Below, in pieces: positions 1 through 64,000 of a stretch of DNA of 64,000 bases. The position numbers and the translations under genes were made by a program. Where the stretch lies: positions 470 to 64,469 of the forward strand of contig DATNEI010000107.1 of assembly GCA_035606795.1 (NCBI GenBank), in the 5' to 3' direction. Under the pieces are notes generated by a model. That model was given only the letters and a program-made list of their open reading frames with translations. It ran no database searches and was not told the origin of the DNA. The DNA comes from Pyrinomonadaceae bacterium (lineage in GTDB: Bacteria; Acidobacteriota; Blastocatellia; Pyrinomonadales; Pyrinomonadaceae). Within the stretch, counting starts at the first letter, position 1. Each line of letters starts with the position of its first letter.

Positions 1-258
1 CTGGAACTCTGCGTTAACTTTTTTCAGGGCCGCAACGAACTTCGTAATTCCGTCTTTTTCGTTGGCAAATGCTGAACTATCAATCAAAGCGACTTTGCTG
101 TCCGGCACATTTACTGCCGTGGACGACGCCGTCGATGAGGGGGTTGCGGTGGGCCGAGCCGGAGCGGTTCCCGTGCCGCTACGCGGCTGCGCGAATGCCG
201 AAACGGCCGTTACTGCCACGAACAAAGCGACCGCGGCTGTCGCACGAAATATCTTCAT
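1..258 (-). CDS. OmpH/Skp-like periplasmic chaperone, N-terminal part (runs off the window edge)
   Basis: Own translation of the minus strand from ATG at 258..256: MKIFRATAAVALFVAVTAVSAFAQPRSG...DSKVALIDSSAFANEKDGITKFVAALKKVNAEFQ. It has a signal peptide and an OmpH-like pattern. It lies immediately downstream of bamA, the conserved skp position. It is absent from the ORF track because no stop lies inside the window. Confidence 0.55.
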   Translation of the reverse strand, partial: MKIFRATAAVALFVAVTAVSAFAQPRSGTGTAPARPTATPSSTASSTAVNVPDSKVALIDSSAFANEKDGITKFVAALKKVNAEFQ

Positions 259-374
259 AACCTGTCGAAATACTCCTTAAAAATTCAAAGGCGATTTGAA
301 CTGACTCTTTAGTTGTCCTGTTCGCCAGTTTGGTTTGCCTGCGCGATCCGTTACCGCTGCAGGTCGGAAATTAA

Positions 375-3300
375 CTAGAAGGTGCGGCCGACACTAAACC
401 TAAAGGTGGTTTTTTGCTCGTTGAAAATGAACGGAAACCCATCAATGAACTGGTCCTTCCGCGCCCGTGGATTATAAGCATAAATGAGGCGAAAAGGCAC
501 GTTCAGAACGGGCACTTGGAAACGCATTTCCCCGCCAATACTAGCCGCGAAATCGCCGATGCCGGCGAACTTGCTCTCGCTAAGTCGAGCCACGGTGTTG
601 GTTTGCGTCTCGCCGCGGACAAACACCGGCTGAAATCCGAACGGCATTTGCGTAATTGGATCGAGGATTCCCGTTTGTGCAGCATCCAGTTCAGCCTGCG
701 ACACAAGGTGATTATCGCGAGCCACAAGGCTCAAGAAAGGCGACACAGCAAACTGCGGATGCACGCAGAAAACGGCCGAACTCAACGACACCGGAGCTAC
801 CCCTCCGGAAAGACGCGGACAACTGATGAATCCCACGGTTTGCAGGAACGGTTGATCGGCGAGGAATTCGCTCGAGTAGCTTTGGTCGCCTTTTGTTCTC
901 AGGTTGAACGACGATCCGATGTCCGCGAAAAGTGCGGCCTGAACAATTTTCCCGAATACCGGAATGCGATATTCGAAGTTTCCGAGCAACTGTGTGTCGC
1001 CGCCAATGCGCGTCCACACGCGGCTGAGTTTCACCACGTTGTTGCCGGTGGAACCAGTAAACACTCCCACGTTTGCCAATGACGCAGGCAATCCCGTGTT
1101 CGCAGTGGCCGTGCCCGACGCCTGCGTAGAGAGGACGACATTGCGCGTGGTCAGGTAAAAATCGAGCGGCGCAAAGGGGCTGAGGCCGCGCGGGGGATAT
1201 CCGCGAATGGAAAATTCGTCGCCCAGGAAATATCTTTCGTAAATCGGAACGCCATCGACGAAGGCCAGCGAGTTGGCGTTTTTTATCTTGTCGGATATTC
1301 CAAACCAGGATCCGGTCGTACCAGCCTGAATGCGGAAGCCGAACACATGTGGGTGATCGGTCCTCTTGTTCCGCATTGGATAAAATTGCGTGTACTCGAT
1401 CGACGGTTGATAGGTGCGCACGTCCCCAAGCAGACCGGCTACTGCGAGTCCAATAGATAACGAACGACCTGATGTCGGATCGATGCCGCCTTTATAATCG
1501 CGAGCGTCATACACGAAGGTGCCGGTGATGCGGCTGGTGAGAATATTCGGCTGCCGGTAAACGACCGGAATGAACTGATCAGTGTTGCCCTGGGCGTTGA
1601 CCGGCGGGTCTTCTGTGCTGGACTGGCTGAAAAGGTACGAGAGGCCGACGCGCGAAAACTGCGTAAATGGACGCTTCCGATAAAATTCGGACAGCGGCGC
1701 GCTGGCGAATATCGACGCACCGAAAGACTTGCGCGTAAAAAGGTTTTCGGAACTGGTATTGAAGAAATCGACCGTCGAACCAAACAGGCCCTGCTGGGCG
1801 TTGACGTTTTGCGATAGCGAGGTACCCTCGCCAAAAAACTTTTGCGAATAAGCAAAGATCGAGAAGCCCGCGGTGATGGGCCGGTTCTTGATGTAGGGCT
1901 CAGTGAACGAGAAGCTGAAACTCCGCTGCCGATTGCCGGCAGCCAAATCGATTGACAGCACCTCGCCGCGGCCGAACAAGTTATTCGTCGAGTAGTGCAG
2001 TCCAAAGAAGGATCCGCCGATTCCCGAAACACCGCCGTTGAATGAAATCTCCTGCCGGCCTTTTTCAGAAACTTTGACAGTCACATCAACCAGCGCTTCT
2101 TCTTCGTTGGTGCGATAGTCGGCGTCTTTGTCCTTATCGATTGGATTGAAGTAACCGAGCTGATTCAGGCGCGTGATCGAGTATTCGAAATAGCTTTGGT
2201 TGTAGATGTCTCCTTCATTAATCAGCACCTCGCGCCGCAGCACGTTATCGCGCGTGAAGGTATTCCCGGTGAACTCCAAACGTCGCAGCGTAAACTGTTT
2301 GCCTTCGTCGATGGTGATCAGAAAATCCGCTACGCCTTCCTCAGCATTCTGCGGATTGTCCTTGAAGGTTGGCTGAATTTCCGCCGTGTACTGAATGAAG
2401 CCCTGGGCGCCGTAGGCTTTCTTTAGATTCTCGTACAAGGCCTTGCTGATAGCTTCGCCGTTGGCCACGTCGCCTTTGTTCAAACCAATGAAACCTTTGA
2501 TGAGCTGCTCGGAAAAGATCGAGTTGCCTTCAATCTTTAAGTCGCCGACGCGATAAAGCTTGCCTTCGGTTATGGGAACGGTAATGCGAAGCGTCTCGTC
2601 TGTTGACGAAAGAAACGGCACCGGCAGGATCGGGAAGCCGGTACGATGACGGCCCAGCCCTTCTATGCGCGGCTCGCCGTGACGCGCCTGCAAATAACCT
2701 TTCGAGCGCATGTAGTTGTCGACGAGGTGGAGATCGTAATCGAGCTTCTCGCGGTGCAGAATGTCCTGTTCTTTGAACCGCGAGAATAACCCCGACTCTT
2801 TCACCAGCTTCATCTGACTGCGCAACGTACCGCTCTTGAAAACCTTGCTCTCAAATTGAATCTCGGCCACCCGGACACGGTCGCCTTCTTCAATATTGAA
2901 AGTGATCGCGCTGGAAGTTGCGGAAACCTGCTCAACGTTCGCGCTCACCACAGCGTTCGGGTGTCCCTTCGCCGATAGTAGTTCCTTGATGACGCGTTCA
3001 GCAGCTTTGACTTTGACCGGATCCAGGATCGCCTCTTTCGAAACCCCCACCCGGCGCTCGCGAAAAGTTTTCAAGACATCCGATTCGGGAACGCTGTGCA
3101 GTCCTTCGAATTGAATGTCACGAATAATCGGGAGTTCCTTGACGTAGAAGGTGACGATCACGCCGCCGCGCGGCCCATCTTCGGTCGTCACACGGGTCTC
3201 GACCTTGTCAAAGAATCCGAGCGAGAGAATCGCCTGCAGATCACGCTCGACCTGCCCCGGGTTGAAGGCATCTCCGGGGCGGGTCTGGACCCAATAAAGG

Positions 3301-3494
3301 ATGTCATCTTTGCGCAGACGACGATTCCCAATGATGTCAACGCTTTCGACGAGACGTTGCGAAGGTTGCTGCTGGGCGGACGCGGATGTGGCGAAAGCCA
3401 GAGTAGAAATGGCGATGATGGCGTTTAGAACGGCAAGCCAAACGACGCGATATGAATGCATAAGTGCCGGTGTCAGAAGCCCGCGCATCAGCAA
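375..3494 (-). CDS. bamA: Outer membrane protein assembly factor BamA (Omp85 family)
   Basis: 1039-aa ORF with POTRA-like repeats (VESVDIIGNRRLRKDDILYWVQTRPGDAFNPGQVERDLQAILSLGFFDKVE...). The C-terminal beta-barrel region ends FRFSVGRTF with a terminal aromatic residue. It is longer than a typical BamA. Confidence 0.85.
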   Translation of the reverse strand: MLMRGLLTPALMHSYRVVWLAVLNAIIAISTLAFATSASAQQQPSQRLVESVDIIGNRRLRKDDILYWVQTRPGDAFNPGQVERDLQAILSLGFFDKVETRVTTEDGPRGGVIVTFYVKELPIIRDIQFEGLHSVPESDVLKTFRERRVGVSKEAILDPVKVKAAERVIKELLSAKGHPNAVVSANVEQVSATSSAITFNIEEGDRVRVAEIQFESKVFKSGTLRSQMKLVKESGLFSRFKEQDILHREKLDYDLHLVDNYMRSKGYLQARHGEPRIEGLGRHRTGFPILPVPFLSSTDETLRITVPITEGKLYRVGDLKIEGNSIFSEQLIKGFIGLNKGDVANGEAISKALYENLKKAYGAQGFIQYTAEIQPTFKDNPQNAEEGVADFLITIDEGKQFTLRRLEFTGNTFTRDNVLRREVLINEGDIYNQSYFEYSITRLNQLGYFNPIDKDKDADYRTNEEEALVDVTVKVSEKGRQEISFNGGVSGIGGSFFGLHYSTNNLFGRGEVLSIDLAAGNRQRSFSFSFTEPYIKNRPITAGFSIFAYSQKFFGEGTSLSQNVNAQQGLFGSTVDFFNTSSENLFTRKSFGASIFASAPLSEFYRKRPFTQFSRVGLSYLFSQSSTEDPPVNAQGNTDQFIPVVYRQPNILTSRITGTFVYDARDYKGGIDPTSGRSLSIGLAVAGLLGDVRTYQPSIEYTQFYPMRNKRTDHPHVFGFRIQAGTTGSWFGISDKIKNANSLAFVDGVPIYERYFLGDEFSIRGYPPRGLSPFAPLDFYLTTRNVVLSTQASGTATANTGLPASLANVGVFTGSTGNNVVKLSRVWTRIGGDTQLLGNFEYRIPVFGKIVQAALFADIGSSFNLRTKGDQSYSSEFLADQPFLQTVGFISCPRLSGGVAPVSLSSAVFCVHPQFAVSPFLSLVARDNHLVSQAELDAAQTGILDPITQMPFGFQPVFVRGETQTNTVARLSESKFAGIGDFAASIGGEMRFQVPVLNVPFRLIYAYNPRARKDQFIDGFPFIFNEQKTTFRFSVGRTF

Positions 3495-3697
3495 GGGCTA
3501 TTTTGGCGAATCGGCCCCTCGACGATCATAGCGAACCTAGCGCCTTTTGATATTAATCAGCGTTTACTTTCGGGAAAACCGTAACACAAACCGCGGCGTC
3601 ACGCAGCCTGGGGAGCACTTGGATTCACCGCCGCCTTCGCTAGTTGCCAGTTTCCAATCGCATAAAGCGGCGCATTATAACGGGAAAGGAAAGTCAA

Positions 3698-3724
3698 AGT
3701 CCAAAGTGGGGCGCACTTTGGACT
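3698..3724 (-). terminator. Hairpin terminator downstream of clpC
   Basis: agtccaaagtg-gggcg-cactttggact is an 11-bp perfect stem. On the minus strand it is followed by a T-rich run (tttgactttcctttcc). It lies 27 nt past the clpC stop. Confidence 0.6.
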
Positions 3725-3750
3725 CGTAATTTCCTGCCGCAGATGTTGTT

Positions 3751-6126
<2,376 letters not shown>

Positions 6127-6567
6127 TTGTTTAGATTTTTATGATTGCCGCTGCGTGTTTAATCCCAAAATCACCACGCGCGGGCATTATAACCTAAGCA
6201 ACAAGCCCCTAGAAGTATCATATTTCCTGACCGGTTCATCACTTAAACTGTGGTTGCGACCGGAATTCGTCGTCGAAAGAATTCTGATGCGTCTCCGAAA
6301 CAAATGGGATCACCTACTCGCGGGCGTTCTTGGAACACACTCAAACTTCTCAACTGACGCATGACTCGTCGCTTAATCTGACCCTGTCATTCGTTCAACC
6401 TGACCGGACGCAGGCACGGGCAAGTGTTGTTTCATGTCGTGCTTAATCCGCAATAGCTCAACAACTTACATGAATCCCTACGCGATGGCACGCGCATAGC
6501 TAAAGAAACGTCGCCCGTGGAGTATCTCCTGGAGCTGGTCGACCCGATCCGACCAAACATTACAAGG

Positions 6568-9246
6568 ATGATAAAAATGAAAAGAACCCCCGCTGCCCCC
6601 GCCATCACCTGGCTGACTCTGGCCGCGCTGCTCATTACGACAGCGGCCACTTTTAGATTCAGCCCCGCGGCCCGCGCGCAAGTCTCGGAATCGATTGCGA
6701 CGGAAAACAGTCGCGCGATTCTTTCTAAATACGCGATTGACCTGACACAGCTTGCCGCACAAGGAAAACTCGAGTCGTTGCAGGGCTTCGATGCCGAAAT
6801 CAATCGTGTCATGGCTGCTTTGGCGCATTCATCGACCAAAGCTCCCGTCATTATCAGCGAGTCGGACGTAAATCGCGCCGCGGTAGCACGCGCGATCGCG
6901 ATGCGAATTGTTTCAGGTGACGCACCCGAAGCATTGCGCGGAAAACGCGTGTTGAGCTTGAACCTCGATGCGCTCGCCAAAGACGCGAAGACGAGCCAGG
7001 AATTCGAACGCCGCCTTCAGACGGTATTCAAGGCTGCCGCACAGACGAACGGTGAAGTTATCCTGTTTGTCGATCAACTTCATCAATATGCCGGCACGCG
7101 GGCCACCGCGACGGCCAGTGCAACTATCAAATCAGCGATTGTCGCGAACAGTATCCCGGTGATCGCAGGCGCCAGTCCGGAAGCTTTCAATTCCTACATC
7201 GTCACTGACGAGTCAGTCGCCAAACTGTTTGAATCAATTTCGCTCGACGGCGCCGCGGCCACTGCGACCAATTCAGATTCTCGTGACAAACGAAAGAGTC
7301 CAATTGATGAAGAGTTCGTCGGTGAGAAGATCGCGCCTGAGATGCGCGAATTGATTCGCAGCGCCGGACCGAACGGCCGCGTTTCGGCAATTCTTCAAGT
7401 TAGTGACGTAAACAATCGCGAAGTTCGCCGTTTGCTCGCGCGCAGCGGCATCACTCTCGGCGAGTCGATGGTGGCTCTTGGCGCCATGAAAGTAGATTTG
7501 CCCGTCAATGCGATTGAAGGGTTGATGAAGAACGACTCAATGAACTTCATCTCGCCCGACGTGACGTTAGAATCCTTCGGCCACATCACCGCGACTACCG
7601 GCACTGATCAAATACGCAATTCGCCGGGACTCCTTGCCGGCTTGCTGGGCGCCTCAGCGGTTGATGGCACTGGCGTGGGTATTGCGGTACTTGATTCAGG
7701 TCTCGATACCAGCCACGGTGCATTCACCACGGGAACCGCGCGCATCAAGTTCAGCAAGGACTTCACTGGAGAAAACATTACCTCGGCGGATCCGTATGGG
7801 CACGGAACGCACGTAGCGGGCTCAGCCGCCGGCGCCAGCTATTCAGACGGAACCAGATACCAGGGCATCGCTCCCGGGGCAACTATCATTAACCTGCGCG
7901 TACTCAACTCGAAAGGTACCGGTACAACTTCGGGTTTGCTGAACGCGCTGAACTGGATTCTCAGCCCGGCTGATCCGACAAAAGCAATCAGCTCAACCAA
8001 TCCGCGCAACAAGGACAAGTACAACATTCGCGTCGTCAATATGAGTTTGGGCGCGCCGGCAATTAGCTCCTACAAGAACGATCCGATTTGTCGCGCCGCT
8101 CGTGCCTTGGTCGACGCGGGAGTTGTAGTGGTCGCGGCTGCCGGTAACAACGGCAAGGACGCGAACGGCCGAAAGATCTACGGAGCCATTCACGCTCCCG
8201 GCAATGAACCTTCCGTAATTACGGTGGGCGCCGCAAACTCCTTCGGCACCGATGCTCGCAGCGACGATAGCGTAGCGACTTATAGCTCGCGCGGGCCAAC
8301 CCGCAGCAAGTGGACAGATGCGGGCGGAGTTGTCCATTACGACAACTTGCTCAAGCCCGATTTAGTCGCCCCAGGAAACAAGCTGATCTTTGCAGAATCA
8401 GACGCCGGGAGTAGTGGACTACTTGGAACTGGCTTGTTGGGTAGCGCTGTAACTTTGAATTATCTCGTCGACACTTATCCGTATCTGGATTCGGGTATTA
8501 GCGATAATGATAATCGCCGGCTGATGTATCTGAGTGGCAGCTCGATGGCTACGCCTGTTGTGACTGGCATCGCGGCACTGATGCTGCAGGTTAACCCCAA
8601 ACTCACACCAAACCTGGTCAAGCTAATCCTCATGTACACCGCCCAACCGCTAGCGGGCTGGAACATGCTCGAACAGGGTACCGGAGAAGTGAATGCTGAA
8701 GGTGCGTTACGCTTGGCGAAAATCGTGCGGACAAATCTGAGCGCGGCGACCCCGCAAGGCGATCCGTTGCTGACTACGACCACGGCACCGGATCCCCATA
8801 CGACTATTGCGGGTCAGAAGTTTACGTGGTCCCAGGGAGTAATGTTCAAACACTGGTATGCGAAAGGCACGAATCTGATTACGAAATATCATACGTACGA
8901 CGCGCTGGGTGTAGTACTCGGCGATGGCGTCGTGCTCGGCGATGGCGTCGTGCTCGGTGATGGCGTGGTGCTCGGTGATGGAGTGGTGCTGGGTGACGGT
9001 GTAGTTCTCGGCGACAGCATATTCACGAGCGCCGGCGTCGTTCTCGGCGATGGTTCTGTCTTTTGCAGCGGCGTCGTGTTAGGTGACGGCGTCGTATTGG
9101 GCGATGGCGTTGTCTTGGGCGATGGTGTCGTACTGGGTGACGGCGTCGTGCTGGGTGATGGCGTCGTGCTGGGTGATGGCAATCTCCAGGCAATGTCTCT
9201 GCGCGCAATGATCTACGGCGACAGCGGGCCGTATATGCATCCGTAA
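6568..9246 (+). CDS. Secreted S8 subtilisin-like serine protease with an N-terminal degenerate ClpB/C-type AAA+ module and C-terminal GVVLGD hexapeptide repeats (paralogue 1)
   Basis: The track ORF starts at GTG 6517. ATG 6568 or 6577 follows an aagga RBS and precedes the signal peptide MKMKRTPAAPAITWLTLAALLITTAATFRFSPAARAQ. The S8 triad is intact (VLDSGLD, HGTHVAG, SGSSMATP). The AAA+-like region is DLTQLAAQGKLE...ILFVDQLH. Confidence 0.85.
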   Translation: MIKMKRTPAAPAITWLTLAALLITTAATFRFSPAARAQVSESIATENSRAILSKYAIDLTQLAAQGKLESLQGFDAEINRVMAALAHSSTKAPVIISESDVNRAAVARAIAMRIVSGDAPEALRGKRVLSLNLDALAKDAKTSQEFERRLQTVFKAAAQTNGEVILFVDQLHQYAGTRATATASATIKSAIVANSIPVIAGASPEAFNSYIVTDESVAKLFESISLDGAAATATNSDSRDKRKSPIDEEFVGEKIAPEMRELIRSAGPNGRVSAILQVSDVNNREVRRLLARSGITLGESMVALGAMKVDLPVNAIEGLMKNDSMNFISPDVTLESFGHITATTGTDQIRNSPGLLAGLLGASAVDGTGVGIAVLDSGLDTSHGAFTTGTARIKFSKDFTGENITSADPYGHGTHVAGSAAGASYSDGTRYQGIAPGATIINLRVLNSKGTGTTSGLLNALNWILSPADPTKAISSTNPRNKDKYNIRVVNMSLGAPAISSYKNDPICRAARALVDAGVVVVAAAGNNGKDANGRKIYGAIHAPGNEPSVITVGAANSFGTDARSDDSVATYSSRGPTRSKWTDAGGVVHYDNLLKPDLVAPGNKLIFAESDAGSSGLLGTGLLGSAVTLNYLVDTYPYLDSGISDNDNRRLMYLSGSSMATPVVTGIAALMLQVNPKLTPNLVKLILMYTAQPLAGWNMLEQGTGEVNAEGALRLAKIVRTNLSAATPQGDPLLTTTTAPDPHTTIAGQKFTWSQGVMFKHWYAKGTNLITKYHTYDALGVVLGDGVVLGDGVVLGDGVVLGDGVVLGDGVVLGDSIFTSAGVVLGDGSVFCSGVVLGDGVVLGDGVVLGDGVVLGDGVVLGDGVVLGDGNLQAMSLRAMIYGDSGPYMHP
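8908..9180 (+). repeat. Coding 18-nt (hexapeptide GVVLGD) tandem repeats in two blocks
   Basis: (GVVLGD)x6, then SIFTSAGVVLGDGSVFCS, then (GVVLGD)x6-7. Units differ at synonymous positions. Confidence 0.9.
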
Positions 9247-9337
9247 TTTGACCGCCTTAAGAAGACCTGAACTTTTCAGGAGCCCACCTACAGCCGTCGG
9301 TTTCACCCCGCAAGATCGTCGCTCCTCTCGCCCTTCG

Positions 9338-9373
9338 AACCGGAATTCATCCTTAGCTGAATTCCGGTTTTTG
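9338..9373 (+). terminator. Rho-independent terminator after protease paralogue 1
   Basis: aaccggaattca-tccttagc-tgaattccggtt is a 12-bp perfect stem followed by tttt. Confidence 0.8.
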
Positions 9374-9637
9374 TCTCTGAAAAACTTCCACTCTCCGGCT
9401 CTCCCGTCCTTATCTAAAGCGCGCTAACAGAATCGTGAGTCATCTTCTTAATCTGACCTTTCCATCGTTCAACCTGACCGGACGAACCACAAGCAAGGGC
9501 CTATTTATCGAGCGTAATCCGCTATATTTCAATGACTTATGCGAATCCAAAGGGATGGCACGCGCATAGCTAAAGAAGCAGCGCCCGTGGGATTTTTCCC
9601 GGAGCTGGTCGACCCGATCCGACCAAACATTACAAGG

Positions 9638-12277
9638 ATGATGAAGATGAAAAGAACCCCTGCTGCCCCCGCCATCACCTGGCTGACTCTGGCCGCGCTG
9701 CTCATTACGACAGCGGCCACTTTTAGATTCAGCCCCGCGGCCCGCGCGCAAGTCTCGGAATCGATCGCGACGGAAAACAGTCGCGCGATTCTTTCTAAAT
9801 ACGCGATTGACCTGACACAGCTTGCCGCACAAGGAAAACTCGAATCCTTGCAGGGCTTCGATGCCGAGATTAATCGCGCCATCGCTGCTCTGGCGCGCTC
9901 ATCCACCAAAGCGCCGGTTGTGATCAGCGAGTCGGATGTGAATCGCCTCGGCTTAGCGCGTGCGATCGCACTGCGCATCGTTTCGGGTGACGCGCCGGAC
10001 GCATTACGCGGAAAGCGCGTGTTGAGCCTGAACCTCGATGCTCTTGCGAAAGACGCGAAGACAAGCCAGGAATTCGAACGGCGCGTCCAGGCCGTATTTG
10101 ATGCGGCCGCAGATGCCCAGGGAGAAATCATTCTTTTTGTCGACCAGCTTCATCAGTATGCGGGCACGCGTGCCACGGCCAGGGCTAGCGCAACGATCAA
10201 ATCAGCTATTGCCGCGAAGGGCATTTCGGTGATCGCAGGCGCCAGTCCCGAGGCTTTCAACTCGTACATCGCCACCGATGAGTCGGTCGCAAACCTGTTT
10301 GAATCAATTTCGCTTGATGGTGCGCTTTCAACCACAGCGACGTCTGAAATTGCCAAGGACAAACGCAAGAGTCCAATTAACGAAGAGTTCGCCGGTGAAA
10401 AGATTGCGCCTGAAATGCGCGAGTTGATTCGCAGCGCCGGACCCAACGGCCGCGTCTCGGCAATTCTTCAAGTGAGTGATGTAAACAGTCGCGAAGTTCG
10501 CGCGTGGCTGGCACGTAATGGCGTTTTAGTAGGTGACAGCATGGCGAACTTGGGAACGATGAAGGTGGATTTGCCCGCTCGCGCGGTCGAAGCCCTGATG
10601 CAGAACAGATCGATGAACTTCATTTCGGCGGATGTAAAGATCGAGTCCTTCGGTCACGTCACCGCCACTAGCGGCGCCGATCAAATTCGCAACGCGCCGG
10701 CGCTACTAGGCGGCTTGTTAAGCGGGACAGCCATTGATGGGACCGGCATCACGATCGCAATCATTGATTCGGGCATGGACCTCAGCCACGTTGCGTTTCA
10801 GCCTGGCGGCCGCGTGAAATTCAAAAAGGATTTCACTCCTGAAAATAAGCCTGATAAGGATTTCTACGGCCATGGCAGTCACGTCGCAGCATTGGCAGCA
10901 GGAAATTATACGAATGGAACAGGCACTAGCTATCAGGGCATTGCCTACAATGCCAGCTTCGTGAACCTGCGGGTGCTCGACTCCAATGGCGTGGGCTCGA
11001 CCTCAACGCTACTCGCAGCACTGAATTGGTTCCTGACGCCGGCCGACCCCAGCAAACCACTCAGTAGCTCAAACCCATTAAACAAGGACAAGTACGCGAT
11101 TCGCGTTGTAAACATGAGCCTGGGCACCCCCGCTGTGAGCTCATACCAGAACGATCCCATTTGCCGCGCCAGTCGCGCTCTCGTTGATGCGGGCCTGGTC
11201 GTAGTCGCCGCCGCCGGCAACAGCGGCAAAGATGCGAACGGAAACAAAATCTATGGTCAGATTCACTCGCCCGGCAACGAGCCATCGGTGATTACTGTCG
11301 GCGCCGCCAACACGTTCGGCACTGATTCACGTGCTGACGATGTCGTAGCGACCTATAGCTCGCGTGGTCCAACTCGCAGCTATTGGACGGACGCCAATGG
11401 CGTCAAGCATTTCGACAACATTCTGAAACCGGAACTGGTCGCTCCTGGCAACAAGCTCATCAATGCCGAAGCTGACGATGGGGGCTCCAATCCCAATAAC
11501 CTGGTGAAGCAGAACCCATCACTCGATGCGGGTATCAGCACTTCGGACAACAAAAGGATGATGTACTTGAGCGGCACTTCAATGGCCACACCGGTGGTCG
11601 CGGGAGCAGCGGCCCTGATGCTGCAAATCAATCCGAAGCTGACACCGAACATGGTGAAGATGGCTTTGATGTACACGTCAGATCCGCTTGCCGGAGCGAA
11701 CATGCTGGAACAGGGCACAGGCGAAGTTAACGTTGAAGGCGCCTGCCGTCTGGCGAAAGCAATACGCACCGACCTGACGTCAAGTACAGCCCAGGACAGT
11801 CCAATGCTGACGACTTCTGCTCCGAATCCGCAAACGACGATCGCGGGATACACGTTCACGTGGGCGCAAGGGATCCTATTCAAGCGCTGGTACGCGAAAG
11901 GCACCCCCCTAATCACGAACTATCAAACCTATTACGCTCAGGGCGTGGTGCTGGGTGATGGCATTGTGCTTGGTGACGGTGTCGTACTTGGTGATGGCGT
12001 CGTGCTCGGGGACGGTGTGGTGCTCGGCGACGGAGTTGTGCTGGGCGACAACATTTACACGAGTGACGGCGTCGTCCTCGGTGACGGCACTCTGTTTTGC
12101 AGCGGTGTCGTGTTGGGCGATGGCATTCTGCTTGGTGACGGGGTCGTACTGGGCGACGGCATTCTGCTCGGAGATGGCGTAGTGCTAGGCGACGGCGTGG
12201 TGCTGGGTGATTCAGCAGTTCAGGCCATGTCGGTCCGCGCAATGATCTTCGGCGACCTGGGCCCTTCAATGCACTAA
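9638..12277 (+). CDS. Secreted S8 subtilisin-like serine protease with degenerate AAA+ module and hexapeptide repeats (paralogue 2)
   Basis: The track ORF starts at 9539; ATGs at 9638, 9641 and 9647 precede the same signal peptide. The triad is IIDSGMD, HGSHVAA, SGTSMATP. Domain order matches paralogue 1. Confidence 0.85.
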   Translation: MMKMKRTPAAPAITWLTLAALLITTAATFRFSPAARAQVSESIATENSRAILSKYAIDLTQLAAQGKLESLQGFDAEINRAIAALARSSTKAPVVISESDVNRLGLARAIALRIVSGDAPDALRGKRVLSLNLDALAKDAKTSQEFERRVQAVFDAAADAQGEIILFVDQLHQYAGTRATARASATIKSAIAAKGISVIAGASPEAFNSYIATDESVANLFESISLDGALSTTATSEIAKDKRKSPINEEFAGEKIAPEMRELIRSAGPNGRVSAILQVSDVNSREVRAWLARNGVLVGDSMANLGTMKVDLPARAVEALMQNRSMNFISADVKIESFGHVTATSGADQIRNAPALLGGLLSGTAIDGTGITIAIIDSGMDLSHVAFQPGGRVKFKKDFTPENKPDKDFYGHGSHVAALAAGNYTNGTGTSYQGIAYNASFVNLRVLDSNGVGSTSTLLAALNWFLTPADPSKPLSSSNPLNKDKYAIRVVNMSLGTPAVSSYQNDPICRASRALVDAGLVVVAAAGNSGKDANGNKIYGQIHSPGNEPSVITVGAANTFGTDSRADDVVATYSSRGPTRSYWTDANGVKHFDNILKPELVAPGNKLINAEADDGGSNPNNLVKQNPSLDAGISTSDNKRMMYLSGTSMATPVVAGAAALMLQINPKLTPNMVKMALMYTSDPLAGANMLEQGTGEVNVEGACRLAKAIRTDLTSSTAQDSPMLTTSAPNPQTTIAGYTFTWAQGILFKRWYAKGTPLITNYQTYYAQGVVLGDGIVLGDGVVLGDGVVLGDGVVLGDGVVLGDNIYTSDGVVLGDGTLFCSGVVLGDGILLGDGVVLGDGILLGDGVVLGDGVVLGDSAVQAMSVRAMIFGDLGPSMH
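11941..12211 (+). repeat. Coding hexapeptide (G[VI][VL]LGD) tandem repeats in two blocks
   Basis: GVVLGDGIVLGDGVVLGD..., then NIYTSDGVVLGDGTLFCS, then GVVLGDGILLGDGVVLGD... Confidence 0.9.
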
Positions 12278-12339
12278 CAAGCTGGCGCGCTCACGGCGCA
12301 CTAACCTTTCGCAAATCTTTACCCGATTAGGAGACACGA

Positions 12340-13227
12340 ATGGCAGTTACCATGATGAAGGCCGAACTCGCTGTGCCGCCGCAATTCTTCGCGTCCGAAT
12401 TTGCTTGCGAGCAATTGTTCCCGGGCGATGAGTCCGAAGTCCTTGAATTCCTGGCGAACCGCGCAATTCATACGGTCTACATGGCGACATTGATTCGCGA
12501 CAACGGCCTCGTCAGCCCCAACAATCGGGGCGCTTTTTACGGTTGTCGCGACCGCGCAAAAAATTTGCTAGGCGTAGCGCTCATCGGACATGCTACTATT
12601 GTCGAGGCGCGCACCGATTCTGCGGTTGCCGCCTTTGCCCAACTGGCTGCCTACAGCCACCATGCATCCCTCATTCGTGGAGAACGCAAGACGGTCGATA
12701 GTTTCTGGGAGCATTTTGCTGCTACCGGTCAAACTTCGCGCCTAATCTGTCGCGAGCTTCTCTTTGAAAAGAAAGACGTCACGCCGCTTCCGGAACATCT
12801 TGCACATCTGCGTCCGGCGACCGCGGATGACATCGAACATGTGCTGGAGGTTAATGCCACGCTCGCTTTGGAAGAAGGGGGCATCAATCCCTTCCAGCGC
12901 GATCCGCTGGGCTTCCGCGCTCGCACCGCCCGCCGCGTTAAGCAAGGTCGAGTGTGGCTCGGCGTCAAAGATGACAAGGTGATCTTCAAGGCCGACATCG
13001 TCGGAGACACACCTGAGGCGATTTACCTGGAGGGAATTCACGTTAGTCCCGAAGAGCGCATGAAGGGTCACGGTAAACGATGTCTCGCGCAACTATCGTC
13101 AACGCTGCTGCGCCGCACTAAGACGATTTGCCTCGCCGTCAATCAACGGAAAGCCGACACCGTCGCGTTCTACGTTAAGGCCGGTTTCGACTTCCATAGC
13201 GAATACGAAACGATCTATCTCGGTTAA
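12340..13227 (+). CDS. GNAT-family N-acetyltransferase (C-terminal GNAT fold; N-terminal domain of unknown function)
   Basis: C-terminal GIHVSPEERMKGHGKRCLAQL...AFYVKAGF resembles an acetyl-CoA binding motif. RBS aggaga lies 5 nt upstream. Only 62 nt separate it from protease paralogue 2. Confidence 0.55.
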   Translation: MAVTMMKAELAVPPQFFASEFACEQLFPGDESEVLEFLANRAIHTVYMATLIRDNGLVSPNNRGAFYGCRDRAKNLLGVALIGHATIVEARTDSAVAAFAQLAAYSHHASLIRGERKTVDSFWEHFAATGQTSRLICRELLFEKKDVTPLPEHLAHLRPATADDIEHVLEVNATLALEEGGINPFQRDPLGFRARTARRVKQGRVWLGVKDDKVIFKADIVGDTPEAIYLEGIHVSPEERMKGHGKRCLAQLSSTLLRRTKTICLAVNQRKADTVAFYVKAGFDFHSEYETIYLG

Positions 13228-13248
13228 CACTTTTTCTGAACTCTAAAG

Positions 13249-15519
13249 TTGGTCCATTCATCCCCCGCAAACAATAGTCTGACTCTGTCCACGGCTTATC
13301 GCTGTGTCGTAGTCGTCTGCGGTGTGGCCGCCACCATCTATGCGGCCACGTCCATGCCGCTGCCGAAGTTGGATTTGCGCTTTCTGCTGTTGGCGATGAT
13401 CACTGTGATCGTCAGCTCACGCTTCGCGGTTAAGATTCCGCGCGCTAACACCAACGTTACTGTCTCCGACACATTCATATTTCTTGCGCTGCTTGTCTAC
13501 GGAGGTTTTGCCGGAATTTTTCTGGCGGCTGCTGAAGGCTTGATCTCGGGGATTCGAATCACCAAAAAACCGCTCAACGTCGCATTTAACGCCGCGATGA
13601 TGGCCTGTTCGACCTTCCTAACGGTGGTGATCACCAGATTTTTCTTCGGCCCGATCGCGGACCTGCGCTTCAAAGGTTGGCAACACTTCGTAGCAGCCGT
13701 CGGCGCGATGGCGCTCGCCCAATATTTCATTAACACCGGCATCAGCGCCACCGGTCTGGCGCTGAAAACACACGAGGGCATCCTTCGCACCTGGCATACA
13801 CACTATCTCTGGACCTCAATCACCTACATTTCGGGAAGCATCGTCGCGGCCATCACCGCGAATTCGTTCGAACGCGCCGGCTTCGCGATTCTGATTGTGG
13901 GTACGCCGGTCATCTCGATCGTTTACTTCACCTATCACAAGTATCTCGACGAAATTAAGGCCAGCGCCGAACAGGCGGAACAGGCCGAGCGCGAACGCGC
14001 TGAAGCGGAGGGTGCTCGCGCCGAAGCTGAACGCGCGCGCGCCGAACAGGCCGAACGTCACGTCGAAGAACTGAATCGCCACATCACCGAACAGGAACGC
14101 ATCAGTGTCCAGCTCCAGGAAAGCAAAGATCACTTTCGCCACGCGGCGTTCCACGACACGCTCACGAATCTGCCCAATCGCGCGCTGCTGGCTGAGAATT
14201 TAAAGTTCGTGATCGAGCGTGTGAAGCAGCACGAGGATTATCAATTCGCGGTGCTCTTCCTCGACCTCGATCGCTTTAAGAACGTGAACGATAGTCTGGG
14301 CCACTCGATCGGCGATCAACTGCTGATCGCGATGGCGCGACGGCTGGAACACTGCATTCGCGACGCCGATATGGTTGCGCGTCTCGGCGGCGACGAGTTC
14401 GCGATATTGCTCGACGGTATTTCCAGCGCTGCCGATCCGACGAACATGGCCAAGCGTATTCAGGAGAAACTCGAGTCGCCCTTCAACTTAAGCGGCCACG
14501 AGGTGTTCACCACGACCAGCATCGGCATCGCCATGAGTTCCGCGGGCTACGATCACCCCGAAGCCATCCTGCGCGACGCCGACACTGCGATGTATCGTGC
14601 CAAAGCGCAGGGCAAAGCTTGTTACGAAGTCTTCGACAAAGGTATGCACGCGCGCGCGGTGTACCTGCTGCAAATGGAAACGGACCTGCGGCGCGCGCTC
14701 GATCGCGAAGAGTTTCGCGTTCACTATCAGCCGATTGTTTCGCTCGAGAATGGACAGCTCGCCGGCTTTGAAGCGCTGATTCGTTGGGAGCATCCGGAGC
14801 GTGGCTCTGTGAATCCCGGCGACTTCATTTCACTGGCCGAGGATACGGGACTGATTGCGCCGATTGGCATGTGGGTTTTGAAACGCGCTTGCCAGCAGCT
14901 GGCGAAGTGGCAGTGGCGATCGCACGCGCACCGCAATCTGTTCATGAGCGTCAATCTTTCCAGCAAGCAGCTGGGACAGACCGCGCTGGTAAGTGAGATT
15001 CGCGAGATCTTGCAGGAGACGCACGTTGAGCCGCGCACTCTGAAACTGGAAATCACGGAAAGCGCCGTCATGGAGAATGCTGAGACGGCCGTACAGCTTC
15101 TCCGTCGTTTGAAAGCGCTGGGCGTGCAGCTGAGCATCGACGATTTCGGCACCGGCTATTCGTCACTCGGCTACCTGCACCGCTTCCCCGTCGACACTCT
15201 TAAGATTGACCGTTCGTTCGTCGGCCGCATCGGCGAAGCTTCCGAGAACATCGAAATCGTTCGCACGATCGTCTCACTGGCTGACAACATGGGCATGGAC
15301 GTGGTCGCCGAAGGCGTGGAAACGCTGGCGCAATTCGGTTCGCTACGCTCGCTGAATTGTCAGTACGGCCAGGGTTATCTGTTCTCTCGGCCGGTTGATG
15401 CGACCACGATAGACGGCTGGATTTCCCGCACTCCCGATTGGCAAGCAGCGCTGTTTCCGCAGAGCGACAGCAAGGTTATCCCGGTCGCTGCACCCGTCGT
15501 GCAGTTGCGATCAGCTTAG
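13249..15519 (+). CDS. Membrane-bound GGDEF/EAL signalling protein (diguanylate cyclase/phosphodiesterase)
   Basis: TTG start in the track. There are about 6 N-terminal TM helices and an Ala/Glu/Arg coiled coil (AEQAEQAERERAEAEGARAEAERARAEQAERH). The GGDEF motif is RLGGDEFAILL; the EAL domain shows FEALIRWEHP and DDFGTGYSSL. Confidence 0.9.
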   Translation: MVHSSPANNSLTLSTAYRCVVVVCGVAATIYAATSMPLPKLDLRFLLLAMITVIVSSRFAVKIPRANTNVTVSDTFIFLALLVYGGFAGIFLAAAEGLISGIRITKKPLNVAFNAAMMACSTFLTVVITRFFFGPIADLRFKGWQHFVAAVGAMALAQYFINTGISATGLALKTHEGILRTWHTHYLWTSITYISGSIVAAITANSFERAGFAILIVGTPVISIVYFTYHKYLDEIKASAEQAEQAERERAEAEGARAEAERARAEQAERHVEELNRHITEQERISVQLQESKDHFRHAAFHDTLTNLPNRALLAENLKFVIERVKQHEDYQFAVLFLDLDRFKNVNDSLGHSIGDQLLIAMARRLEHCIRDADMVARLGGDEFAILLDGISSAADPTNMAKRIQEKLESPFNLSGHEVFTTTSIGIAMSSAGYDHPEAILRDADTAMYRAKAQGKACYEVFDKGMHARAVYLLQMETDLRRALDREEFRVHYQPIVSLENGQLAGFEALIRWEHPERGSVNPGDFISLAEDTGLIAPIGMWVLKRACQQLAKWQWRSHAHRNLFMSVNLSSKQLGQTALVSEIREILQETHVEPRTLKLEITESAVMENAETAVQLLRRLKALGVQLSIDDFGTGYSSLGYLHRFPVDTLKIDRSFVGRIGEASENIEIVRTIVSLADNMGMDVVAEGVETLAQFGSLRSLNCQYGQGYLFSRPVDATTIDGWISRTPDWQAALFPQSDSKVIPVAAPVVQLRSA

Positions 15520-15529
15520 TCACACTGCA

Positions 15530-17182
15530 CTAAAAACACTTCTTCACTTCTTCCGGTCGATTCTCAGGCAAAAGATTTTCGAGATGTGGTTGAGCAGTCG
15601 CTCCGGCATCTGCGCTGGGGCGAACTTCGTAAATTGTCGCCGCGATCTGCTTGAAGTGAAACTGCGACTCGAGTTGTGCGAGTTCGCGAATCTCTCCGGC
15701 TTGCCACGAACACGGTTGCCACCAGCGCGAATCGATGTCGAGAAAAACTCTGTGGCCGGCGCGCAGGTCTTCTTCGATCTTCTGCTGCAGCTTTCCCGCC
15801 GGAAAGCCCGCGCCAATACCAATGTGCTCCCACTGCCCGATGCCGATGCCGCGCCAGTAAGTCACCGCCACAGTGGCAAAGCCCGCGACTACTACGCCAT
15901 CGCTGGGCAGCAGACGCAAGCGCGCACTGTAGTCCTTCGCGAACTCGAGCCGAGCACGATAATCATGAATCCGCGTGCGTAGGAGAACTCCCATCGCTAA
16001 CGCGATGCAAAGTATGAGCGCAATTAAGACTGCGATAGTTCGGCGTGGACTCTTCAGTTTCTCAGACCCGAAATTCAACAGGAAATTCGCGACAAGTGGC
16101 GTGGTCGCAGGCAGTCCGGTAACGAAGTAACGCCAATTGATTACGGTGCTGTAGTAAAGGATCAGCGTCGCATTCGCGAAAAATCCCACGCTCGCCGCGA
16201 GCAGCAACAATGTCCACCCGCGCCGGCGCCATTCGTAGACCAGCGCGGGCAGCAAGGCGACCAGAACGACGGGTGAAACCAGAAAGAAATAGGCGAAGAA
16301 CGGCTTGAGGTTCGCGAGCGCCAGTGGATGCCGGGAAGCTTCGCTGCGCCCCGACTCAAGCCAGACATACCACTGTGTGCGATAGTCAGCGCTTGACGCG
16401 AACCAAACAGCAAACGGTCCCACCGCGAAGAGAACAAAAACGAGCAGCGAGCCTGCGACTATAGCAATCGTCCTTCGATCGAACTTCCATCCGGCAACCA
16501 AAGGCGCGAGCACGAGCCAGGGAAAGTAAAACGCATTCGTCTCGCGCAGATTAACGGCCAATCCCAGCAGCGCTGCACCTATTAAGATTAACCAAACGCG
16601 CTCGCTTCGTAGTCCGCGCAAATGAACGATCAGCGCTGCCGCCAAAAGCCAGACCGACGGCACCTCCGTCATAACCTGGCTGCCGTAAATCACAACCACT
16701 GGACAGACCGCGATGAGAAGCGCGGCGACTGTGGCAGCCAACAACGACGTCGTCAGATCGCGCGCGAGAATCCAACACATGACGATGGCCAGGGGAACTT
16801 GCGCCACGACTGCGTACTTGAACAGCAAGTAAGCGTGCTCGGGACCAACTCCGAAAACTTTGTGCGCGCACGTGTAGAGCACGAAGTTGAAGAGCGTGAA
16901 GAGCGAACGTCCCAGCGCCATCGGCGACGGCTGGCCGTGCAGAGACGCAATCGTGTAATCGAGCGCGTCCCAATCGCCGATGAAAGGATTCAGATAAAGC
17001 AGGGTGAGCGCGAGACCGAGCAGCGCCGGCGGCAGCCAGAATGAATACGAGTACCAGAAAGAATTCCGAGGGGGAACAGTTGTTTCAGCAGAATCTGAGA
17101 CAGACACCACGAAAGATTTAATTACCGAGAGGCCCCGAAGAGATCTGATGCAATACCGGCGGTGGTTCAGCAGAAGACGCAC
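15530..17182 (-). CDS. Polytopic membrane protein, GT-C-like glycosyltransferase fold suspected (ArnT/PMT-like)
   Basis: At least 10 hydrophobic segments, an early periplasmic-loop acidic motif GDWDALDY, and a soluble C-terminal domain. The exact start is uncertain. Confidence 0.35.
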   Translation of the reverse strand: MRLLLNHRRYCIRSLRGLSVIKSFVVSVSDSAETTVPPRNSFWYSYSFWLPPALLGLALTLLYLNPFIGDWDALDYTIASLHGQPSPMALGRSLFTLFNFVLYTCAHKVFGVGPEHAYLLFKYAVVAQVPLAIVMCWILARDLTTSLLAATVAALLIAVCPVVVIYGSQVMTEVPSVWLLAAALIVHLRGLRSERVWLILIGAALLGLAVNLRETNAFYFPWLVLAPLVAGWKFDRRTIAIVAGSLLVFVLFAVGPFAVWFASSADYRTQWYVWLESGRSEASRHPLALANLKPFFAYFFLVSPVVLVALLPALVYEWRRRGWTLLLLAASVGFFANATLILYYSTVINWRYFVTGLPATTPLVANFLLNFGSEKLKSPRRTIAVLIALILCIALAMGVLLRTRIHDYRARLEFAKDYSARLRLLPSDGVVVAGFATVAVTYWRGIGIGQWEHIGIGAGFPAGKLQQKIEEDLRAGHRVFLDIDSRWWQPCSWQAGEIRELAQLESQFHFKQIAATIYEVRPSADAGATAQPHLENLLPENRPEEVKKCF

Positions 17183-17262
17183 CTTTGCGGCGCAGGGACC
17201 TGAGCGGCCTGACGTACTTCACGTATTTGCCGGCGGCCGGACCAAACATCTTACCCATCGTC

Positions 17263-18141
17263 TCAGCATCCATCTCGTCGAACGAGTGCAGGAAGAACGG
17301 CACCCGCGCAGCCGCAACGATCGCAATCAGCTTTCGGACCGAGGATACATTTTTCTTTGCGATTGCCGCTGACATCCCACGACGCCATCCGCGATGAAGC
17401 CAAACAGTTGTCCGTGACGGTGCGGCAGTTTTCCGATCGCATCATATTCAGGGTATGCGTCGTATCCTCAACCAAGTGCGGGTACTTTGCTTTGATCGCG
17501 ATGATACGATCAATGACTCGATCACGCTCTTCGTAATTCAGCCAGAGCTTATCCGCTTCCGGTTGGCCGTGCATGTAAGTATAGAACTCGAAGATGATGC
17601 CCGCGGTGAGGGGTTCGTTCTTCCATTCTTCAACGAATTGTTCCAGGTCGCCTTCGTTCTCGCGCGTTAACACGGTCGCGATGCCAATGCGCAAGCCGCG
17701 TTCAGCCGCGTCGCGAATCATGCGCTTGATGCGCTGATAGGTCTTCGCGCCACGCAAGCGATCGTGTCGCTCTTCAACGCCATCGACTGAAACTTTGAAA
17801 TTGACGTGCGGCCAGTCAGGAATGCGAATCGTTCCGTTGGTCACTACCATGTTGCGGCGAAAATACTTCGAGCCCATCTCAATGATTTCCTGGCGCATCA
17901 ACGGCTCGCCGCCGACCCAACTGCACGAGAAGAAGGAAAAGCCTTCCGCTTTCAATTTGTCAAAGAAGGCGCGCCAACGCTCGACCGCGAGATTCTCGGG
18001 CTGCTCATGCTCGAAGAAGTAACAATGATGACAGCGCAGATTGCACTGGTTGGTCACGTCAACGGAACAGACGGCATCCTGCGGAATACCCATCAGCGCA
18101 AAGCGCGTCAGTTGATAGAGAGGATTTGTTTTTCGAGCCAT
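17263..18141 (-). CDS. Radical SAM protein
   Basis: CxxxCxxC cluster VTNQCNLRCHHCYF, plus a C-terminal Cys cluster (CILGPKADCDRCGC). Confidence 0.8.
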   Translation of the reverse strand: MARKTNPLYQLTRFALMGIPQDAVCSVDVTNQCNLRCHHCYFFEHEQPENLAVERWRAFFDKLKAEGFSFFSCSWVGGEPLMRQEIIEMGSKYFRRNMVVTNGTIRIPDWPHVNFKVSVDGVEERHDRLRGAKTYQRIKRMIRDAAERGLRIGIATVLTRENEGDLEQFVEEWKNEPLTAGIIFEFYTYMHGQPEADKLWLNYEERDRVIDRIIAIKAKYPHLVEDTTHTLNMMRSENCRTVTDNCLASSRMASWDVSGNRKEKCILGPKADCDRCGCAGAVLPALVRRDGC

Positions 18142-18242
18142 TGATTAATGCCGTGATTTGAGGATTTGCCCGCCCGTGCCGCGGCTTTGATGCGAAGCGC
18201 CAGTCTAATACAGACGATCGAGAACGAAAAGCTGCTGTCTAT

Positions 18243-19262
18243 ATGGCCTACTTCGGGGGACCGGCGTTAGAGCAGTACCTCACTGCTTTCCATCTGTTCG
18301 CAGTCGCCGAGTTCGATGCGCTACACTACGCCGTCTTTCTCTTCGCGATGGCCCGGCACGGAAAGCTGCAAACAAACCTCGAATATTGGCTGGCGCGAAT
18401 TGTGCTGGCGCTGTTTGAACTGCTGCCGCTAGCGCTCGCCATTGGACTGGGACAACTGTTTGGACGATTGGGCCGCGGGTTTGGGAAGTTGCGCCGCACC
18501 GGTCAACGCAATCTGGCGCTGGCTTTTCCGGAGGCGGACGCTGAGCGACGACAAAGACTTCTCCGTGGATGTTTTGAAAATCTTGGCCGATCGCTCGGAG
18601 TTTTCAGTCACTTTCGCAGAGAATCGCCCGACCAGTGGCGCAAGTTCATTGAGTGTGAAGGTCTCGACAATCTACAGGCTGCGCGCGCCGGCGGGCGCGG
18701 TGTGATTCTCTTCACTGGTCACATCGGCTCATGGGAGCTGACCAGCTTTTCACTTTCGGTGTTTGATCGGCCCTTAAAGTTTCTGGTGCGCCGGATTGAG
18801 AATCCGAAGGTTGAAGCGCTGGTCGATCGCTTTCGCACCTGGCGCGGCAATCGCACCATCGACAAAATGTATGCGGCTCGCGAGATGCTCCAGACCCTGC
18901 AAAGCGGCGGCACGTTGGGTATTCTCGTGGACTTGAACACGCTCGATCGCGAAGCAGTGTTCGTCGATTTTTTTGGCGTGAAAGCGGCCACCACCTTTCT
19001 TGTGGCCAAGCTGGCATTGCGCACGGGCGCGGCGGTGCTTCCAGTGTTTGCGCCCTGGGACGATGAGCGGAAGAAGTTTCGCGTGCAGGTGGGCGAACCA
19101 TTGATGTTTGAGCGCACCGCCGACGAAAGCGAAAATATCATCCGGCTCACGCAAACGATGACCACGAAAGTGGAAGATTGCGTCCGTCATTATCCCGACC
19201 AGTGGCTATGGATTCATCGCCGCTGGAAGACGCGGCCTCCAGGCGAGCCGGAAATTTACTGA
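18243..19262 (+). CDS. Lipid A biosynthesis late acyltransferase (LpxL/HtrB family)
   Basis: RNLALAFPE...RLLRGCFENLGRSL...VILFTGHIGSWEL are family-typical motifs. The true start is probably the internal ATG at 18348, just before the TM helix. Confidence 0.7.
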   Translation: MAYFGGPALEQYLTAFHLFAVAEFDALHYAVFLFAMARHGKLQTNLEYWLARIVLALFELLPLALAIGLGQLFGRLGRGFGKLRRTGQRNLALAFPEADAERRQRLLRGCFENLGRSLGVFSHFRRESPDQWRKFIECEGLDNLQAARAGGRGVILFTGHIGSWELTSFSLSVFDRPLKFLVRRIENPKVEALVDRFRTWRGNRTIDKMYAAREMLQTLQSGGTLGILVDLNTLDREAVFVDFFGVKAATTFLVAKLALRTGAAVLPVFAPWDDERKKFRVQVGEPLMFERTADESENIIRLTQTMTTKVEDCVRHYPDQWLWIHRRWKTRPPGEPEIY

Positions 19263-19280
19263 ATAATTGCAAAGTGAAAA

Positions 19281-20012
19281 ATGTCCGCCGCTTCCCAAGT
19301 CAATTCTCATTTGCACCGGGCCTACGCGTTTCGAGATCTGTCTGACTACTCTTTCAAAGATCGTCTTCTGATCAGGGCCGCCGGTCTGGTGTTCTTCACC
19401 GTTATCAAGCTTGTGGGATTAACAATTCGATTCGAGGTTGAGGGTTGGGAAAATTGGGAAGCAGCCACGCGCGACGCTCAGGTTCCCATTTACACGACCT
19501 GGCACAACACAATTTTTCTCTCAACTTATTTTTGGCGAAAGCGAGGAATAGTCTTGATGAGTTCCCGCAGCTTTGACGCCGAATATATGGAACGAACCAT
19601 CAAGCGGTTCGGGTTCGGGACTGTGAAGGGCTCGTCAACCCGCGGGCACACTGGCGCCACCGTGGAAATGATCCGTTTGATTCGGGCAGGTCATCCAGGC
19701 GGCTTCACGATCGACGGTCCAAAGGGGCCTCGTTACGTAGCGAAGATGGGAGCGGTCTTGGTTGCCCAAAAATCGGGACAACCGATTCTTCCGTTCACGA
19801 TCGCCACCCACAAGTGTTGGGAGCTGCAGAAAACCTGGGACCACACGTGCATCCCCAAACCATTCAGCCGCGCGCGGGTGGTAATTGGGCCGCCCATTTC
19901 AGTCCCTGCTGGGCGGGATGAAAACTTGCTGGCGAGAAAACAGGAAGAGCTGCAGCAGTCGCTGGACCACCTCGAGCGCCAAGGCAAGGAATGGCGGGCC
20001 GCCGTTTCGTGA
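19281..20012 (+). CDS. DUF374-type lysophospholipid acyltransferase-like protein
   Basis: TWHNTIF...SRSFDAEYMERTIKRFGFGTVKGSSTRGHTGA...TIDGPKGPRYVAKMGAVLVAQKSGQPILPF, as in DUF374 proteins usually found next to Kdo/lipid A genes. Confidence 0.7.
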   Translation: MSAASQVNSHLHRAYAFRDLSDYSFKDRLLIRAAGLVFFTVIKLVGLTIRFEVEGWENWEAATRDAQVPIYTTWHNTIFLSTYFWRKRGIVLMSSRSFDAEYMERTIKRFGFGTVKGSSTRGHTGATVEMIRLIRAGHPGGFTIDGPKGPRYVAKMGAVLVAQKSGQPILPFTIATHKCWELQKTWDHTCIPKPFSRARVVIGPPISVPAGRDENLLARKQEELQQSLDHLERQGKEWRAAVS

Positions 20013-20041
20013 AGGTCAGTTCGTGTAGTACGATTGGCGCA

Positions 20042-20130
20042 CCGCAAGTTCCAAGTTTCAAGTTCCAAGTTTCAAGTTTCAAGTTCGGTTCTGACGACTC
20101 GAAACTCGAAACTTGAAACTCGAAACTGCG
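20042..20130. repeat. Hairpin built from inverted arrays of tandem heptamers (CAAGTTY x6 / YGAAACT x4)
   Basis: Left array 20045..20086, right array 20100..20127, closed by ccgca/tgcgg. Intergenic between two plus-strand genes. Confidence 0.9.
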
Positions 20131-20146
20131 GTAACGCGGAGGTCCG

Positions 20147-21319
20147 ATGATCAACCAGGAACGCATCAAAAATCTTCTACTCGAACTCGTGCAGATCGAT
20201 AGCCACTCGCGCAAAGAACGCGAGGTCGCGCAATGTATCAAGAAGTACTGCGAAGAGATGGGCGCGCAGGTCGAGATCGACAGCGCGGGCGAAGCCGTCG
20301 GCGGCAACACCGGGAATGTCATCGCACGATTTCCCGGCACCATCGGGAACGCGCAACCGATCATGATGTCGGCCCACATGGACACCGTCGTTCCCGGCGA
20401 AGGGGTCAAGCCGGTTATCGAAGGCGACATTATTCGCACCGACGGCACCACGGTGCTCGGCGGCGACGACAAGAGCGGCTGCGCCGTGATCATCGAAGTC
20501 ATTCGCTGCCTCCAGGAGCAAAAGATTCCCCACGCGCCGATTGAAGCAATCTTCTCGATTTGCGAAGAAGTCGGATTGCTCGGGGCCAAAAACGTGGATG
20601 TTTCGCAGTTGAAATCGAAGTACGGCATTGTTTTCGATTCCGACGATCCGGGCTTTCTGTTCACGAAGGGACCCAATTCCAATCACATGGAGTTCCGGAT
20701 TCATGGCCTCGAATCGCACGCCGGCGTCGCGCCGGAAGAAGGCATCTCAGCCATCAAGATCGCCGCGGAAGGTCTCGCCAACATGAAACTCGGCCGCATT
20801 GATGAGGAGACGACGGCGAACATCGGCCAGATCGAAGGCGGTATGGCCACGAACATCATCCCGAACCTGGTAGTGCTGAAAGGCGAAGCCCGATCACACA
20901 GCGAACAGAAACTCGAAGCACAGACTCAACACATGAAGAAGTGTCTCGAAGATGCCGCGGCGAAATACGAAGTCACCGTCGCCGGAAAGACGACCAAAGC
21001 TTCCGTTGAGTCGCATGTTGAACGCGACTACTCTTCAATGGATGTTCCCGACAGCTCGCACGTCGTGCAGCTCGTCCTTAAAGCGGCCGCACGCATGGGC
21101 CTGGACGTGAAAACGATGGCGTCCGGCGGCGGCTGCGATGCGAACGTCTTCAACCGCAAGGGCATCGAGTGCGCGAACCTGGGCACCGGTATGCGCGCCA
21201 TTCACACGGTGAAAGAATGGCTCGACGTGAAAGACATGTACGCGTCGGCTGAGATGACTTTGGAAATCATGAAGTTAAACGGCGAGCTGGCAGCGAAAGC
21301 GTCGGCCACCGGCGCGTGA
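20147..21319 (+). CDS. M20-family metallopeptidase (peptidase T-like)
   Basis: IDSHSRKE, SAHMDTVVPGEG and GGDDKSG metal-binding motifs. Confidence 0.75.
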   Translation: MINQERIKNLLLELVQIDSHSRKEREVAQCIKKYCEEMGAQVEIDSAGEAVGGNTGNVIARFPGTIGNAQPIMMSAHMDTVVPGEGVKPVIEGDIIRTDGTTVLGGDDKSGCAVIIEVIRCLQEQKIPHAPIEAIFSICEEVGLLGAKNVDVSQLKSKYGIVFDSDDPGFLFTKGPNSNHMEFRIHGLESHAGVAPEEGISAIKIAAEGLANMKLGRIDEETTANIGQIEGGMATNIIPNLVVLKGEARSHSEQKLEAQTQHMKKCLEDAAAKYEVTVAGKTTKASVESHVERDYSSMDVPDSSHVVQLVLKAAARMGLDVKTMASGGGCDANVFNRKGIECANLGTGMRAIHTVKEWLDVKDMYASAEMTLEIMKLNGELAAKASATGA

Positions 21320-21373
21320 AGCCTATTACACAAGGGCCCTAGCAGCGGCTAACCGTTTGTAGGAGGTAGGCCA

Positions 21374-22504
21374 ATGATTCGATCAAACCTGGTTACTACC
21401 GCAGCCTTGCTTTTGTTTGGGTTGGTTCCTCTTGCGGCTCCAGCGCAGCAAGAAGCGACTTTAGGCGTTGAAGTAGTGCAACCTGCCAATCCTTCTTTCA
21501 TGGCTATTGGTAGTCGTTGGAACATTGATCCGCCGCCGCAACTGCCGCGCAGTAAATCCTCGAAGAACTCGATCGCGTTAACCAAGATTACGATCAGTCC
21601 CACATTCGAATACGGCGGAGTGCGTATCGCTATCGGTGGCATCTTCGACGATTCGTGTCCGGCAGACGCACCCGGTCCGAAGTACGGTGAGAAAGAGAAA
21701 CCCATCGCGAGCTATTTTGCCAACGAAGGCGAAACGGTGGTCGTCAAGGAATTTGAAGATTATGGCCGTGAGAAACTTGTCCTGCGCGTCAAGCGAGGTA
21801 AAGAGTGGCGTCCAGAAGAGACAGTGACTTCAGGCTTTCCGCAACTCGTTAACACCGTGCAATCAATCGTACTGATCAATGTTCAAGCCGAAAGCGAGCC
21901 TTCGGAGTTTCTCTTAACGCTGCAAAACGCTTCAGGCAAAGACGTAGTCGGACTCTCGCTAAAAATGTCTTCGTTCGAAACGCAAACGTGGACGCCATTT
22001 TCGAATAAGCCTCTGATTCGCGCTTACGCAACGATGAAAACGCCTATTCGGATTCAGGGCGAATCCAGCATTTCAGTGAAGAGCGTTCTGTTCGCTGATG
22101 GAAGTTACGATGGAGCTGTGGTTGACGCCGCGGAAATGGCTGCTCGCCGGCTGGGGTCCAGGATTCAAAGGTCCAGGCTGTTACAACTGTTGTTGGACCA
22201 GCCACGAACCGGCGAACCAAATGAAATCCTCGGCCAGCTAAAACAGAAGATTAACGATTGGCGCATCGATGTGGATCCTACAGACATCGACCAGATCCAG
22301 TCGCAATTTCCCAAGCTGCCCAAAGAGAACGGCAGACCGTGGATCGCCGAACAAATCATGTACGGACTTAAGATGGCGCGGAGCGACGGCGCCCACCGGG
22401 TTGACGAGATCGATCAAAAGCGGCGCAATCAGGCCATCTTTGATTGGCAGGATGCACTCAAGAGCCTTACCGATAAGGTCAGAGACTCGACCGTTTCGAA
22501 ATAA
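21374..22504 (+). CDS. Secreted hypothetical protein
   Basis: Signal peptide MIRSNLVTTAALLLFGLVPLAAPAQQ. No recognisable domain. Confidence 0.5.
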   Translation: MIRSNLVTTAALLLFGLVPLAAPAQQEATLGVEVVQPANPSFMAIGSRWNIDPPPQLPRSKSSKNSIALTKITISPTFEYGGVRIAIGGIFDDSCPADAPGPKYGEKEKPIASYFANEGETVVVKEFEDYGREKLVLRVKRGKEWRPEETVTSGFPQLVNTVQSIVLINVQAESEPSEFLLTLQNASGKDVVGLSLKMSSFETQTWTPFSNKPLIRAYATMKTPIRIQGESSISVKSVLFADGSYDGAVVDAAEMAARRLGSRIQRSRLLQLLLDQPRTGEPNEILGQLKQKINDWRIDVDPTDIDQIQSQFPKLPKENGRPWIAEQIMYGLKMARSDGAHRVDEIDQKRRNQAIFDWQDALKSLTDKVRDSTVSK

Positions 22505-22513
22505 GACTGGCTC

Positions 22514-22909
22514 ATGCCTCCACGGTGGACTCACATCACCATTAACTGTAGCGACCTTGATCGTTCAATCGATTTCTACACTTCATTTTGCGGTCTAACC
22601 ATTGTTCGCGATCGGCGGCCCGAAGGACGGCACAACGTCTGGCTCGGTCCGCAGACTGCTCCGGGCGAGGATCCGGTTTTTGTTTTGGTGGTGATCCAGG
22701 ATGAAGTGAAGGCCCGGCTGGATCACTTCGGTTTTCAGTGCGACTCAAAGGAAGAAGTAGATCGACTGGCGCAACAAGCGCGCGAACAGAATATTCTGGT
22801 TGAGCCGCCAGCCGACATTGGCGGTGTCGTTGGATACTTCACGATGGTGCGCGATCCCGATGGACACCTGGTTGAGTTCACTGCCGGTCAACCATTGAAG
22901 GGTTTATGA
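22514..22909 (+). CDS. VOC/glyoxalase-family protein
   Basis: Small two-module beta-alpha-beta-beta-beta pattern: THITINCSDLDRSIDFY...LDHFGFQ...DPDGHLVEF. Confidence 0.7.
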   Translation: MPPRWTHITINCSDLDRSIDFYTSFCGLTIVRDRRPEGRHNVWLGPQTAPGEDPVFVLVVIQDEVKARLDHFGFQCDSKEEVDRLAQQAREQNILVEPPADIGGVVGYFTMVRDPDGHLVEFTAGQPLKGL

Positions 22910-22910
22910 G

Positions 22911-23978
22911 ATGACTCGATCTGTCGCGGCATTAGTGATTGCGTTTCTAGCTTTGTCCGCTGCGGCGGTGGCCCAGTCTCCGTATACGATCAGCGGTGAA
23001 TTGCGAGACGACGCGGGGCGACTTTTCGCTGGCGGCAACGTATGCGCGCTGCTGAAAATCCCGAGCGGCCTCAACGTTCGCGACAAAACGTGCGCGGTAT
23101 CTGATAGCCAGGGTAAATTCACCATCAACATAGCGCAGCCGGGAACATATCAGGTCATCGCCGACAAAATGTCCGAACACTATATGCCCACCTACTTGCC
23201 GTTTTACCGAGTTTCACGACGACCGGTTACGGAAGTGATTTTGGGCCAGGGAACCGAGAATCAAACGGCGACAGTCACGATGCCCCCTAAGAGCGGACTG
23301 ATTACCGGCAAAGTCATCGACGAAGCGACTGATCGCCGGGTCCCCAACTTTGTCGTCTGGGTCTGGCAAGCTCGCGATCCCAACGCTCGTACTCACCTGG
23401 TGGTAAATGGCCAATCGGGCATGTTCCAGCTACCCGTGCCGCCGACCGAACCTATCGGGATACGCGTAGTGGCAGATGGCTATGAAGATTGGGTGATCGC
23501 AGGAGGAATGCTGGTTTCAATGGCTGGCGCCAGGAAAGGTCCGGGTGCTTTGGTCGTTCCGGCGGGACAGAAAGCTGACTTCGCGGTATACCTCAAGAGA
23601 AAGACGCCGCCGCCCGATGATACCTCGGATTCAAGCAGGTTACCGGCGCCAATTCAACTTTCACCGGCAGACAGTCAAGTCTTCGATATTTTTCCACGAC
23701 ATACGCGGCTCGAATGGAATCCGGTACCGGGCGCGATCTCTTACGCCGTCGAAATCGAATCGTGCTGGCCACGCGGTTCTGAGGAAAAGAGGCGACTTCC
23801 CGATGATGGTGAGTGCATCAACCCGTCGTCATATGAAGAGAAGTACGGCCTGCATGAAACGAACTACGAATTCATCTTTAAAGGAGCGCAGCCCGGCCGG
23901 TGGAGGGTTTGGGCAATAGATTCGAACCACAAACCTGGAATGAGGAGTCCTTGGCGAAGCTTCACTTATTTGAAATGA
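22911..23978 (+). CDS. Secreted protein with carboxypeptidase-regulatory-like (Ig-like) repeats
   Basis: Signal peptide, plus ISGELRDDAGRLFAGGNVCAL and ITGKVIDEATDRRVPNFVV patterns. The start overlaps the preceding stop (ATGA). Confidence 0.4.
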   Translation: MTRSVAALVIAFLALSAAAVAQSPYTISGELRDDAGRLFAGGNVCALLKIPSGLNVRDKTCAVSDSQGKFTINIAQPGTYQVIADKMSEHYMPTYLPFYRVSRRPVTEVILGQGTENQTATVTMPPKSGLITGKVIDEATDRRVPNFVVWVWQARDPNARTHLVVNGQSGMFQLPVPPTEPIGIRVVADGYEDWVIAGGMLVSMAGARKGPGALVVPAGQKADFAVYLKRKTPPPDDTSDSSRLPAPIQLSPADSQVFDIFPRHTRLEWNPVPGAISYAVEIESCWPRGSEEKRRLPDDGECINPSSYEEKYGLHETNYEFIFKGAQPGRWRVWAIDSNHKPGMRSPWRSFTYLK

Positions 23979-24025
23979 TACGCGTGTTGCAATTCGTCCT
24001 GCTCTGGCCATAATCACTTCCCATC

Positions 24026-24541
24026 ATGATCCGTCCTTTTCGCGGTGTTCATCCGCAAATTCACGAAACCGCATTCATCGCCGACAGCGCGCAGATCATC
24101 GGCGACGTGCACATCGGCGAGCAGGCTTCCGTCTGGTTTGGCTCAGTCGTACGCGGCGACATGTTCTACATACGCATCGGCGACCGCACGAATGTTCAGG
24201 ACAACTGCGTGCTGCACACGCGCACTGGCGAGAAACCGACCATCCTCGAAGAAGAAGTCACCATCGGCCACAGCGTAACGCTGCACGGTTGTTACATTGA
24301 ACGAAAGAGCCTAATCGGAATCGGATCGATTGTTTTAGACGATGTGCGGGTGGGACATGAATCGTTGGTGGCGGCCGGTTCGTTGATTTCTCCCGGCACG
24401 ATCATTCCGCCACGTTCATTGGTGATGGGCATGCCGGCACGAGTGAAACGGCCGTTGTCTGACGAAGAAGTCGCCAGCCTCGATCGCTTTTGGCAGAATT
24501 ACGTTGAGTATTCGGCCGTTTATCTGCGCGATGAAGCGTAA
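24026..24541 (+). CDS. Gamma-carbonic-anhydrase-like left-handed beta-helix protein
   Basis: MIRPFRGVHPQIHETAFIADSAQIIGDVHIGEQASVWFGSVVRGD is canonical for this family. Confidence 0.8.
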   Translation: MIRPFRGVHPQIHETAFIADSAQIIGDVHIGEQASVWFGSVVRGDMFYIRIGDRTNVQDNCVLHTRTGEKPTILEEEVTIGHSVTLHGCYIERKSLIGIGSIVLDDVRVGHESLVAAGSLISPGTIIPPRSLVMGMPARVKRPLSDEEVASLDRFWQNYVEYSAVYLRDEA

Positions 24542-24546
24542 GGTGA

Positions 24547-25548
24547 TTAGGCGAAGGAAAGCAGTTCTTGCTGTGGTTGAGAGCTTGAATGCGCTGTCAT
24601 CCATCCGATCACATCGCCCATTCCAGCAAGATCCGCAGAGGAAAGAGGGTGGGCGCCCTTAGTAATCAATTCTTGATTACCTCGACCAATCTCAGCGCTC
24701 GCACGAACGAACAAAGGACACCAGCCCGCCGTCAAGGCCTCGACAGCGCCCGCCCACGTGCCCCCTTTCTCATATTCGCTCGACACTACGACTGAATAAT
24801 CAGAAGCGCCGTAAATTATCTTGTTGCGGCCCATCGCCCCACCAATTGAAAACCCGTTGTCAGGTCGATAAGGTGTTACTAAAACCAGTCGCCCGTCAGC
24901 GATGAAGCCACGCACTTCGTTCTGTCGGATGGTCTTAGTGAGACTGTCCGCCAGCACTCCAATCGCGCAGCCACCTGCGTCCAGCCCACCTTGCATCGCG
25001 ATGCGATCCGTCCCGCGCGCTCCTCCGGACACTACCGCCACTGAGGAGCGGGCACATATTTCTCCCAGGCGGCGCGCAAAGGTTGCCCCCTCGTCATCAA
25101 TGTTGCGCGAGCCGACAATCGCAATTGCCGGGCGACTGAGAATTGACAATTCGCCGGAGCCGAACAAAACCGGCGGCGCTTGATGTTTCATCGAATCCTT
25201 CAGTCGTACAGGATATGAATCATCAAGACGGGTCATGCACCAAATGCCACTCGCAGACATTTGTTCTAGTTCCAGCGCAACGGCACCCCCGCGATCGAGC
25301 AGCGCGGCAATGCGTTCAGCTTCCGCCTCAGCGATTGCGAGATGTTTCGACAGATCTGCGGTAGACATTCCCAGCAGCGCACCCGGACGGGCTAACTCCG
25401 ACTCATGAATTCTCCGCGCGAGCGCGTTCCACTCTTTAAGCGTCAGCGGCGATACCGTTGATTCAATGCCGTCGCTCAAGCCCAACCGCGAACACAGCAT
25501 GACAACGGCTGCGGAATCGTCGGTTAGTTGTGCGCGCGTATCGATCAT
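24547..25548 (-). CDS. DprA/Smf-like (SLOG Rossmann) protein, second copy; RqlI/PsyrA-like putative antitoxin
   Basis: AIAIVGSRNIDDEG...VVSGGARGTDRIAMQGGL...GVLADSL matches the DprA core. Its ATG overlaps the stop of the upstream helicase gene (ATGA at 25545..25548). Confidence 0.7.
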   Translation of the reverse strand: MIDTRAQLTDDSAAVVMLCSRLGLSDGIESTVSPLTLKEWNALARRIHESELARPGALLGMSTADLSKHLAIAEAEAERIAALLDRGGAVALELEQMSASGIWCMTRLDDSYPVRLKDSMKHQAPPVLFGSGELSILSRPAIAIVGSRNIDDEGATFARRLGEICARSSVAVVSGGARGTDRIAMQGGLDAGGCAIGVLADSLTKTIRQNEVRGFIADGRLVLVTPYRPDNGFSIGGAMGRNKIIYGASDYSVVVSSEYEKGGTWAGAVEALTAGWCPLFVRASAEIGRGNQELITKGAHPLSSADLAGMGDVIGWMTAHSSSQPQQELLSFA

Positions 25549-27656
25549 GAATCACCCGCGGTGGCCCTGGCTAAAACGAAAGGAAAGACCGGACCGCTGC
25601 CGTTTATCCGCAGTAACGCTGCGATCATGGTCAATGTCCAACCTGAATCAACCACATCGTCAACCAACAGAACCGGCGCTTGGAGGATATCACGCTCGAC
25701 CGAGAACGCTCCTAACAAATTGCGCAATTGTTGGGCACTGTTCTCCATAAGTTTTTGCGGTTCCGTTTCGCGGGTTTTCGCGATGACAGGTGCGAAAGAG
25801 AGATTCAAGATTCTCGCCAAGCGTTTGCCAAAGTCTGATACCAATGTCGGTTCACGATTCGAAGGAACACAAGTAATCCATTCCGGAAATGGATCGGGCC
25901 GCCAGCGCTCGCGTATCAACCGCGCGGATACTTCCACCAGTTCATCGCTGAAATGTTTTGCCTGGTACTTGCCGTCCGCCACCACTCGTCCCCAGCCCGC
26001 GTCCCCGTAAATGGACAGTGAGCGTCCGGGTTGGGGGCGCAAATCTTCTGGAATTCTTGTGCTTACTCTTCCCTGCTTCGTGAGGCCGACGGCATCCGGC
26101 ATAACTTCTTGAATGTCATCGAGCGCCGCGACGGGCCATTGTTTCCGCGCGTCAAAAATAACGTCATCACCGCGCAAAAACTCAATCGCTTCGTGAATCA
26201 GCTTCTGCGGGATTGTTTGCCGGTGAGTACGGCCAGAGCAATTCATGCATTTTCCGCATGGCGAAGGCGCCGGATCGTCCAACGCTAGCGCCAGAAATTC
26301 CATCAGGCAGCCAGTGTGATCGACGTAGCCTTTTATCTCCTCCAGTTCGGCACGACGGTTTTTGGTCACCTGCTCCGAATGCAATAAATCCAGATGCCAC
26401 GCATTGGGAGTGCGGATGAACGTCCTGCCATCTCGAATAACAGCACCATCCACTTCCAGTAGCTTCAGAGTTTTATCGATCACTCCACGTCGATAATTCA
26501 TTTGCGACATCAGTTCATTGACGGTGACGCCAGACCTCTGCTCAACCGCCTGTAATACTTGCGACATCACCTTAGCGGGCGGAAACGCTGAACGAATAAA
26601 GTAGTCCTGAATTTCGTCGTCTTCGCGGCCGCTCAACAGAATGCCGTACGCCTCGTCGACCGCACGGCCGGCCCGTCCGACTTGTTGGTAATAAGCGATG
26701 ACTGAGCCGGGTCGCTGAAAGTGGATGACAAAACCCAGATCGGGTTTATCGAAACCCATTCCGAGTGCTACCGTCGCCACCAGCGCTTTGCATTCGTTGC
26801 TGATTAACCTCCGTTCAGTCTCCAAACGCTCTTCATTGGCCAAATCCCCATAGTATTCAAGTGCGTCGATTCCGTTCTGCCGAAGCCACCCCGCAACTCG
26901 ACGCGTGTCTGGAATTGTTAAGCAATAGATAATGCCGCTACCGGGAAGCTTCGGGACGAACTCAGCCAGCCACGCGAGGCGCTCGCTCTGATCACTCAGT
27001 TTGATGTTGAAGAGTTTCAGCGACCCGCGCGTTAGTGGGCCGCGCTGTACCTGAAGGTTTGGAATCTGAGCGACGACATCCTGCACCACACGATTGTTTG
27101 CAGTGGCCGTGGTGCACACGACCGGAACTTTCGCCGGCAGCATTTGCAGGATGCGGACGATGCGACGATAGTCCGGGCGAAAGTCATGGCCCCAATCAGA
27201 GATACAATGCGCCTCATCAACAATGAAGAGGCCGACGCTGTTTTGGATTCGCGAGAGCACGCTGCTGCGGAACTCAGGATTCGCCAGTCGTTCCGGAGAA
27301 ATAAGAAGAATGTCGCATTCGTTTCGTGCGAGCGCCGTCTGTGCGTCGGCCCATTGTTCGAGGTTTTCGCTGTGGATGGTAAATGGCCGCAAGCCGATGT
27401 GGCGTGCTGCATCGATTTGATTTCGCATCAGCGCCAGCAGGGGGCTGATCAATAACGCAGGTCCTGAGCCGCCATCGCGAAGAATTTTCGTCGCTAAAAA
27501 GTAAACGATGCTCTTGCCCCAACCGGTGCGCTGGACTACGAGCACACGTTGCTTGAGATTTGCGGCAGCATGAATCGCATCCCATTGGCCTTCACGAAAA
27601 GATTTGTCGGCGCCGAGCATCTGGCGTAGGAGCGACTCAGCTTCGGGTTTGTTCAT
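25545..27656 (-). CDS. RecQ-like SF2 helicase fused to a C-terminal ComF-type phosphoribosyltransferase domain; RqlH/PsyrT-like
   Basis: Walker A QRTGWGKS, DEAH box FIVDEAHCISDWGHDFRPDY, RecQ Zn motif CGKCMNCSG, and a C-terminal PRPP loop VLLVDDVVDSGWTLTM. Confidence 0.75.
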   Translation of the reverse strand: MNKPEAESLLRQMLGADKSFREGQWDAIHAAANLKQRVLVVQRTGWGKSIVYFLATKILRDGGSGPALLISPLLALMRNQIDAARHIGLRPFTIHSENLEQWADAQTALARNECDILLISPERLANPEFRSSVLSRIQNSVGLFIVDEAHCISDWGHDFRPDYRRIVRILQMLPAKVPVVCTTATANNRVVQDVVAQIPNLQVQRGPLTRGSLKLFNIKLSDQSERLAWLAEFVPKLPGSGIIYCLTIPDTRRVAGWLRQNGIDALEYYGDLANEERLETERRLISNECKALVATVALGMGFDKPDLGFVIHFQRPGSVIAYYQQVGRAGRAVDEAYGILLSGREDDEIQDYFIRSAFPPAKVMSQVLQAVEQRSGVTVNELMSQMNYRRGVIDKTLKLLEVDGAVIRDGRTFIRTPNAWHLDLLHSEQVTKNRRAELEEIKGYVDHTGCLMEFLALALDDPAPSPCGKCMNCSGRTHRQTIPQKLIHEAIEFLRGDDVIFDARKQWPVAALDDIQEVMPDAVGLTKQGRVSTRIPEDLRPQPGRSLSIYGDAGWGRVVADGKYQAKHFSDELVEVSARLIRERWRPDPFPEWITCVPSNREPTLVSDFGKRLARILNLSFAPVIAKTRETEPQKLMENSAQQLRNLLGAFSVERDILQAPVLLVDDVVDSGWTLTMIAALLRINGSGPVFPFVLARATAGDS

Positions 27657-27685
27657 GAGGATTTTCGCCGTGGGAGGGCTGATGG

Positions 27686-30187
27686 TTAGGTCCGCTTCTC
27701 TTGCGCCACCTCTTCTGTCGGGCCTCGCGGCATCAACTCGCTCTTATATCCACAGCCTTCTGCGTCTGAGCAGTACTTGGTGACACCCTTCTTCGTAGTC
27801 TTCTCGAGTAAGAATGGCTTGCCGCATTGCGGACACTTCTCTTCAATCGGTTTGTCCCAGAAGACGGACTCGCACTTGGGATAATTAGCGCAGCCGTAGA
27901 AAACTTTTCCGCGCCGGGACTTTTTCACCACCAGTTCACCGCCGCAGCCGGGCCGCGGACACTTAACGCCCGTAGTTTCCTGCTTGATGTACTTGCATTT
28001 CGGATAGTTCGAACAGGAAATGAATTCGCCGAAGCGTCCTTGCCTGCGCACCAGTTGCGCGCCGTCCACGGGACAGTTCTCATCGATGGGCACCGGCGGC
28101 GCGGACATTTTTCCGCTCTTGGAAATCTTGCGAATGTTCCGGCATTCGGGATAGCCCGAGCAACCGTAAAACGGTCCGAACCGTCCGCGTTTCAGTTGCA
28201 TCTGCTTCCCGCAAAGTTCGCACGCTTCGATCTCTTCTTCGCCGTCTCCCCCCGCCGCGGTGGCTTCCGGAGCTCGCACTGGTTCTGCATCACGCGTCGC
28301 GCCACAGTTGTTGCACTTGAGATACTTTCCAAACCGTCCCAGCTTCTGCACCATGCCGGGCGTGTTGCACTTCAGGCAGACTTCGTCAGTGGGCGTCTCT
28401 TTCTCTTTGATGTCCTTCGCGTATTTCTCGAACTGAGCAAGATCTTTCTTGAAAGTTTTGTAGAACTCGCCAATCGCATCAGTCCACTTGAGCTTCCCCT
28501 CTTCGATCTCGTCGAGTTCTTCCTCCATGCGCGCGGTGTAGGTCTCGTTGAAGAGATCGTCAAACCCGCCCTCGATCAAAACATCGTTCACCGTTTTGCC
28601 GAGCGCCGTCGGATGGAAACGCCCTTCTTTCTTCTCGACGTACTCGCGATCCTGGATCACTGTCATGATCGCGGCATAGGTCGAGGGGCGGCCGATGCCC
28701 TTTTCTTCGAGCGCCTTCACCAGGGTCGCCTCGGTGTACCGGGGCGGCGGCTCAGTGAAATGCTGCTCGGGATCGATCTTGTTGAGTGTTAACGTTTCGC
28801 CTTTCTGCACTAAAGGCAGAGTGCGCTCATCTTCCTCGTCGTCAGCCTTTTCGTCGCGACCCTCCTGGTAGACTTTCAGGAAGCCGTCGAACTTCAAGAC
28901 TGATCCGGTGGCGCGGAACACAAATCGTCCGGCATTAATATCGATTGTGGTTTGATCGAAAAGCGCCGGCATCATTTGCGACGCGACAAAGCGCTGCCAA
29001 ATCAACCGGTATAGTTTCAGTTCTTCCGGCTTCAGATATTTCGCCAGCGAATCCGGGGTGCGCGTCACATCGGTAGGTCGAATCGCTTCGTGGGCGTCCT
29101 GCGCGTCTTTCTTCGAGCGATAGTGCACTGCTTTTTCCGGGAGATATTTTTCCCCGTACTGTCCCTGGATGAATCCGCGAACTTCGCCCAGCGCCGTCTC
29201 GCTCACGCGCGTCGAGTCGGTACGCATGTAAGTAATCAGCCCCACCGAGCCTTCTTCGCCAATCTCCACGCCTTCGTAGAGGTGCTGCGCGATCATCATG
29301 GTGCGCTTCACCGGGAAGCTGAGTTTGCGTGAAGCTTCCTGTTGCAACTTTGAGGTGATGAACGGCGGAACCGGATTGCGCTTGCGTTCTTTGGTGGTGA
29401 CCTCGTTGACAACGAAAGTCTGTTGTTGCGCTTCGGCGACTATCTCGTTCGCCTGCTGGTCGGTGCCGATCAGAATCTCCGACTTCTTCAAATCCTGATC
29501 GAAACCACTGGTCTTGACAGTCTTGTCATCGACTTTCAGCAAGCGCGAGTCGAACGCTGGTGGTTGATTGCCACTGAGGTTGGCGCCAATGGTCCAATAC
29601 TCGGTCTTGACGAAAGCTTCGATTTCGCGTTCGCGCTGGACCACCATGCGCAAAGCCACGGACTGGACGCGGCCCGCACTCAGACGTCCTCCAATCGTGC
29701 GACAGAGCAGCGGCGAAACTTTGTAGCCCACGAGGCGATCGAGTATCCGTCGCGCCTGCTGTGCATCAACCAGGTTTCCGTCGATCTGCTTCGGATGGTC
29801 GAACGCTGCCTGGACCGCGCGCTTGGTAATCTCATTGAACATCACGCGAAAGGCGGGCTTGGCAGGTTTCTTCGGAACGATCTCTTCCGCGAGGTGCTGG
29901 CAGATCGCCTCACCTTCGCGATCGGGGTCAGCGGCCAGATAGATCGCATCGACCTCTTTCGCAGTCTTCTTTAGATCTGCAACGATCTTTTTGTTATTAC
30001 GCTTTTTTGAATCAGGAATGATCTCGTATTCCGGCGCGAAGTTGTTTTGAACGTCGACACCGAGGCCCTTCGAAGGCAGATCTTTGATATGCCCGATCGA
30101 GGCCTTCACCACGAAGTCCTTACCGAGATACTTATTGATCGTCTTCGCCTTGGCGGGCGATTCGACAATTACGAGATTCTTAGCCAT
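27686..30187 (-). CDS. topA: DNA topoisomerase I
   Basis: Toprim start MAKNLVIVESPAKAKTINKYLG (ATG at 30187; the track extends to 30376). Active-site region ITYMRTDSTRVS. Four C-terminal CxxC...CxxC zinc ribbons. Confidence 0.95.
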   Translation of the reverse strand: MAKNLVIVESPAKAKTINKYLGKDFVVKASIGHIKDLPSKGLGVDVQNNFAPEYEIIPDSKKRNNKKIVADLKKTAKEVDAIYLAADPDREGEAICQHLAEEIVPKKPAKPAFRVMFNEITKRAVQAAFDHPKQIDGNLVDAQQARRILDRLVGYKVSPLLCRTIGGRLSAGRVQSVALRMVVQREREIEAFVKTEYWTIGANLSGNQPPAFDSRLLKVDDKTVKTSGFDQDLKKSEILIGTDQQANEIVAEAQQQTFVVNEVTTKERKRNPVPPFITSKLQQEASRKLSFPVKRTMMIAQHLYEGVEIGEEGSVGLITYMRTDSTRVSETALGEVRGFIQGQYGEKYLPEKAVHYRSKKDAQDAHEAIRPTDVTRTPDSLAKYLKPEELKLYRLIWQRFVASQMMPALFDQTTIDINAGRFVFRATGSVLKFDGFLKVYQEGRDEKADDEEDERTLPLVQKGETLTLNKIDPEQHFTEPPPRYTEATLVKALEEKGIGRPSTYAAIMTVIQDREYVEKKEGRFHPTALGKTVNDVLIEGGFDDLFNETYTARMEEELDEIEEGKLKWTDAIGEFYKTFKKDLAQFEKYAKDIKEKETPTDEVCLKCNTPGMVQKLGRFGKYLKCNNCGATRDAEPVRAPEATAAGGDGEEEIEACELCGKQMQLKRGRFGPFYGCSGYPECRNIRKISKSGKMSAPPVPIDENCPVDGAQLVRRQGRFGEFISCSNYPKCKYIKQETTGVKCPRPGCGGELVVKKSRRGKVFYGCANYPKCESVFWDKPIEEKCPQCGKPFLLEKTTKKGVTKYCSDAEGCGYKSELMPRGPTEEVAQEKRT

Positions 30188-30354
30188 TGAACTGGTACTC
30201 CGGGCGGACACTGATGAAAATTCCTGCTCCGAAGGTTGCTTTTGTTGGTAACTCCTCAGGGTTTGAGCGCGGATGAAAATAGCACTAAGAACGGCGGTAA
30301 CGTCAAATCGAGTCAGAAAAGAGCCGGAAAACGTTGAGTCAAAGCCACGACCGA

Positions 30355-31497
30355 TTACAACCGCCGCACGAAGCACTTGCCCGGAAGCGCCCGAATCAGC
30401 TCACGCATTTCCAGCGTGAGCAACGCGGTGGTCAGTTGCGTGATCGATAGCTTGGTTGTTTCGGCCAGTGCGTCGATCTGTTGGGGCGTATCGGTCATCA
30501 ACAGTTTGAAAATCGCGCGTTCGTGCTCACTTAAATCAGTTGGAGTCAGGGCGAGTTGATCAACCAGCTCGCCTCTTTTCTTTTTCTTGCTGGGCGGCGG
30601 CAGCAGTTGGGCAGCAATCTCAGCCGGCAATTCACTCGCAATGTCCTGCCATTGCTGGACGAGCTTGGCTCCCGCGCCTTTGATCAAATAGTTCGTGCCG
30701 AACGAATTGCGCGAAGTGATGTTCCCCGGGATAGCGAAGACTTCCCTGTTCTGTTCCATCGCCAGCCGCGCCGTAATCAAAGAGCCGGAATTCTCTGCCG
30801 CTTCCACCACCACTACTCCTAAACTCAATCCACTGATCACGCGATTGCGATAAGGAAAGTTTTCGGACACTGGTGGTGTGCCGAGCGGAAATTGCGTCAC
30901 CAGCGCGCCGCCTTTGTTCAGAATTTCAAGTGCCAGCTTGCTGTGGTCGCGCGGATAGAATTGATCCAGGCCCGTTCCCATCACTGCCACGGTTTTGCCG
31001 CCGCCTTCCAACGCTCCGCGGTGCGCCGCCGCATCAATGCCGCGCGCCAGGCCGGAAATGATTGTCACCCCGCGTTGTGCCAGTTCACGCGCCAACATCA
31101 GTGCGGCGTTCTGACCGTAAGTTGAGCAGCGACGGGAACCAACAATCGCCACACAGGGCCGCTCGAGACATTCCGACCACGCGCCCTTCACGTATAGCGT
31201 TACCGGCGGATCGTAAGTCTCGCGCAACAGCGTCGGGTAGACGCCATCATCCAGGACGAGAATGTCGCCTCCGAGTTTGCGGACTCTTTCGATTTCCGCT
31301 GCGGCGCGTTCGTGAAGTTCGCGATTGGCGATGCACTCGATTGTCTCCGGCGTCAAACGCAACAACGCCAGTTCACGACGAGGAGCATCGAAGACCGCTT
31401 CCGCTGAACCGAAGTGTTCCAGCAGACGCGCAGTCACACGTGGACCAACACCGGGAGTCATATTGAGCGCAATCCAGTCTTTCATTAACTTGAGCAA
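30355..31497 (-). CDS. dprA: DNA-processing protein DprA (housekeeping copy, upstream of topA)
   Basis: CVAIVGSRRCSTYG...IISGLARGIDAAAHRGAL plus a C-terminal winged-helix domain. dprA-topA is a conserved gene pair. Confidence 0.85.
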   Translation of the reverse strand: MLKLMKDWIALNMTPGVGPRVTARLLEHFGSAEAVFDAPRRELALLRLTPETIECIANRELHERAAAEIERVRKLGGDILVLDDGVYPTLLRETYDPPVTLYVKGAWSECLERPCVAIVGSRRCSTYGQNAALMLARELAQRGVTIISGLARGIDAAAHRGALEGGGKTVAVMGTGLDQFYPRDHSKLALEILNKGGALVTQFPLGTPPVSENFPYRNRVISGLSLGVVVVEAAENSGSLITARLAMEQNREVFAIPGNITSRNSFGTNYLIKGAGAKLVQQWQDIASELPAEIAAQLLPPPSKKKKRGELVDQLALTPTDLSEHERAIFKLLMTDTPQQIDALAETTKLSITQLTTALLTLEMRELIRALPGKCFVRRL

Positions 31498-31592
31498 TCA
31501 GCGGTGAGCAGCAAAGTGGAAGTCTGGGAAGCGAAGACCGCTCGATTGCGCGGCACGAAATATCACGTCGCTGATTGAGCGTCAAGCAATTC

Positions 31593-31709
31593 GTGTCAGA
31601 ACCGCGAGCGGTAGCGACCGGATCATTTGGCTCCTGAGCCAAGGAACGTTCCCTTGTTTTCACCAAACGCGCCTGCTGATCCGGTCGCTACCGCTCGCGG
31701 TTCTGACAC
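31593..31709. repeat. Perfect 33-bp inverted repeat (GTGTCAGAACCGCGAGCGGTAGCGACCGGATCA) with a 51-nt spacer
   Basis: Arms 31593..31625 and 31677..31709. The spacer itself holds two small palindromes (ttggctc/gagccaa and aaggaacgttccctt). It lies 70 nt upstream of tRNA-Sec. Confidence 0.9.
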
Positions 31710-31779
31710 ATACGCGTTCGACAAATTCCGGCTGAAGTCGGTACTCTATACGCCGCTCAATTCACTCTTTGCCACAATT

Positions 31780-31878
31780 GGAGGCGCATCTGTTCTGGTG
31801 AATGGCGCGGTCTTCAAAACCGTTAGTGAGACTGCGAGAGCAGGCTCAGGTAGGTTCGATTCCTACACGCCTCCGCCA
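31780..31878 (+). tRNA. selC: tRNA-Sec (anticodon UCA)
   Basis: Folded by hand. Acceptor GGAGGCG/CGCCTCC with a C.A eighth position. 6-bp D stem CTGTTC/GAATGG with 4-nt loop TGGT. Anticodon loop CTTCAAA is identical to that of E. coli selC. The long variable arm carries a GAGA tetraloop. T arm is GTAGG-TTCGATT-CCTAC, followed by discriminator G and CCA. Confidence 0.9.
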
Positions 31879-31947
31879 ATTTCTTTCGCCCAAAACCCAA
31901 TACCCCGCGTCTGACTAGCAGCTGAAGGACGTTTAAGAGGAGAGACA

Positions 31948-32424
31948 ATGAAAAGCTACTTTAGACTTACGCTTGCCACCGCATTCACCGTGCTTCTTGT
32001 GGCTGGTTATGTCCAGGCACAGCCGCGGGTTGCGCGCGGTCGCGTCTACACAAAAGGTGACGTTGACCGCATCATCAAACGCGTCGAAGACAGTACCGAC
32101 AAGTTCAAGAAAGAATTCGACAAGGCCCTCGATCACAGTCGCTTGAACAACACGAATCGCGAAGATCAGTTAAACGAATATGCGAAAGACCTCGAGCACG
32201 CGACTGACGACTTGCGCAAAGAATTCGATCGGAGTGACAAGTGGATCGACAATAAAGAACACGTCCGAAGATGTCTGGAACTCGCCAGCAAGATCAATGT
32301 CGCCATGCGCAACCGGCGTCTCGGCCCGAAAGTGGAAAGTCGCTGGGCGAGCGTGCGCTTCGATCTGAACACCTTGGCGGGCGTTTACAATCTGCCGGTC
32401 GTCGCCTCTCCCGAGTATCGTTAA
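31948..32424 (+). CDS. Secreted hypothetical protein
   Basis: Signal peptide MKSYFRLTLATAFTVLLVAGYVQAQ, with RBS gaggag upstream. Confidence 0.5.
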   Translation: MKSYFRLTLATAFTVLLVAGYVQAQPRVARGRVYTKGDVDRIIKRVEDSTDKFKKEFDKALDHSRLNNTNREDQLNEYAKDLEHATDDLRKEFDRSDKWIDNKEHVRRCLELASKINVAMRNRRLGPKVESRWASVRFDLNTLAGVYNLPVVASPEYR

Positions 32425-32779
32425 GGTGAAGCAGTTCATTCTTTCGCCCTGAAACCCACATAGTCACGCTCGTCGATGCGGTCAAACAAACGACCAACAA
32501 TCGCGAGCGTTACCTCGACTCGCGACCTCTTTCGCGAAATCATCCCAGCGGCAAGCGCCGCGCGGTCCGCGAATGACTCTGCGCATCGTGGCCGGATATG
32601 ATCCTGACGGGAACTCCTATATAGTGGGCCCGCTCAAACACCCTTCTTTTCCTGCCTTAGTTATTTGAGCGGTTACTTACCCGCGTAAGCGACTAGAAAA
32701 GACGTCTCTGTTTTAGCGGTCCGTTGAGATCGTTACTCTCCGTGTATCTGAAAGGATCGACGATTAAGCAGAAGCAATT

Positions 32780-33847
32780 ATGAAAGCACTGAACATCACT
32801 TTTGTTTTAGTCATCGCCCATTTTGTTTTTCTGATCCCCCAGGCGGTCTCTTGTCAGACCGAACGAGTTGACATTATCGAATACACGCCGCCCAAGGGTT
32901 GGGCCAGGACGCCAAAAGACGGCGTCGTGATCTACACCGACAGCAACCAGAGCACGAATGCGCTTTGTGTTCTTTCTGTTTACTCGAGTTCACCAACCGC
33001 CGGCAGCCCGCAAAAAGACTTTGCCAATGAATGGAATGAATTGATCGTCAAGCCGTTTAAGGCGGATACAAATCCTAAGACTGAAATTCAGACGGAAGAT
33101 GGCTGGACATCAGTTTCAAGCGCCGCGGAGATTGAATCGGACGGAAATAAATTAGTCGTAATCATGACGGTCGTGAGTGGATACGGTCGAGCAGCGAGCG
33201 TTCTCGCCATCCTCAATAACCAGGCATACCTGCCTCAGATCGATGCGTTCATGACCAGCATCAAGATGGACAAAACCAGGGTCCTGGCCGGCACGAACCC
33301 GGCGCTTCCGCCGGCATCGACGCCTGCGCCAAAAGGCAATTCAGACTTTCTCGATTTCGATCCGTTTCCGGACAAGCCTTACATCCAGCCGCAGAAACCG
33401 CTGATCGGCCGCTTGCGAAAAACGATAACGACGAACGATCTCGCCGGCACGTGGGAAATCGGCGGGGCCGCCGTGCAGGAATATGTCACTTCCAGTTCGC
33501 AATCTACGACGAGCGTGTCTTTCTTTGGGAAGAAATACTTCATTCGCGCCGACGGCACATACGACTCGAAATTCCAGGGCCGGGCCAGCAACACGACGAT
33601 CCGTGAATCGGACAGCGGCACGGTCGTTCTGTCTGGCGGCTTCATCACTATGAAGTCCAGACAGAACCCCGCGATGCGTTATCAGTTTGTTGCCTACATG
33701 AGCCAGCCAAACGGGGCGGCGGTGCTCTCGCTGATATATATCGGCGACAGCACGCCGTTGGACGGCGCGGCGCTCCGCGCCAACTGCGGCCATGCGAACG
33801 GCTACGTCTCTTGTCTGAATGGAGAAGAGTGGGTGCGAATTCCGTGA
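32780..33847 (+). CDS. Secreted hypothetical protein
   Basis: Signal peptide MKALNITFVLVIAHFVFLIPQAVSCQ. No recognisable domain. Confidence 0.5.
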   Translation: MKALNITFVLVIAHFVFLIPQAVSCQTERVDIIEYTPPKGWARTPKDGVVIYTDSNQSTNALCVLSVYSSSPTAGSPQKDFANEWNELIVKPFKADTNPKTEIQTEDGWTSVSSAAEIESDGNKLVVIMTVVSGYGRAASVLAILNNQAYLPQIDAFMTSIKMDKTRVLAGTNPALPPASTPAPKGNSDFLDFDPFPDKPYIQPQKPLIGRLRKTITTNDLAGTWEIGGAAVQEYVTSSSQSTTSVSFFGKKYFIRADGTYDSKFQGRASNTTIRESDSGTVVLSGGFITMKSRQNPAMRYQFVAYMSQPNGAAVLSLIYIGDSTPLDGAALRANCGHANGYVSCLNGEEWVRIP

Positions 33848-33888
33848 GCGAATCGAAAGCCAGTTTGAGCGGAAGTTAAGAAGAGCAG

Positions 33889-34329
33889 ATGCAAAAGTTT
33901 CTGTGGATAATTATTGGTTTCGTACTTGCTGCTCTGGCAGCAATTGGCAGTCCGCAACCCTTGGCGGCGCCGGCTACGATTGCTAAGGGCGAATGTGACT
34001 GCAGCAATCTCGGGGCATTGCAGATCGAACTGCGTAACGCTGTGGGTTTGCAGCAGGCCTTCCAAGCGAAAATTGCCGACTTACGCAAGTTGGACCACGC
34101 ACCCGCTTCCGACGAATTCAGCAGATTTGCCGCCGCGACTGCAAAAGGCTTCAAGCGACCGCCCGGCGACACTGGGCCGGAAGCGGTCGAGTACACACCG
34201 TACGGTGACTCGGTAGACACGGGAATATTGGAAACGGAAAAGAAGACAATGAAGGCGGAAAAGGAGAAAGAAGAAACGGCGCGAACAGCTTTGCGGACTC
34301 AGTCGCAATGCGAAACAGGAAATCGATGA
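33889..34329 (+). CDS. Secreted hypothetical protein
   Basis: Signal peptide MQKFLWIIIGFVLAALAAIG and a Lys/Glu-rich C-terminus. Confidence 0.4.
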   Translation: MQKFLWIIIGFVLAALAAIGSPQPLAAPATIAKGECDCSNLGALQIELRNAVGLQQAFQAKIADLRKLDHAPASDEFSRFAAATAKGFKRPPGDTGPEAVEYTPYGDSVDTGILETEKKTMKAEKEKEETARTALRTQSQCETGNR

Positions 34330-34457
34330 TATGAAGCGTGGCGCGAGCTGCGACGGAATCGCCAAGGCCGTCGAGGCCCATGAGGGCGTCCATTGGAGTT
34401 CTTTCGGCAAAAACCCTGCGCCCTGCGTTTGAATGTAATACCGCGTTTTTTCTCGCC

Positions 34458-34511
34458 TTGACGTCGCCCAGCCGCTCTCCTATCATGCTATTTTTCGAAC
34501 GAACGTTCGAA
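34458..34511 (+). promoter_or_regulatory. Sigma70-like promoter (TTGACG-17-TATCAT) followed by an 18-bp palindromic operator TTCGAACGAACGTTCGAA
   Basis: -35 at 34458..34463, -10 at 34481..34486, palindrome at 34494..34511. It lies 17 nt upstream of the boxC ATG. Confidence 0.55.
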
Positions 34512-34527
34512 TGGTAACAAACACGGC

Positions 34528-36222
34528 ATGATTAACTTTCAAACTTCACCCGACCAATACCGGCACTGGAAACTTTCATTCGACGGTCCGGTCGCGCGAC
34601 TATCGATGGACGTACAGGAAGACGAAACGCTCGCCGATGGCTATAAGCTGAAACTGAATTCCTATGACCTGGGCGTCGATATTGAACTGGCAGATGCGAT
34701 TCAGCGGATCCGTTTCGAGCACCCGGAAGTTCAGGCCGTCATCATCACGAGTTTGAAGCCGCGTATCTTTTGCGCCGGCGCAAATATTTACATGCTCGGC
34801 ACTTCATCGCACGCGTTCAAGGTGAACTTCTGCAAGTTCACGAACGAGACCCGCTGTGCCATTGAAGACGACTCACGCGCTTCCGGACGCCGCTACCTTG
34901 CGGCCTTGAATGGAACTGCGTCGGGCGGCGGCTACGAATTGGCCATCGCCTGCGATGAAATCTATCTGGTTGACGACGGCAACTCAGCCGTTTCCCTTCC
35001 CGAAGTTCCTTTGCTGGGAGTTTTGCCGGGCACCGGCGGCCTGACGCGCCTCGTCGATAAGAGAAAAATTCGGCGCGATCGTGCTGACGTCTTCTCAACG
35101 CTGGCCGAGGGTTTGAAAGGCAAGCGTGCCAAAGAGTGGGGACTGATCGACGACACGTTCACGACGAGCAAGTTTCAGAGCTCCATCGATGATCGTGTGG
35201 CGCAAATTGTTAATTTACGGTCTGACACAAAGCAAGCATCCCCGGTGGGAATTAAGTTGGGCCCGCTTACTGTAGGGGCAGGGCTTGTCCCTGCCCGCAG
35301 TGATTCGGGAGAACGGGCGGGGACAAGCCCCGCCCCTACAGACGACAGCCGCGAATACAAATACGTCTCACTGAAGTTTCACCGCGATAAGCGTTACGCC
35401 GATCTGACGATGCGCGGACCGGAAGCCGGCCTGCCCGCGTCTGCCGACGAAATTCGTAACCTTGGTGATGATTATTGGCCGCTGCGCGCCTATCGTGAAC
35501 TCGACGACGCCTTGTTGTATCTGCGCGTGAACGAGCCGGAAGTCGGTCTGGTGTGCGTGCGCACTGAAGGGTCGATCGACAATGTGCTCGCGGTTGACAA
35601 GACGCTCGCCACAAATCGCGAACACTGGCTGATTCGCGAAATCGTTTTGCAGATGGCCCGCGTGCTGCGGCGACTCGATCTGACCGCCAAGAGCTTCTTC
35701 TCAATCATCGAACCGGGCAGTTGCTTCGCGGGGAATTTGTTCGAGCTGCTACTCGCATCCGATCGCAGTTACATGCTGAACAATCCGGACGAGACGGTTG
35801 AAGTCGCTTTGAGCGAACTCAACACGGGCGCGTTCCCGATGAGCAACGGTTTGACGCGTTTGCAGTCGCGTTTCCTGGCCGAGCCGAAGAAAGCGTACGA
35901 AGCATTTGCGCACGAGGGCGCGTTCGACACTGAAGCGGCTGACGCAGCGGGACTTGTTACCTTCGCACCGGACGATCTTGATTGGGAAGATGAGATTCGC
36001 GTGGCGATTGAAGAGCGCACGTCGCTTTCGCCCGACGCATTGACGGGGATGGAAGCATCGTTGCGGTTTGCCGGTCCGGAAACTATGGACACGAAGATCT
36101 ATGGGCGGCTGACAGCCTGGCAGAACTGGATCTTTCAAAGGCCGAATGCGGTGGGGCCTAACGGCGCGCTGACGAATTACGGCAAGCCGACACAGGCGAA
36201 GTTTGACTACAAGCGAACATAA
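34528..36222 (+). CDS. boxC: Benzoyl-CoA-dihydrodiol lyase / 2,3-epoxybenzoyl-CoA dihydrolase (BoxC)
   Basis: The N-terminus INFQTSPDQYRHWKLSFDGPVARLSMDV...GYKLKLNSYDLGVDIELADAIQRIRFEHPEV matches my memory of BoxC. Double crotonase-like architecture, about 560 aa. Confidence 0.8.
   Translation: MINFQTSPDQYRHWKLSFDGPVARLSMDVQEDETLADGYKLKLNSYDLGVDIELADAIQRIRFEHPEVQAVIITSLKPRIFCAGANIYMLGTSSHAFKVNFCKFTNETRCAIEDDSRASGRRYLAALNGTASGGGYELAIACDEIYLVDDGNSAVSLPEVPLLGVLPGTGGLTRLVDKRKIRRDRADVFSTLAEGLKGKRAKEWGLIDDTFTTSKFQSSIDDRVAQIVNLRSDTKQASPVGIKLGPLTVGAGLVPARSDSGERAGTSPAPTDDSREYKYVSLKFHRDKRYADLTMRGPEAGLPASADEIRNLGDDYWPLRAYRELDDALLYLRVNEPEVGLVCVRTEGSIDNVLAVDKTLATNREHWLIREIVLQMARVLRRLDLTAKSFFSIIEPGSCFAGNLFELLLASDRSYMLNNPDETVEVALSELNTGAFPMSNGLTRLQSRFLAEPKKAYEAFAHEGAFDTEAADAAGLVTFAPDDLDWEDEIRVAIEERTSLSPDALTGMEASLRFAGPETMDTKIYGRLTAWQNWIFQRPNAVGPNGALTNYGKPTQAKFDYKRT
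35270..35341. repeat. 72-bp REP-like double-hairpin palindrome lying in frame inside boxC
   Basis: ctgtaggggcagggcttgtccctgcccg ... cgggcggggacaagccccgcccctacag. It translates as TVGAGLVPARSDSGERAGTSPAPT. Confidence 0.85.
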
Positions 36223-36223
36223 T

Positions 36224-36334
36224 GCTGGGAGCGCGGGCGTCCTCGCCCGCATTCAGCGCGGAGCGCCAACAGCTTTTTGATTTGAAACTTGAGCGTGCTG
36301 GACCCTTGCGGACGAGGACGTCCGCGCTCCCAGC
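36224..36334. repeat. REP-like palindrome in the boxC-boxB spacer
   Basis: Arms gctgggagcgcgggcgtcctcgcccgca (36224..36251) and tgcggacgaggacgtccgcgctcccagc (36307..36334). Each arm is itself a hairpin. Confidence 0.85.
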
Positions 36335-36344
36335 AAGTGACATC

Positions 36345-37790
36345 ATGAATCTCAACGAACGAATTCCGAATAACGTTAACCTGAGCGAAGACAAACGTCT
36401 GCAGCGCGCGCTGGAGAAATGGCTGCCGAATTTTCTATCGTGGTGGAACGACATGGGGCCGGAAGGTTTCCAGCAGAAGGATGTCTGGCTGCGCACGGCC
36501 ATCGACGTCGGCAGCGAAGGCTGGGCGCATTTCGATTACGTGAAGATGCCCGAATATCGCTGGGGGATCTTTCTCGAACCTGCACAAGCCGGCGCGAAAG
36601 TCGGTTTCGGCGACAACTACGGCGCGCCGGCTTATCAGGAAGTGCCGGGTGAGTTTCGCAACGCGCTGCGCAGAATCATTGTTACGCAGGGCGATACCGA
36701 ACCGGCGTCCGTTGAGCAGCAAAGACAGTTGGGACACACGTGTCCCTCGCTCTATGACATGCGCAATCTGTTTCAGGTAAACGTCGAAGAAGGTCGTCAC
36801 CTCTGGGCGATGGTTTATCTGCTGCACGGATATTTCGGCCGCGATGGTCGCGATGAAGCCGACGCTTTGCTCGAACGCCGCAGCGGCAATCCCGACAAAC
36901 CTCGGATCCTCGAAGCCTTTAATCAGCCGTGTGACGACTGGTTGAATTTTTACGCGTTCACGATGTTTACGGATCGCGACGGGAAGTATCAGTTGTCCGC
37001 GCTGGCTGAGTCCGGCTTCGAACCTTTGGCGCGCACGTGCCGCTTCATGCTGACGGAAGAAGCGCACCACATGTTTGTCGGCGACACGGGTCTAAGTCGC
37101 GTCGTCAAACGCACGGCGCAATTGATGAAACAGAATGAAGACGTACGCGCAGCCGGCGGCATCCCGCTTGAAATTATTCAGAAGTACATCAACTTCTGGT
37201 TCAGTTATTCGCTTGATCTATTTGGTGGCGAGATTAGTTCAAACTCGGCCGACTTTTTCGCGGCGGGTTTGAAAGGTCGCTTCAAAGAGCAGGAGCAATA
37301 CACTGATCACATCGCGACCGAAGGCGCCTTCACAATGATGGTTGTCGAGGACGGCAAGCTCGTCCCGCGCGAAGTTCCCTTACGGAATGCTTTGAACGAA
37401 GTCCTGCGCGGCGAGTACGTCAAGGATTGCGAGAAAGGCTTGGCGCGTTGGAACAAGGCCCTGGCGGATGAGGGGATAGTGGCGCCGACTTCAGTCGGTG
37501 AGGGCAACCACAGACTGAAGCCTGTGCCACTTTTGTACCTGCCCAATATCCGCTTCCATCGCCACGTCGGTGAATATGCGGGACATCATTTCGACATTGA
37601 AGGCAATTTGATTTCGCAGGAAGCGTTCGCAGCAAAGAAATCTGAGTGGCTGCCGACGATCGAAGACCGCGAGTACGTGCGCAGCTTGATGAAGCCGGTC
37701 ACTGAAGTTGGCAAGATCGCGAATTGGATTGCCCCGCCGACGACGGGAATTAAGGGTAAGCCGTTTGAGTTTGAGTATGTCAGATTGTGA
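36345..37790 (+). CDS. boxB: Benzoyl-CoA 2,3-epoxidase (oxygenase) subunit B (BoxB)
   Basis: MNLNERIPNNVNLSEDKRLQRALEKWLPNFLSWWNDMGPEGF is the family-typical N-terminus, with di-iron ligand regions (EEGRHLW, TEEAHHMF). The track ORF starts at 36222, but those 41 codons are the translated palindrome. Confidence 0.85.
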   Translation: MNLNERIPNNVNLSEDKRLQRALEKWLPNFLSWWNDMGPEGFQQKDVWLRTAIDVGSEGWAHFDYVKMPEYRWGIFLEPAQAGAKVGFGDNYGAPAYQEVPGEFRNALRRIIVTQGDTEPASVEQQRQLGHTCPSLYDMRNLFQVNVEEGRHLWAMVYLLHGYFGRDGRDEADALLERRSGNPDKPRILEAFNQPCDDWLNFYAFTMFTDRDGKYQLSALAESGFEPLARTCRFMLTEEAHHMFVGDTGLSRVVKRTAQLMKQNEDVRAAGGIPLEIIQKYINFWFSYSLDLFGGEISSNSADFFAAGLKGRFKEQEQYTDHIATEGAFTMMVVEDGKLVPREVPLRNALNEVLRGEYVKDCEKGLARWNKALADEGIVAPTSVGEGNHRLKPVPLLYLPNIRFHRHVGEYAGHHFDIEGNLISQEAFAAKKSEWLPTIEDREYVRSLMKPVTEVGKIANWIAPPTTGIKGKPFEFEYVRL

Positions 37791-37880
37791 CATTGGTTCA
37801 TTGAATCATTGATACATTGGTCTCTAGCCAAATTCGAATGATTCAATGGATCAATGAATCAATGAGTCAATGAGTCAATT
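37791..37880. repeat. Hairpin built from inverted arrays of tandem octamers (CATTGNNN x4 / NNTCAATG x5)
   Basis: cattggtt cattgaat cattgata cattgg ... attcaatg gatcaatg aatcaatg agtcaatg agtcaatt. It begins at the boxB stop and its last units contain the TetR ATG (37870). Confidence 0.9.
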
Positions 37881-39063
37881 CTCTCGATACGATCAAAAGC
37901 TCGAGCACATTCTGCGCACGTCTGCGCGCATCTTTGCCGAGAAGAGCTATCACTCAACGTCGATGCGCGACATCTCACGCGCGACGGGTGTCAGCCTCGC
38001 GGGCCTTTATCACTACTGCAAATCCAAAGAAGAGCTGCTCTTCCTGATTCAGGACCACTGCTTCGGACGCCTGCGCGATCGACTCGAGGAACGAATCAAA
38101 CAAGTGGACGATCCGTTCGAGAAGCTGCACATCTTCATCGACAATCATCTGTCGTTCTTCGCCGCGAACATGGCCGAGATGAAGGTGCTCTCGCATGAGG
38201 CTGAATCGCTCGCCGGAGACATGCACGCGCATGTTTCGACCAAGAAGGAAAAATATGCGAAGCTCGCCCGCAAAATTCTCCGCGAGATTCAGGAACAACA
38301 GCCGGCGACAAGCAGAGTCGATTTGACGGTGGCTGCCTACGCGTTGTTCGGGATGATGAACTGGATTTATAACTGGTACGATCCGTCGGGGAAACTTGCA
38401 GTTACCGATCTGGTGGACATTATCGTGCAAATTTTTCTGAACGGGTTTATGGGAAACTCAAAACGCAAGCTCGCCGGCGCTTGGAAATGGAAGCGATCTG
38501 AAAACGCAAACGTTTGGCGCGGCGGCGTAAAGACTATGCTTGCAATTTTGTTGCTCGGTGTGGCGTTGCTCCGGCCGGCAATAGGTGCCGCGCAAGAGGC
38601 GCGCTCGAAACCCCAACTGCCGTGTTTGGGATCGCCGGTCTATGGCGGGAATACAAAATATGAGGAGATCTCTCAGGAGCCCCGTCCTGGTATTAAGGCC
38701 GAAGGCTATCCGAAAGGAGCCAATAAGAAACCGGCTCCCAGGGAGATGTTGACTGTCTTCCTGGTAGTCTTCAAGGGAGTTGAATATCACGTGTTTGTCG
38801 ACGCAGACCAGATTATTCAGCGTATCACTACTTCGGATCACCATTTTAAGACGCCTGAAGGTGTGGCGGTCGGAGATACAGCGACGAGCGTTAAGCCGCT
38901 CGCCCAGGCGACTCCTGCCAACCCATGCGGATATTCCCTCGAGCTGGCATCAGGTTGGATAGTTGATTTTGGTTCGAACAGCGAGGCCGCGAACGGAAGT
39001 CTGTCCGACGATGCTACCGTCAAGAGTTTTTCAATGCGGCTACGATCCAAGAAGTCGCATTGA
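37870..39063 (+). CDS. TetR-family regulator continuous, with no stop, with a basic linker, one TM helix and a ~165-aa extracytoplasmic domain
   Basis: HTH SMRDISRATGVSLAGLYHYCKSKEELL. The TetR core ends near residue 195. It is followed by KRKLAGAWKWKRSENANVWRGGVKT, then MLAILLLGVALLRPAIGAA (internal ATG at 38536). Confidence 0.6.
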   Translation: MSQFSRYDQKLEHILRTSARIFAEKSYHSTSMRDISRATGVSLAGLYHYCKSKEELLFLIQDHCFGRLRDRLEERIKQVDDPFEKLHIFIDNHLSFFAANMAEMKVLSHEAESLAGDMHAHVSTKKEKYAKLARKILREIQEQQPATSRVDLTVAAYALFGMMNWIYNWYDPSGKLAVTDLVDIIVQIFLNGFMGNSKRKLAGAWKWKRSENANVWRGGVKTMLAILLLGVALLRPAIGAAQEARSKPQLPCLGSPVYGGNTKYEEISQEPRPGIKAEGYPKGANKKPAPREMLTVFLVVFKGVEYHVFVDADQIIQRITTSDHHFKTPEGVAVGDTATSVKPLAQATPANPCGYSLELASGWIVDFGSNSEAANGSLSDDATVKSFSMRLRSKKSH

Positions 39064-39117
39064 ATCCAGAATCAGGACAAATACGCTCGCTCAATGTAGC
39101 GCTGCTAACCACAATTA

Positions 39118-40383
39118 ATGGCAAAACTTTTTTTGAGCCGGCGATTTCTTCTGACTCTCACTCTTATTGCGGCCGCTTGTTTGACGCACGTTTCGATCAG
39201 CGCTGCGCAGCGTCGATCCAAAAAGCCCCGAATCCAATCGGGACCGGTTCATAAATTCGCCGCCGGTACATCCGCCCAAGGGATCAAGTTCGAATTAGTC
39301 AATAACCTCGTTTTGGTCCAAGCGCGCGTAAATAACTCTGAGCCGCTTTGGTTCATTTTTGACACCGGCGCAAGTAATACAGTTATTGACACTAAGCGCG
39401 CGGAGACGCTCGGCCTAAAAGCACACGGGAAGATTGTGAGCACGGGTGCAGCCGGAAAAGCAGAGGCGCAGCGCGTGCCCGACGTCAATATTCAGTTCCC
39501 GGGATTTGAAATCGCGCGGCTGACTGTTTATACGCTGCCGATCGATTTCTTCTCGGCGCACTTCGGCTTTCCCATCGGCGGAATCATAGGCAATGACATT
39601 ATTGGCCGCGTGGTTGCCGAAATTGATTATGAGAAGCATGAACTGAGTTTCTACGATGTCGCGAGTTACACAACTGAGGCCGGCGGTCAGGTGTTTCCGG
39701 TGACTTTGCAGGGTGGCCTGCCGATGATTCAAACGAAGTTTGCATTGGCGAACCGAGAGTTCTCAGGGACATTTGAGATCGACACCGGCTCAACTGGAGC
39801 TATGCAAATCAATACACCGTTTGTCCGCCGGCACAATCTTTTGTCGCTTGTGAAGCGATCCAAAAAAGAACGATTAGGCGGCGTCGGCGGCACGGCAGAG
39901 GCGGTCACCACGCGTCTTGAGAGCGTGACCCTTGGTAAATATCGTTTGCCGAATTCGATTGGCAAGCTGTCTCTGGCGAAACAGGGTGACTATTCCAGCC
40001 GGCGTTACGACGGGTTGCTCGGCGGTCCAATCTTTCGCCGCTTTAAGCTGGTGGTTGACTTGTCGCGACGCAGAATAACTTTCCAACCTAACGGTGCGCT
40101 CAATGAGCCTTTTGAAGCCGACATGAGCGGATTAGAATTGGTCGCCGACGGTGACGACCTGGCGACATATCTGATTGACGACCTCGAACCGGACACGCCC
40201 GCTACCGAGGCCGGCATCAAGGGGGGCGAGACGCTGCTCGCTATTGACGGTCGACCGGCTTCAGAGTTTTCGTTGGAAGAGATTCGCCGTATGTTTATGC
40301 ATGATAGACGCGAATATGACCTAACCCTGAAGCGTGATAAGGACACGATTCACGTCAAGTTAAAACTTAGAAGATTGGTTTAG
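39118..40383 (+). CDS. Secreted two-lobed retropepsin-like aspartic protease with a C-terminal PDZ domain
   Basis: Signal peptide, two DTG motifs (WFIFDTGASNTVID and FEIDTGSTGAMQIN) and a PDZ-like GIKGGETLLAIDGRPASEFSLEEIRRMF. Confidence 0.6.
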   Translation: MAKLFLSRRFLLTLTLIAAACLTHVSISAAQRRSKKPRIQSGPVHKFAAGTSAQGIKFELVNNLVLVQARVNNSEPLWFIFDTGASNTVIDTKRAETLGLKAHGKIVSTGAAGKAEAQRVPDVNIQFPGFEIARLTVYTLPIDFFSAHFGFPIGGIIGNDIIGRVVAEIDYEKHELSFYDVASYTTEAGGQVFPVTLQGGLPMIQTKFALANREFSGTFEIDTGSTGAMQINTPFVRRHNLLSLVKRSKKERLGGVGGTAEAVTTRLESVTLGKYRLPNSIGKLSLAKQGDYSSRRYDGLLGGPIFRRFKLVVDLSRRRITFQPNGALNEPFEADMSGLELVADGDDLATYLIDDLEPDTPATEAGIKGGETLLAIDGRPASEFSLEEIRRMFMHDRREYDLTLKRDKDTIHVKLKLRRLV

Positions 40384-40390
40384 ACAACAG

Positions 40391-41221
40391 ATGGTTCAAG
40401 CCCAGAAAGATTTAAGCGTGGCAACTGACAAACAACTAATTGGCTACGAGGTGAAAGATGGCGTGGCGCTGTTCACGCTCAACGATCCGCCGGCAAACAC
40501 CTACTCGTACGCGATGATGCAAGAGCTCGACGCGTGTATTCTGCAAGCGCGGATGGACGAAGCTGTTCAAGTCATCGTCATCACGGGCGCGGGCGAGAAA
40601 TTCTTCTGCGCGGGCGCGAACATCGCGATGCTCAGCGAAGTCACGCCGGAGTTCAAATACTATTTCTGTCTGCACGCGAATGAAACGATGTGTCGTCTGG
40701 AACAGACCCCGAAGCTGGTGATTGCGGCCATCAATGGGCATTGCGTCGGCGGCGGTTTGGAAGTCGCGATGGCCGCCGACATTCGCATCGCGCGACGTGG
40801 CGCAGGAAAGATGGGACTTCCGGAAGTTTCGCTTGGCGTTTTGCCGGGCACGGGTGGGACGCAGCGGCTCGCGCGTTTGGTGGGAAAATCAAAAGCGATC
40901 GAGTTGATGGCGACCGGTGAGCTGTTTGATTTCGAGAGAGGTGAAGCGCTTGGCCTCGTGAATCGAATCATCGACGCAAACGACGCCGCGGATTTCATGA
41001 AACGATCGCTCGAATACGCTGGGCAATTCACCACACCGAACAAACCTTCACGCGCGGTGGGCCGCATCAAGCGCGCGGTACAAACCGGCGCCGAGATTCC
41101 GCTCGAATCCGGACTGGCGTTGGAACGCGAGCTTCAACAGCAACTGTTTCAGTCGGAAGATGCGAAAGAAGGTCTCGACGCGTACGTAAACAAGCGCAAG
41201 GCAGAATTCAAAGGAAAGTAA
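40391..41221 (+). CDS. Enoyl-CoA hydratase/isomerase (crotonase) family protein
   Basis: FCAGANI...INGHCVGGGLEVAMAADIRIA...GLPEVSLGVLPGTGGTQRL. Confidence 0.85.
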   Translation: MVQAQKDLSVATDKQLIGYEVKDGVALFTLNDPPANTYSYAMMQELDACILQARMDEAVQVIVITGAGEKFFCAGANIAMLSEVTPEFKYYFCLHANETMCRLEQTPKLVIAAINGHCVGGGLEVAMAADIRIARRGAGKMGLPEVSLGVLPGTGGTQRLARLVGKSKAIELMATGELFDFERGEALGLVNRIIDANDAADFMKRSLEYAGQFTTPNKPSRAVGRIKRAVQTGAEIPLESGLALERELQQQLFQSEDAKEGLDAYVNKRKAEFKGK

Positions 41222-41292
41222 GCAGTTAGCAGTGAGCAGTAAGCAGCGAAATGCTTTTTAACTGCTCACGGTTCACTGCTCACTGCTCACTG
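41221..41292. repeat. Hairpin built from inverted arrays of tandem heptamers (AGCAGTN x4 / CACTGCT-type x4-5)
   Basis: agcagtt agcagtg agcagta agcagcg ... aactgct cacggtt cactgct cactgct cactg. It starts inside the upstream stop codon and ends 2 nt before the next ATG. Confidence 0.9.
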
Positions 41293-41294
41293 AA

Positions 41295-42086
41295 ATGCAC
41301 AACGATCAAATCACAGTTTCCGAAGATAACGGCATCGTCACCATCACGCTTAACCGACCTGAGAAGCTGAACGCTTTCGTCGGGCACATGCGGCGCGATC
41401 TGGCTGAGGCGCTCGAGGAAGCCGGCAGCGATCCGGACGTGCGCGTGATTATTGTAACCGGCGCCGGTCGGGCCTTCTGCGCTGGCGGCGACGTCAATTT
41501 CATGGCGGAGCTAATCGAACGAAATAATTCGGAAGAATTCGCGCGGCTACTCGGCGCAGCGCGGCGCGTCATCCTCGCAATCCGCCACATGACCAAGCCG
41601 GTCATTGCTTCGATCAATGGACCGGCATCAGGGGCTGGATTCAATCTGGCGCTCGCCTGCGATCTGCGCATCGCCTCCGCCGACGCGACCTTCAGTCAAT
41701 CGTTCGTGAAGATCGGCTTTCATCCTGATTGGGGAGGCACCTACTTTTTGCCGCGGATGGTGCCGTCAAACGTTGCGTGCGAACTTTTCTTTCTCGGCGA
41801 GCCAATCGACGCGCAGGCGGCACTGCAGCTCAACCTGGTGAATCGCGTAGTGCCTGCCGATCAACTCGAAAACGAAACACGCGCGCTGGCTGAGCGTTTG
41901 CGCGACAGCGCGGCTATCTCCATTGGCGCAGCCAAGCAAGCTGTATACGCGAGCGAACAGGATACACTCGACCGCATGCTGCAATACGAAGTGGATGCGC
42001 AGATGCGTTGCTTTGCTTCTGAAGACGGCCGCGAAGGTGTGCGCGCATTCCTGGAGAAACGTCCACCGAATTTCACCGGACGGTGA
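41295..42086 (+). CDS. Enoyl-CoA hydratase/isomerase (crotonase) family protein
   Basis: FCAGGDV...INGPASGAGFNLALACDLRIA...FHPDWGGTYFLPR. Confidence 0.85.
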   Translation: MHNDQITVSEDNGIVTITLNRPEKLNAFVGHMRRDLAEALEEAGSDPDVRVIIVTGAGRAFCAGGDVNFMAELIERNNSEEFARLLGAARRVILAIRHMTKPVIASINGPASGAGFNLALACDLRIASADATFSQSFVKIGFHPDWGGTYFLPRMVPSNVACELFFLGEPIDAQAALQLNLVNRVVPADQLENETRALAERLRDSAAISIGAAKQAVYASEQDTLDRMLQYEVDAQMRCFASEDGREGVRAFLEKRPPNFTGR

Positions 42087-42089
42087 ATT

Positions 42090-42170
42090 CAGTTTCGTGT
42101 TACGAGTTTCGAGTTTCGAGTTTCGAGTTGTCAATTAATAAACGAACTAGAAACTAGAAACTGGAAACTG
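42090..42170. repeat. Hairpin built from inverted arrays of tandem heptamers (GAGTTTC / GAAACTA-type)
   Basis: cagtttcgtgttacgagtttcgagtttcgagtttcgagttg ... cgaactagaaactagaaactggaaactg. It fills the whole intergenic gap. Confidence 0.9.
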
Positions 42171-42172
42171 TA

Positions 42173-42955
42173 ATGAAATTACAGAACAGGCTCGCATTCA
42201 TTACCGGCGGAGGCCGCGGCATTGGCCGCGCGATTGCGATTGCTTTCGCGCAAGAAGGCGCGTCGGTTGCTGTCGCCGCACGGACGCAAGATCAAATCGA
42301 ATCAGTGGCTGCCGAGATAAATGGACAGCACGATGCGGCGGCGTTTGCAGTCAACTGTGACGTGGCTTCCGCTGAAAGCGTCAAGCGCGCATTTGAGCTT
42401 ACGAATGAGAAGTTTGGCCGGGCCCCCGACATTCTCGTGAATAACGCCGGCGTCGTGGAGACTGCGCCGTTCATCAAGACCGACGAAGCCATTTGGCAGC
42501 GCCATATCGCGGTTAATCTCACGGGAACCTTTCATTGCACACACGCAGCGTTGACGGCAATGATCCGCGGTCATTGGGGCCGAGTAATCAATGTTGCTTC
42601 GATTGCCGGCAAGACTGGGGCGCCTTATATCTCCGCCTATGCCGCGTCCAAACACGGCGTGCTCGGATTAACTCGATCGCTCGCGTTGGAAGTGGCGCCG
42701 CTTGGCATTACGGTTAATGCTATCTGTCCGGGCTATGTCGACACCGAGATGACCGCACGTGGAGTCGAAAACATTGTGGCGCGCACGGCGATTTCAAAAG
42801 ACGAAGCTATTCGCGCGCTTGAAACAATGAGTCCGCAAAATCGACTGATCACCGCCGAAGAAGTTGCCGCGCTGGCCGTGTTGCTGGCTTCAGAAGAAGG
42901 TCGCGGCATCAATGGACAGGCGATCAATGTTGATGGCGGGACCGTTCTGTTCTGA
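42173..42955 (+). CDS. Short-chain dehydrogenase/reductase (3-hydroxyacyl-CoA dehydrogenase / FabG-like)
   Basis: TGGGRGIGRAIA cofactor motif and YAASKHG catalytic motif. Confidence 0.85.
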   Translation: MKLQNRLAFITGGGRGIGRAIAIAFAQEGASVAVAARTQDQIESVAAEINGQHDAAAFAVNCDVASAESVKRAFELTNEKFGRAPDILVNNAGVVETAPFIKTDEAIWQRHIAVNLTGTFHCTHAALTAMIRGHWGRVINVASIAGKTGAPYISAYAASKHGVLGLTRSLALEVAPLGITVNAICPGYVDTEMTARGVENIVARTAISKDEAIRALETMSPQNRLITAEEVAALAVLLASEEGRGINGQAINVDGGTVLF

Positions 42956-42956
42956 A

Positions 42957-43046
42957 CAGTTTCAAGTTTAAGGTTTCAAGTTTCAAGTTCGCTGCAAAAA
43001 CTTGAAACCTGAAACTTGAAACCCGAAACTCGAAACTTGAAACTTG
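42957..43046. repeat. Hairpin built from inverted arrays of tandem heptamers (AGTTTCA x5 / ACTTGAA x7)
   Basis: cagtttcaagtttaaggtttcaagtttcaagttcgc tgcaaaa acttgaaacctgaaacttgaaacccgaaactcgaaacttgaaacttgaa. It ends 1 nt before the aspS ATG. Confidence 0.9.
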
Positions 43047-43047
43047 A

Positions 43048-44853
43048 ATGATTGAGAATCTTTACAACCTCGAGCGCACCCATTCATGCGGTGCGCTGCG
43101 CAAGAAAAACGTGGGCGAGCGCGTGACGTTGATGGGCTGGTGCGCGCGGCGGCGTGATTTCGGGCCGCTGACTTTCATCGACTTGCGTGACCGCGATGGC
43201 CTTACGCAAATTGTCGTGAATCAGGAAAACGCTTCCGAAGCGCACGCCAAAGCGAAAGACGTGCGCGGAGAATACGTGTTGGCGGTCAGCGGCCAAGTCG
43301 TGCTGCGCGACGAAAACTCGCGCAATCCGAAGATCGCCACCGGCGACATCGAAATCCAGGCCACGGAAATTCGAATTCTGAACGATGCGCGCACGCTGCC
43401 CTTCCAACTGGACGCGTCTGAGACGGCGCTCGCGGCTGAAGATCTGCGTTTGAAATATCGGTATCTCGATTTGCGGCGGCCGCAACTGCAATCGAACCTG
43501 CGCCTGCGCCATCGCATGCTTCTGGAAATCAATCGATACATGGACGAGCAGGGCTTCACGCAGATCGAAACACCGAACCTGATCAAATCAACGCCCGAAG
43601 GCGCGCGCGATTACATCGTCCCGTCGCGCGTCCAGCCCGGAAAATTCTTCGCGCTGCCGCAAAGCCCGCAAATTTTCAAACAGATTTGCATGATTGCGGG
43701 ACTCGACAAGTACTACCAAATCGCGCGCTGCTTTCGCGACGAAGACCTGCGCGCAGATCGACAGCCGGAGTTTTCGCAGCTCGACGTTGAGATGAGCTTT
43801 GCGACGCCGGACCAGGTTTACAAATTGGTCGAAGGGTTGTTTGCGCGAATTTTTCGCTTGATTGATGTCGACCTGGCAGTTCCCTTTCCGCGCTTCACAT
43901 TCGCTGAAGTCATGCGCCGTTTTGGCTCCGATAAACCAGACCTGCGCATCCCCGCGATGGAGTTGCAGGATCTTTCACCGGCCCTCGCTGAAACAACCTT
44001 CGCACCTTACGCGTCAGTGCTCTCAGCCGGCGGTAAGATCAAAGGCATCGTGGTGGGCGGCGGCGCGTCGATGTCGCGCAAGGCGCTCGATGAGTTGCAG
44101 GAATTCGTAAAGCGGTATGGTGCGACGGCTTTGGCCTGGATCAAACTTGGCGATGAACTTACATCGTCGCTGCTGAAAGCGCTGGGCAACGAGAAGGTTG
44201 TCGATCTCGCCGGACTCGCCGGCGCGCAGAAGGGCGATGCTGTGCTAATCGTCGCCGGCAAGCGTGACGTCGTCGCGGCCAGTCTTGGGGCGCTGCGCAA
44301 CGAAGTCGCGAAACGTGAGGGCTTAATTCCAGAGGGCGTGTACGCGCCGCTGTGGGTGAGTGAGTTTCCGATGTTCGAATATCACGAAGATGATGGGCGT
44401 TATTACGCGATGCATCATCCCTTCACCTCGCCTCTGGATGAAGACGTTCTTACGCTTGAGCGCGCGGTGGGCGGAGAGCCGGAGTTGTTCCGCCAATTGC
44501 GCGCCAAAGCCTACGACGCAGTTATCAATGGAGTGGAAGCCGCGGGAGGCTCGATTAGAATTCATCGGCGCGACGTGCAATCGCTGGTCTTCAAAGCATT
44601 GGGCATGAGCGAAGAGCAAGCCCGCGCGCGCTTTGGCTTCTTCCTCGACGCTTTGGCTTACGGCACACCACCGCACGGCGGCATCGCGGCTGGAATCGAA
44701 CGCACGTTGATGGTGCTCGTGCCAACCGAAAACATTCGCGACGTGATGGCGTTTCCCAAGACAGCTTCAGCCCAGGATCTAATGATCGATGCACCCGGCG
44801 AAGTTGATCAGAAGCAGTTGGAGGAGCTGCATCTGAAGATCGTGGATAATTAG
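43048..44853 (+). CDS. aspS: Aspartate--tRNA ligase
   Basis: Class II motifs including FRDEDLRADRQPEFSQLDVEMSF and GGIAAGIERTLMVL. 601 aa. Confidence 0.95.
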   Translation: MIENLYNLERTHSCGALRKKNVGERVTLMGWCARRRDFGPLTFIDLRDRDGLTQIVVNQENASEAHAKAKDVRGEYVLAVSGQVVLRDENSRNPKIATGDIEIQATEIRILNDARTLPFQLDASETALAAEDLRLKYRYLDLRRPQLQSNLRLRHRMLLEINRYMDEQGFTQIETPNLIKSTPEGARDYIVPSRVQPGKFFALPQSPQIFKQICMIAGLDKYYQIARCFRDEDLRADRQPEFSQLDVEMSFATPDQVYKLVEGLFARIFRLIDVDLAVPFPRFTFAEVMRRFGSDKPDLRIPAMELQDLSPALAETTFAPYASVLSAGGKIKGIVVGGGASMSRKALDELQEFVKRYGATALAWIKLGDELTSSLLKALGNEKVVDLAGLAGAQKGDAVLIVAGKRDVVAASLGALRNEVAKREGLIPEGVYAPLWVSEFPMFEYHEDDGRYYAMHHPFTSPLDEDVLTLERAVGGEPELFRQLRAKAYDAVINGVEAAGGSIRIHRRDVQSLVFKALGMSEEQARARFGFFLDALAYGTPPHGGIAAGIERTLMVLVPTENIRDVMAFPKTASAQDLMIDAPGEVDQKQLEELHLKIVDN

Positions 44854-44940
44854 CCGCGGATGAACGCGGATCGACGCAGATCAGAACGGTCAATGGTTTG
44901 TTCTTAATCCGCGTCTATCTGCGTTAATCTGCGGCTAATT
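44848..44940. repeat. AATTAG-terminated palindromic element built from inverted decamer arrays (CGCGGATNNN), copy 1
   Basis: aattagccgcggatgaacgcggatcgacgcagatcagaac ... gttcttaatccgcgtctatctgcgttaatctgcggctaatt. Its first TAG is the aspS stop codon. Confidence 0.9.
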
Positions 44941-44953
44941 TATCGTCTGGCTC

Positions 44954-45382
44954 ATGCACATCCGGCTAACTCGATCGCTTTTTGACGAGCTAATCGCGCA
45001 TGCTCGCGAAGCTGCTCCGAACGAATGCTGCGGATTGATTGGCGGCTCAATCGACGGACGCGCTGATACGCTTTATCGCACGAAGAATGTCGCGGCAGAC
45101 ACGCTTGTCAGCTACGAAGCCGCGCCCGAAGATCTCTTTGCCGCGCAACGCGCGATGCGCGAACGTGGCGAGCAACTTATCGCGATTTATCACTCGCATC
45201 CACGCGCCGCTAACCCGGAGCCATCTCCGACTGATGTGCGGCTTGCCTACTACCCAGCAGCGGTTTACCTTATTGCTGGATTAGGAAATGATGAGCCTTG
45301 CTTGCGCGCTTTTTGCATCGATGAGCGCACAGGCAAATGGGAACCGGTCGAGTACGACATCACCGAAGGCACGAGCAGCTGA
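44954..45382 (+). CDS. JAMM/MPN+ (Mov34) family metalloprotease
   Basis: ECCGLIGG plus the JAMM motif HSHPRAANPEPSPTD. Confidence 0.8.
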   Translation: MHIRLTRSLFDELIAHAREAAPNECCGLIGGSIDGRADTLYRTKNVAADTLVSYEAAPEDLFAAQRAMRERGEQLIAIYHSHPRAANPEPSPTDVRLAYYPAAVYLIAGLGNDEPCLRAFCIDERTGKWEPVEYDITEGTSS

Positions 45383-45417
45383 AACTCAATCACTCAGCCG
45401 CTCGTAGAGACCTTCAA

Positions 45418-46155
45418 ATGCAACCGAAGCACAGCAAATACGACACGAATCCGCTGGACGAGAACGTTGCGGATCGCGCGACTGATTCTTGGGGCCGCGA
45501 CACCGGTTCGGCCGGCGAACCGGAGACGCAGAACATGAGCGGCGCGGCCACGCGAGAAATCGGTGGTGGCGCGAATGATGCGGCGCGAAACGATCCCGAA
45601 GCCGAAGCCGCCACGCGTCGCATAGACGATTCGTATCCTTCGATTTTCGTGCAGCCAAAAGGACGTGAGGTGACGTACCAGCCGCCGCCCATGCCTCTGG
45701 CAAACATCTACCAGCCGCCGCCGGTTCCCCCGCCGCAGATTTATCAGCGGCCGCCTGTCCCGTTCCTTCAGGGCAAACCGGGTACGCGCACAGTCACCGG
45801 TGTAAACATTTCGGAAAAATGGGCGAATGCACTGCCCTACTTTCCGTTTTTCATTGGGCTAGTGGCGTCTGTGGTTGAGTTGCTCATGGTGCCCCGTACT
45901 GAGAGCCGCACCCGGTTTCACGCCGCCCAGGGATTTGCTTTGCAAATCGCTATTCTGGCAATCAGCGCAGTCTTCAGCGCTATTACGGCAATAACTGATA
46001 GCGGCGTCGGCTCGGGCCTTTTTCGGTTTGCTGCATTTGTATTCTTAATCGTTTCGACAATTCGCGTTTTGAAAGGGAAGCCTCTCCATATTTCGATACT
46101 CGACGACGCCAGAAATTGGGTAGACGAAAAAATCAAGCCGCGCAAAACAAGCTGA
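45418..46155 (+). CDS. Membrane protein with a Pro-rich N-terminal region and a DUF4870-like TM domain
   Basis: Start chosen at ATG 45418; the track start 45337 overlaps the JAMM gene. Features are IYQPPPVPPPQIYQRPPVP repeats and RFHAAQGFALQIAILAISAV. Confidence 0.5.
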   Translation: MQPKHSKYDTNPLDENVADRATDSWGRDTGSAGEPETQNMSGAATREIGGGANDAARNDPEAEAATRRIDDSYPSIFVQPKGREVTYQPPPMPLANIYQPPPVPPPQIYQRPPVPFLQGKPGTRTVTGVNISEKWANALPYFPFFIGLVASVVELLMVPRTESRTRFHAAQGFALQIAILAISAVFSAITAITDSGVGSGLFRFAAFVFLIVSTIRVLKGKPLHISILDDARNWVDEKIKPRKTS

Positions 46156-46310
46156 CAGTTTTCCGTCCTGCGCCACTTTGCGTCGGCGGGAAACGATTGG
46201 CACAATAGAGACCTCTCGAACAGTAGAACCGGAGCCGGATCGCTGGTTCACGCCAGACTGCACGAGCATGAAGTGTCTCTGGGCGATCGCGAGTTATCTT
46301 GATTTGCATG

Positions 46311-46352
46311 CCGTTTCCGAACTTGAAACTTGGAACTTGAAACCTGAAACCG
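46311..46352. repeat. Solo array of CTTGAAA-type heptamers (no long partner arm)
   Basis: ccgtttccgaacttgaaacttggaacttgaaacctgaaaccg. It lies just upstream of the tkt ATG and belongs to the same unit family as 20042 and 42957. Confidence 0.8.
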
Positions 46353-46358
46353 ATTGTC

Positions 46359-48419
46359 ATGAGCGCAAAAGTGCAACTTGAAACCACGCCCGAACTCGAT
46401 CAGCTTTGCATCAACACAATTCGCACGCTCGCGATTGACGCGGTGCAGAAAGCTAACTCAGGACATCCCGGTCTGCCGCTCGGTGCGGCGCCGATGGCTT
46501 ACGTCTTATGGACGCGCTTCATGCGCTACAACCCTAAAAACCCGGAGTGGCACAACCGCGATCGCTTCCTGCTGTCCGCCGGTCACGGTTGCATGCTGCT
46601 GTACGCCTTGCTCCATCTGACAGGTTATGACTTGTCGCTCGACGAGATCAAAAATTTCCGGCAATGGGGATCGAAAACGCCGGGCCATCCTGAGTACGGA
46701 CTTGCTCCCGGAGTGGAAATCACTACCGGGCCACTGGGTCAGGGTTTCGCCAACGGCGTGGGCATGGCGATGGGCGGGGCGCACCTCGCCGCAAAATTCA
46801 ATCAGAAAGACTTTTCCCTCATTGATCATTACATTTACGCCATCGTTTCTGACGGCGATTTGATGGAAGGTGTGGCCTCGGAAGCGGCATCACTCGCGGG
46901 ACATTTGAAACTGGGAAAGCTGATTTATCTTTACGACGACAATCACGTCACCATCGAAGGTTTTACCGACCTGGCATTTTCTGAAGACGTGCCGAAGCGA
47001 TTTGAATCGTACGGTTGGCACACTTCAACGGTTGAAGATGGAAACGATCTCGCCGCCATCGATGCTGCTATTCGCGACGCTCAATCAGTCGCCGATCGAC
47101 CGTCGTTGATCTCGGTCAAGACTACAATCGGTTATGGCATGCCGACCGCCGGCACGCGCAAGGCGCACAGCGACGCGCCCGGCGAAGAAGCCGTGCGCGA
47201 AACTAAACGACATCTCGGCTGGCCGGAAGACAAACAGTTTTATATTCCGGAAGAAGCGCTGGCGCATTTTCGTCGTAGCGTCGATCGCGGTGCGAAGTAC
47301 GAAAGCGAATGGAACGATCTAGTCGGCGATTACGGAAAGAAACATCCGGAACTCAGCCAGCTCTGGCAGCAAACCATGAGTGGCGATTTGCCCGACGACT
47401 GGGAGAAGCATCTGCCGTCATTCGACGATGCGGAAGCGATGGCCACGCGCGTCGCCAGCGGCAAAGTCATCAACGCGCTCGCGCCGCACCTGCCGATGCT
47501 CATCGGCGGCTCGGCCGACCTCGGAGTTTCGAATAACACGGACATTAAAGACGGTGGCGATTTCGAACCGGGCAACTACGACGGCCGCATCCTTCACTTC
47601 GGCGTGCGTGAGCATGCGATGGGCTCGACGCTGACTGGCATGAGTTTGAATGGCGGATTGATTCCCTACGGCGGGACTTTCATGACTTTTTCGGACTACA
47701 TGCGTCCGGCGATTCGGCTCGCGTGCTTGTCCGAAATTCAGGTCATCTATGTTTTCACGCACGATTCGATTGGACTGGGCGAAGATGGCCCGACGCATCA
47801 ACCGATTGAACACCTCGCCGCCTTGCGCGCGATTCCGCACTTGTTCGTTGTGCGGCCCGCAGATGTCTATGAAGTGCGCGAGGCGTGGCGACTCGCAATC
47901 CTGCGCCGCGATGCTCCTACCGCGCTCGCGCTCACAAGGCAGAAAGTCCCGCTCATCGATCGAAAGAAGTTTGCGCCAGCGGAGGGACTGCGCCGCGGGG
48001 GATACATTTTGGCTGAAGCTGAAGGTGTCAGAAGCCCGAGCGTAAGCGAGGGCAAGTCGCAAGACCAAACTCCGCAGATGATTTTAATCGCCACCGGCTC
48101 AGAAGTTTCATTAGCGCTGGATGCTCGCGAGCAACTTCAGAGCGACGGCATTCCCACGCGAGTTGTTTCGATGCCCTGCGTGGAACTCTTCGAAGAGCAA
48201 ACACAGAATTACCGCGACGAAGTTTTGCCGCCCGCAGTGACTGCGCGGCTGTCGATCGAAGCGGGCGTGGGACAAGGTTGGGATCGCTATGTCGGTGCGG
48301 ACGGCGACAAGATCTGTCTGGATCGATTTGGTGCGTCGGCGCCCGGCGAAGTGGCGCTGAAGAACCTCGGCTTCAATGTCGAGAACGTGGTGAAGCACGC
48401 AAAGGCTCTGCTCAAGTAA
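46359..48419 (+). CDS. tkt: Transketolase
   Basis: [31 protein letters not shown] and [22 protein letters not shown]. Confidence 0.95.
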
Positions 48420-48518
48420 CAACGCCGTAGCCTTTGCGTTACTTTGCGACTTGGCGCCTTCGCGTGAGGCGGTTCACGCCAAGACGCAAAGCCGCAAAGG
48501 ACCGCAAAGCGTTGTTGC
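48419..48518. repeat. Palindromic element built from inverted decamer-like arrays (CTTTGCGNNN)
   Basis: caacgccgtagcctttgcgttactttgcgacttggcg ... cgccaagacgcaaagccgcaaaggaccgcaaagcgttg. It starts at the tkt stop. Confidence 0.85.
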
Positions 48519-48567
48519 GTGTTAGAATCGCAGCAGTCTTTATTCAACTTAATTTCAGGGGGAAAAC

Positions 48568-48798
48568 ATGGCAGACGTTTCTATTCATCCGAAACCAAAT
48601 GGACCGTATCTCGTCGAGGGAGATGTAGAAATTTACGACACTGCGGGCAATCGCATCTCGACTGAGGGTCGGCCGCGGATTGCGTTGTGTCGTTGTGGAG
48701 CTTCTTCGAACAAACCTTTCTGCGACGGCACGCACAGCAAGATTGGCTTCCAGGCAGCCGAAACAATCAATCCCGAAAGCGCTGAACCAGCAACGTAG
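48568..48798 (+). CDS. CDGSH iron-sulfur domain protein
   Basis: LCRCGASSNKPFCDGTHSKIGF matches the CDGSH signature. Confidence 0.85.
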   Translation: MADVSIHPKPNGPYLVEGDVEIYDTAGNRISTEGRPRIALCRCGASSNKPFCDGTHSKIGFQAAETINPESAEPAT

Positions 48799-48802
48799 AG
48801 GG

Positions 48803-49672
48803 ATGCGGCGTTTTGAGCGCACGGCGTTAGAGTACCAACTTAAGTTGGGCACTTCCGGTTGGGTGCAAGGCCCGACTAAAGTCGGTACTCTGACGCCTTT
48901 TCTTTTTCGCGCCGCGATTCTCACAGCCCTCCTCGCCCTGGCCCCGACCAGTTTCGCAAAGACAATTCGCGTGATGACTTACAACATCCATGTGGGTGTC
49001 GGCATGGACAAGAAACTCGACCTTGCCCGCATTGCTGACGTCATCAACAAACAACGTCCCGATTTAGTCGGCTTGCAGGAAGTCGATCGCGGCGTCGAAC
49101 GCACGCAACGAATCGATGAGATCGCGCAACTCGCCAAACTGACGAAGATGGATTATGCGTTCGCCTTCAATCTGAAATACCAGGGCGGACAATATGGCGT
49201 GGCGATTCTCTCGCGGCATCGAATTCTCGCCACTGACCACCGCCTGTACAAGAATCTGCGTGAGGCTGAACGCCGTGGATTCATTCGGGCCGAAATACGA
49301 GCGGGAGGAGAAGTCTTAAACTTCGTCACGACCCATCTCGATTATCAATACGAGGATGGTCGGGCCTTTGAAACGGAACAATTGCTGGCCGGCTTGAAAG
49401 ATGTGAAGGGACCGCTAATCGTGGTCGGCGATTTCAATGATGTGCCGAGTGGTGGAGCGTACAAGTTGATGCATCAGACTTTTGACGATGCCTGGGCCTT
49501 AGCGCAACCAAGCGCCGAAGGATTCAGTTATCCGGCCGACAAACCGGCAAAGCGAATCGATTACATCCTCACCCGCAAGTCTGATGGGATTAAGACGAAG
49601 CGCGCATGGATCGTTAGCACACCGGCTTCTGATCATGTCCCGGTGCTCGCTGAACTCGAGATATTGAAATAA
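48803..49672 (+). CDS. Secreted endonuclease/exonuclease/phosphatase (EEP) family protein
   Basis: Start taken at ATG 48803; the track start 48680 overlaps the CDGSH gene. Motifs are MTYNIHVGVGMD, LVGLQEVD, VVGDFND and SDHVPVLAELE. Confidence 0.7.
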   Translation: MRRFERTALEYQLKLGTSGWVQGPTKVGTLTPFLFRAAILTALLALAPTSFAKTIRVMTYNIHVGVGMDKKLDLARIADVINKQRPDLVGLQEVDRGVERTQRIDEIAQLAKLTKMDYAFAFNLKYQGGQYGVAILSRHRILATDHRLYKNLREAERRGFIRAEIRAGGEVLNFVTTHLDYQYEDGRAFETEQLLAGLKDVKGPLIVVGDFNDVPSGGAYKLMHQTFDDAWALAQPSAEGFSYPADKPAKRIDYILTRKSDGIKTKRAWIVSTPASDHVPVLAELEILK

Positions 49673-49675
49673 CAT

Positions 49676-49798
49676 TCTCATTCACACACGGCTTTAGCCG
49701 GGTGGCAGGCAGAACAAACAAATTGGGAAACCGTTTCAAACGGTTTCTGATTCTTGTCCACGGCGTCCGGCGCCTGGCTGAAGCCAGGCGAGAATGAG
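49676..49798. repeat. Composite palindromic element between convergent genes
   Basis: Outer arms ctcattcacacacggctttagccgggtg and cgcctggctgaagccaggcgagaatgag are each a hairpin. The centre is the perfect hairpin gaaaccgttt-ca-aacggtttc. Confidence 0.8.
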
Positions 49799-49814
49799 AC
49801 CTTATAGCAAAGCT

Positions 49815-51299
49815 TCAAACATCCGCCATCCCAGGTCGGGATTCTGACATTTCCGCAAACGGCCACTCGCCGCGCTTCTTTGAGCGGATGAAGTAAATAA
49901 TCAATCCGACGACAACGAGCACCGCTGCGTAGCGAATCTCTTTCAGAAAATTCTTTCTTGAAATAAGCACGTAGATGAAGCCCGCGAGGGCCACCAGCGC
50001 CGGCAAAGGATAGAGCCACATGCGAAATGGCCGCGGCAGATCCGGACGTCGCATGCGCAGCACGATCACGCCAACAATCTGCGCGAGGAACTGCACCAGA
50101 ATTCGAATGACCACCAGCGCCGCGATCACATCCGCCAGCCGAAAGAAGCAGAACAACGCAGCAATGCCGCCCATCACCAGCAACGAAACATAAGGAAAGC
50201 GATGGCGCGGGTGAACCTTCGCAAAGACCCGGAAATAGTTACCGTCGCGCGCGGCTGCGAAGGGGACGCGCGAGTACCCCAGCAGCAGAGAAAACACCGA
50301 CGCGAACGCCGTCCACATGATCAAGACTGTCGCGACGACTCCGGCTTTCGTCCCATAGAGACGTTCCATGAACGAGGCGATCACGTACCGCTGCGCCGGC
50401 GTGTTGGCCGTACCGGCAAATTCGCGCCACGGAATCACCCCAAGGATCGAAATGTTCATCACGATGTAAATGACCGCAACAAACAGGATCGAAAACAGCA
50501 CCGCGCGCGGAATATTACGGCCAGGGTCTTTTACCTCGCCGCCGAGGAAGCAGACGTTGTAATAGCCCCAGTAGTCATAGACCGCGACCAGCAGCGCCGC
50601 GCCTAACCCTGTGAAGAATTCAGGCCGCAAACTGAACGCATCTGGCGGAAAGTCGAACGCAAGCCTGCGATCAAAGTGCGTCACACCGGCGAAGATCACC
50701 CAGACTATCGTCAGCATCACGCCGACCCAAAGGAACTTTGAGAAACGCTCGATAAGGGTAATGCGTCGATACAGAAGAAAGACTGCGACAATGAGCGCGC
50801 AGATGGCGACGATGGCAACCGGAATCGCATTGATCTCGACTTCACCCAAAAGTGGCAGGGTAACTTTCGTTGCATTGCCCAGCCCGGGAAAGATGTAAGT
50901 CGCGTATTGAGCCAGTCCAATACTGCCTGATGCGATCGATAGCGGGGCGCTGAACGTAAGTTGCCAGATGAAGAGAAACGACATCAGCCTGCCTAATTTT
51001 CGCGGGTTGTAAATCTCGGCGAGATATCGATACGAGCCGCCCGAGCCCGGCAGTGCCGCGCCGAGTTCAGCCCACACCAAGCCGTCGCAGACCACCAGCA
51101 GCGCGCCCAGAATCCAACCGAGCATCGCCTGCGGCCCGCCCATCGCCGCGATAATCAGCGGGATGGTGATGAACGGCCCAACGCCGATCATGTCGATCAT
51201 GTTCAGCGTCGTCGCGCCCCAAAGACCGACGCCGCGGATCAGCTGATCGTCATTTGCATTCGCGCCCGGGGTTGCGGTCGCGTCTACATTTTTGGACAT
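49815..51299 (-). CDS. APC-superfamily amino acid/polyamine transporter
   Basis: About 12 TM segments, with an N-terminal GVGLWGATTLNMIDMIGVGPF pattern typical of APC permeases. Confidence 0.8.
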   Translation of the reverse strand: MSKNVDATATPGANANDDQLIRGVGLWGATTLNMIDMIGVGPFITIPLIIAAMGGPQAMLGWILGALLVVCDGLVWAELGAALPGSGGSYRYLAEIYNPRKLGRLMSFLFIWQLTFSAPLSIASGSIGLAQYATYIFPGLGNATKVTLPLLGEVEINAIPVAIVAICALIVAVFLLYRRITLIERFSKFLWVGVMLTIVWVIFAGVTHFDRRLAFDFPPDAFSLRPEFFTGLGAALLVAVYDYWGYYNVCFLGGEVKDPGRNIPRAVLFSILFVAVIYIVMNISILGVIPWREFAGTANTPAQRYVIASFMERLYGTKAGVVATVLIMWTAFASVFSLLLGYSRVPFAAARDGNYFRVFAKVHPRHRFPYVSLLVMGGIAALFCFFRLADVIAALVVIRILVQFLAQIVGVIVLRMRRPDLPRPFRMWLYPLPALVALAGFIYVLISRKNFLKEIRYAAVLVVVGLIIYFIRSKKRGEWPFAEMSESRPGMADV

Positions 51300-51349
51300 T
51301 AGCGACAGTGTTTACGTGAAAAAGCGCTGGTTGTCGAGGTGGTAGCCTG

Positions 51350-51441
51350 GTCAGAACCGCCTGCGGTAGCGGGCGGTTGAACTTGCTGCCGGTTCGGCGG
51401 AATGAAGAGATCAACCCCCCGCAACCGCAGGTGGTTCTGAC
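51350..51441. repeat. Imperfect inverted repeat of the GTCAGAACC...GCGGTAGCG family
   Basis: gtcagaaccgcctgcggtagcgggcggttga (51350..51380) pairs with tcaaccccccgcaaccgcaggtggttctgac (51411..51441) with 3 mismatches. It shares its core with the 31593 element. Confidence 0.8.
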
Positions 51442-51492
51442 TGCGTGACCTCTGCGGCCTCTAAGGTTAAACTTAGCCCCATCAGAAAAATT

Positions 51493-54072
51493 ATGAATAC
51501 CAAAATCGCACGAACACTGTCCGCCATTCTCTTTCTCGCGCTGCTTGTCGCCTTTCCACGTGTGGAACGGACCACAGCAACCGTTGCACCGTCGGAAGAT
51601 CGCGTCGCGCTTTACCAGGCGCTGCTCGATCTGCAAAACCCCTGGACGGTCATGTGCGTCGCGGCGCACCCGGATGACGAAGACGGTACGTCGCTGATCG
51701 TCATGCGGCACAAGTACGGCGCGCACACGGTCAGTTTATTCTCTACATTTGGCGAAGGCGGGCAGAACGCGATCGGGCCGGAGTTGTACGAAGAGCTGGG
51801 CGCGATTCGCGCGCGCGAGACGATGGCGGCGGCTGAGATCCAGGGTTCCGAGCCTCACTTTCTCGGTCTGAAAGATTTTGGTTTTTCGAAATCACGAGAC
51901 GAAGCATTCAAGTTTTGGGGACACGAAGAAGCTCTGCGCCGCATGGTCCTGCAGATTCGCAAACTGCGCCCGGACGTCATCATTACTAATCATTCGACTA
52001 CGAGTAACGACCACGGTCACCACCAGGCGACGGCGCTCATGGTCGTCGAAGCGTTCGACGCGGCCGCGGACTCGACGAAGTTTCCCGAACAATTGAAAGA
52101 TGGCGTGACCACGTGGCAGGTGCAGCGTCTTTTTGTGCGACAACGTGGCAATCAAGCGCAGCAGAACCCCGACCGTCAGGGAGGGGGCACTCAGATCGTT
52201 ACCATTGATCCGAATGAACAAGACCCGGTTCGCGGCACTGTGTTCGGCGAACAAGCGCTGAACGCTTTGCAAAAGCACGCGACCCAAGGCCCGTGGCCAA
52301 AATCATTTGCCGAATACACGGCGCGATTTCGGGCCTTCAGCGGACAGAATGCGCCGGCCGGACAACTCCCGATGATTCGTTATGGGCTCGTGAAATCAGC
52401 CGGCAGCGCGGCGCCAATGCCGGCCGGAGAGTCTCACAATTTTCTCGATGGCCTCGCATTGACCGAGACTGAGGCCTCTGAGGTTGCTGCGCCCACAATC
52501 AACGGGCGGGCGCTAACCGATTTTTTAGATCAGCGGCCACAACTTATCGACGCGCTTGATACGCGTTGGCAAGCCACGCAGCGGTTTTTGGGAGCCACTC
52601 CTCGTGCGGTTCCTCAAAATAAATTCCGGATGAGTTGGTTCGTCCAGCGTATTAACATCGCGCTCGCGGCGGCCAGCGGAGTCAAGGCATCCCTGGTAGG
52701 GCCTGATGTCCTAGTCCCCAGTACATCTGCCGCTTTCAAACTAGTCATTTCGAACGCGGGCGTTGCGCCAATTACGGTGGCAAAACATAACCTGGCCACG
52801 GGAGGCCCGAATCTGATCGGACTCTCTTGCTGCCCGACGCTCAGCTCTGATGTCGCTGTGATGCCCGGTCACTCGATCGAAATACCGCTAAATCATTCTG
52901 TGGCCAACGACACACAGATCACCGTCCCGCACAGTGCCAATCTTTATAGCGACAGAGTCTTTGGAATTCCGGTGAGCACATCCGTCCAAGTGAAGACCAA
53001 AAGTTGGTTTTGGATTGGAGCGACAAAATCGATCGACGTCGCGCCGCCGGTCGAGATCGCGGCTATTAACCCTCTACCGGTGGTTATTCATGACGAAGTG
53101 GGAGCCAGCAGCGCCGGCGCCGACATCATCCCAGGCCGCTTTCCTCAAGTCAGCATTGAGTTGATAAATCACTTGGACCAGCCCTTCAAAGGCGAAGTCG
53201 TTTACGGTCGGGCGCGTGGCACAGAGCAGATCAGCAAGGTTGAGATCCCGCCGCATCAAAACACCACGATTGCACTATCAATTTCGAACTCGCAGAACAG
53301 CGTTGCCGCTCATGCCAGAAGTTCAGAGTCACCCGAAACGCTGACGATAGCGGTGCGCACAGCCGATTCTCGAGCGAACATCACTGAACGAAGCGTGCCG
53401 ATTGTTCGGGCCAATGCTCACGTCGTTCGAAACTTAAACGTGGGCTACATCCGCGGTTTCGACTTTAGCCTGCCGAACGCGCTCAACTCGCTCGGCGTCG
53501 AATCGAAAGAATTGAGTGTCGATGATGTCAAGACAGCAGACTTGTCCAAGTTCACGTCAGTCATCGTCGACAATCGTGTCTATGAATCAAAGCCGGAACT
53601 GATCGCGGTTAATCAGAAGCTGCTTGATTATGCTCAGGCCGGCGGCAACCTGATCGTCTTTTATCATAAGTCGGACGAATGGAACCCTGACGAGCGACGC
53701 AACCGGCCGCAGTTGGCGCCCTACAAACTGATTCTCGGAGGCGAACGCATCACGGACGAGAATGCGCCAATAACATTTATCGAACCTGACCATCCCCTGC
53801 TCAACACTCCGAACAAGCTTGGCCAGGATGATTTCAAGGACTGGATTCAGGAGCGCGGGCTTTACTATCCGAAGGAATGGGACCCGCAGTTTCACGCGCT
53901 GCTGCAATCAAACGATCCCGGTGAGAACCCTTTGAAGGGTGGCTTGCTCGTCGCCGATTACGGCAAGGGCCATTACATCTACACCAGCATGGTCTGGTAT
54001 CGCGAGCTGCGCGGCGGGATTCCCGGCGCCTATCGCATGCTGGCGAACATGATCAGCTACGGAAGGAATTAG
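51493..54072 (+). CDS. Secreted PIG-L/LmbE-family deacetylase fused to a large C-terminal region (GATase1/ThuA-like end suspected)
   Basis: Start at ATG 51493 precedes the signal peptide MNTKIARTLSAILFLALLVAF. The PIG-L motif is VAAHPDDEDGTS. The C-terminus has FTSVIVDNRVYE...GGNLIVFYHK. Confidence 0.65.
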   Translation: MNTKIARTLSAILFLALLVAFPRVERTTATVAPSEDRVALYQALLDLQNPWTVMCVAAHPDDEDGTSLIVMRHKYGAHTVSLFSTFGEGGQNAIGPELYEELGAIRARETMAAAEIQGSEPHFLGLKDFGFSKSRDEAFKFWGHEEALRRMVLQIRKLRPDVIITNHSTTSNDHGHHQATALMVVEAFDAAADSTKFPEQLKDGVTTWQVQRLFVRQRGNQAQQNPDRQGGGTQIVTIDPNEQDPVRGTVFGEQALNALQKHATQGPWPKSFAEYTARFRAFSGQNAPAGQLPMIRYGLVKSAGSAAPMPAGESHNFLDGLALTETEASEVAAPTINGRALTDFLDQRPQLIDALDTRWQATQRFLGATPRAVPQNKFRMSWFVQRINIALAAASGVKASLVGPDVLVPSTSAAFKLVISNAGVAPITVAKHNLATGGPNLIGLSCCPTLSSDVAVMPGHSIEIPLNHSVANDTQITVPHSANLYSDRVFGIPVSTSVQVKTKSWFWIGATKSIDVAPPVEIAAINPLPVVIHDEVGASSAGADIIPGRFPQVSIELINHLDQPFKGEVVYGRARGTEQISKVEIPPHQNTTIALSISNSQNSVAAHARSSESPETLTIAVRTADSRANITERSVPIVRANAHVVRNLNVGYIRGFDFSLPNALNSLGVESKELSVDDVKTADLSKFTSVIVDNRVYESKPELIAVNQKLLDYAQAGGNLIVFYHKSDEWNPDERRNRPQLAPYKLILGGERITDENAPITFIEPDHPLLNTPNKLGQDDFKDWIQERGLYYPKEWDPQFHALLQSNDPGENPLKGGLLVADYGKGHYIYTSMVWYRELRGGIPGAYRMLANMISYGRN

Positions 54073-54193
54073 CCGAGAGAAAGTTGGCCGCGGATTAACG
54101 CGGATACACGCTGATAAGAAAAACCGCCAGACCAGACAGGAGAGAATCGCCTTCTTAACTATCAGTCTTATCCGCGTCCATCCGCGGCTAATT
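54067..54193. repeat. AATTAG-terminated palindromic element, copy 2 (between convergent genes)
   Basis: aattagccg...ccgcggattaacgcggatacacgctgataag ... cttaactatcagtcttatccgcgtccatccgcggctaatt. Its two terminal TAG/CTA triplets are the stop codons of both flanking ORFs. Confidence 0.85.
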
Positions 54194-54670
54194 ATTCTTT
54201 TCCAGCTTCTCTTTCACCCGATCCAGGAAATCTTCGATGGCGGCATTGATTCGTCGCTGCAGCGCCGAGTTCAAACGTGCCTCACTCATCAAGGCAACGC
54301 CGGGATGCAATTCCCACGCGCGTTTGCGGCGCAGCTCGACCTGCTGAGAAATGTCCACCCGCGTAAGACCATCGCTATTGGAAAATTTCAACGAATAGCG
54401 CAGCAGGTTCTTGGCCTCATTCAGCGCCGGCGACCACTCTATGGTGTTTGCGTTCGGTGACGTCTCGCGCACTGGAAACGTAAAGCGAATCCGGCCGACC
54501 GGCGTGTCAGTGGCGATAATCCAGCGCGCTAAGCCGGGTTCGCGATGAATTCCTTCAATCCCCCAAAGCATGTCGGCTAGCTTCTGCAAGTCGCTGAAAA
54601 AGTCGCGCACTTCCGTCAGCGGCGCTGCGAATTCAATCTCTTTTTTGAATGATGACTTGACGCGAAACAT
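54188..54670 (-). CDS. Hypothetical protein, SRPBCC/START-like fold suspected
   Basis: 160 aa of mixed alpha/beta pattern with no catalytic motif. The call is weak. Confidence 0.35.
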   Translation of the reverse strand: MFRVKSSFKKEIEFAAPLTEVRDFFSDLQKLADMLWGIEGIHREPGLARWIIATDTPVGRIRFTFPVRETSPNANTIEWSPALNEAKNLLRYSLKFSNSDGLTRVDISQQVELRRKRAWELHPGVALMSEARLNSALQRRINAAIEDFLDRVKEKLEKNN

Positions 54671-54691
54671 AGAAGAACAGAAGCCGGAGAT

Positions 54692-54860
54692 CAGATGTCA
54701 GAAATCAGAAGGCAGAAGGCAGAAGGCAGAAGGCAGAATCCGATGCGCGTGCTGGCTGATGGCTGACGTCTTAACTCTGAGCTCTTATGTCTAATGTCTG
54801 ACATCTGACGTGTGCCTTCTGCCTTCTGCCTTTTGCCTTCCGCTTTCTGCTTTCGCCTTC
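54692..54860. repeat. Interleaved inverted heptamer arrays (NNCAGAA x7 ... NNTTCTG x10)
   Basis: The order is A-B...A'-B'. A is cagatgtcaga, B is (cagaagg)x4, A' is tctgacatctg and B' is (tgccttc)-type x7. Confidence 0.85.
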
Positions 54861-55058
54861 TCACGCCTCCTGCGGCTCATTTCCTTGATCTTCAAACCAG
54901 CATTGCGTGCACCAGCGATGACGCGCGATGCGTTCTTCCGCGGAATAGTGCGCAGACGCAGGTAATCGCTTCACAATTTCCTGTTCTTCATCGCTGAGTT
55001 CTTTCCACGTGCGCAGGCGACCTACGCGGCAACGCGGACATTCATTTCGAGTAGTCAT
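54861..55058 (-). CDS. Small zinc-ribbon protein, translationally coupled to glnE
   Basis: 65 aa with CPRC near the N-terminus and CTQC near the C-terminus. Its ATG overlaps the glnE TGA (ATGA at 55055..55058). Confidence 0.5.
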   Translation of the reverse strand: MTTRNECPRCRVGRLRTWKELSDEEQEIVKRLPASAHYSAEERIARHRWCTQCWFEDQGNEPQEA

Positions 55059-57964
55059 TTTTCAGCGAGCCCCAAGTTAAGAATTCGATCGTAAGCAGCG
55101 CGAATGTTACTCATGCGCGATTGTAGTTCCGAAACCAGAACGTCCGCCGCTGCATAGCCGAGCCGTCGCGCGATGTCCGCCATCGTCGGATGGCCACGGG
55201 CAGGCAGCGTTGCCGATCGTCCGACAATCAAACGCATCTCATGATCTATTGAACGCAACAACCGGTATCCTTCATACAGCGCGTGAAAATCGTTTTCATC
55301 AATAGACGCTGATTCGCGCAGTCGTTTAAGCATTTTCAGAGTGGTTCGGTCTTCATCATCATCCGGTACGTTATCGCGCAGCTGCAAGTAGCGCACCGCA
55401 AAATAAACATCCAGCATGCCCCCGGCGCCATGTTTGATGTTAATCCCCGAGCCACGTCGCACAACTCGTTCTTTTTCCAGACGGGTCCGCACCCTGCGCG
55501 TCTCAGCCGCCAATTGCGCGCGATCGATTCGCTGAGCCAACTCGTGTATGGACCCACGCGCGGAGGTTTCCGTTTGTTTGCCGAAATCACGATCGCCCGC
55601 CACCGCGCACAATTTGACGTACGCCAACCATTCCCAAATACCCGCGCGCTCTTTCACATAAGCACCAAAGCCGTCCGCGCTCGAAACAATCGGTCCCTTT
55701 TGGCCATCAGGCCGCAGCCGCACGTCGACACGATACAGAGAGCCTTCCCGCGTCAGGTTCGAGAGCGCGGCAATCATCAGTTCGATCAGACGCGCGTACG
55801 CTTCTTCGCTGGTGAGCGCGGCAATCGGCGCCGCACCAGCCGGATCATAAATGGCGATGACATCAATGTCTGATCCGTAGTCCATTCCGCCGCTCGCCAA
55901 TCGTCCCAACCCAAGAATCGCCAGACGAGGCTCGCATGCCAATTCTCCGTATCTTCGCGCTAATTCTTGCTGCGCAATCACCAGAGCCGCGTCTATGCTC
56001 GCGGTCGCAAGATCAGTCAGCCGCTGGTTGACCTCTTCCAAACTGATCTGCCCTGCCGCATCAACGGCCGCGATTTCGACGAGTGCCGTCGACCAGCGAC
56101 GTCTCAGTTCGTCCAAGTGCGACTGGAAAGATTGACCGGCACTCGCGAGAGAAAATTCTGAGCGGTAATCACGATTTCGAATCGCTTCAGCCGAGACAGT
56201 AAGCGAGTGCATTAGAGCGGGCCGCGAGGCGATGAGTTCACCGAACGGTTCCGAAGCGCTGCACAGACGAATAAGCGATTCAAGTTCAGCGAGGTCGATG
56301 GAATCGGGTTCAGTTTCCTTCTCTAACACCCGCGCGATGCGCAGCGCGTACGAAAGACCTCGGCGCGAATTCAAAGACGCCTCGGCGGTTGTTCGCAGTA
56401 GCTTAGCCAGCGCTACGACACGTTCTGTCTTGCCCACTTCTGCCAGGCTCGCGGCATTCAGAAACATGACAAAAATCGACGCCGCCTTTAAGGCAGCAGC
56501 TGAATTGGGATCGATAGACTCATCGATTTGGGGCCGTCGTCTGGCGCGCGAGTCTGCGACCACGACTGAGTTGGTGTCCCCAAAAACCCGGTCGAATATG
56601 GTGCGCACGTTGGCTGCATGGCGCGTCATCGTCGCTTCGAATTGCTTCAGCGGCTGGTCTCCAGAAAAATTCATGCGGCGGGCGATCAATTCGCGCCGCG
56701 CCGGATCGAGCGGGACCGTATGCGTCTGCAGGCCATGCTCCATCTGCAGTCGATGTTCCAGCGAACGCCAAAACTGGTAAGCATCCGAGAGTTGCGAATG
56801 CTCAACCTCAGTAATCAATTCTCGATCAGCGAGTCGCGCCATGCTGATAAGCGTATGCGGAGCGCGCAGCCAGGGGTCACGGCCGCCGAAAGCAAGTTGC
56901 AGCGCCTGGACGATGAATTCAATTTCGCGAATGCCACCACGACCGAGCTTCACGTTGAAGCCTTTGTCGGGCCGCTCGCGTTGGATATCGATCTTCTGTT
57001 TGGAAAGATGAACGTTCGCCAGGGCCGCCGCGACGCTGACGTCTGGTCGATAGACGTTGTCCGAGACCGCTGCGGCAAAGCGATTGAAGAGATGGTCTGA
57101 GCCAGTTGCCGCGCGCGCCCGAATCAGCGCTTGCAGCTCCCAATCCTGCGCTTGCCTCTGGTAATACTTAACGGCTTCGTCAAACGAACTGACCAGCGCG
57201 CCTTGCCTGCCGTGCGGTCGCAGCCGGACATCAACGCGATAAGCCGCTCCTTCGCCCGTCGGCTCGCTGACCAAACGCAGAATATTTTCGGCGACTTTGA
57301 CGTAGTACTCGCGGTTAGTAATCTGTCCGCGCGCCCCGCCGGCGGAAGTTGTGCCGTCGTGCGAAAACAAAAAGATCAGGTCGATGTCTGAAGCATAATT
57401 CAACTCGCGCGAGCCGAGCTTGCCGAGCGCCACCACACAAAACTCGGTTCCGGCAATGCGCCCCTCAGCATCGATGCGCTGCGGCGAGCCGTAACGGTTG
57501 TCCAAAAGTTGGCGCGCAAGCCTGAGCGCGTTTTCCAGAATAGCGTCAGCCAGATTCGAAAGCTCATCGGTCGTTTCGGCGACCGTGTGCACACGCCGAA
57601 TGTCATAAAGATAGACACGCAGCAGTTCGCGGCGGCGAAAGCGCGCAAACATGTCGTGGGGATCGAGGGTCGAGTGCGTGAGCGCAAAGCGCGCCAGCGA
57701 CTCGCCCAGGTCCTCGCGACTGCGCACGCGCACTTCAGCTCGTTCACGTTGCAGCCAATGCAGGTAGTCCGGATTTTGTTCGAGCGTGGTCGCCAGGAGC
57801 GGACTCCACGCCGCTAACGACATCACATCGACTAGTAAGCCGGGATTCCGCTCGAACAGTTTTTCGATCGAGGAAGTGTTCTGAACAAGGCGATCATAGA
57901 GAACGCGCGGCGTATGCGATTCGGGAAGTCTTCGGAGCAGACGCTCGAGCGCCTCGGGTGGCAT
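55055..57964 (-). CDS. glnE: Bifunctional glutamine synthetase adenylyltransferase/adenylyl-removing enzyme
   Basis: Two nucleotidyltransferase modules (GKLGSRELNYASDIDLIFLF and GRLASGGMDYGSDIDVIAIY). 969 aa, adjacent to glnA. Confidence 0.9.
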   Translation of the reverse strand: MPPEALERLLRRLPESHTPRVLYDRLVQNTSSIEKLFERNPGLLVDVMSLAAWSPLLATTLEQNPDYLHWLQRERAEVRVRSREDLGESLARFALTHSTLDPHDMFARFRRRELLRVYLYDIRRVHTVAETTDELSNLADAILENALRLARQLLDNRYGSPQRIDAEGRIAGTEFCVVALGKLGSRELNYASDIDLIFLFSHDGTTSAGGARGQITNREYYVKVAENILRLVSEPTGEGAAYRVDVRLRPHGRQGALVSSFDEAVKYYQRQAQDWELQALIRARAATGSDHLFNRFAAAVSDNVYRPDVSVAAALANVHLSKQKIDIQRERPDKGFNVKLGRGGIREIEFIVQALQLAFGGRDPWLRAPHTLISMARLADRELITEVEHSQLSDAYQFWRSLEHRLQMEHGLQTHTVPLDPARRELIARRMNFSGDQPLKQFEATMTRHAANVRTIFDRVFGDTNSVVVADSRARRRPQIDESIDPNSAAALKAASIFVMFLNAASLAEVGKTERVVALAKLLRTTAEASLNSRRGLSYALRIARVLEKETEPDSIDLAELESLIRLCSASEPFGELIASRPALMHSLTVSAEAIRNRDYRSEFSLASAGQSFQSHLDELRRRWSTALVEIAAVDAAGQISLEEVNQRLTDLATASIDAALVIAQQELARRYGELACEPRLAILGLGRLASGGMDYGSDIDVIAIYDPAGAAPIAALTSEEAYARLIELMIAALSNLTREGSLYRVDVRLRPDGQKGPIVSSADGFGAYVKERAGIWEWLAYVKLCAVAGDRDFGKQTETSARGSIHELAQRIDRAQLAAETRRVRTRLEKERVVRRGSGINIKHGAGGMLDVYFAVRYLQLRDNVPDDDEDRTTLKMLKRLRESASIDENDFHALYEGYRLLRSIDHEMRLIVGRSATLPARGHPTMADIARRLGYAAADVLVSELQSRMSNIRAAYDRILNLGLAEK

Positions 57965-58006
57965 GCGTCTATATTACGCGGCAAGCAATGACCCGAGCCA
58001 GCGAAG

Positions 58007-58102
58007 AATTAGCCGCGGATGAACGCGGATAGACGCAGATAAGAAAAAGCAATCTTTTCGTTTTTCTCATCCGCGTAAATCTGCGTTCATCCGCGGCTTA
58101 AT
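58007..58102. repeat. AATTAG-terminated palindromic element, copy 3 (glnA-glnE spacer)
   Basis: aattagccgcggatgaacgcggatagacgcagataag ... ctcatccgcgtaaatctgcgttcatccgcggcttaat. Its left arm is almost identical to that of copy 1. Confidence 0.9.
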
Positions 58103-58111
58103 GCGCGCGCT

Positions 58112-59533
58112 CTACACGTCGTAGTACATCGAAAACTCAACCGGATGCGGCCGCAAACGGAGCACCTGAATCTCGCGCTCGCGCTTATAAGAAATCCACC
58201 GGTCGATCACTTGCGGGGTGAACACGTCGCCTTTCAAGAGAAAGTCGTGGTCGTTCTCCAGCGCACTCAATGAAGCATCGAGTGACCCAGGCAGACTCGG
58301 CACATCCTTCAATTCTTCCGGCGACAGATCGTAGATGTCTTTGTCGAGCGGCGCGCCCGGATCAATCCGGTTCTGAATGCCGTCGATGCCCGCCATCAAC
58401 ATGGCTGAGAACGCGAGATATGGATTGCATGAAGGATCGGGCGGACGAAACTCGAGCCGTTTCAACTTCGGATTTGTAGAGAACATCGGAATACGAATCG
58501 CCGCAGAGCGATTACGCGCGGAATACGCGAGGTTGACCGGGGCTTCAAATCCCGGCACCAGCCGCTTGTAACTGTTCGTCGTCGGCGCCGCAAACGCGAC
58601 AATCGCCGCCGCATGTTTCAGCAGACCGCCGATGTAGTGCAAAGCTGTCTCAGACAATCCCGCGTAACCATCGCCGGCAAATAAAGGCTTGTCGCCTTTC
58701 CAAAGCGATTGGTGACAATGCATGCCGGATCCGTTGTCGCCGAAGAGAGGCTTCGGCATGAAGGTCGCAGTCTTGCCGTTCTTAAGAGCTGTGTTCTTTA
58801 CCACATGCTTGAAGATTTGCAGGTTGTCAGCCGTACCCAGCAGATTCGAAAACCGGAAATCGATTTCGCATTGACCGGCGGTGGCGACTTCGTGGTGCAA
58901 ACATTCAACGTTAATTCCGCAGTCGGCGAGTATCAGCGAAATCTCTGAGCGCAGGTCGATCAGCGTATCGATGGGCGCGCATGGTACGTAGCCTTCTTTT
59001 GGCCGAATGCGATGGCCGAGATTCGGTCCGCTTTCGTTGGCGTCGCGGCCACTATTCCAATGTCCCTCATCAGAATTGATTGCATAGCCGGAGCGTTGCG
59101 GCTCGTTTTCGAATTGGACGCTGTCGAAAACAAAGAACTCAGCTTCCGGACCAAAGTTCGCCGTGTCGGCAATGCCCGTGCTCTTCAAATAACTTTCGGC
59201 GCGTACCGCCACGCTGCGCGGATCGAACGCGTAACCCTGTCGGGAAATAGGATCGACCGCGTTACAGACCACACAAAGTGTGGGTTCTTGTGTAAATGGA
59301 TCCATCCAGACTTTGTAAGGATCGGGAACCAGCAACATGTCTGATTCGTGAATCGCTGCCCAGCCGCGAATCGACGAAGCGTCAAAGCCAAAACCGTCTT
59401 CGAAAGATCCTTCGTCGAGTTGGTTGATGGGAAAAGTGAGATGTTGCCAGGATCCGGGAAGATCCGTAAAGCGGGTCGAAACAAACTTCGCACCCTGTTC
59501 CGAGGCGTACTTCAACACAGATTTAGCGTTCAT
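58112..59533 (-). CDS. glnA: Glutamine synthetase type I
   Basis: [18 protein letters not shown], the [12 protein letters not shown] region, and an adenylylation-loop Tyr in [10 protein letters not shown]. Confidence 0.95.
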
Positions 59534-59669
59534 TTAATCTCCTATCGAAAAAAAAGTGAGTGATGTTGCTGACCTTCGCCCCGAAGCGTCGATTTGGTGC
59601 GAAGACTTTGCTGGAATGAGCCGTGTAGGGCGCGCGAAACGTCATCAACCGCGCAACTAAAAAACGTGC

Positions 59670-59697
59670 ATTATAGCCGCGGATTGGTTTCTGTCAA
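59670..59697 (-). promoter_or_regulatory. Consensus sigma70 promoter upstream of glnA (TTGACA-16-TATAAT)
   Basis: The plus strand reads attata (59670..59675) and tgtcaa (59692..59697). This predicts a leader of about 130 nt ending in RBS aggaga. Confidence 0.55.
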
Positions 59698-59899
59698 GAT
59701 ATTGTTTTTCGCCGGCGGTCTTGAGTATTACGCGTCGTGGGATGGGTAATATCGTGATGCGATTTGCCTACTGGGGCGCGCACTCCACGTTGTTAATGCC
59801 AGGCGTGTTTCGAAACGCTTCCTCACAGCATGACTGCAAGGAACGCGAGTAATCTGCGTCGCTGCATCCTGTCTCTGATTGAGGTGTTCCTTCGCACAC

Positions 59900-60004
59900 C
59901 TATCTGCATATTGCTGCACACGCCAAGGCGCAACCGGATACGGGACGTGAAACACCCAATATGGCAAGCACCAATAGCGATGAAATCATTATCTTACTTT
60001 TCAT
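59900..60004 (-). CDS. 34-aa Cys-rich lipoprotein-like peptide (below the ORF-track size cutoff)
   Basis: Own translation: MKSKIMISSLLVLAILGVSRPVSGCALACAAICR. AGGAG lies 5 nt upstream of the ATG. VSGC fits a lipobox. Confidence 0.4.
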   Translation of the reverse strand: MKSKIMISSLLVLAILGVSRPVSGCALACAAICR

Positions 60005-60015
60005 GGGAGCTCCTG

Positions 60016-60049
60016 TACAGACTGGTAGTGTCTGAATGTTGTGTTGCCG
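60016..60049. repeat. Left target-site duplication (TACAGACT, 60016..60023) plus left terminal inverted repeat (60024..60049)
   Basis: ggtagtgtctgaatgttgtgttgccg is the exact reverse complement of 63543..63568. Confidence 0.95.
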
Positions 60050-60086
60050 AACGGTTGGTTAATAGTGTGAGCCGCAATCCCTTTAT

Positions 60087-60788
60087 CTAATCGTCATCAA
60101 TATAACGCAGGAGTAATTCGCCCAACGGGGTAGGATCGTAAGGGATTCCACTATGCATTGTATTGAACTGGAGGAGACCCTCATCTATAACCGTCTTCAA
60201 GTACCGTTCACGCAGAAGTTCCCGCGTGTAATCAGCCGGCTTTGATTCGTCGATCATGCGCTCACCTTCGAATCGCACTCGCCGTTCCGCAAGAATACTT
60301 TTATGTTTTTCTGCAAACTCCTGCCGCTCATTTTCTGTTCGTAGGGACTCATACTTTAGAACAATGATCTCCGCATCATTTAGACCGTCCAGAAGTTCTA
60401 ATAACTCTTTCTGCCCAATCTCGTCTACCTCCGATTCGGTCAGCGTATTTTTTAACAAGGAGGCTAGGTATTTCCGGCGTTCAGGAGAAATTGACCGCGA
60501 TGCTTGATGTAAGGCGTTCTCAAGAAGATTAGTGAATGCCTCGCCGCGCATTTTCTGGCGAAGTACATCTTCTTCGATGTATTTCACTTTGTCCCCCAGG
60601 ACTCTTAGGAAAGCTATTACGCGATCCTGCTTTTGATCGGGAATTGTGACGGTAAGAAGCTCCGCAAGCATTGGGCCAACAACCGGGGCAGTCCCTGCCA
60701 CCGCTCGAAGGAAAATAGCGACTCTATCCGTTCGTTCAGTATCGAGTGAGATTTGGTCGGAGCGCAGGATGCTTAGTTTATCCGTCAT
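60087..60788 (-). CDS. Passenger ORF, helical hypothetical protein (faint Abi-alpha-like N-terminal pattern)
   Basis: 233 aa, e.g. VVGPMLAELLTVTIPDQKQDRVIAFLRVLGDKVKYIEE. No firm family assignment. Confidence 0.4.
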   Translation of the reverse strand: MTDKLSILRSDQISLDTERTDRVAIFLRAVAGTAPVVGPMLAELLTVTIPDQKQDRVIAFLRVLGDKVKYIEEDVLRQKMRGEAFTNLLENALHQASRSISPERRKYLASLLKNTLTESEVDEIGQKELLELLDGLNDAEIIVLKYESLRTENERQEFAEKHKSILAERRVRFEGERMIDESKPADYTRELLRERYLKTVIDEGLLQFNTMHSGIPYDPTPLGELLLRYIDDD

Positions 60789-60833
60789 GGTTTTGCCTTA
60801 TATCACCAAACCCCTTGCTTGCATAAAAGCCGA

Positions 60834-61799
60834 TTAGAATTTCGCCGCCGCTTTCAGCAAGTCTTCAATGCTCCACAAGTGCTTGACGATCCCGGCTGCC
60901 ATTGCCGGAGTAGAACCTTTCAAAGTCTTGTGCTGTCTGCAAAAGTTATAATAGGCAAAGTAAAGAGCCAGCGCCGCTTTGTGATTTTCCCACCGCTTGC
61001 TGAACGCATTAGTTAGCCGCGTGAATCTGCGGTTTTCCATTCTCACGCTCAAGTTATGTCTTTCGATATGCGACGTGCTGCACCTGTCCATATCGGGGTT
61101 TCCCATGACGGCTTCTTTTCGTGCGCCTGTGCATTCAGCGGGACTATATCTTTGTTCGTCCATAACTGGCGAGCGATAGATTTTGATTAGCTGAGCGAAG
61201 CTAACTCGCTGCATTCCGAGACTCATTATCACGGCATCGCGATAAGCCGGAAAACCATCGGTTGAAATCTGAAAACTGCCAGCGGTCGCATAAGCGATCT
61301 TGTCAGTGAACGTCACCGTATCCTCATAACTTCGATGCCCCAAGTGCCACGCGAGAATCAGTTTTGAATTGCTCTCAATCGCGGTGAACGTCCAAGCATC
61401 GCCGATCTCGTCAGACTCCAAACCTTTGCGAGTCTTGGTCTTTTTCTTCATTGCGATCCAAGACCAAAGCTCGTCGCATTGAACGTCAGAAACTCTCAAG
61501 CCGTGAATGCGATCCAACATGAGAGCCTCACACTTGCGGCCAGCAATGAGAAGTAACCGCATGATCGTGTTGCGGTCTACGCCCGTAAGCCTCTCAGTGC
61601 TTCGGATGCTGCAACCTTCAATCAGGCAACGAATGACAGCCAGGGCCTTATCATTCGCCAGTGACATATTGTCGAGAGGCTTAACACGCGGCTCTTGGAA
61701 AGTTTTTCCACAAGACAGACAACGAAACCGCTGATTACCTTTTCGATCCTTGCCGAATTTCTTGGAGGGTTTATCGCAGGTTGGACAATTCATAATCAC
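60834..61799 (-). CDS. IS1-family transposase (single ORF, N-terminal zinc ribbon plus DDE domain)
   Basis: CPTCDKPSKKFGKDRKGNQRFRCLSCGKTF zinc ribbon. DDE landmarks are VQCDELWSWI, ISTDGFPAYRDAV, TSHIERHNLSVRMENRRFTRLTNAFSKRWENH and YYNFCRQHKTL. Confidence 0.8.
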   Translation of the reverse strand: MIMNCPTCDKPSKKFGKDRKGNQRFRCLSCGKTFQEPRVKPLDNMSLANDKALAVIRCLIEGCSIRSTERLTGVDRNTIMRLLLIAGRKCEALMLDRIHGLRVSDVQCDELWSWIAMKKKTKTRKGLESDEIGDAWTFTAIESNSKLILAWHLGHRSYEDTVTFTDKIAYATAGSFQISTDGFPAYRDAVIMSLGMQRVSFAQLIKIYRSPVMDEQRYSPAECTGARKEAVMGNPDMDRCSTSHIERHNLSVRMENRRFTRLTNAFSKRWENHKAALALYFAYYNFCRQHKTLKGSTPAMAAGIVKHLWSIEDLLKAAAKF

Positions 61800-61860
61800 C
61801 TCTGCCGTAGCAACACCATTATGCTTAGGCAGAGGTGCAATGTCAAGGGCGAACTTAGGT

Positions 61861-62541
61861 TTATTTTTCTGGCGGAGGCGTCACCAAATCCCAGGTATTT
61901 TCCCCGATGTTTTTGAACCGCTTCTTAGGGTCTTGATGCAGGGCGGCGGCTACGCTCTGGGATGTGGCGTTCTTACCGTGTTCGGCAACTAGGCGCTCGG
62001 CTATCAGTTTCGCGTGAAGCGGTCTTTCTGCTAGCAGTATCTTCTCTGCCGCGTCCGCTTTGCTGGGGGTCTTTGCCGCCTTGGGAGCTTTCTTTTTTGA
62101 TCGCTTCTTGCCGCTCTTTGTCGGTTTCTCAGTTCGCTTTCGGAGATTAGGATTGTTCGGATACCACTCGGCCAGCGCCCACTCGTCCCCGAGTCGGATA
62201 ATGTCCCCAATATCACTCTCGCGACGCCGGAGAACCGCATAAACTGTATTGGTTTTTGCTGGAGGCAGTCCGCCCTTTTCTAATGCCTGCGTGATCTGCG
62301 GGACGCTCTGCTTGGTCTTAACCATATCCAAAAACTTCTTGGTTGCATCCGCGATGCTTAATCGCAGGAAGGCACCGACAGGAATATTGTCAGGGCTTAT
62401 CACGCCGCCGGTGCTGCCATCGCCGAGGACGCCAGCCGAGGCGAGAATGGTTTTCACGGCAGCAATGGCAGATTCGATCTGCGTCTTACGGGCCTCTAAA
62501 TCAGCCAAAACCGCGTTATAGTTAATGTTTCCAGTCGCCAT
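61861..62541 (-). CDS. Passenger ORF: tandem HARE-HTH-like winged-helix protein with a Lys-rich linker
   Basis: Two modules each end in the HARE-HTH-like pattern, RLGDEWALAEWYP and FKNIGENTWDLV. The linker is KRTEKPTKSGKKRSKKKAPKAAKTPSK. A strong RBS ggaagga lies upstream. Confidence 0.5.
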   Translation of the reverse strand: MATGNINYNAVLADLEARKTQIESAIAAVKTILASAGVLGDGSTGGVISPDNIPVGAFLRLSIADATKKFLDMVKTKQSVPQITQALEKGGLPPAKTNTVYAVLRRRESDIGDIIRLGDEWALAEWYPNNPNLRKRTEKPTKSGKKRSKKKAPKAAKTPSKADAAEKILLAERPLHAKLIAERLVAEHGKNATSQSVAAALHQDPKKRFKNIGENTWDLVTPPPEK

Positions 62542-62745
62542 GAAAATTCCTCCTTCCCCTGAGGATCAACCTATGCTATAAAGACACCGCGACGGCTTTC
62601 ACCGTCGAGGCCGGGTCATAACCCCGGCCCCGATTGGGTGCCTCGTAAATGAGGTTGCACCTCGTTTCAAATCAAAAGGGGCTTCGGCGTTCGGTTGCCG
62701 ACAGTGACTATGAACGCCGTCGCCTTTTTGATCCCCTCTTCTATA
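62542..62745 (-). ncRNA. Multi-helix structured 5' leader or independent ncRNA inside the transposon
   Basis: On the minus strand, closing helix GAGGGGATCAA/TTGATCCTC encloses a long stem (ggcgacggcgttc / gaacgccgaagcc). It also encloses hairpins gaggt-gca-acctc, cctc-atttac-gagg, ggccggg-gttatga-cccggcc and cgacgg-tgaaag-ccgtcg. A candidate promoter TTGACA-18-TATAGA lies at 62740..62769. Confidence 0.35.
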
Positions 62746-62857
62746 CACCTGCCCAATTAGTGATGTCAATCGAAAAGATCGATCTCGGCTGATCTTTTTC
62801 TGCCGCCGTTCGCCACGCGTCCGAATCGAGCCTCTGGAATCGCTGCGCTCTCGCTCT

Positions 62858-63015
62858 CTTCCGCTTTAATACCGTTCGCCGAATTATCAACGTCACATCA
62901 CGTCAGAATCCGGTGTCCTTGTAAGTCTATAAAGCCAAGCGACTTAACCTCTCTCTTTTTAGGATTATGATATGACATGATATTGATAATTCGGCGAACG
63001 GTATTAAAGCGGAAG
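62858..63015. repeat. Perfect 33-bp inverted repeat with a 92-bp spacer (MITE-like or recombination-site-like), nested in the transposon
   Basis: cttccgctttaataccgttcgccgaattatcaa (62858..62890) pairs with ttgataattcggcgaacggtattaaagcggaag (62983..63015). Confidence 0.9.
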
Positions 63016-63255
63016 TTTTTCCAAGAGATTACTAGAACCTAATTTGATTTGATTCTAGATATACAAACCTCATATTAGAATTCAATTCAATATATAAAAT
63101 ATGCCTCTAGAGAGTTGTTTTTAATTGAATAGTTATCATTCCTGAAATCTAAACAGGAATTTTCTTATTAGGAAACTCAATTTTGGATTAAATTGGGACT
63201 CTAAATCCCTAGAAAAACTTGTTTTTTAATAGAAGGTAGCGCCGGAAGAAATCTT

Positions 63256-63516
63256 CTAGGATTTTTTCCAGCGAGATTGAGCGGCTTTTTTGGCGATTTT
63301 TCTTCTTTTTTCCGCGCTGAGGTTTTTCGCTCTGGCGTGGCCGCCTTTAGAGCCTCCGCGCAGGCCAGAAGCTACCTTCTGCGCGTCTCTGCCCTTAACC
63401 GATTCGGGATCGTGCTTGGCGATGATTTGGTCGAGGATGCCGCGAGCGAACTTTAGAGGTTCGTCCTCTTCGAGTGGCTTTGTTTGTGCCATGCACCGAT
63501 CATAACATGGCGTCAA
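63256..63516 (-). CDS. Passenger ORF: small basic protein with a KGG-type C-terminal tail
   Basis: GLRGGSKGGHARAKNLSAEKRRKIAKKAAQSRWKKS. The track start is TTG at 63516; ATG at 63492 (MAQTKPLEED) is an alternative. Confidence 0.5.
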   Translation of the reverse strand: MTPCYDRCMAQTKPLEEDEPLKFARGILDQIIAKHDPESVKGRDAQKVASGLRGGSKGGHARAKNLSAEKRRKIAKKAAQSRWKKS

Positions 63517-63542
63517 GTCTTAGAGAGAAGAAACACGCGGAG

Positions 63543-63576
63543 CGGCAACACAACATTCAGACACTACCTACAGACT
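63543..63576. repeat. Right terminal inverted repeat (63543..63568) plus right target-site duplication (TACAGACT, 63569..63576)
   Basis: cggcaacacaacattcagacactacc followed by tacagact. The TSD overlaps the TAG stop (63575..63577) of the flanking ORF. Confidence 0.95.
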
Positions 63577-64000
63577 ATCGTTGATCCTTGTTAGCCCACA
63601 TGCTGCCATCCTCAAAGAACGCAACCACGCGAACTACGACCTGCGTTTTGTCCACAGCATCCAACCAAAATTTGGGATTTGCTGCGGGATTTCCACCGAC
63701 ACGGACGAAATTCTCGGATCGCACGGTAAATCTTTGTCCCGGTTTAATCGATTGTTCTTTTATGTAGATCCCGAATTTGGTGCCTGCTCCTTTGTCTACG
63801 ATCATGAGACCTATTCCCGTTATGGTCTTATTGGATACATTTTGCACCACCACTTGAGGTTTGGAAATGACTTCACCTGTTCGCCCCGGCTGCGCCGTGA
63901 GTCGACGATATTCATCCCCTGAAATCACGTGAACTTTGGCTTCGAGAATCTTCAGCGGCGCATCGTCGTCCTGTTCCGCTCGCAGCGGAAATTCTCCCAA
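63575..64000 (-). CDS. Hypothetical protein, C-terminal part (continues beyond the window)
   Basis: Open to the window edge with a beta-rich pattern. Before the transposon inserted, its stop lay 17 nt upstream of the 34-aa peptide ORF. Confidence 0.5.
   Translation of the reverse strand: MGEFPLRAEQDDDAPLKILEAKVHVISGDEYRRLTAQPGRTGEVISKPQVVVQNVSNKTITGIGLMIVDKGAGTKFGIYIKEQSIKPGQRFTVRSENFVRVGGNPAANPKFWLDAVDKTQVVVRVVAFFEDGSMWANKDQR

Follow-up and report, generated by a model that had tools for sequence, protein, structure and literature searches.

Tandem subtilases of Acidobacteriota with a predicted exported, ATPase-dead ClpB-type D1 domain

Introduction

What would a domain built like the core of a Clp ATPase be doing between a signal peptide and a subtilase? 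This question is raised by two adjacent genes in a 64,000-nucleotide stretch of Pyrinomonadaceae DNA (the window), which lie beside a gene for a genuine ClpC. AAA+ domains are textbook ATP-driven cytoplasmic motors, and where such a module shares one polypeptide with a protease, as in the cytoplasm-facing Lon and FtsH, it is complete and active and the enzyme is an ATP-driven hexameric unfoldase-protease. The proteins described here resemble Lon and FtsH in combining an AAA+ module with a protease, but their module is truncated, apparently dead and predicted to be exported, and their protease is a subtilase.

Results

Organisation of the locus

The gene for protease 1 occupies an ORF at 6517/6568..9246 on the + strand and encodes a precursor of ~890 aa, starting at ATG 6568 or 6577, with an AAGGA just 5′ of 6568. 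The gene for its paralogue, protease 2 (ORF 9539/9638..12277, +), was recognised by profile matches and by alignment to protease 1, with which the product is 76% identical over the full length. An earlier note on this DNA had described two tandem subtilase ORFs here; its positions were right and the peptides it quoted were exact. The same domain order is found in both proteins: a Sec-type signal peptide, the large subdomain of a dead D1, a disordered linker, a propeptide-like unit, an S8 domain and hexapeptide repeats. A terminator-like hairpin with a 13-bp stem and a T run (9337..9370, +) lies between the two genes. On the other side of protease 1 is the genuine clpC (3751..6126, −), a conserved divergent neighbour encoding Clp_N, AAA, AAA_lid_9, AAA_2 and D2-small domains; the distance given previously as about 400 bp measures 441 bp between clpC and ATG 6568.

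Downstream of the proteases are a GNAT-like gene (12340-13227, +) and a gene for a membrane GGDEF-EAL protein (13249-15519, +), each of which shows synteny with the protease in ~30 loci; in locus L027 both have been duplicated together with it. Docking of the protease onto the GGDEF-EAL protein, in the manner of LapD/LapG, was judged unlikely because the N-terminus of the latter consists of ~5 closely spaced TM helices without a large periplasmic domain. The PADLOC models gave a generic 'subtilase' match and weak IetS matches, on the S8 domain only, and none to the neighbouring genes, and an Rfam scan of 6050-9800 found no riboswitch or other RNA at E ≤ 1.

When the 64 kb were searched for σ54-type −24/−12 motifs (GG at −24, GC at −12, TGGCAC-N5-TTGCW spacing), just two matches were found, one for each protease gene. 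These are TGGCACGCGCATAGC at 6486..6500 (+) and an identical copy at 9556..9570 (+), and they lie 68 nt 5′ of ATG 6568 and 68 nt 5′ of ATG 9638, respectively. The motif is kept upstream of 31 of the 36 family genes. A σ70 promoter scan gave nothing, and no gene for a σ54 activator was found in the window. These motifs suggest that expression of the proteases is probably σ54-dependent.

Both precursors begin with a predicted signal peptide

In protease 1 the predicted Sec-type signal peptide (MKR...ARA|QV; 6577..6678, +) was assigned from hydropathy, an AxA motif and a heuristic applied across the family, and that of protease 2 lies at 9647-9748 (+). The hydropathy profile of protease 1 comprises an n-region MKMKR, a hydrophobic core of 18 residues and the cleavage motif ARA|QV, and the heuristic recognises the tripartite layout of a basic n-region, a hydrophobic h-region and a small-x-small c-region. 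This heuristic, which is a simple one and not SignalP, was passed by all 36 locus genes and by 107 of 130 dead-module proteins, as against 3 of 63 real Clp ATPases. The features of protease 1 and the family-wide result agree with the Sec-type signal peptide that the earlier note had placed on both ORFs, and the two genes appear to encode Sec-exported pre-pro-subtilases of an Acidobacteriota-specific family.

The module is homologous to ClpB D1 and has lost its catalytic residues

The ~190 aa following the signal peptide had been aligned by eye with the D1 large subdomain of Clp, and profile searches bear this out. Residues ~39-230 of both proteases match positions 144-338 of the 853 in the ClpB equivalog TIGR03346 (E 2e-37 and 1e-36), and the ClpV, ClpK, ClpG and ClpA models match the same region. 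A PDB search with the module returned ClpB NBD1 at E 6e-33 with 36-38% identity; identity to the neighbouring ClpC is 31% (E 1e-24). The AF2 model of the module, a region with pLDDT 75-87 in the full-length model, had ClpB NBD1 (1jbk) as its top Foldseek match (E 1e-12), so that the predicted structure also supports an AAA+ fold. Judged by these scores, the similarity to Clp D1 is far beyond chance. The ClpB-type D1 large (α/β) subdomain corresponds to residues 37-226 of protease 1 (6679..7248, +) and, by profile match, to 9749-10318 (+) in protease 2. In Pfam the module is seen only as a sub-threshold match to AAA (E 1.5e-3); its detection took searches of NCBIfam and the PDB.

Alignment located four remnants of functional motifs in protease 1, all on the + strand: SESDVNRA in place of the Walker A motif GEPGVGKT of real Clp proteins (6856..6879), AKDAKTSQEFE in place of the pore-loop-1 AGxKYRGEFE, with its Tyr gone (6976..7008), LFVDQLH at Walker B, with the catalytic Glu changed to Gln (7063..7083), and VAKLFES in place of the Arg-finger segment LERRFQ (7216..7236). 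The changes from GEPGVGKT to SESDVNR(A/L) and from IDELH to VDQLH had been noticed before and are the same in our alignment, which adds KYRGQFE to KTSQEFE, GATT to GASP and ERRFQ to AKLFE. Thus the Walker A Lys/Thr, the Walker B Glu, the pore-loop Tyr, sensor-1 and both Arg fingers have been replaced. Across the ~138 dead-module sequences the Walker A pattern GxxGxGK[ST] is never present; some distant branches retain DE and GATT, yet lack the Walker A Lys.

Neither protease has the lid subdomain, D2 or the N-domain: Clp_N, AAA_lid_9, AAA_2 and D2-small gave no Pfam match in either, whereas ClpC has all four, and the ClpB model scored 129 bits against an equivalog cut-off of 1232. Since the catalytic and mechanical residues are replaced and these domains are missing, the module is predicted to be incapable of hydrolysing ATP, in keeping with the earlier note's view that it is no ATPase, and very probably can neither bind ATP nor build the usual hexameric ring. 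Formation of hexamers by the module was likewise judged unlikely because it lacks the lid subdomain and nucleotide binding.

The remainder of the protein resembles a pre-pro-subtilase

The module is followed by a low-confidence linker (7249..7320, +) that is probably disordered (pLDDT ~32 in the full-length AF2 model), and then by a propeptide-like unit (7321..7575, +) that ends ...LES before FGHITATTGTDQIR. This unit lies directly N-terminal of S8, is predicted by AF2 to form a helix plus β-α-β-α-β (pLDDT 53-74) and carries the conserved motif F-G-[DE]-x-[IV]-[SA]-P-[DE]-[LM]-R-E-[LM]. It falls below the Pfam thresholds for I9 and Fervidolysin_NPro; the sub-threshold matches are to Fervidolysin_NPro in 2 of 29 members (E 0.03) and to Pro-kuma_activ (E 0.06). 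As its assignment rests on predicted secondary structure and these matches, we call the unit propeptide-like.

The Peptidase_S8 domain spans 7666..8652 (+) in protease 1, with Asp375 at 7693-7695, His411 at 7801-7803 and Ser658 at 8542-8544, and 10739-11695 (+) in protease 2, with Asp376 at 10766-10768, His411 at 10871-10873 and Ser647 at 11579-11581. Matches to PF00082 reach 154 and 161 bits (cut-off 21.8; E 5e-45), and all 29 family members match. Residues D375, H411 and S658, together with the oxyanion Asn of AAAGNNG, are invariant in those 29. The earlier reading of a propeptide-like segment and an intact triad behind the module is supported for both proteases. At the C-terminus are GVVLGD hexapeptide repeats that look β-helix-like (8908..9177, +, with 13 exact-pattern units, in protease 1; ~11939-12211, +, in protease 2). 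They match Hexapep PF00132 at 51 bits (cut-off 27), which is present in 25 of 29 members; there are 13-14 GVVLGD units, and the AF2 model has a strand every 6 residues (pLDDT 55-64). Owing to a shallow alignment, the S8 part of the full-length AF2 model is poor, and this model was left out of the Foldseek and domain-docking inferences.

The architecture is widespread in Acidobacteriota

An exhaustive search identified ~80 clusters (at 50% identity) that combine a signal peptide, a dead D1 and S8. The breadth of the family is also seen in 69 close matches and 38 genome loci. S8 is present in each of the ~80 dead representatives that is long enough; one protein, P0200, has the module without a detectable S8, on a 2.2-kb contig. 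All named members come from Acidobacteriota and are annotated just as 'S8 peptidase' or 'hypothetical'. We conclude that this architecture defines a widespread Acidobacteriota family and is not a local accident. The earlier note knew of no described secreted protease with a degenerate Hsp100 module, and we likewise found no description of S8 combined with a Clp D1 in Pfam, NCBIfam, PADLOC or the searched literature.

The module is under purifying selection

The overall ω of the module is ~0.15; the two paralogues give 0.10 and pairs of orthologues 0.06-0.36, compared with ~0.07 for S8. The module is under purifying selection. What is conserved in it is confined to the hydrophobic, Gly and Pro positions of the fold core; its polar functional residues have all drifted, and no new polar site is common to the whole family. 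It therefore seems from the alignments that the module is maintained as a fold only. As for the roles of scaffold, decoy or intramolecular chaperone that the earlier note thought possible, such conservation argues against a conserved specific binding site. Conservation falls from S8 through the C-terminus and the pro-region to the module, which equals the linker, and this gradient is as expected if the module is a pro-region-like part. Inside the window's own clade the motif that replaces the P-loop, (S/G)ESDxxR, is invariant, as is the FVDQ..QY block, and a clade-specific function at the (S/G)ESDxxR site is possible.

Origin of the module

The earlier note suggested local capture of the domain from the clpC next door. 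In favour of this, ~30 loci of Pyrinomonadaceae/Blastocatellia keep clpC as a divergent neighbour, and directly beside clpC lies L027 copy 1, the paralogue that has degenerated least (40% identity to ClpC); chance adjacency to a Clp gene is, moreover, unlikely a priori. However, when the module profile was run against 1.8 billion representatives, the best real Clp ATPases, which have ClpB-type motifs, scored 165-183 bits and the ClpC of the window only 123.6 bits. Among PDB entries, too, the module scores higher with ClpB (118 bits) than with ClpC (91 bits), and so does the paralogue that has degenerated least (164 and 148 bits, respectively), whereas a genuine ClpC D1 ranks ClpC (258 bits) ahead of ClpB (245 bits). 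An NJ tree unites the dead modules in a single clade with 97.5% bootstrap support, with no resolved sister group (best support 0.29); in the distance matrix the ClpC proteins of Pyrinomonadaceae are among the farthest real Clp proteins from every dead module, and the clade is old, with many divergent branches that do not adjoin clpC. Local capture is, on this evidence, highly improbable. Instead, the module appears to have a single origin in a ClpB-like gene, not in one like the ClpC gene next to it, and to have diversified with the protease, the ClpB-like origin being drawn from similarity ranking and not from a resolved tree.

Discussion

Taken as a whole, the data are best explained, and with rather more confidence than doubt, if the dead D1 is an accessory to the pro-region that works structurally and independently of nucleotides. 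The module is tethered via a flexible linker of ~25 residues to what looks like a subtilase-type propeptide, and so it would amount to a large, stably folded addition at the N-terminal end of the pro-region; a ClpB NBD1 core of equal extent has been crystallised on its own (1jbk, 189-195 residues). The module would be exported with the zymogen and would part from the mature enzyme on autoprocessing near ...(L/I)ES|FGH, a cleavage at the pro/S8 junction that we infer from general subtilase biology. It would most likely be passive, influencing folding, solubility, latency or the timing of activation, with no substrate remodelling, and may also last as a separate secreted fragment. Against this explanation, the replacement motif (S/G)ESDxxR is invariant in the window's own clade, it is somewhat surprising that a purely passive domain should be kept across ~80 divergent clusters, and the conserved clpC adjacency is left as an unexplained coincidence.

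A different fate for the module, which we think rather unlikely, is that it stays with the mature protease, covalently or as a tight pro-fragment, where it would bind substrates, partners or the envelope or mediate oligomerisation, for instance as an ATP-free, holdase-like capture surface. Such a role would fit the purifying selection and the invariance of SESDxxR and the FVDQ..QY block in the window clade, and the left-handed β-helix repeats of the C-terminus could give oligomerisation. It is harder to reconcile with the lack of a polar site conserved across the broad family, with the missing lid subdomain, which AAA+ ring contacts require, and with the loss of the pore-loop Tyr and the KP..R loop; moreover, the module is N-terminal of a propeptide-like unit, which is normally cleaved off. 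The proteins might also remain attached to the cell, if their N-terminus were an uncleaved signal-anchor holding dead D1 and protease on the outer face of the inner membrane. The h-region of 18 residues is rather long, but all 36 locus genes have a small-x-small motif of the AxA, SAQ or TAQ type after it, and we consider anchoring improbable. Least credible of all is that the module is no more than the remains of a fusion, decaying and without function. It is indeed less conserved than any other folded part of the protein and has lost all its active-site residues, but this notion is contradicted by the selection data, with ω low in every pair tested, by the retention of a full-length module without truncation in the ~80 divergent clusters and by the well-folded domain that AF2 predicts.

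Several known systems resemble these proteins in part. The module shares with the NBD1 of ClpB/Hsp104 (1jbk, 4hse, 1qvr) the whole homologous α/β core, the boundaries of the isolated domain, the predicted fold and the hydrophobic core, but it lacks the catalytic motifs, lid, M-domain, D2 and N-domain, and lies behind a signal peptide, fused to a protease. Classical pre-pro-subtilases (S8A with I9; fervidolysin, aqualysin, subtilisin E/BPN′) likewise have a signal peptide, an intact triad and an extra C-terminal domain, and the predicted propeptide-like α/β unit takes the place of their propeptide directly before the catalytic domain; what differs here is the ~190-residue AAA+-derived domain between signal peptide and propeptide-like unit, the hexapeptide β-helix at the C-terminus, and a pro-unit that scores below the Pfam thresholds for I9 and Fervidolysin_NPro. 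In Bacillus subtilis the WprA precursor is processed to CWBP23 and CWBP52, and its large N-terminal pro-region gives a stable, separate extracytoplasmic product; that pro-region is not AAA+-derived, and the likeness is one of precursor layout. AAA+-like folds without nucleotide chemistry are also found as structural or regulatory partners in clamp-loader δ′ and in the luminal domains of LAP1/LULL1, the latter working in a non-cytosolic compartment. These proteins pair with an active AAA+ partner, and outside the cytoplasm of a bacterium no such partner would be available; here, by contrast, the lineage is that of Clp/Hsp100 D1 and the fusion partner is S8.

An AAA+ domain that has been stripped to its α/β core, has lost its catalytic residues, is predicted to be exported to a compartment free of ATP and is under selection in a diverse protease family is a clean natural pseudoenzyme kept as a fold, and on our best reading a cytoplasmic motor domain now serves outside the cell as a passive structural part. 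A bolder possibility, which we regard as doubtful, is that the dead Hsp100 NBD1 has gained a real ATP-free extracytoplasmic job, as a holdase-like module for capture or latency by which the protease is delivered or its activity timed, or as a secreted protein set free separately once the zymogen is processed, maybe wired into a σ54- and c-di-GMP-linked programme via the co-duplicated GNAT and GGDEF-EAL genes. If true, this would be the first bacterial Clp/Hsp100 domain exapted for work outside the cytoplasm. The module defines an unannotated domain family to which Pfam is blind, and some sources wrongly label these proteins 'ClpA/ClpB'; such fragments should not be annotated as Clp ATPases. 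For the soil Acidobacteriota, which are abundant and poorly studied, the family offers a lineage-specific, probably σ54-controlled secreted protease system for study.

Tandem subtilases with an N-terminal ClpB-like domain

ORF listing and translation gave clpC at 3751-6126 on the reverse strand and, on the forward strand, protease 1 at 6517/6568-9246 and protease 2 at 9539/9638-12277. Across the whole of their length the two proteases share 76% identity, and no further Clp-like or protease-family genes were found elsewhere in the 64-kb window. Peptide strings quoted in the earlier note match the translations of these ORFs exactly. The mechanical ORF of protease 2 reaches upstream to an ATG at 9539; since 9539-9637 aligns as DNA with the non-coding region upstream of protease 1 and holds a sigma54-like motif, translation most probably begins at 9638 or 9647.

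Each protein opens with a basic n-region, a hydrophobic core of 18 residues and ARA/QV. A signal-peptide heuristic was passed by 36/36 family genes from the genome loci and by 107/130 proteins with the dead module, as against only 3/63 genuine Clp ATPases, and judged by these sequence features the module would be exported. Pfam gave only sub-threshold AAA matches to the proteases. The N-terminus was settled by NCBIfam, in which residues ~39-230 matched positions 144-338 of the 853 in the ClpB equivalog TIGR03346 (E 2e-37 and 1e-36), a stretch corresponding precisely to the large alpha/beta subdomain of the first AAA+ module; the ClpV, ClpK, ClpG and ClpA models were also matched. A PDB sequence search with the module found ClpB NBD1 (E 6e-33). 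The AF2 model of the module had a pLDDT of 69 alone and 75-87 within a full-length run, and its top Foldseek match was 1jbk, the isolated E. coli ClpB NBD1 (E 1.2e-12, probability 1.00). The AAA+ assignment, which the earlier note had proposed to check in this way, is thus borne out, and the module is a homologue of ClpB NBD1.

In the two proteases the motifs of genuine Clp proteins are replaced: Walker A GEPGVGKT by SESDVNR(A/L), pore loop 1 KYRGQFE by KTSQEFE, Walker B IDELH by VDQLH, sensor-1 GATT by GASP and the Arg fingers ERRFQ by AKLFE. Pfam matches to Clp_N, AAA_lid_9, AAA_2 and ClpB_D2-small, all present in the neighbouring ClpC, were absent from the proteases. The module lacks every residue needed for ATP binding, hydrolysis or substrate threading, and also the lid, D2 and N-domains. 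Membership of the Clp/Hsp100 ATPase family was rejected, its defining motifs and architecture having been tested and found absent.

In the full-length AF2 model a low-confidence linker of ~25 residues separates the module from a helix plus beta-alpha-beta-alpha-beta unit that precedes the S8 domain. This unit gave only sub-threshold Pfam propeptide matches, and its modelled fold is compatible with a subtilase propeptide. The S8 domain was badly modelled because the alignment is shallow there. It matches Peptidase_S8 in Pfam (E 5e-45 and 4e-47), and neither Asp375, His411 and Ser658 nor the oxyanion Asn varies among 29 full-length members of the family; both proteins are bona fide S8 subtilases. 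At the C-terminus lie 13-14 near-perfect GVVLGD hexapeptide repeats (8908-9177 and ~11939-12211), followed by a conserved tail, ..QAMSxRAMIxGDxGPxMH; other clades repeat GIIVSD, GVLVSD or GTLLAD. Pfam Hexapep/left-handed beta-helix repeats are above threshold in both proteases, and the AF2 model places a 3-residue strand every 6 residues. A left-handed beta-helix is unusual on an exported protease; trimerisation, surface attachment or a secretion signal are possible roles.

Distribution of the family

Word-indexed searching with the first 340 residues found 69 relatives. These are without exception fragments from Pyrinomonadaceae/Acidobacteria metagenomes, labelled 'S8 family serine peptidase', 'hypothetical' or, by a JGI misnomer, 'ClpA/ClpB'. 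A genome scan gave 38 loci, every one in Blastocatellia/Pyrinomonadaceae MAGs. Exhaustive profile searching of 1.84 billion representatives, followed by motif classification, yielded ~80 distinct 50%-identity clusters in which the module lies a few residues after a signal-peptide-like N-terminus and the Walker A lysine is absent. All taxon-named members are Acidobacteriota. The propeptide-like unit and S8 occur in every dead-module protein that is long enough, with a single exception, P0200 (565 aa, on a 2.2-kb contig), where a signal peptide, the dead module and a propeptide start were seen and S8 was undetected. Subgroups vary in the extent of degeneration: SESDxxR/VDQ is the window's clade, a second has SDSQAVRD/IDPIQ, a third has GESGxxxx and still keeps the Walker B DE and GATT, and further subgroups exist. 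The combination of S8 with a dead module thus defines a family and is not a one-off.

Two cytoplasmic-looking Clp-like proteins, P0123 (1019 aa) and P0146 (666 aa), have an internal D1-like module with a degenerate Walker A and appear to be other kinds of dead Clp module.

Gene neighbourhood and regulation

The order BamA-clpC(-)/protease(+)-GNAT-like-GGDEF/EAL-PMT_2 glycosyltransferase(-) is kept in ~30 loci, so the clpC adjacency is old within the window's clade; it is a coincidence or possibly reflects shared regulation. In the window, the GNAT-like gene (12340-13227) has a DUF4081-like N-terminus, and the membrane GGDEF-EAL gene (13249-15519) encodes ~5 TM helices and then a coiled coil. 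The reverse-strand genes for an unusually long BamA (375-3494; 1039 aa, five POTRA domains and Omp85), the PMT_2-family membrane glycosyltransferase (15530-17182) and a radical SAM protein (17263-18141) are also syntenic in related MAGs. At locus L027 the protease, GNAT-like (5628-6536) and GGDEF-EAL (~6664-9009) genes are duplicated as a three-gene cassette, which suggests a functional link of the protease to c-di-GMP signalling.

When the sequences preceding the two window paralogues and six orthologues were aligned, a TGGCAC-N5-T(C/A)GC block with sigma54 -24/-12 spacing proved invariant. Its only two occurrences in the window are before the proteases (6486-6500 and 9556-9570, forward strand), each 68 nt upstream of the start codon. 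Of the family genes, 31/36 carry the motif in the 400 nt before them; across L001-L035 it is ~40-220 nt upstream. Additional conserved upstream blocks (TTAAnTTGAC, TCGTTCAACCTGAC, TAATCC and ACTTA) may be enhancer sites. Directly downstream of the unlinked SDSQAVRD/IDPIQ paralogues is a gene for a sigma54-activating enhancer-binding protein of ~1030 aa with TPR, Sigma54_activat and HTH_8 domains (L036, 12789-15878; L040, 6813-9905); the window yielded no homologue. No Rfam family was matched and no sigma70 consensus was found. A strong terminator-like hairpin, GAACCGGAATTC...GAATTCCGGTT plus a T run, follows protease 1 on the forward strand (9337-9370), between the protease genes, and a related palindrome, CCGGAATTC...GAATTC, lies at ~6255-6290 in the clpC-protease 1 intergenic region.

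Origin of the module

It had been proposed in the earlier note that the module was captured from the adjacent clpC. Conservation of that adjacency in so many loci favours a local origin; similarity and distance data, however, point the other way. Against the module profile the window ClpC scored 123.6 bits, whereas the best genuine Clp ATPases in the whole library, which bear the ClpB-type motifs AGAKYRGEFE and ALERRFQ, scored 165-183. In the PDB the window module ranked ClpB (118 bits) above ClpC (91), as did L027 copy 1, the paralogue that has degenerated least, with Walker A GEAGPDVA (ClpB 164; ClpC1/ClpC 148/145), while a genuine ClpC D1 ranked ClpC (258) above ClpB (245). In a neighbour-joining analysis of 85 taxa and 176 core columns the dead modules were monophyletic in 97.5% of 200 bootstraps. 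The genuine sequences nearest to them were ClpB-like, and Pyrinomonadaceae ClpC was among the most distant for every dead module examined; no sister group of the dead clade was settled by this tree. The divergent branches L036, L039 and L040 also lie away from clpC. These data contradict capture from the neighbouring clpC, and a single origin of the module is indicated.

Selection and role of the module

Module dN/dS is 0.10 between the window paralogues and 0.06-0.36 between orthologues (typically ~0.15), compared with ~0.07 for S8; selection therefore maintains the module, but holds it more loosely than the catalytic domain. By column entropy S8 is the most conserved part, followed by the C-terminus, the pro unit, the module and linker equally, and the signal peptide. 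When ~80 dead representatives were compared with 68 genuine Clp D1s, all polar functional positions at least 85% conserved in the latter were lost, including the GRD Arg, the RRTKNN box, Walker A G/G/K/T, the pore-loop Gly, KP..R, the sensor-1 Thr and the Arg fingers. The positions retained were those of core residues (Leu, Ala, Gly, Pro and Phe), and the only consensus residues 'gained' were Ala and Leu, from which it follows that a fold and not a site is conserved family-wide. Within the window's clade the sequence that replaces the P-loop, (S/G)ESDxxR, does not vary, and a clade-specific role is possible there. Comparison of the paralogues (6460-6700 with 9530-9770; whole genes, 6568-9246 with 9638-12277) showed a strong mosaic, with 97-100% identity over the upstream ~110 bp, signal peptide and module start (dS 0.07), a dS of 0.70 in the module and saturation in S8. 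The same pattern between some orthologues (L002/L035, L003/L015) suggests, with it, 5' gene conversion or recombination between two S8 'types'.

The module is under purifying selection and is conserved only as a fold; the selection data contradict a decaying relic. Autoprocessing at the pro/catalytic junction is general among subtilase precursors; as the module would sit on a flexible linker N-terminal of the propeptide-like unit, it is most simply viewed as an accessory of the pro-region. As such an accessory, a stable, bulky module would accompany the propeptide and influence folding, solubility, latency or activation timing, and it could survive separately as a secreted fragment. The main rival explanation is that the protease keeps the module as a domain for binding or oligomerisation.

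Pfam, NCBIfam and PADLOC contain no model of an S8 protease whose N-terminal domain derives from Clp D1, and the literature searched does not describe one. What is new, on present evidence in architecture and not in mechanism, is a subtilase family whose pseudo-AAA+ domain, probably part of the pro-region, had gone unrecognised. It is a neat example of exaptation, in which a motor domain of the cytoplasm has been put to use outside it.

Follow-up and report, generated by a model that had tools for sequence, protein, structure and literature searches.

An intact PsyrTA (RqlHI) helicase-phosphoribosyltransferase gene pair next to topA in a soil Pyrinomonadaceae bacterium

The window considered here, 64,000 nt of DNA from a soil Pyrinomonadaceae bacterium (Acidobacteriota; GCA_035606795.1 DATNEI010000107.1:470-64469), carries two overlapping genes, psyrT and psyrA, between topA and a convergent gene for a hexapeptide-repeat protein. 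The features of the locus, with coordinates counted from the first nucleotide of the window, are:

24026..24541, plus strand: convergent hexapeptide-repeat gene (Pfam Hexapep)
24547..25548, minus strand: psyrA / rqlI, DprA-like, 333 aa, the antitoxin component, in a short form (PADLOC, Pfam)
25545..25548, minus strand: four-nucleotide ATGA in which psyrT stops and psyrA starts, a site of predicted translational coupling (read directly from the sequence)
25545..27656, minus strand: psyrT / rqlH, RecQ-like helicase fused to a ComF-type phosphoribosyltransferase (PRTase), 703 aa, the toxin component (PADLOC, Pfam)
25548..26216, minus strand: ComF-like PRTase C-domain of PsyrT, aa 481-703 (AlphaFold model, PDB fold match)
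25635-25673, minus strand: PRPP loop V662-T674, within the PsyrT C-domain
26217..26618, minus strand: RqlH-specific linker of PsyrT, winged-helix-like at ~aa 347-445, followed by a zinc module (C450, C467, C470, C473)
26619..27656, minus strand: SF2 ATPase/helicase core of PsyrT, ~aa 1-346, with Walker A K48 and D147-E148-A149-H150
27657..27685, minus strand: 29-nt spacer between topA and psyrT, which are on the same strand; no promoter-like or terminator-like match
27686..30187, minus strand: topA, type IA DNA topoisomerase I (Pfam Toprim, Topoisom_bac and three Zn_ribbon_Top1 stretches)
30355..31497, minus strand: canonical dprA (TIGR00732 score 245.6, cut-off 191; Pfam DprA_WH and DprA_N)

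A preliminary description of this DNA had reported open reading frames of 703 and 333 aa, and the motifs it quoted are all present in the translations: QRTGWGKS, DEAH, CGKCMNCSG and VLLVDDVVDSGWTL in PsyrT, and GGARGTDRIAMQGGL in PsyrA. The overlap it gave between the TGA of psyrT and the ATG of psyrA can be read in the sequence, as four shared nucleotides (...GGT GAT TCA TGA at the end of psyrT, ATG ATC GAT ACG in the other frame); a -4 overlap is also present in the close relatives L081-L090 and L138. The pair does directly follow topA, as stated, but at a distance of 29 rather than 30 nt: topA's stop codon reaches to 27686, and psyrT opens with the ATG at 27656. The same gap is ~40 nt in L003 and ~35 nt in L053. 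The topA start was placed at MAKNLVIVESPAKAK, the point from which relatives align. The other neighbor of topA is indeed the canonical dprA, which has DprA_WH and an N-terminal HHH domain and exceeds the NCBIfam dprA cut-off; the two DprA-family genes of the window together span 6.95 kb, within the 7 kb first given. Most of the 80 relatives have dprA upstream of topA, and this conserved dprA-topA pair is the simplest explanation for the nearness of psyrA to the canonical dprA; nothing was found that would connect the two DprA paralogues of the window functionally. At the other border of the insertion site, the stop of psyrA is 5 nt from that of the hexapeptide-repeat gene.

No promoter or terminator consensus was found on the minus strand in the topA-psyrT gap or 3′ of psyrA, but the absence of a promoter match is weak evidence, since the scan was limited to a sigma-70-type consensus that may not fit Acidobacteriota. 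There are no direct or inverted repeats around 24547-27656, no integrase or transposase near psyrTA within the window, and no shift in composition at the pair; an Rfam search for RNA features at the locus returned tRNA-Sec alone. The earlier impression that the pair is not in an obvious island held up: no defense island surrounds psyrTA, PADLOC searches with the 35 other large ORFs of the window giving only generic matches (subtilase, PDC-M37B, DolB).

PsyrT matches the PADLOC PsyrT model (PDLC03928) with an E-value of 2e-279 and 926.7 bits, residues 3-702 aligning to model positions 5-688 of 689, and is 48% identical over its full length to an E. coli plasmid copy. Pfam domains DEAD, Helicase_C, RecQ_Zn_bind, and Pribosyltran are recognized in it, and its AlphaFold model (mean pLDDT 81.8) has a fold matching RecQ catalytic cores. 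K48 and the DEAH box (147-150) are invariant in 42 homologues; mutation of the residues corresponding to K48 and D147 in M. smegmatis and E. coli RqlH (K49 and D148) kills ATPase activity (PMC3378886, PMC4670107). All four zinc-module cysteines are likewise invariant in the 42 homologues, the Pfam RecQ_Zn_bind match at residues 427-473 being at 23.1 bits, under the cut-off of 25. The ATPase core and the zinc module are separated by the ~90-100 aa spacer known from RqlH (PMC3378886). By TIGR00614 (recQ_fam), PsyrT scores 238.3, above the cut-off of 219.8. It is not a classical RecQ (TIGR01389 270.1 against a cut-off of 640.2; HRDC absent in a Pfam search), nor the DpdF of a Dpd system (NF041063 134.5 against a cut-off of 550; PADLOC DpdF matches confined to the helicase part), and no dpd genes were found near psyrTA. 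The architectural features of the RqlH clade are all present: the motif I lysine, DEAH, the linker, the tetracysteine module, a ComF-like C-domain, and no HRDC.

The C-terminal domain of PsyrT is a ComF-like PRTase, as had been proposed, by several lines of evidence. The Pfam Pribosyltran model (PF00156), with a cut-off of 26.3, gives 26.9 bits, and NCBIfam models give E-values of 3e-8 for GntX and 2e-5 for ComF. Residues 481-703 are modeled with a pLDDT of 91.6, and when the model is ranked against the PDB, H. pylori ComF (7p0h) comes first, followed by PurF, OPRT, APRT, and ShosT (8zvd). Within the PRPP loop, D666, D667, D670, S671, and T674 are invariant in the 42 homologues; the equivalent PRPP-loop mutation in E. 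coli RqlH (D663A) abolishes toxicity (PMC4670107). The PDB holds no solved structure for the PsyrTA family, only RecQ cores, DprA, and ShosA/ShosT.

PsyrA has a helical N-terminal region (aa 1-96) and a DprA Rossmann/SLOG domain (aa 97-302; Pfam DNA_processg_A, 8e-37). It matches PADLOC PsyrA (PDLC03927) at 2.4e-104, with residues 8-329 aligning to model positions 3-323 of 398 and the final ~75 positions missing from the 333-aa protein. Identity to the E. coli plasmid PsyrA is 41% over aa 8-298; the alignment stops at PsyrA residue 298, and the E. coli-type C-terminal extension after the DprA-like region is absent. The corresponding antitoxins are 400 aa long in E. coli F11 (RqlI) and 462 aa in the E. 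coli plasmid copy, but the short form is found in 20 of 62 loci and in all close relatives. In E. coli RqlI, the tail is a putative HTH domain according to its authors, and a protein without it (RqlI 1-320) is fully active (PMC4670107). PsyrA is not a canonical DprA: its TIGR00732 score is 88.7 against a cut-off of 191.15 and it has no DprA_WH match, both of which the gene at 30355-31497 has, and it shares no more than 31% identity, over 141 aa, with the window's own DprA. With too little space upstream for its own promoter, no consensus match there, and an antitoxin without the RqlI C-terminal tail, psyrTA is probably transcribed by read-through from topA; a promoter within the 3′ end of topA may also be the source.

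The two genes almost certainly belong to the PsyrTA (= RqlHI) family, and form an intact and, from their sequences, selectively maintained module. This is the identity first suggested for them, and the profile comparison sustains it, ShosA (1e-26) being a far weaker match than PsyrA; the literature background given with it also proved sound: PsyrTA is RqlHI, and in both PsyrTA and ShosTA the antitoxin is DprA-like and the toxin contains a PRTase (10.1101/2022.05.11.491447; PMC4670107). The pair is another copy of an already known system, not a new kind of system. It has the two-gene architecture and order of RqlHI from E. coli F11, with the T gene upstream of the A gene and translational coupling, and keeps the residues, in K/DEAH and the PRPP loop, that were tested in RqlH. 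Unlike RqlHI, it is in a member of the Acidobacteriota, lacks the C-terminal ~80 aa of RqlI, and has no separate promoter region, lying 29 nt from topA and outside a defense island. It extends the known defense and toxin-antitoxin family to the Acidobacteriota, with small practical value.

Three other comparisons help to place it. M. smegmatis RqlH (691 vs. 703 aa), the source of what helicase biochemistry there is for the clade, has the same ATPase, RqlH linker, tetracysteine module, and ComF-like C-domain, and also no HRDC (PMC3378886), but it is solitary, with no RqlI partner (PMC4670107), while psyrT in the window is coupled to one. In ShosTA, too, the antitoxin is DprA-like and its partner toxin is a PRPP-binding PRTase, which damages DNA (PMC11961720, PMC12961424), and ShosT (8zvd) can be superimposed on the PsyrT C-domain model with a TM of 0.51. 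However, ShosT has a pyrophosphatase domain where PsyrT has a helicase, and ShosA neutralizes indirectly, via RecA, while RqlI binds RqlH directly. The pair was not assigned to ShosTA: its toxin is a helicase-PRTase, ShosA models match PsyrA weakly (the ShosA structure 9vzo at 3e-8), and there is no ShosT among the 25 PADLOC matches listed. Finally, PsyrA shares its DprA Rossmann/SLOG fold with canonical DprA/Smf and the PsyrT C-domain shares its fold with ComF, but PsyrA is without the winged-helix C-domain of DprA, and the ComF-like domain is joined to a helicase.

The idea that the pair might be variably present among relatives is borne out by the distribution at this site. Synteny of topA and the hexapeptide gene is found in 14 species, of which three have the pair (this window, L003, and L053); in the other 11 the hexapeptide gene directly follows topA, with 93-315 bp between them. 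The pair is therefore missing at the same site from 11 of the 13 species-representative syntenic relatives, the two closest among them. The carriers all fall within one 7-species clade, mixed with three non-carriers (genomes L001, L002, and L052), the other eight non-carriers being sister-clade MAGs, and a tblastn search of the 11 empty sites found no PsyrT or PsyrA remnants. Across four carriers, dN/dS is ~0.03-0.09 for psyrT and ~0.10-0.12 for psyrA, values which are rough, dS being above 1 and saturated; judged by these ratios, both genes are under purifying selection. With three carriers and 11 empty sites, this single chromosomal position offers a clean natural series of presence and absence, in which the gain, loss, and cost of modules of this kind could be studied in uncultured bacteria of the soil.

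Farther afield, a PsyrA gene is immediately 3′ of psyrT in 67 of 80 metagenome homologues. Homologues with 47-77% identity are in unrelated gene contexts: most of those sampled have housekeeping neighbors, some have BREX, R-M, or IetS genes beside them, one lies within a type I R-M operon of E. coli, and full-length homologues are found in twelve plasmid records. Phage records yielded no full-length homologue, matches there being limited to the helicase part. No neighbor recurs: among 126 flanking genes of ~80 loci no family occurs more than four times, the commonest (HIT and an HtrA-like protease) come from one related lineage, and TopA occurs once. A topA-psyrT adjacency is also found in the distant L162 (TopA 47% and PsyrT 51% identical), the one such case among 37 diverse loci whose upstream sequence runs to 2.5 kb or more. 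Because it is absent at the same site in most syntenic relatives and has homologues in unrelated contexts, the psyrTA pair is accessory, not housekeeping. In this lineage the cassette probably arrived a single time, at the dprA-topA unit's 3′ end, with several clean losses afterward.

What the module may do can be considered by analogy with characterized relatives. E. coli F11 RqlH alone is toxic, and RqlI rescues the cells and binds RqlH; toxicity requires the PRTase domain, not helicase activity (PMC4670107). PsyrTA has been counted among phage-protective systems, and its psyrA deletion was not transformable (Millman et al., 10.1101/2022.05.11.491447); with a native E. coli PsyrTA, no protection from the phages used could be detected, whether in its original host or after expression in K-12 (10.1101/2024.12.20.629700). 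In the literature searched, no dedicated PsyrTA mechanism paper was found beyond the 2015 RqlHI study. On these analogies, PsyrT would be a 3′-5′ RecQ-like DNA helicase, and its PRPP-binding ComF-type PRTase domain, if unrestrained, would be genotoxic, leading to an SOS response and filamentation. The PRTase would normally be held in check both by the ATPase activity of PsyrT itself and by direct binding of co-translated PsyrA. Its release would follow an insult that upsets this balance, the most plausible being intermediates of phage DNA replication or the shutting-off of gene expression in the host, and the infected cell would arrest or die. The chances that psyrTA is an anti-phage or abortive-infection module in this particular host appear, by the same analogies, to be about even; the want of a surrounding defense island and the housekeeping genes beside most sampled homologues count against it. 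Taken as a whole, a maintained PsyrTA module with this mechanism, gained once and repeatedly lost, is the best explanation of the locus, with a probability of roughly 0.7. Tractable homologues have some value for working out the trigger and chemistry of the PRTase; the only special handle offered by the window copy is its probable topA-dependent expression, which is unusual.

The toxin-antitoxin genetics seen in E. coli (PMC4670107) would also suit a selfish addiction cassette, kept by post-segregational killing or vertical descent without anti-phage benefit here, as would the undetectable phage phenotype of the native E. coli copy (10.1101/2024.12.20.629700), the patchy distribution, and the plasmid copies. 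Such a cassette is nevertheless unlikely. At least three clean losses within one clade argue against effective addiction at this chromosomal site; both genes, including the 2.1-kb helicase and its full set of catalytic residues, are under purifying selection, which suggests that some activity over and above mutual neutralization is being selected; and a homologue has been counted as phage-protective (10.1101/2022.05.11.491447).

It is also rather improbable that the pair is an accessory DNA-repair or recombination module, working on host DNA intermediates with TopA (as RecQ does with Topo III) and the canonical DprA from a single operon. Of the 14 syntenic species, 11 lack the pair at this site, the two closest among them; topA does not recur as a neighbor across the family; other copies are in R-M and BREX loci and on plasmids; and the E. 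coli homologue is a toxin-antitoxin pair whose toxicity comes from the PRTase rather than from helicase activity (PMC4670107). These points have to be set against probable co-transcription with dprA-topA (a 29-nt gap with no terminator match), the repeated topA-psyrT adjacency in L162, and the want of a defense island at the locus, as well as two results for related proteins: M. smegmatis RqlH has DNA-dependent ATPase activity and is a genuine 3′-5′ helicase that has been examined as a repair candidate (PMC3378886), and ShosA works through RecA and DNA repair (PMC12961424).

A maintained PsyrTA module might still owe something to its position, with PsyrT both expressed from and acting with the type IA topoisomerase. 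The adjacency in L162, together with an antitoxin lacking the putative HTH tail that could autoregulate the pair, is what suggests this, but it is very unlikely. It might take the form of a RecQ/Topo III-like pairing, or of supercoiling-responsive topA transcription setting toxin and antitoxin levels; if true, the topological state of the DNA would become linked to an abortive response.

That an old insertion survives here as no more than a decaying or inactive remnant is already largely refuted: the lack of a promoter region of its own, the shortened antitoxin (333 aa, where E. coli copies have 400-462 aa), and repeated loss among relatives might point that way, but both frames are intact, the catalytic motifs are all invariant, dN/dS is well under 1, the short antitoxin is shared by 20 of 62 loci and every close relative, and the tail-less E. 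coli RqlI 1-320 is fully active (PMC4670107).

Two details of the flanking sequences in other genomes may be added. Several of the empty sites have a GC-rich palindrome in the intergenic stretch, and a Y1 transposase gene is found 3′ of psyrA in L085 only.

The 703-aa and 333-aa proteins encoded in the window are members of the PsyrTA (RqlHI) family, pairs of a toxin (PsyrT, or RqlH) and a DprA-like antitoxin (PsyrA, or RqlI). The family is already known; what is new for it is the phylum of the host, and the window copy is of the short-antitoxin form. Its role as a toxin-antitoxin or defence module is putative, by extension from homologues. The genes are arranged as follows, in window coordinates:

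25545..27656, minus strand, psyrT ORF, 703 aa
24547..25548, minus strand, psyrA ORF, 333 aa

All motifs quoted in the preliminary description are present in the two translations, and the claimed overlap of stop and start is there as well: the junction reads GGT GAT TCA TGA in one frame and ATG ATC GAT ACG in the other, with ATGA common to the psyrT stop and the psyrA start. Upstream, 29 nt separate the topA stop from the psyrT ATG, with the canonical dprA beyond topA; downstream, there are 5 nt between the psyrA stop and that of a convergent hexapeptide-repeat gene. The two DprA paralogues are close together because the dprA-topA pair is conserved; their identity is just 31%, across 141 residues. 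No defence island was found around psyrTA in the window, as had been noted, and neither flanking repeats nor a composition anomaly. A selenocysteine tRNA gene (anticodon TCA) is found at 31780-31874 on the plus strand, just upstream of the dprA-topA unit.

The interpretation first proposed is supported by PADLOC models, by RqlH architecture, and by variable presence among relatives. The 703-aa protein matches the PsyrT model over its whole length (E 2e-279), and the 333-aa protein matches PsyrA at E 2.4e-104 and ShosA, from the related ShosTA system, at just 1e-26. Pfam domains are DEAD, Helicase_C, RecQ_Zn_bind (sub-threshold), and Pribosyltran (barely above threshold) in PsyrT, and DNA_processg_A in PsyrA. 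By NCBIfam, the helicase is in the RecQ family, but far under the recQ equivalog cut-off; PsyrA is likewise far under the dprA cut-off, which the adjacent canonical dprA passes. In an alignment of 42 PsyrT homologues (62-91% identical), the Walker-A K48 and D147-E148-A149-H150, the zinc cysteines C450, C467, C470, and C473, and the PRPP-loop residues D666, D667, D670, S671, and T674 are all invariant. When the whole protein is modeled with AlphaFold (pLDDT 81.8), the structure matches RecQ catalytic cores. Residues 481-703, modeled separately (pLDDT 91.6), have H. pylori ComF as best PDB match, followed by PurF, OPRT, APRT, and ShosT; with the Pribosyltran match, this bears out the reading of the C-terminal domain as a phosphoribosyltransferase (PRTase). 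The architecture is that defined for M. smegmatis RqlH: ATPase, RqlH-specific linker, tetracysteine module, and ComF-like C-domain, with no HRDC (PMC3378886). Clustering at 50% identity leaves 771 representatives with the PsyrT-type C-terminal domain (25545-26216 in the window) at E <= 1e-10. Among the matches listed, many are just 200-330 aa, either stand-alone proteins or fragments, and a few are very long (913-2597 aa); the domain may therefore have other fusion partners.

At its fixed chromosomal site, the pair is present in some relatives and absent from others. Its closest homologues come from sources with names such as Pyrinomonadaceae and Blastocatellia. Searching one genome per species with TopA, which recovers relatives with and without psyrTA alike, gave 80 loci in which the window's proteins were placed by tblastn. 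The arrangement of topA and the convergent hexapeptide gene is kept in 13 of these, and just two (L003 and L053) have psyrTA in between. The other 11 sites (L001, L002, L006-L012, L033, and L052) are empty, with only 93-315 bp of intergenic DNA, which makes psyrTA an accessory pair rather than a housekeeping one. More distant Pyrinomonadaceae loci have no psyrTA within the DNA covered downstream of topA. In a neighbor-joining tree of DprA+TopA, computed without bootstrap support, a single clade of seven species contains all four carriers (L003, L053, the metagenome locus L085, and the window itself), interleaved with three non-carriers; psyrTA is missing from the outgroups and from a sister clade of eight species. 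Most parsimoniously, the pair was gained once and then cleanly lost at least three times. Alternatively, the pair may have been gained repeatedly by recombination through the flanks.

Among carriers, identity is 77-83% for PsyrT, 67-80% for PsyrA, and 88-90% for TopA. Rough dN/dS values, with dS saturated, are ~0.03-0.09 for psyrT, ~0.10-0.12 for psyrA, and ~0.04-0.06 for topA and dprA. Both genes are kept by selection, with protein-level evolution two to three times faster than that of their neighbors.

The metagenome carrier L085 retains topA upstream and is the only carrier with a different downstream flank, alaS instead of the hexapeptide gene. An IS200/Y1-type transposase gene (L085:9186-9767) is directly 3' of its psyrA. 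A perfect palindrome (33-nt arms, 51-nt loop) is found in the window at 31593-31709, in the interval from tRNA-Sec to the dprA start. The palindrome at the empty topA/hexapeptide-gene sites of L052 and L033 is built from the same core, GGTAGCGACCGG, and L001 and L002 have variants of it. This seems to be a REP-like element dispersed in the lineage, to which the Y1 transposase may be related.

No promoter-like or terminator-like match was found in the 29-nt gap between topA and psyrT, and a GC-rich palindrome present 3' of topA in several empty-site relatives is missing from the three filled sites; psyrTA is therefore probably transcribed by read-through from topA. The same adjacency is seen in a distant lineage (L162:393-4508), where a psyrT homologue begins ~35 nt after a genuine topA (TopA 47% and PsyrT 51% identical to those of the window) on a contig ending before any psyrA position. 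It is the one case among 37 diverse loci that extend far enough upstream, above naive-chance expectation, yet a single post hoc observation, recorded here as unexplained.

Elsewhere, contexts are diverse. Of the PsyrT homologues (47-82% identical) at 80 metagenome loci, 67 are directly followed by psyrA, and five, each with 2 kb or more of sequence on that side, are not; the remaining eight contigs end too early to judge. The psyrA-less loci agree with the solitary RqlH genes noted previously (PMC4670107). Three homologues (L086, L087, and L090; 74-76% identical) are between an HtrA-like protease gene and an HIT gene, another (L088, 63%) adjoins a DUF433/PIN pair, and a Verrucomicrobial copy (L083) is amid housekeeping genes. 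The 126 genes flanking these cassettes include no recurrent neighbor family; a few are genuine defence genes, among them BrxC, PglX, BrxHI, type I and IIG R-M components, and IetS. Full-length homologues are on twelve plasmid records, including haloarchaeal ones, and none was found in phage records. On a conjugative E. coli IncF plasmid (NZ_OX030731.1, 37352-40869), hsdS and hsdR of a type I R-M operon flank the inserted pair, with PsyrT 48% and PsyrA 41% identical to the window proteins.

PsyrA length is dimorphic across the homologous loci (L081-L168): 20 of 62 are short (<= 350 aa, ~310-350) and 34 long (>= 380 aa), with an extra C-terminal region. The window protein and all its close relatives (331-333 aa) are short, lacking a part that corresponds to the putative HTH domain, as it was named in the E. 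coli RqlI study.

In E. coli F11, RqlH alone causes an SOS response, filamentation, and viability loss; toxicity is abolished by deletion of residues 509-690 or by D663A, and so needs the PRTase domain, while helicase-dead mutants are still harmful (PMC4670107). RqlI is co-transcribed with RqlH, and binds and neutralizes it, its C-terminal part being dispensable for this (PMC4670107). PsyrTA, the same system, is listed as phage-protective, and its antitoxin deletion was unobtainable (10.1101/2022.05.11.491447). For ShosTA, toxicity depends on PRPP binding, the antitoxin, again DprA-like, binds both RecA and ssDNA, and phage ssDNA and host expression shut-off are proposed triggers (PMC11961720, PMC12961424). 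By analogy, PsyrT of the window would be kept inactive by PsyrA and its own ATPase activity until phage DNA metabolism or a shut-off of expression upsets the balance and releases it.

Weak PADLOC "subtilase" matches in the window are probably due to two tandem paralogous proteins of ~910 aa each (6517-9246 and 9539-12277, plus strand), both with the unusual pairing of a subtilase (Peptidase_S8) and a C-terminal hexapeptide-repeat (left-handed beta-helix) domain.

What the first reader, a model, noticed from the sequence alone, without database searches (positions are those of the whole stretch)
60016..63576. Intact 3.5-kb IS1-family cargo transposon with perfect 26-bp ends and an 8-bp target duplication
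GGTAGTGTCTGAATGTTGTGTTGCCG (60024..60049) is exactly reverse-complementary to 63543..63568. Both are flanked by the direct repeat TACAGACT (60016..60023 and 63569..63576). Inside lies a single-ORF IS1-type transposase. The GGnnnTG terminus and the 8-9 bp duplication fit IS1 as I recall from ISfinder, where the ISMhu11 subgroup reaches several kb with passenger genes. Most of the element is cargo: three ORFs plus 714 bp of noncoding DNA, with visibly lower GC than the flanks. Perfect ends and an intact duplication indicate a recent, probably still mobile insertion. The precise empty site can be reconstructed as catgggagctcctgTACAGACTatcgttgatcc.
Basis: partly seen in the sequence, partly recalled or inferred. 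Interest (0 to 1): 0.75.

Follow-up and report, generated by a model that had tools for sequence, protein, structure and literature searches.

The report
Intact cargo-carrying IS1-family transposon
This is a structurally intact 3.5-kb jumping gene of the IS1 family, one of a large and apparently uncatalogued group of soil-bacterial transposons in which a small conserved protein gene and the transposase gene bracket a swappable slot that often carries anti-phage defence or toxin-antitoxin genes.

Summary
There are perfect 26-bp inverted repeats at 60024-60049 and 63543-63568, an 8-bp direct repeat TACAGACT abutting both, and four minus-strand ORFs with 714 bp of noncoding DNA between them.

The 319-aa transposase is a single-ORF IS1-family enzyme with a Zn finger, an HTH and D107/D179/E244.

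Sixty-eight relatives were delimited, mostly from Acidobacteriota MAGs plus two alphaproteobacterial plasmids. They share GGTAGTG... ends. Sixty-three carry distinct perfect 8-bp duplications. They measure 1.6-6.4 kb; none is a bare IS.

- The 78-aa basic protein sits beside the transposase-distal end in 33 relatives.
- The HARE-HTH protein lies directly upstream of the transposase in 8 relatives.

Only the 233-aa ORF, a remote Abi-alpha relative, is element-specific.

Relatives carry IetAS, RosmerTA-type RmrA, PD-T4-5, MazF, PIN, methyltransferases and similar genes in the variable slot.

The transposase promoter carries the same GTGTTGC motif as the ends, which suggests autoregulation.

Current mobility is not shown. 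Only one copy at one site was found, and no empty site. ISMhu11 subgroup membership could not be tested.

Verdict: a new member of a known kind. The family-level pattern is moderately interesting.

The parts
60016..60023 (.). Left copy of the 8-bp target-site duplication TACAGACT
   Evidence: Read. An 8-bp duplication is found in 63 relatives; a 9-bp one in none.
60024..60049 (+). Terminal inverted repeat at the transposase-downstream end, GGTAGTGTCTGAATGTTGTGTTGCCG
   Evidence: Family consensus is GGTAGTGTCCTAAnnnTGTGTTGCTG.
60087..60788 (-). orf233: element-specific cargo gene. All-helical protein of unknown function, remote Abi-alpha-like relative.
   Evidence: No homologue in any related element. 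No Pfam, NCBIfam or PADLOC hit for the protein itself. 2 of 30 homologues hit Pfam Abi_alpha, best E 1e-6. AF2 pLDDT 74, no PDB fold match. Homologues elsewhere lie in hypothetical-rich, defence-like neighbourhoods without an IS1 transposase.
60834..61793 (-). Single-ORF IS1-family DDE transposase, 319 aa: Zn finger C3/C6/C25/C28, HTH, D107/D179/E244
   Evidence: PGAP names plasmid relatives 'IS1 family transposase'.
61797..61837 (-). 16-nt-arm hairpin (61822-61837 pairs with 61797-61812). Its 5' arm lies between the -35 and -10 boxes; its 3' arm contains the Shine-Dalgarno GAGGTG. Inferred to block translation of read-through transcripts.
   Evidence: (pair I4) and the sequence. An equivalent AGCCGCC/GGCGGCT pairing is seen in about 14 relatives. 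The function is an inference.
61809..61817 (-). GGTGTTGCT motif just downstream of the transposase -10 box, the same motif as positions 17-25 of the terminal repeats. Putative transposase operator.
   Evidence: GTTGC is invariant in 33 relatives. 3 of the window's 5 matches to KGTGTTGCY lie in the element; 1.6 are expected for the whole window. Binding is an inference.
61818..61846 (-). Transposase promoter TTGACA-17-CATAAT (11 of 12 consensus positions)
   Evidence: Conserved in 33 relatives.
61861..62541 (-). HARE-HTH protein, 226 aa. Recurrent accessory module directly upstream of the transposase.
   Evidence: Pfam HARE-HTH 29.3 bits vs cutoff 25.9. Homologues occur in 10 elements, 8 of them ending 55-70 nt before the transposase start.
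62740..62769 (-). Promoter-like TTGACA-18-TATAGA for the HARE-HTH gene, followed by a leader of about 200 nt conserved in relatives
   Evidence: Read. The leader is conserved with L005, L019 and L028.
62858..63015 (.). 158-nt hairpin (54-nt arms, 87% complementary) about 300 nt upstream of the HARE-HTH start. Function unknown, possibly an insulator or terminator between modules.
   Evidence: pair I1. Fold z-score -11. Shared with L005, where 11 of 47 pairs show compensatory changes and none is broken. A sequence-unrelated hairpin sits at the same place in L028. No strand asymmetry.
63016..63255 (.). AT-rich spacer (27.9% GC) with no similarity to any related element
63256..63492 (-). orf86 (78 aa from the ATG): small basic three-helix protein, the family-conserved gene next to the transposase-distal end
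   Evidence: Present at the same place in 33 relatives. 113 close homologues, no Pfam family. The profile finds 7138 clusters. Distant members are again linked to IS1-type transposases.
63499..63507 (-). Extended -10-like TGTTATGAT, 6 nt before the orf86 ATG. Suggests a leaderless mRNA.
   Evidence: TGnTAnnAT lies 6-7 nt before the ATG in about 25 relatives. Expression is an inference.
63543..63568 (-). Terminal inverted repeat at the orf86 end
63569..63576 (.). Right copy of the 8-bp target-site duplication TACAGACT. It overlaps the TAG stop of the flanking 198-aa gene, which stays intact.

Best explanation
The segment 60024-63568 is a unit transposon (a 'transporter IS') driven by a single-ORF IS1-family DDE transposase.

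Inferred mechanism, by analogy with IS1:
- The transposase binds the two 26-bp terminal repeats through its N-terminal zinc finger and HTH.
- It cleaves at the GG termini.
- It joins the ends to a target cut with an 8-bp stagger. Repair of that stagger produced the TACAGACT duplication.

Family architecture:
- The layout is: end, a small basic protein gene of about 80 aa (probably a leaderless mRNA), a variable cargo slot, an optional HARE-HTH gene, the transposase, an optional second cargo slot, end.
- In this copy the first slot holds only noncoding DNA: an AT-rich spacer and a long hairpin.
- The second slot holds one unique gene, orf233, a remote Abi-alpha-like protein.

Inferred control of the transposase:
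- Autorepression at a GTGTTGC operator shared with the ends.
- A hairpin that hides the ribosome-binding site on read-through transcripts.

Cargo turnover between elements most likely occurs by recombination between the conserved end module and the transposase module.

Shown: anatomy, family membership, the 8-bp duplication rule and cargo diversity. Inferred: DNA binding, regulation, the role of the small protein and present-day activity.
For: - Perfect repeats and duplication.
- IS1 assignment of the transposase: Pfam DDE_Tnp_IS1 27.8 > 24.1; NF050000 34.9 > 28.
- Colinear alignment with E. coli IS1, E 2e-11, catalytic residues matched.
- D107, D179 and E244 invariant in 42 relatives down to 43% identity.
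- 68 relatives delimited by GGTAGTG... repeats; 63 distinct perfect 8-bp duplications and no 9-bp ones.
- Same architecture with 8-bp duplications on plasmids of cultured Acidiphilium and Hoeflea, annotated 'IS1 family transposase'.
- orf86 gene at a fixed position in 33 elements, and linked to IS1-type transposases even for distant members.
- Cargo in relatives: IetS at 1210 bits plus IetA at 411 bits, PD-T4-5, RmrA, MazF, PIN, methyltransferases.
- Promoter and operator motif conserved.
- Mosaicism between modules: L009 has transposase 81% but orf86 43%; L028 has transposase 68% but orf86 78%.
Against: - The NCBIfam IS1 equivalog score (86.5) is below its cutoff of 100, so this is a divergent branch.
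- Only one copy at one site was found. The contigs that carry it are 100% identical to the window.
- No empty site, circle or second insertion was found, so activity is unproven.
- The window's own cargo has no PADLOC hit.
- The roles of orf86, the HARE-HTH protein, the operator and the hairpins rest on position and conservation only.
- The window's target site lacks the TCAA-N7 motif seen at many relatives' sites.
Confidence: 0.85

Rival explanations
1. It is the same element, but now a fixed, immobile resident. It would be kept for its accessory genes rather than actively transposing.
For: Single copy and a single site in everything retrieved. No empty site was found. No other copy of the ends lies in the window.
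Against: The 26-bp repeats and the duplication are perfect. The transposase is full length, and every residue invariant in the 42-sequence family alignment, including D107/D179/E244, is present in it. The promoter is intact. Metagenome assemblies collapse or break at repeats, so copy number is poorly sampled.
Confidence: 0.3
2. The true mobile unit is a short IS made of the internal IR-like site upstream of the transposase plus the 60024-60049 end. On this view the outer end at 63543-63568 was recruited only once, so the upstream genes are accidental hitchhikers.
For: The transposase promoter region contains an end-like CCTAAG...GGTGTTGCT sequence.
Against: The internal site lacks the terminal GGTAGTG and has different spacing. 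In 68 relatives the duplication flanks the outer ends, and no bare element of about 1 kb was found. The orf86 gene next to the outer end is conserved across the family.
Confidence: 0.03
3. The element belongs to the IS1595 family, which also has an N-terminal zinc finger, 8-bp duplications and known cargo-carrying members, rather than to IS1.
For: The N-terminal zinc model NF050000 is shared by IS1 and IS1595. IS1595 is a family in which transporter IS are documented (10.1101/2021.05.26.445724).
Against: There is no hit to the IS1595 DDE model at E <= 0.1, whereas DDE_Tnp_IS1 passes its threshold. NCBIfam's best model is transpos_IS1. The alignment with IS1 InsAB is colinear, including the IERHN motif. 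PGAP labels relatives as IS1.
Confidence: 0.03
4. This is a sub-hypothesis about function. The window's own cargo, orf233, alone or with the HARE-HTH protein, is an abortive-infection or anti-phage module. The element would then be a defence shuttle like its IetAS- and RosmerTA-carrying relatives.
For: 2 of 30 orf233 homologues hit Pfam Abi_alpha, best E 1e-6. Homologues sit near M78 peptidase, HamA-like and DUF4325 genes. Relatives carry bona fide defence systems in the equivalent slots.
Against: The window protein itself has no Pfam or PADLOC hit. There is no structural match. Guilt by association is weak.
Confidence: 0.3

Closest known systems
IS1 of Escherichia coli (IS1 family prototype)
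   Same: Zinc-finger, HTH and DDE transposase that aligns colinearly with the D, D and E residues matched. Ends begin GGTnnTG. Target duplication of 8-9 bp. A regulator-binding motif is shared between the ends and the transposase promoter; in IS1, InsA binds the ends (established knowledge).
   Different: IS1 is 768 bp with no passenger DNA, and makes its transposase by a -1 frameshift between insA and insB. Here the transposase is one ORF with a 40-aa C-terminal extension (a YNxxRxH motif that hits IS481/IS3 models) and an insertion between the second D and the E. The element is 3.5 kb and carries three further genes. Identity is only 23%.
Single-ORF / ISMhu11 subgroups of the IS1 family in ISfinder (recalled from memory, not checked)
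   Different: Membership could not be tested. ISfinder is not available and the name has no hit in the paper library. I do not know of a description of a conserved small-protein gene or of defence cargo for that subgroup.
Transporter IS (tIS) of the IS1595 and IS66 families
   Same: An IS-like structure with one transposase, terminal repeats, a target duplication and passenger genes inside (PMC9330008; 10.1101/2021.05.26.445724).
   Different: The transposase family differs. [quoted passage not shown] Here, carrying extra genes is the rule for the whole clade rather than an occasional variant.
Tn7-like transposons as carriers of defence systems (Benler et al. 2021, PMC8649781)
   Same: The transposon cargo is rich in defence systems, toxin-antitoxin modules and methyltransferases. 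Conserved core genes bracket a variable region.
   Different: Tn7-like elements are far larger, with multi-protein TnsABCD machinery, att-site targeting and 5-bp duplications. This is a 2-6 kb element with a single DDE transposase and largely non-specific 8-bp targets.

Membership tests
IS1 family | Transposase homologous to IS1 InsAB' (DDE_Tnp_IS1) | tested here: met
   Pfam PF03400 27.8 bits vs gathering score 24.1. The NCBIfam equivalog NF033558 scores 86.5, below its cutoff of 100, so this is a divergent member.
IS1 family | N-terminal zinc finger followed by an HTH | tested here: met
   NF050000 IS1/IS1595 zinc domain 34.9 vs 28. C3, C6, C25 and C28 are nearly invariant, and the region at residues 57-85 is conserved.
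IS1 family | DDE catalytic triad | tested here: met
   D107, D179 and E244 are invariant in 42 sequences and align with the IS1 D, D and E residues.
IS1 family | Terminal inverted repeats beginning GGnnnTG (ISfinder table, from memory) | tested here: met
   GGTAGTG at both ends. The same start is seen in all 68 relatives.
IS1 family | 8-9 bp target duplication | tested here: met
   8 bp here. 63 of 68 relatives have a perfect 8-bp duplication and none a 9-bp one.
IS1 family (classical IS1 group) | Transposase made by a programmed -1 frameshift between insA and insB | tested here: not met
   One continuous 319-aa ORF. This excludes the classical group but not the single-ORF groups.
ISMhu11 subgroup of IS1 | Transposase clusters with ISMhu11 in ISfinder | not testable with these tools
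   No ISfinder access. 0 papers hold the name.
Transporter IS (tIS) | Passenger genes unrelated to transposition inside the terminal repeats of an IS-like element | tested here: met
   orf233 is unique to this element and lies inside the repeats. Relatives carry IetAS, RmrA and other genes.
IS1595 family | DDE_Tnp_IS1595 catalytic domain | tested here: not met
   No such hit at E <= 0.1. The best NCBIfam model is IS1.
Abi_alpha (PF14337), for orf233 | Score above the Pfam threshold | tested here: not met
   No hit for the window protein. 2 of 30 homologues hit, best E 1e-6. This is a remote relationship only.
HARE-HTH (PF05066), for the 226-aa ORF | Score above the Pfam threshold | tested here: met
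   29.3 bits vs 25.9, residues 162-219.

The most novel reading that the evidence does not exclude
The window element is one member of a widespread, so far uncatalogued superfamily of IS1-derived unit transposons found in Acidobacteriota, Alphaproteobacteria and Planctomycetes.

On this reading:
- The elements are obligate cargo carriers.
- They have a two-gene core: the transposase plus a leaderless basic protein of about 80 aa at the opposite end. That protein acts as a transposition cofactor or regulator.
- Their variable slot works as a shuttle for anti-phage defence and toxin-antitoxin systems such as IetAS and RosmerTA in soil bacteria.
- They show a target preference of TCAA-N7-[8 bp]-N7-TTGA.
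Probability: 0.35. Interest if true: 0.65.

Novelty: new member of a known kind. Interest (0 to 1): 0.45.

Why it matters
By itself the element is an ordinary, well-formed transposon. It can be annotated with precise boundaries, and it marks horizontally acquired DNA upstream of glnA in an uncultured acidobacterium.

The wider pattern is more useful. A simple one-transposase IS1-type vehicle repeatedly carries complete defence systems and toxin-antitoxin modules between soil bacteria, always with clean 8-bp duplications.

That gives three things:
- An easily recognisable signature (GGTAGTG... ends) for finding new defence candidates in its variable slot.
- A compact natural cargo transposon that could be tested as a genetic tool for Acidobacteriota.
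- A concrete candidate function for a very large family of unannotated 80-aa proteins.

Tried and rejected
- **Other copies of the ends.** An exact 20-mer of the end found nothing in genome contigs. No further copy lies in the window.
- **Empty site.** Exact-protein look-ups of the transposase and of the flanking glnA returned only the filled site, in contigs 100% identical to the window. P0002 was not on record. The empty site could therefore not be tested.
- **Rfam.** Only sub-threshold miRNA-hairpin matches on the palindrome; rejected as chance.
- **orf233.** The PDB sequence profile and Foldseek against the PDB gave nothing significant. PADLOC gave no hit.
- **orf86.** Pfam, the PDB profile and source names gave nothing. 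One NCBI label, 'histone H1', merely reflects its Lys/Ala-rich tail. The AF2 model was low confidence (pLDDT 68, pTM 0.29), so I did not run a fold search on it.
- **Strand of the long hairpin.** Folding energies favour opposite strands in the window and in L005. RNA versus DNA palindrome stays undecided.
- **Literature.** No paper on IS1-family defence-carrying transposons or on ISMhu11 was found. The FEMS and ISfinder reviews are not held.
- **IS1595 assignment and chance-repeat explanation.** Both were considered and rejected.

Full report
**Observation**

The sequence read and the independent repeat search (pair I2) agree. GGTAGTGTCTGAATGTTGTGTTGCCG at 60024-60049 is perfectly reverse-complementary to 63543-63568. 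A search allowing three mismatches finds only these two copies in 64 kb, with none expected by chance. TACAGACT abuts both repeats at 60016-60023 and 63569-63576. The element is therefore 60024-63568, 3545 bp.

All four ORFs lie on the minus strand, and the gap 62542-63255 is 714 bp. Element GC is 48.8% against 55.4% for the rest of the window.

**The transposase**

The ORF 60834-61793 (319 aa from the ATG, the form present in public gene calls) gives these scores:
- Pfam DDE_Tnp_IS1: 27.8 bits, above the threshold of 24.1.
- IS1/IS1595 zinc-domain model: 34.9 bits, above the threshold of 28.
- NCBIfam IS1 equivalog: 86.5 bits, below its cutoff of 100.
- IS1595 catalytic model: no hit.

CDELW aligns with MDEQW, TDGFP with TDGWP, and IERHN with IERHN. 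In an alignment of 42 relatives down to 43% identity, D107, D179 and E244 are invariant and the four N-terminal cysteines nearly so.

It is a divergent, single-ORF IS1-family enzyme. RefSeq labels its plasmid-borne relatives 'IS1 family transposase'.

**Relatives**

Thousands of homologues exist, mostly in Acidobacteriota MAGs (Pyrinomonadaceae, Blastocatellia, Chloracidobacterium, Thermoanaerobaculia). A few occur in Gemmatales and others.

From 160 fetched loci I delimited 68 elements by their terminal repeats. The consensus is GGTAGTGTCCTAAnnnTGTGTTGCTG. Findings:
- Sixty-three have distinct, perfect 8-bp duplications; none has a 9-bp one.
- Lengths run from 1.6 to 6.4 kb, with a median of 3.5 kb.
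- No bare IS of about 1 kb was seen.

The same structure, with 8-bp duplications, occurs on plasmids of cultured Acidiphilium multivorum and Hoeflea sp.. This is strong comparative evidence that the window element inserted by transposition and that 8 bp is the family's stagger.

**What is core and what is cargo**

*The small ORF.* It has homologues at the same position and orientation, as the first ORF 30-70 nt inside the transposase-distal end, in 33 elements. It is present somewhere in 39 of 68.
- It has no Pfam, PDB or PADLOC match.
- It is predicted as three helices with a basic tail, GGSKGGHARAKNLSAxKRxxIAKKAAxxRW.
- A profile of it finds 7138 clusters at 50% identity.
- Two distant members that I could place again lie 1.7-1.8 kb upstream of an IS1-type transposase with cargo in between.
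- A conserved TGnTAnnAT lies 6-7 nt before its ATG, which suggests a leaderless transcript (inference).

*The HARE-HTH ORF* (Pfam 29.3 vs 25.9). It recurs in 10 elements, and in 8 of them it lies directly upstream of the transposase.

*The 233-aa ORF.* It has no counterpart in any relative. Its 35 homologues elsewhere lie in hypothetical-rich, defence-like neighbourhoods without a transposase. Two of 30 touch Pfam Abi_alpha. The model is all-helical without a PDB match.

So one gene, not three, is element-specific cargo.

**Cargo in relatives**

The slot between the small gene and the transposase, and a second slot after the transposase, hold about 180 different gene clusters. Identified contents include:
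- A complete IetAS system in four elements: IetS 1210 bits, IetA 411 bits.
- RosmerTA-type RmrA with its partner in five elements.
- PD-T4-5/AbiD-like proteins, an nSTAND NTPase and SocA/Panacea.
- MazF, PIN and MqsA-like proteins.
- DNA methyltransferases, HNH nucleases and an AlkB-like oxygenase.

Identities of the end module and of the transposase are uncoupled. For example, L009 has transposase 81% but small protein 43%, while L028 has 68% and 78%. This points to recombination between conserved modules as the route of cargo exchange (inference).

**Regulatory anatomy**

Upstream of the transposase lies TTGACA-17-CATAAT at 61846-61818, conserved in 33 relatives. It is followed by a TGTGTTGCT-type motif (GTTGC invariant, flanking positions nearly so) that matches positions 17-25 of the terminal repeats. 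Three of the window's five matches to KGTGTTGCY are the two ends and this site. By analogy with InsA binding to the IS1 ends, I infer autorepression.

A 16-nt-arm hairpin (pair I4) pairs the promoter spacer with the Shine-Dalgarno sequence. Only transcripts reading through from upstream would be blocked, as in the classical arrangement of IS10 and IS50 (inference). A comparable pairing is visible in about 14 relatives.

**The noncoding 714 bp**

This stretch consists of three parts:
- A 240-bp AT-rich spacer without relatives.
- A 158-nt hairpin.
- A promoter-like TTGACA-18-TATAGA with a conserved leader for the HARE-HTH gene.

The hairpin is shared with L005, where 11 of 47 pairs have changed on both sides and none is broken. 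A sequence-unrelated 51-bp-stem hairpin sits at the same place in L028. Folding energies do not favour one strand consistently. It may be an insulator or terminator between modules, or a palindromic DNA site. This is unresolved.

**Mobility**

Perfect ends, an intact duplication, an intact catalytic triad and an intact promoter are compatible with an active element. However, I found only one copy at one site. The other contigs that carry it are 100% identical to the window. No empty site could be retrieved. 'Recent and still mobile' therefore remains an inference.

**Comparison with what is known**

The element works like IS1 and fits every IS1 family criterion I could test, except the insA/insB frameshift. 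That places it among the single-ORF members. ISMhu11 membership could not be tested.

Structurally it is a transporter IS. This is a recognised category (PMC9330008) that the TnCentral preprint ascribes only to IS1595 and IS66. Functionally the family resembles Tn7-like defence carriers (PMC8649781) on a much smaller scale. I found no paper describing IS1-family defence-carrying transposons, but the library lacks the ISfinder reviews.

**Verdict**

The finding is real and correctly classified. It is a new, unnamed member of a known kind of element. Its interest comes from the family-level regularities: the conserved small protein, constitutive cargo, defence content and a target motif. Score 0.45.

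Noticed in passing
window 62858-63015; L005 3765-3911; L028 2967-3136: A long hairpin (45-54 bp stems) lies about 300 nt upstream of the HARE-HTH gene in three elements. Between the window and L005, 11 of 47 pairs changed on both sides and none is broken. In L028 the arms are unrelated in sequence. It is not decided whether this is an RNA structure or a DNA palindrome.
   Followed up: partly
related loci, flanks of 62 insertion sites: There is a target-site bias. TCAA lies exactly 7 nt outside the duplication on the small-gene side in 12 of 62 sites. TTGA lies at the mirror position on the other side in 5 of 62. About 0.45 per position are expected. This gives a loose palindromic target, TCAA-N7-[8 bp]-N7-TTGA. 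The window's own site lacks it.
   Followed up: partly
window 59900-60004 (minus strand): An uncalled 34-aa ORF, MKSKIMISSLLVLAILGVSRPVSGCALACAAICR, has an AGGAG ribosome-binding site and a signal- or lipoprotein-like N-terminus. It starts 12 bp from the insertion point. The transposon separates it from the upstream 198-aa gene, whose TAG stop overlaps the duplication.
   Followed up: no
window 63256-63492 and proteins P0269-P0416: The small basic protein belongs to a very large family without any annotation: 7138 clusters at 50% identity with E <= 1e-3. Its C-terminal motif KGGxARAxxLSxxxRxxIAxxAAxxRW also ends longer proteins of 356-369 aa in L101, L116 and L157.
   Followed up: partly
window 63016-63255: A 240-bp stretch of 27.9% GC inside the element has no similarity to any related element and no ORF of note. 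Its origin and role are unknown.
   Followed up: no
L108, L116, L071, L092 flanks: Several relatives are inserted directly beside the end of another family member. Flanks read ...GAGCACTACC or GGTAGTGGGG... right next to the duplication. This suggests nested or tandem insertions, or attraction to the ends of related elements.
   Followed up: no
L128, L131, L133, L151, L152 flanks: In a few relatives the 8-bp 'duplication' lies within short tandem-repeat DNA, so for those loci the duplication is ambiguous. They do not affect the overall count materially.
   Followed up: no
window 31780-31878: A tRNA-SeC gene (anticodon TCA) is the only tRNA gene found in the window.
   Followed up: no
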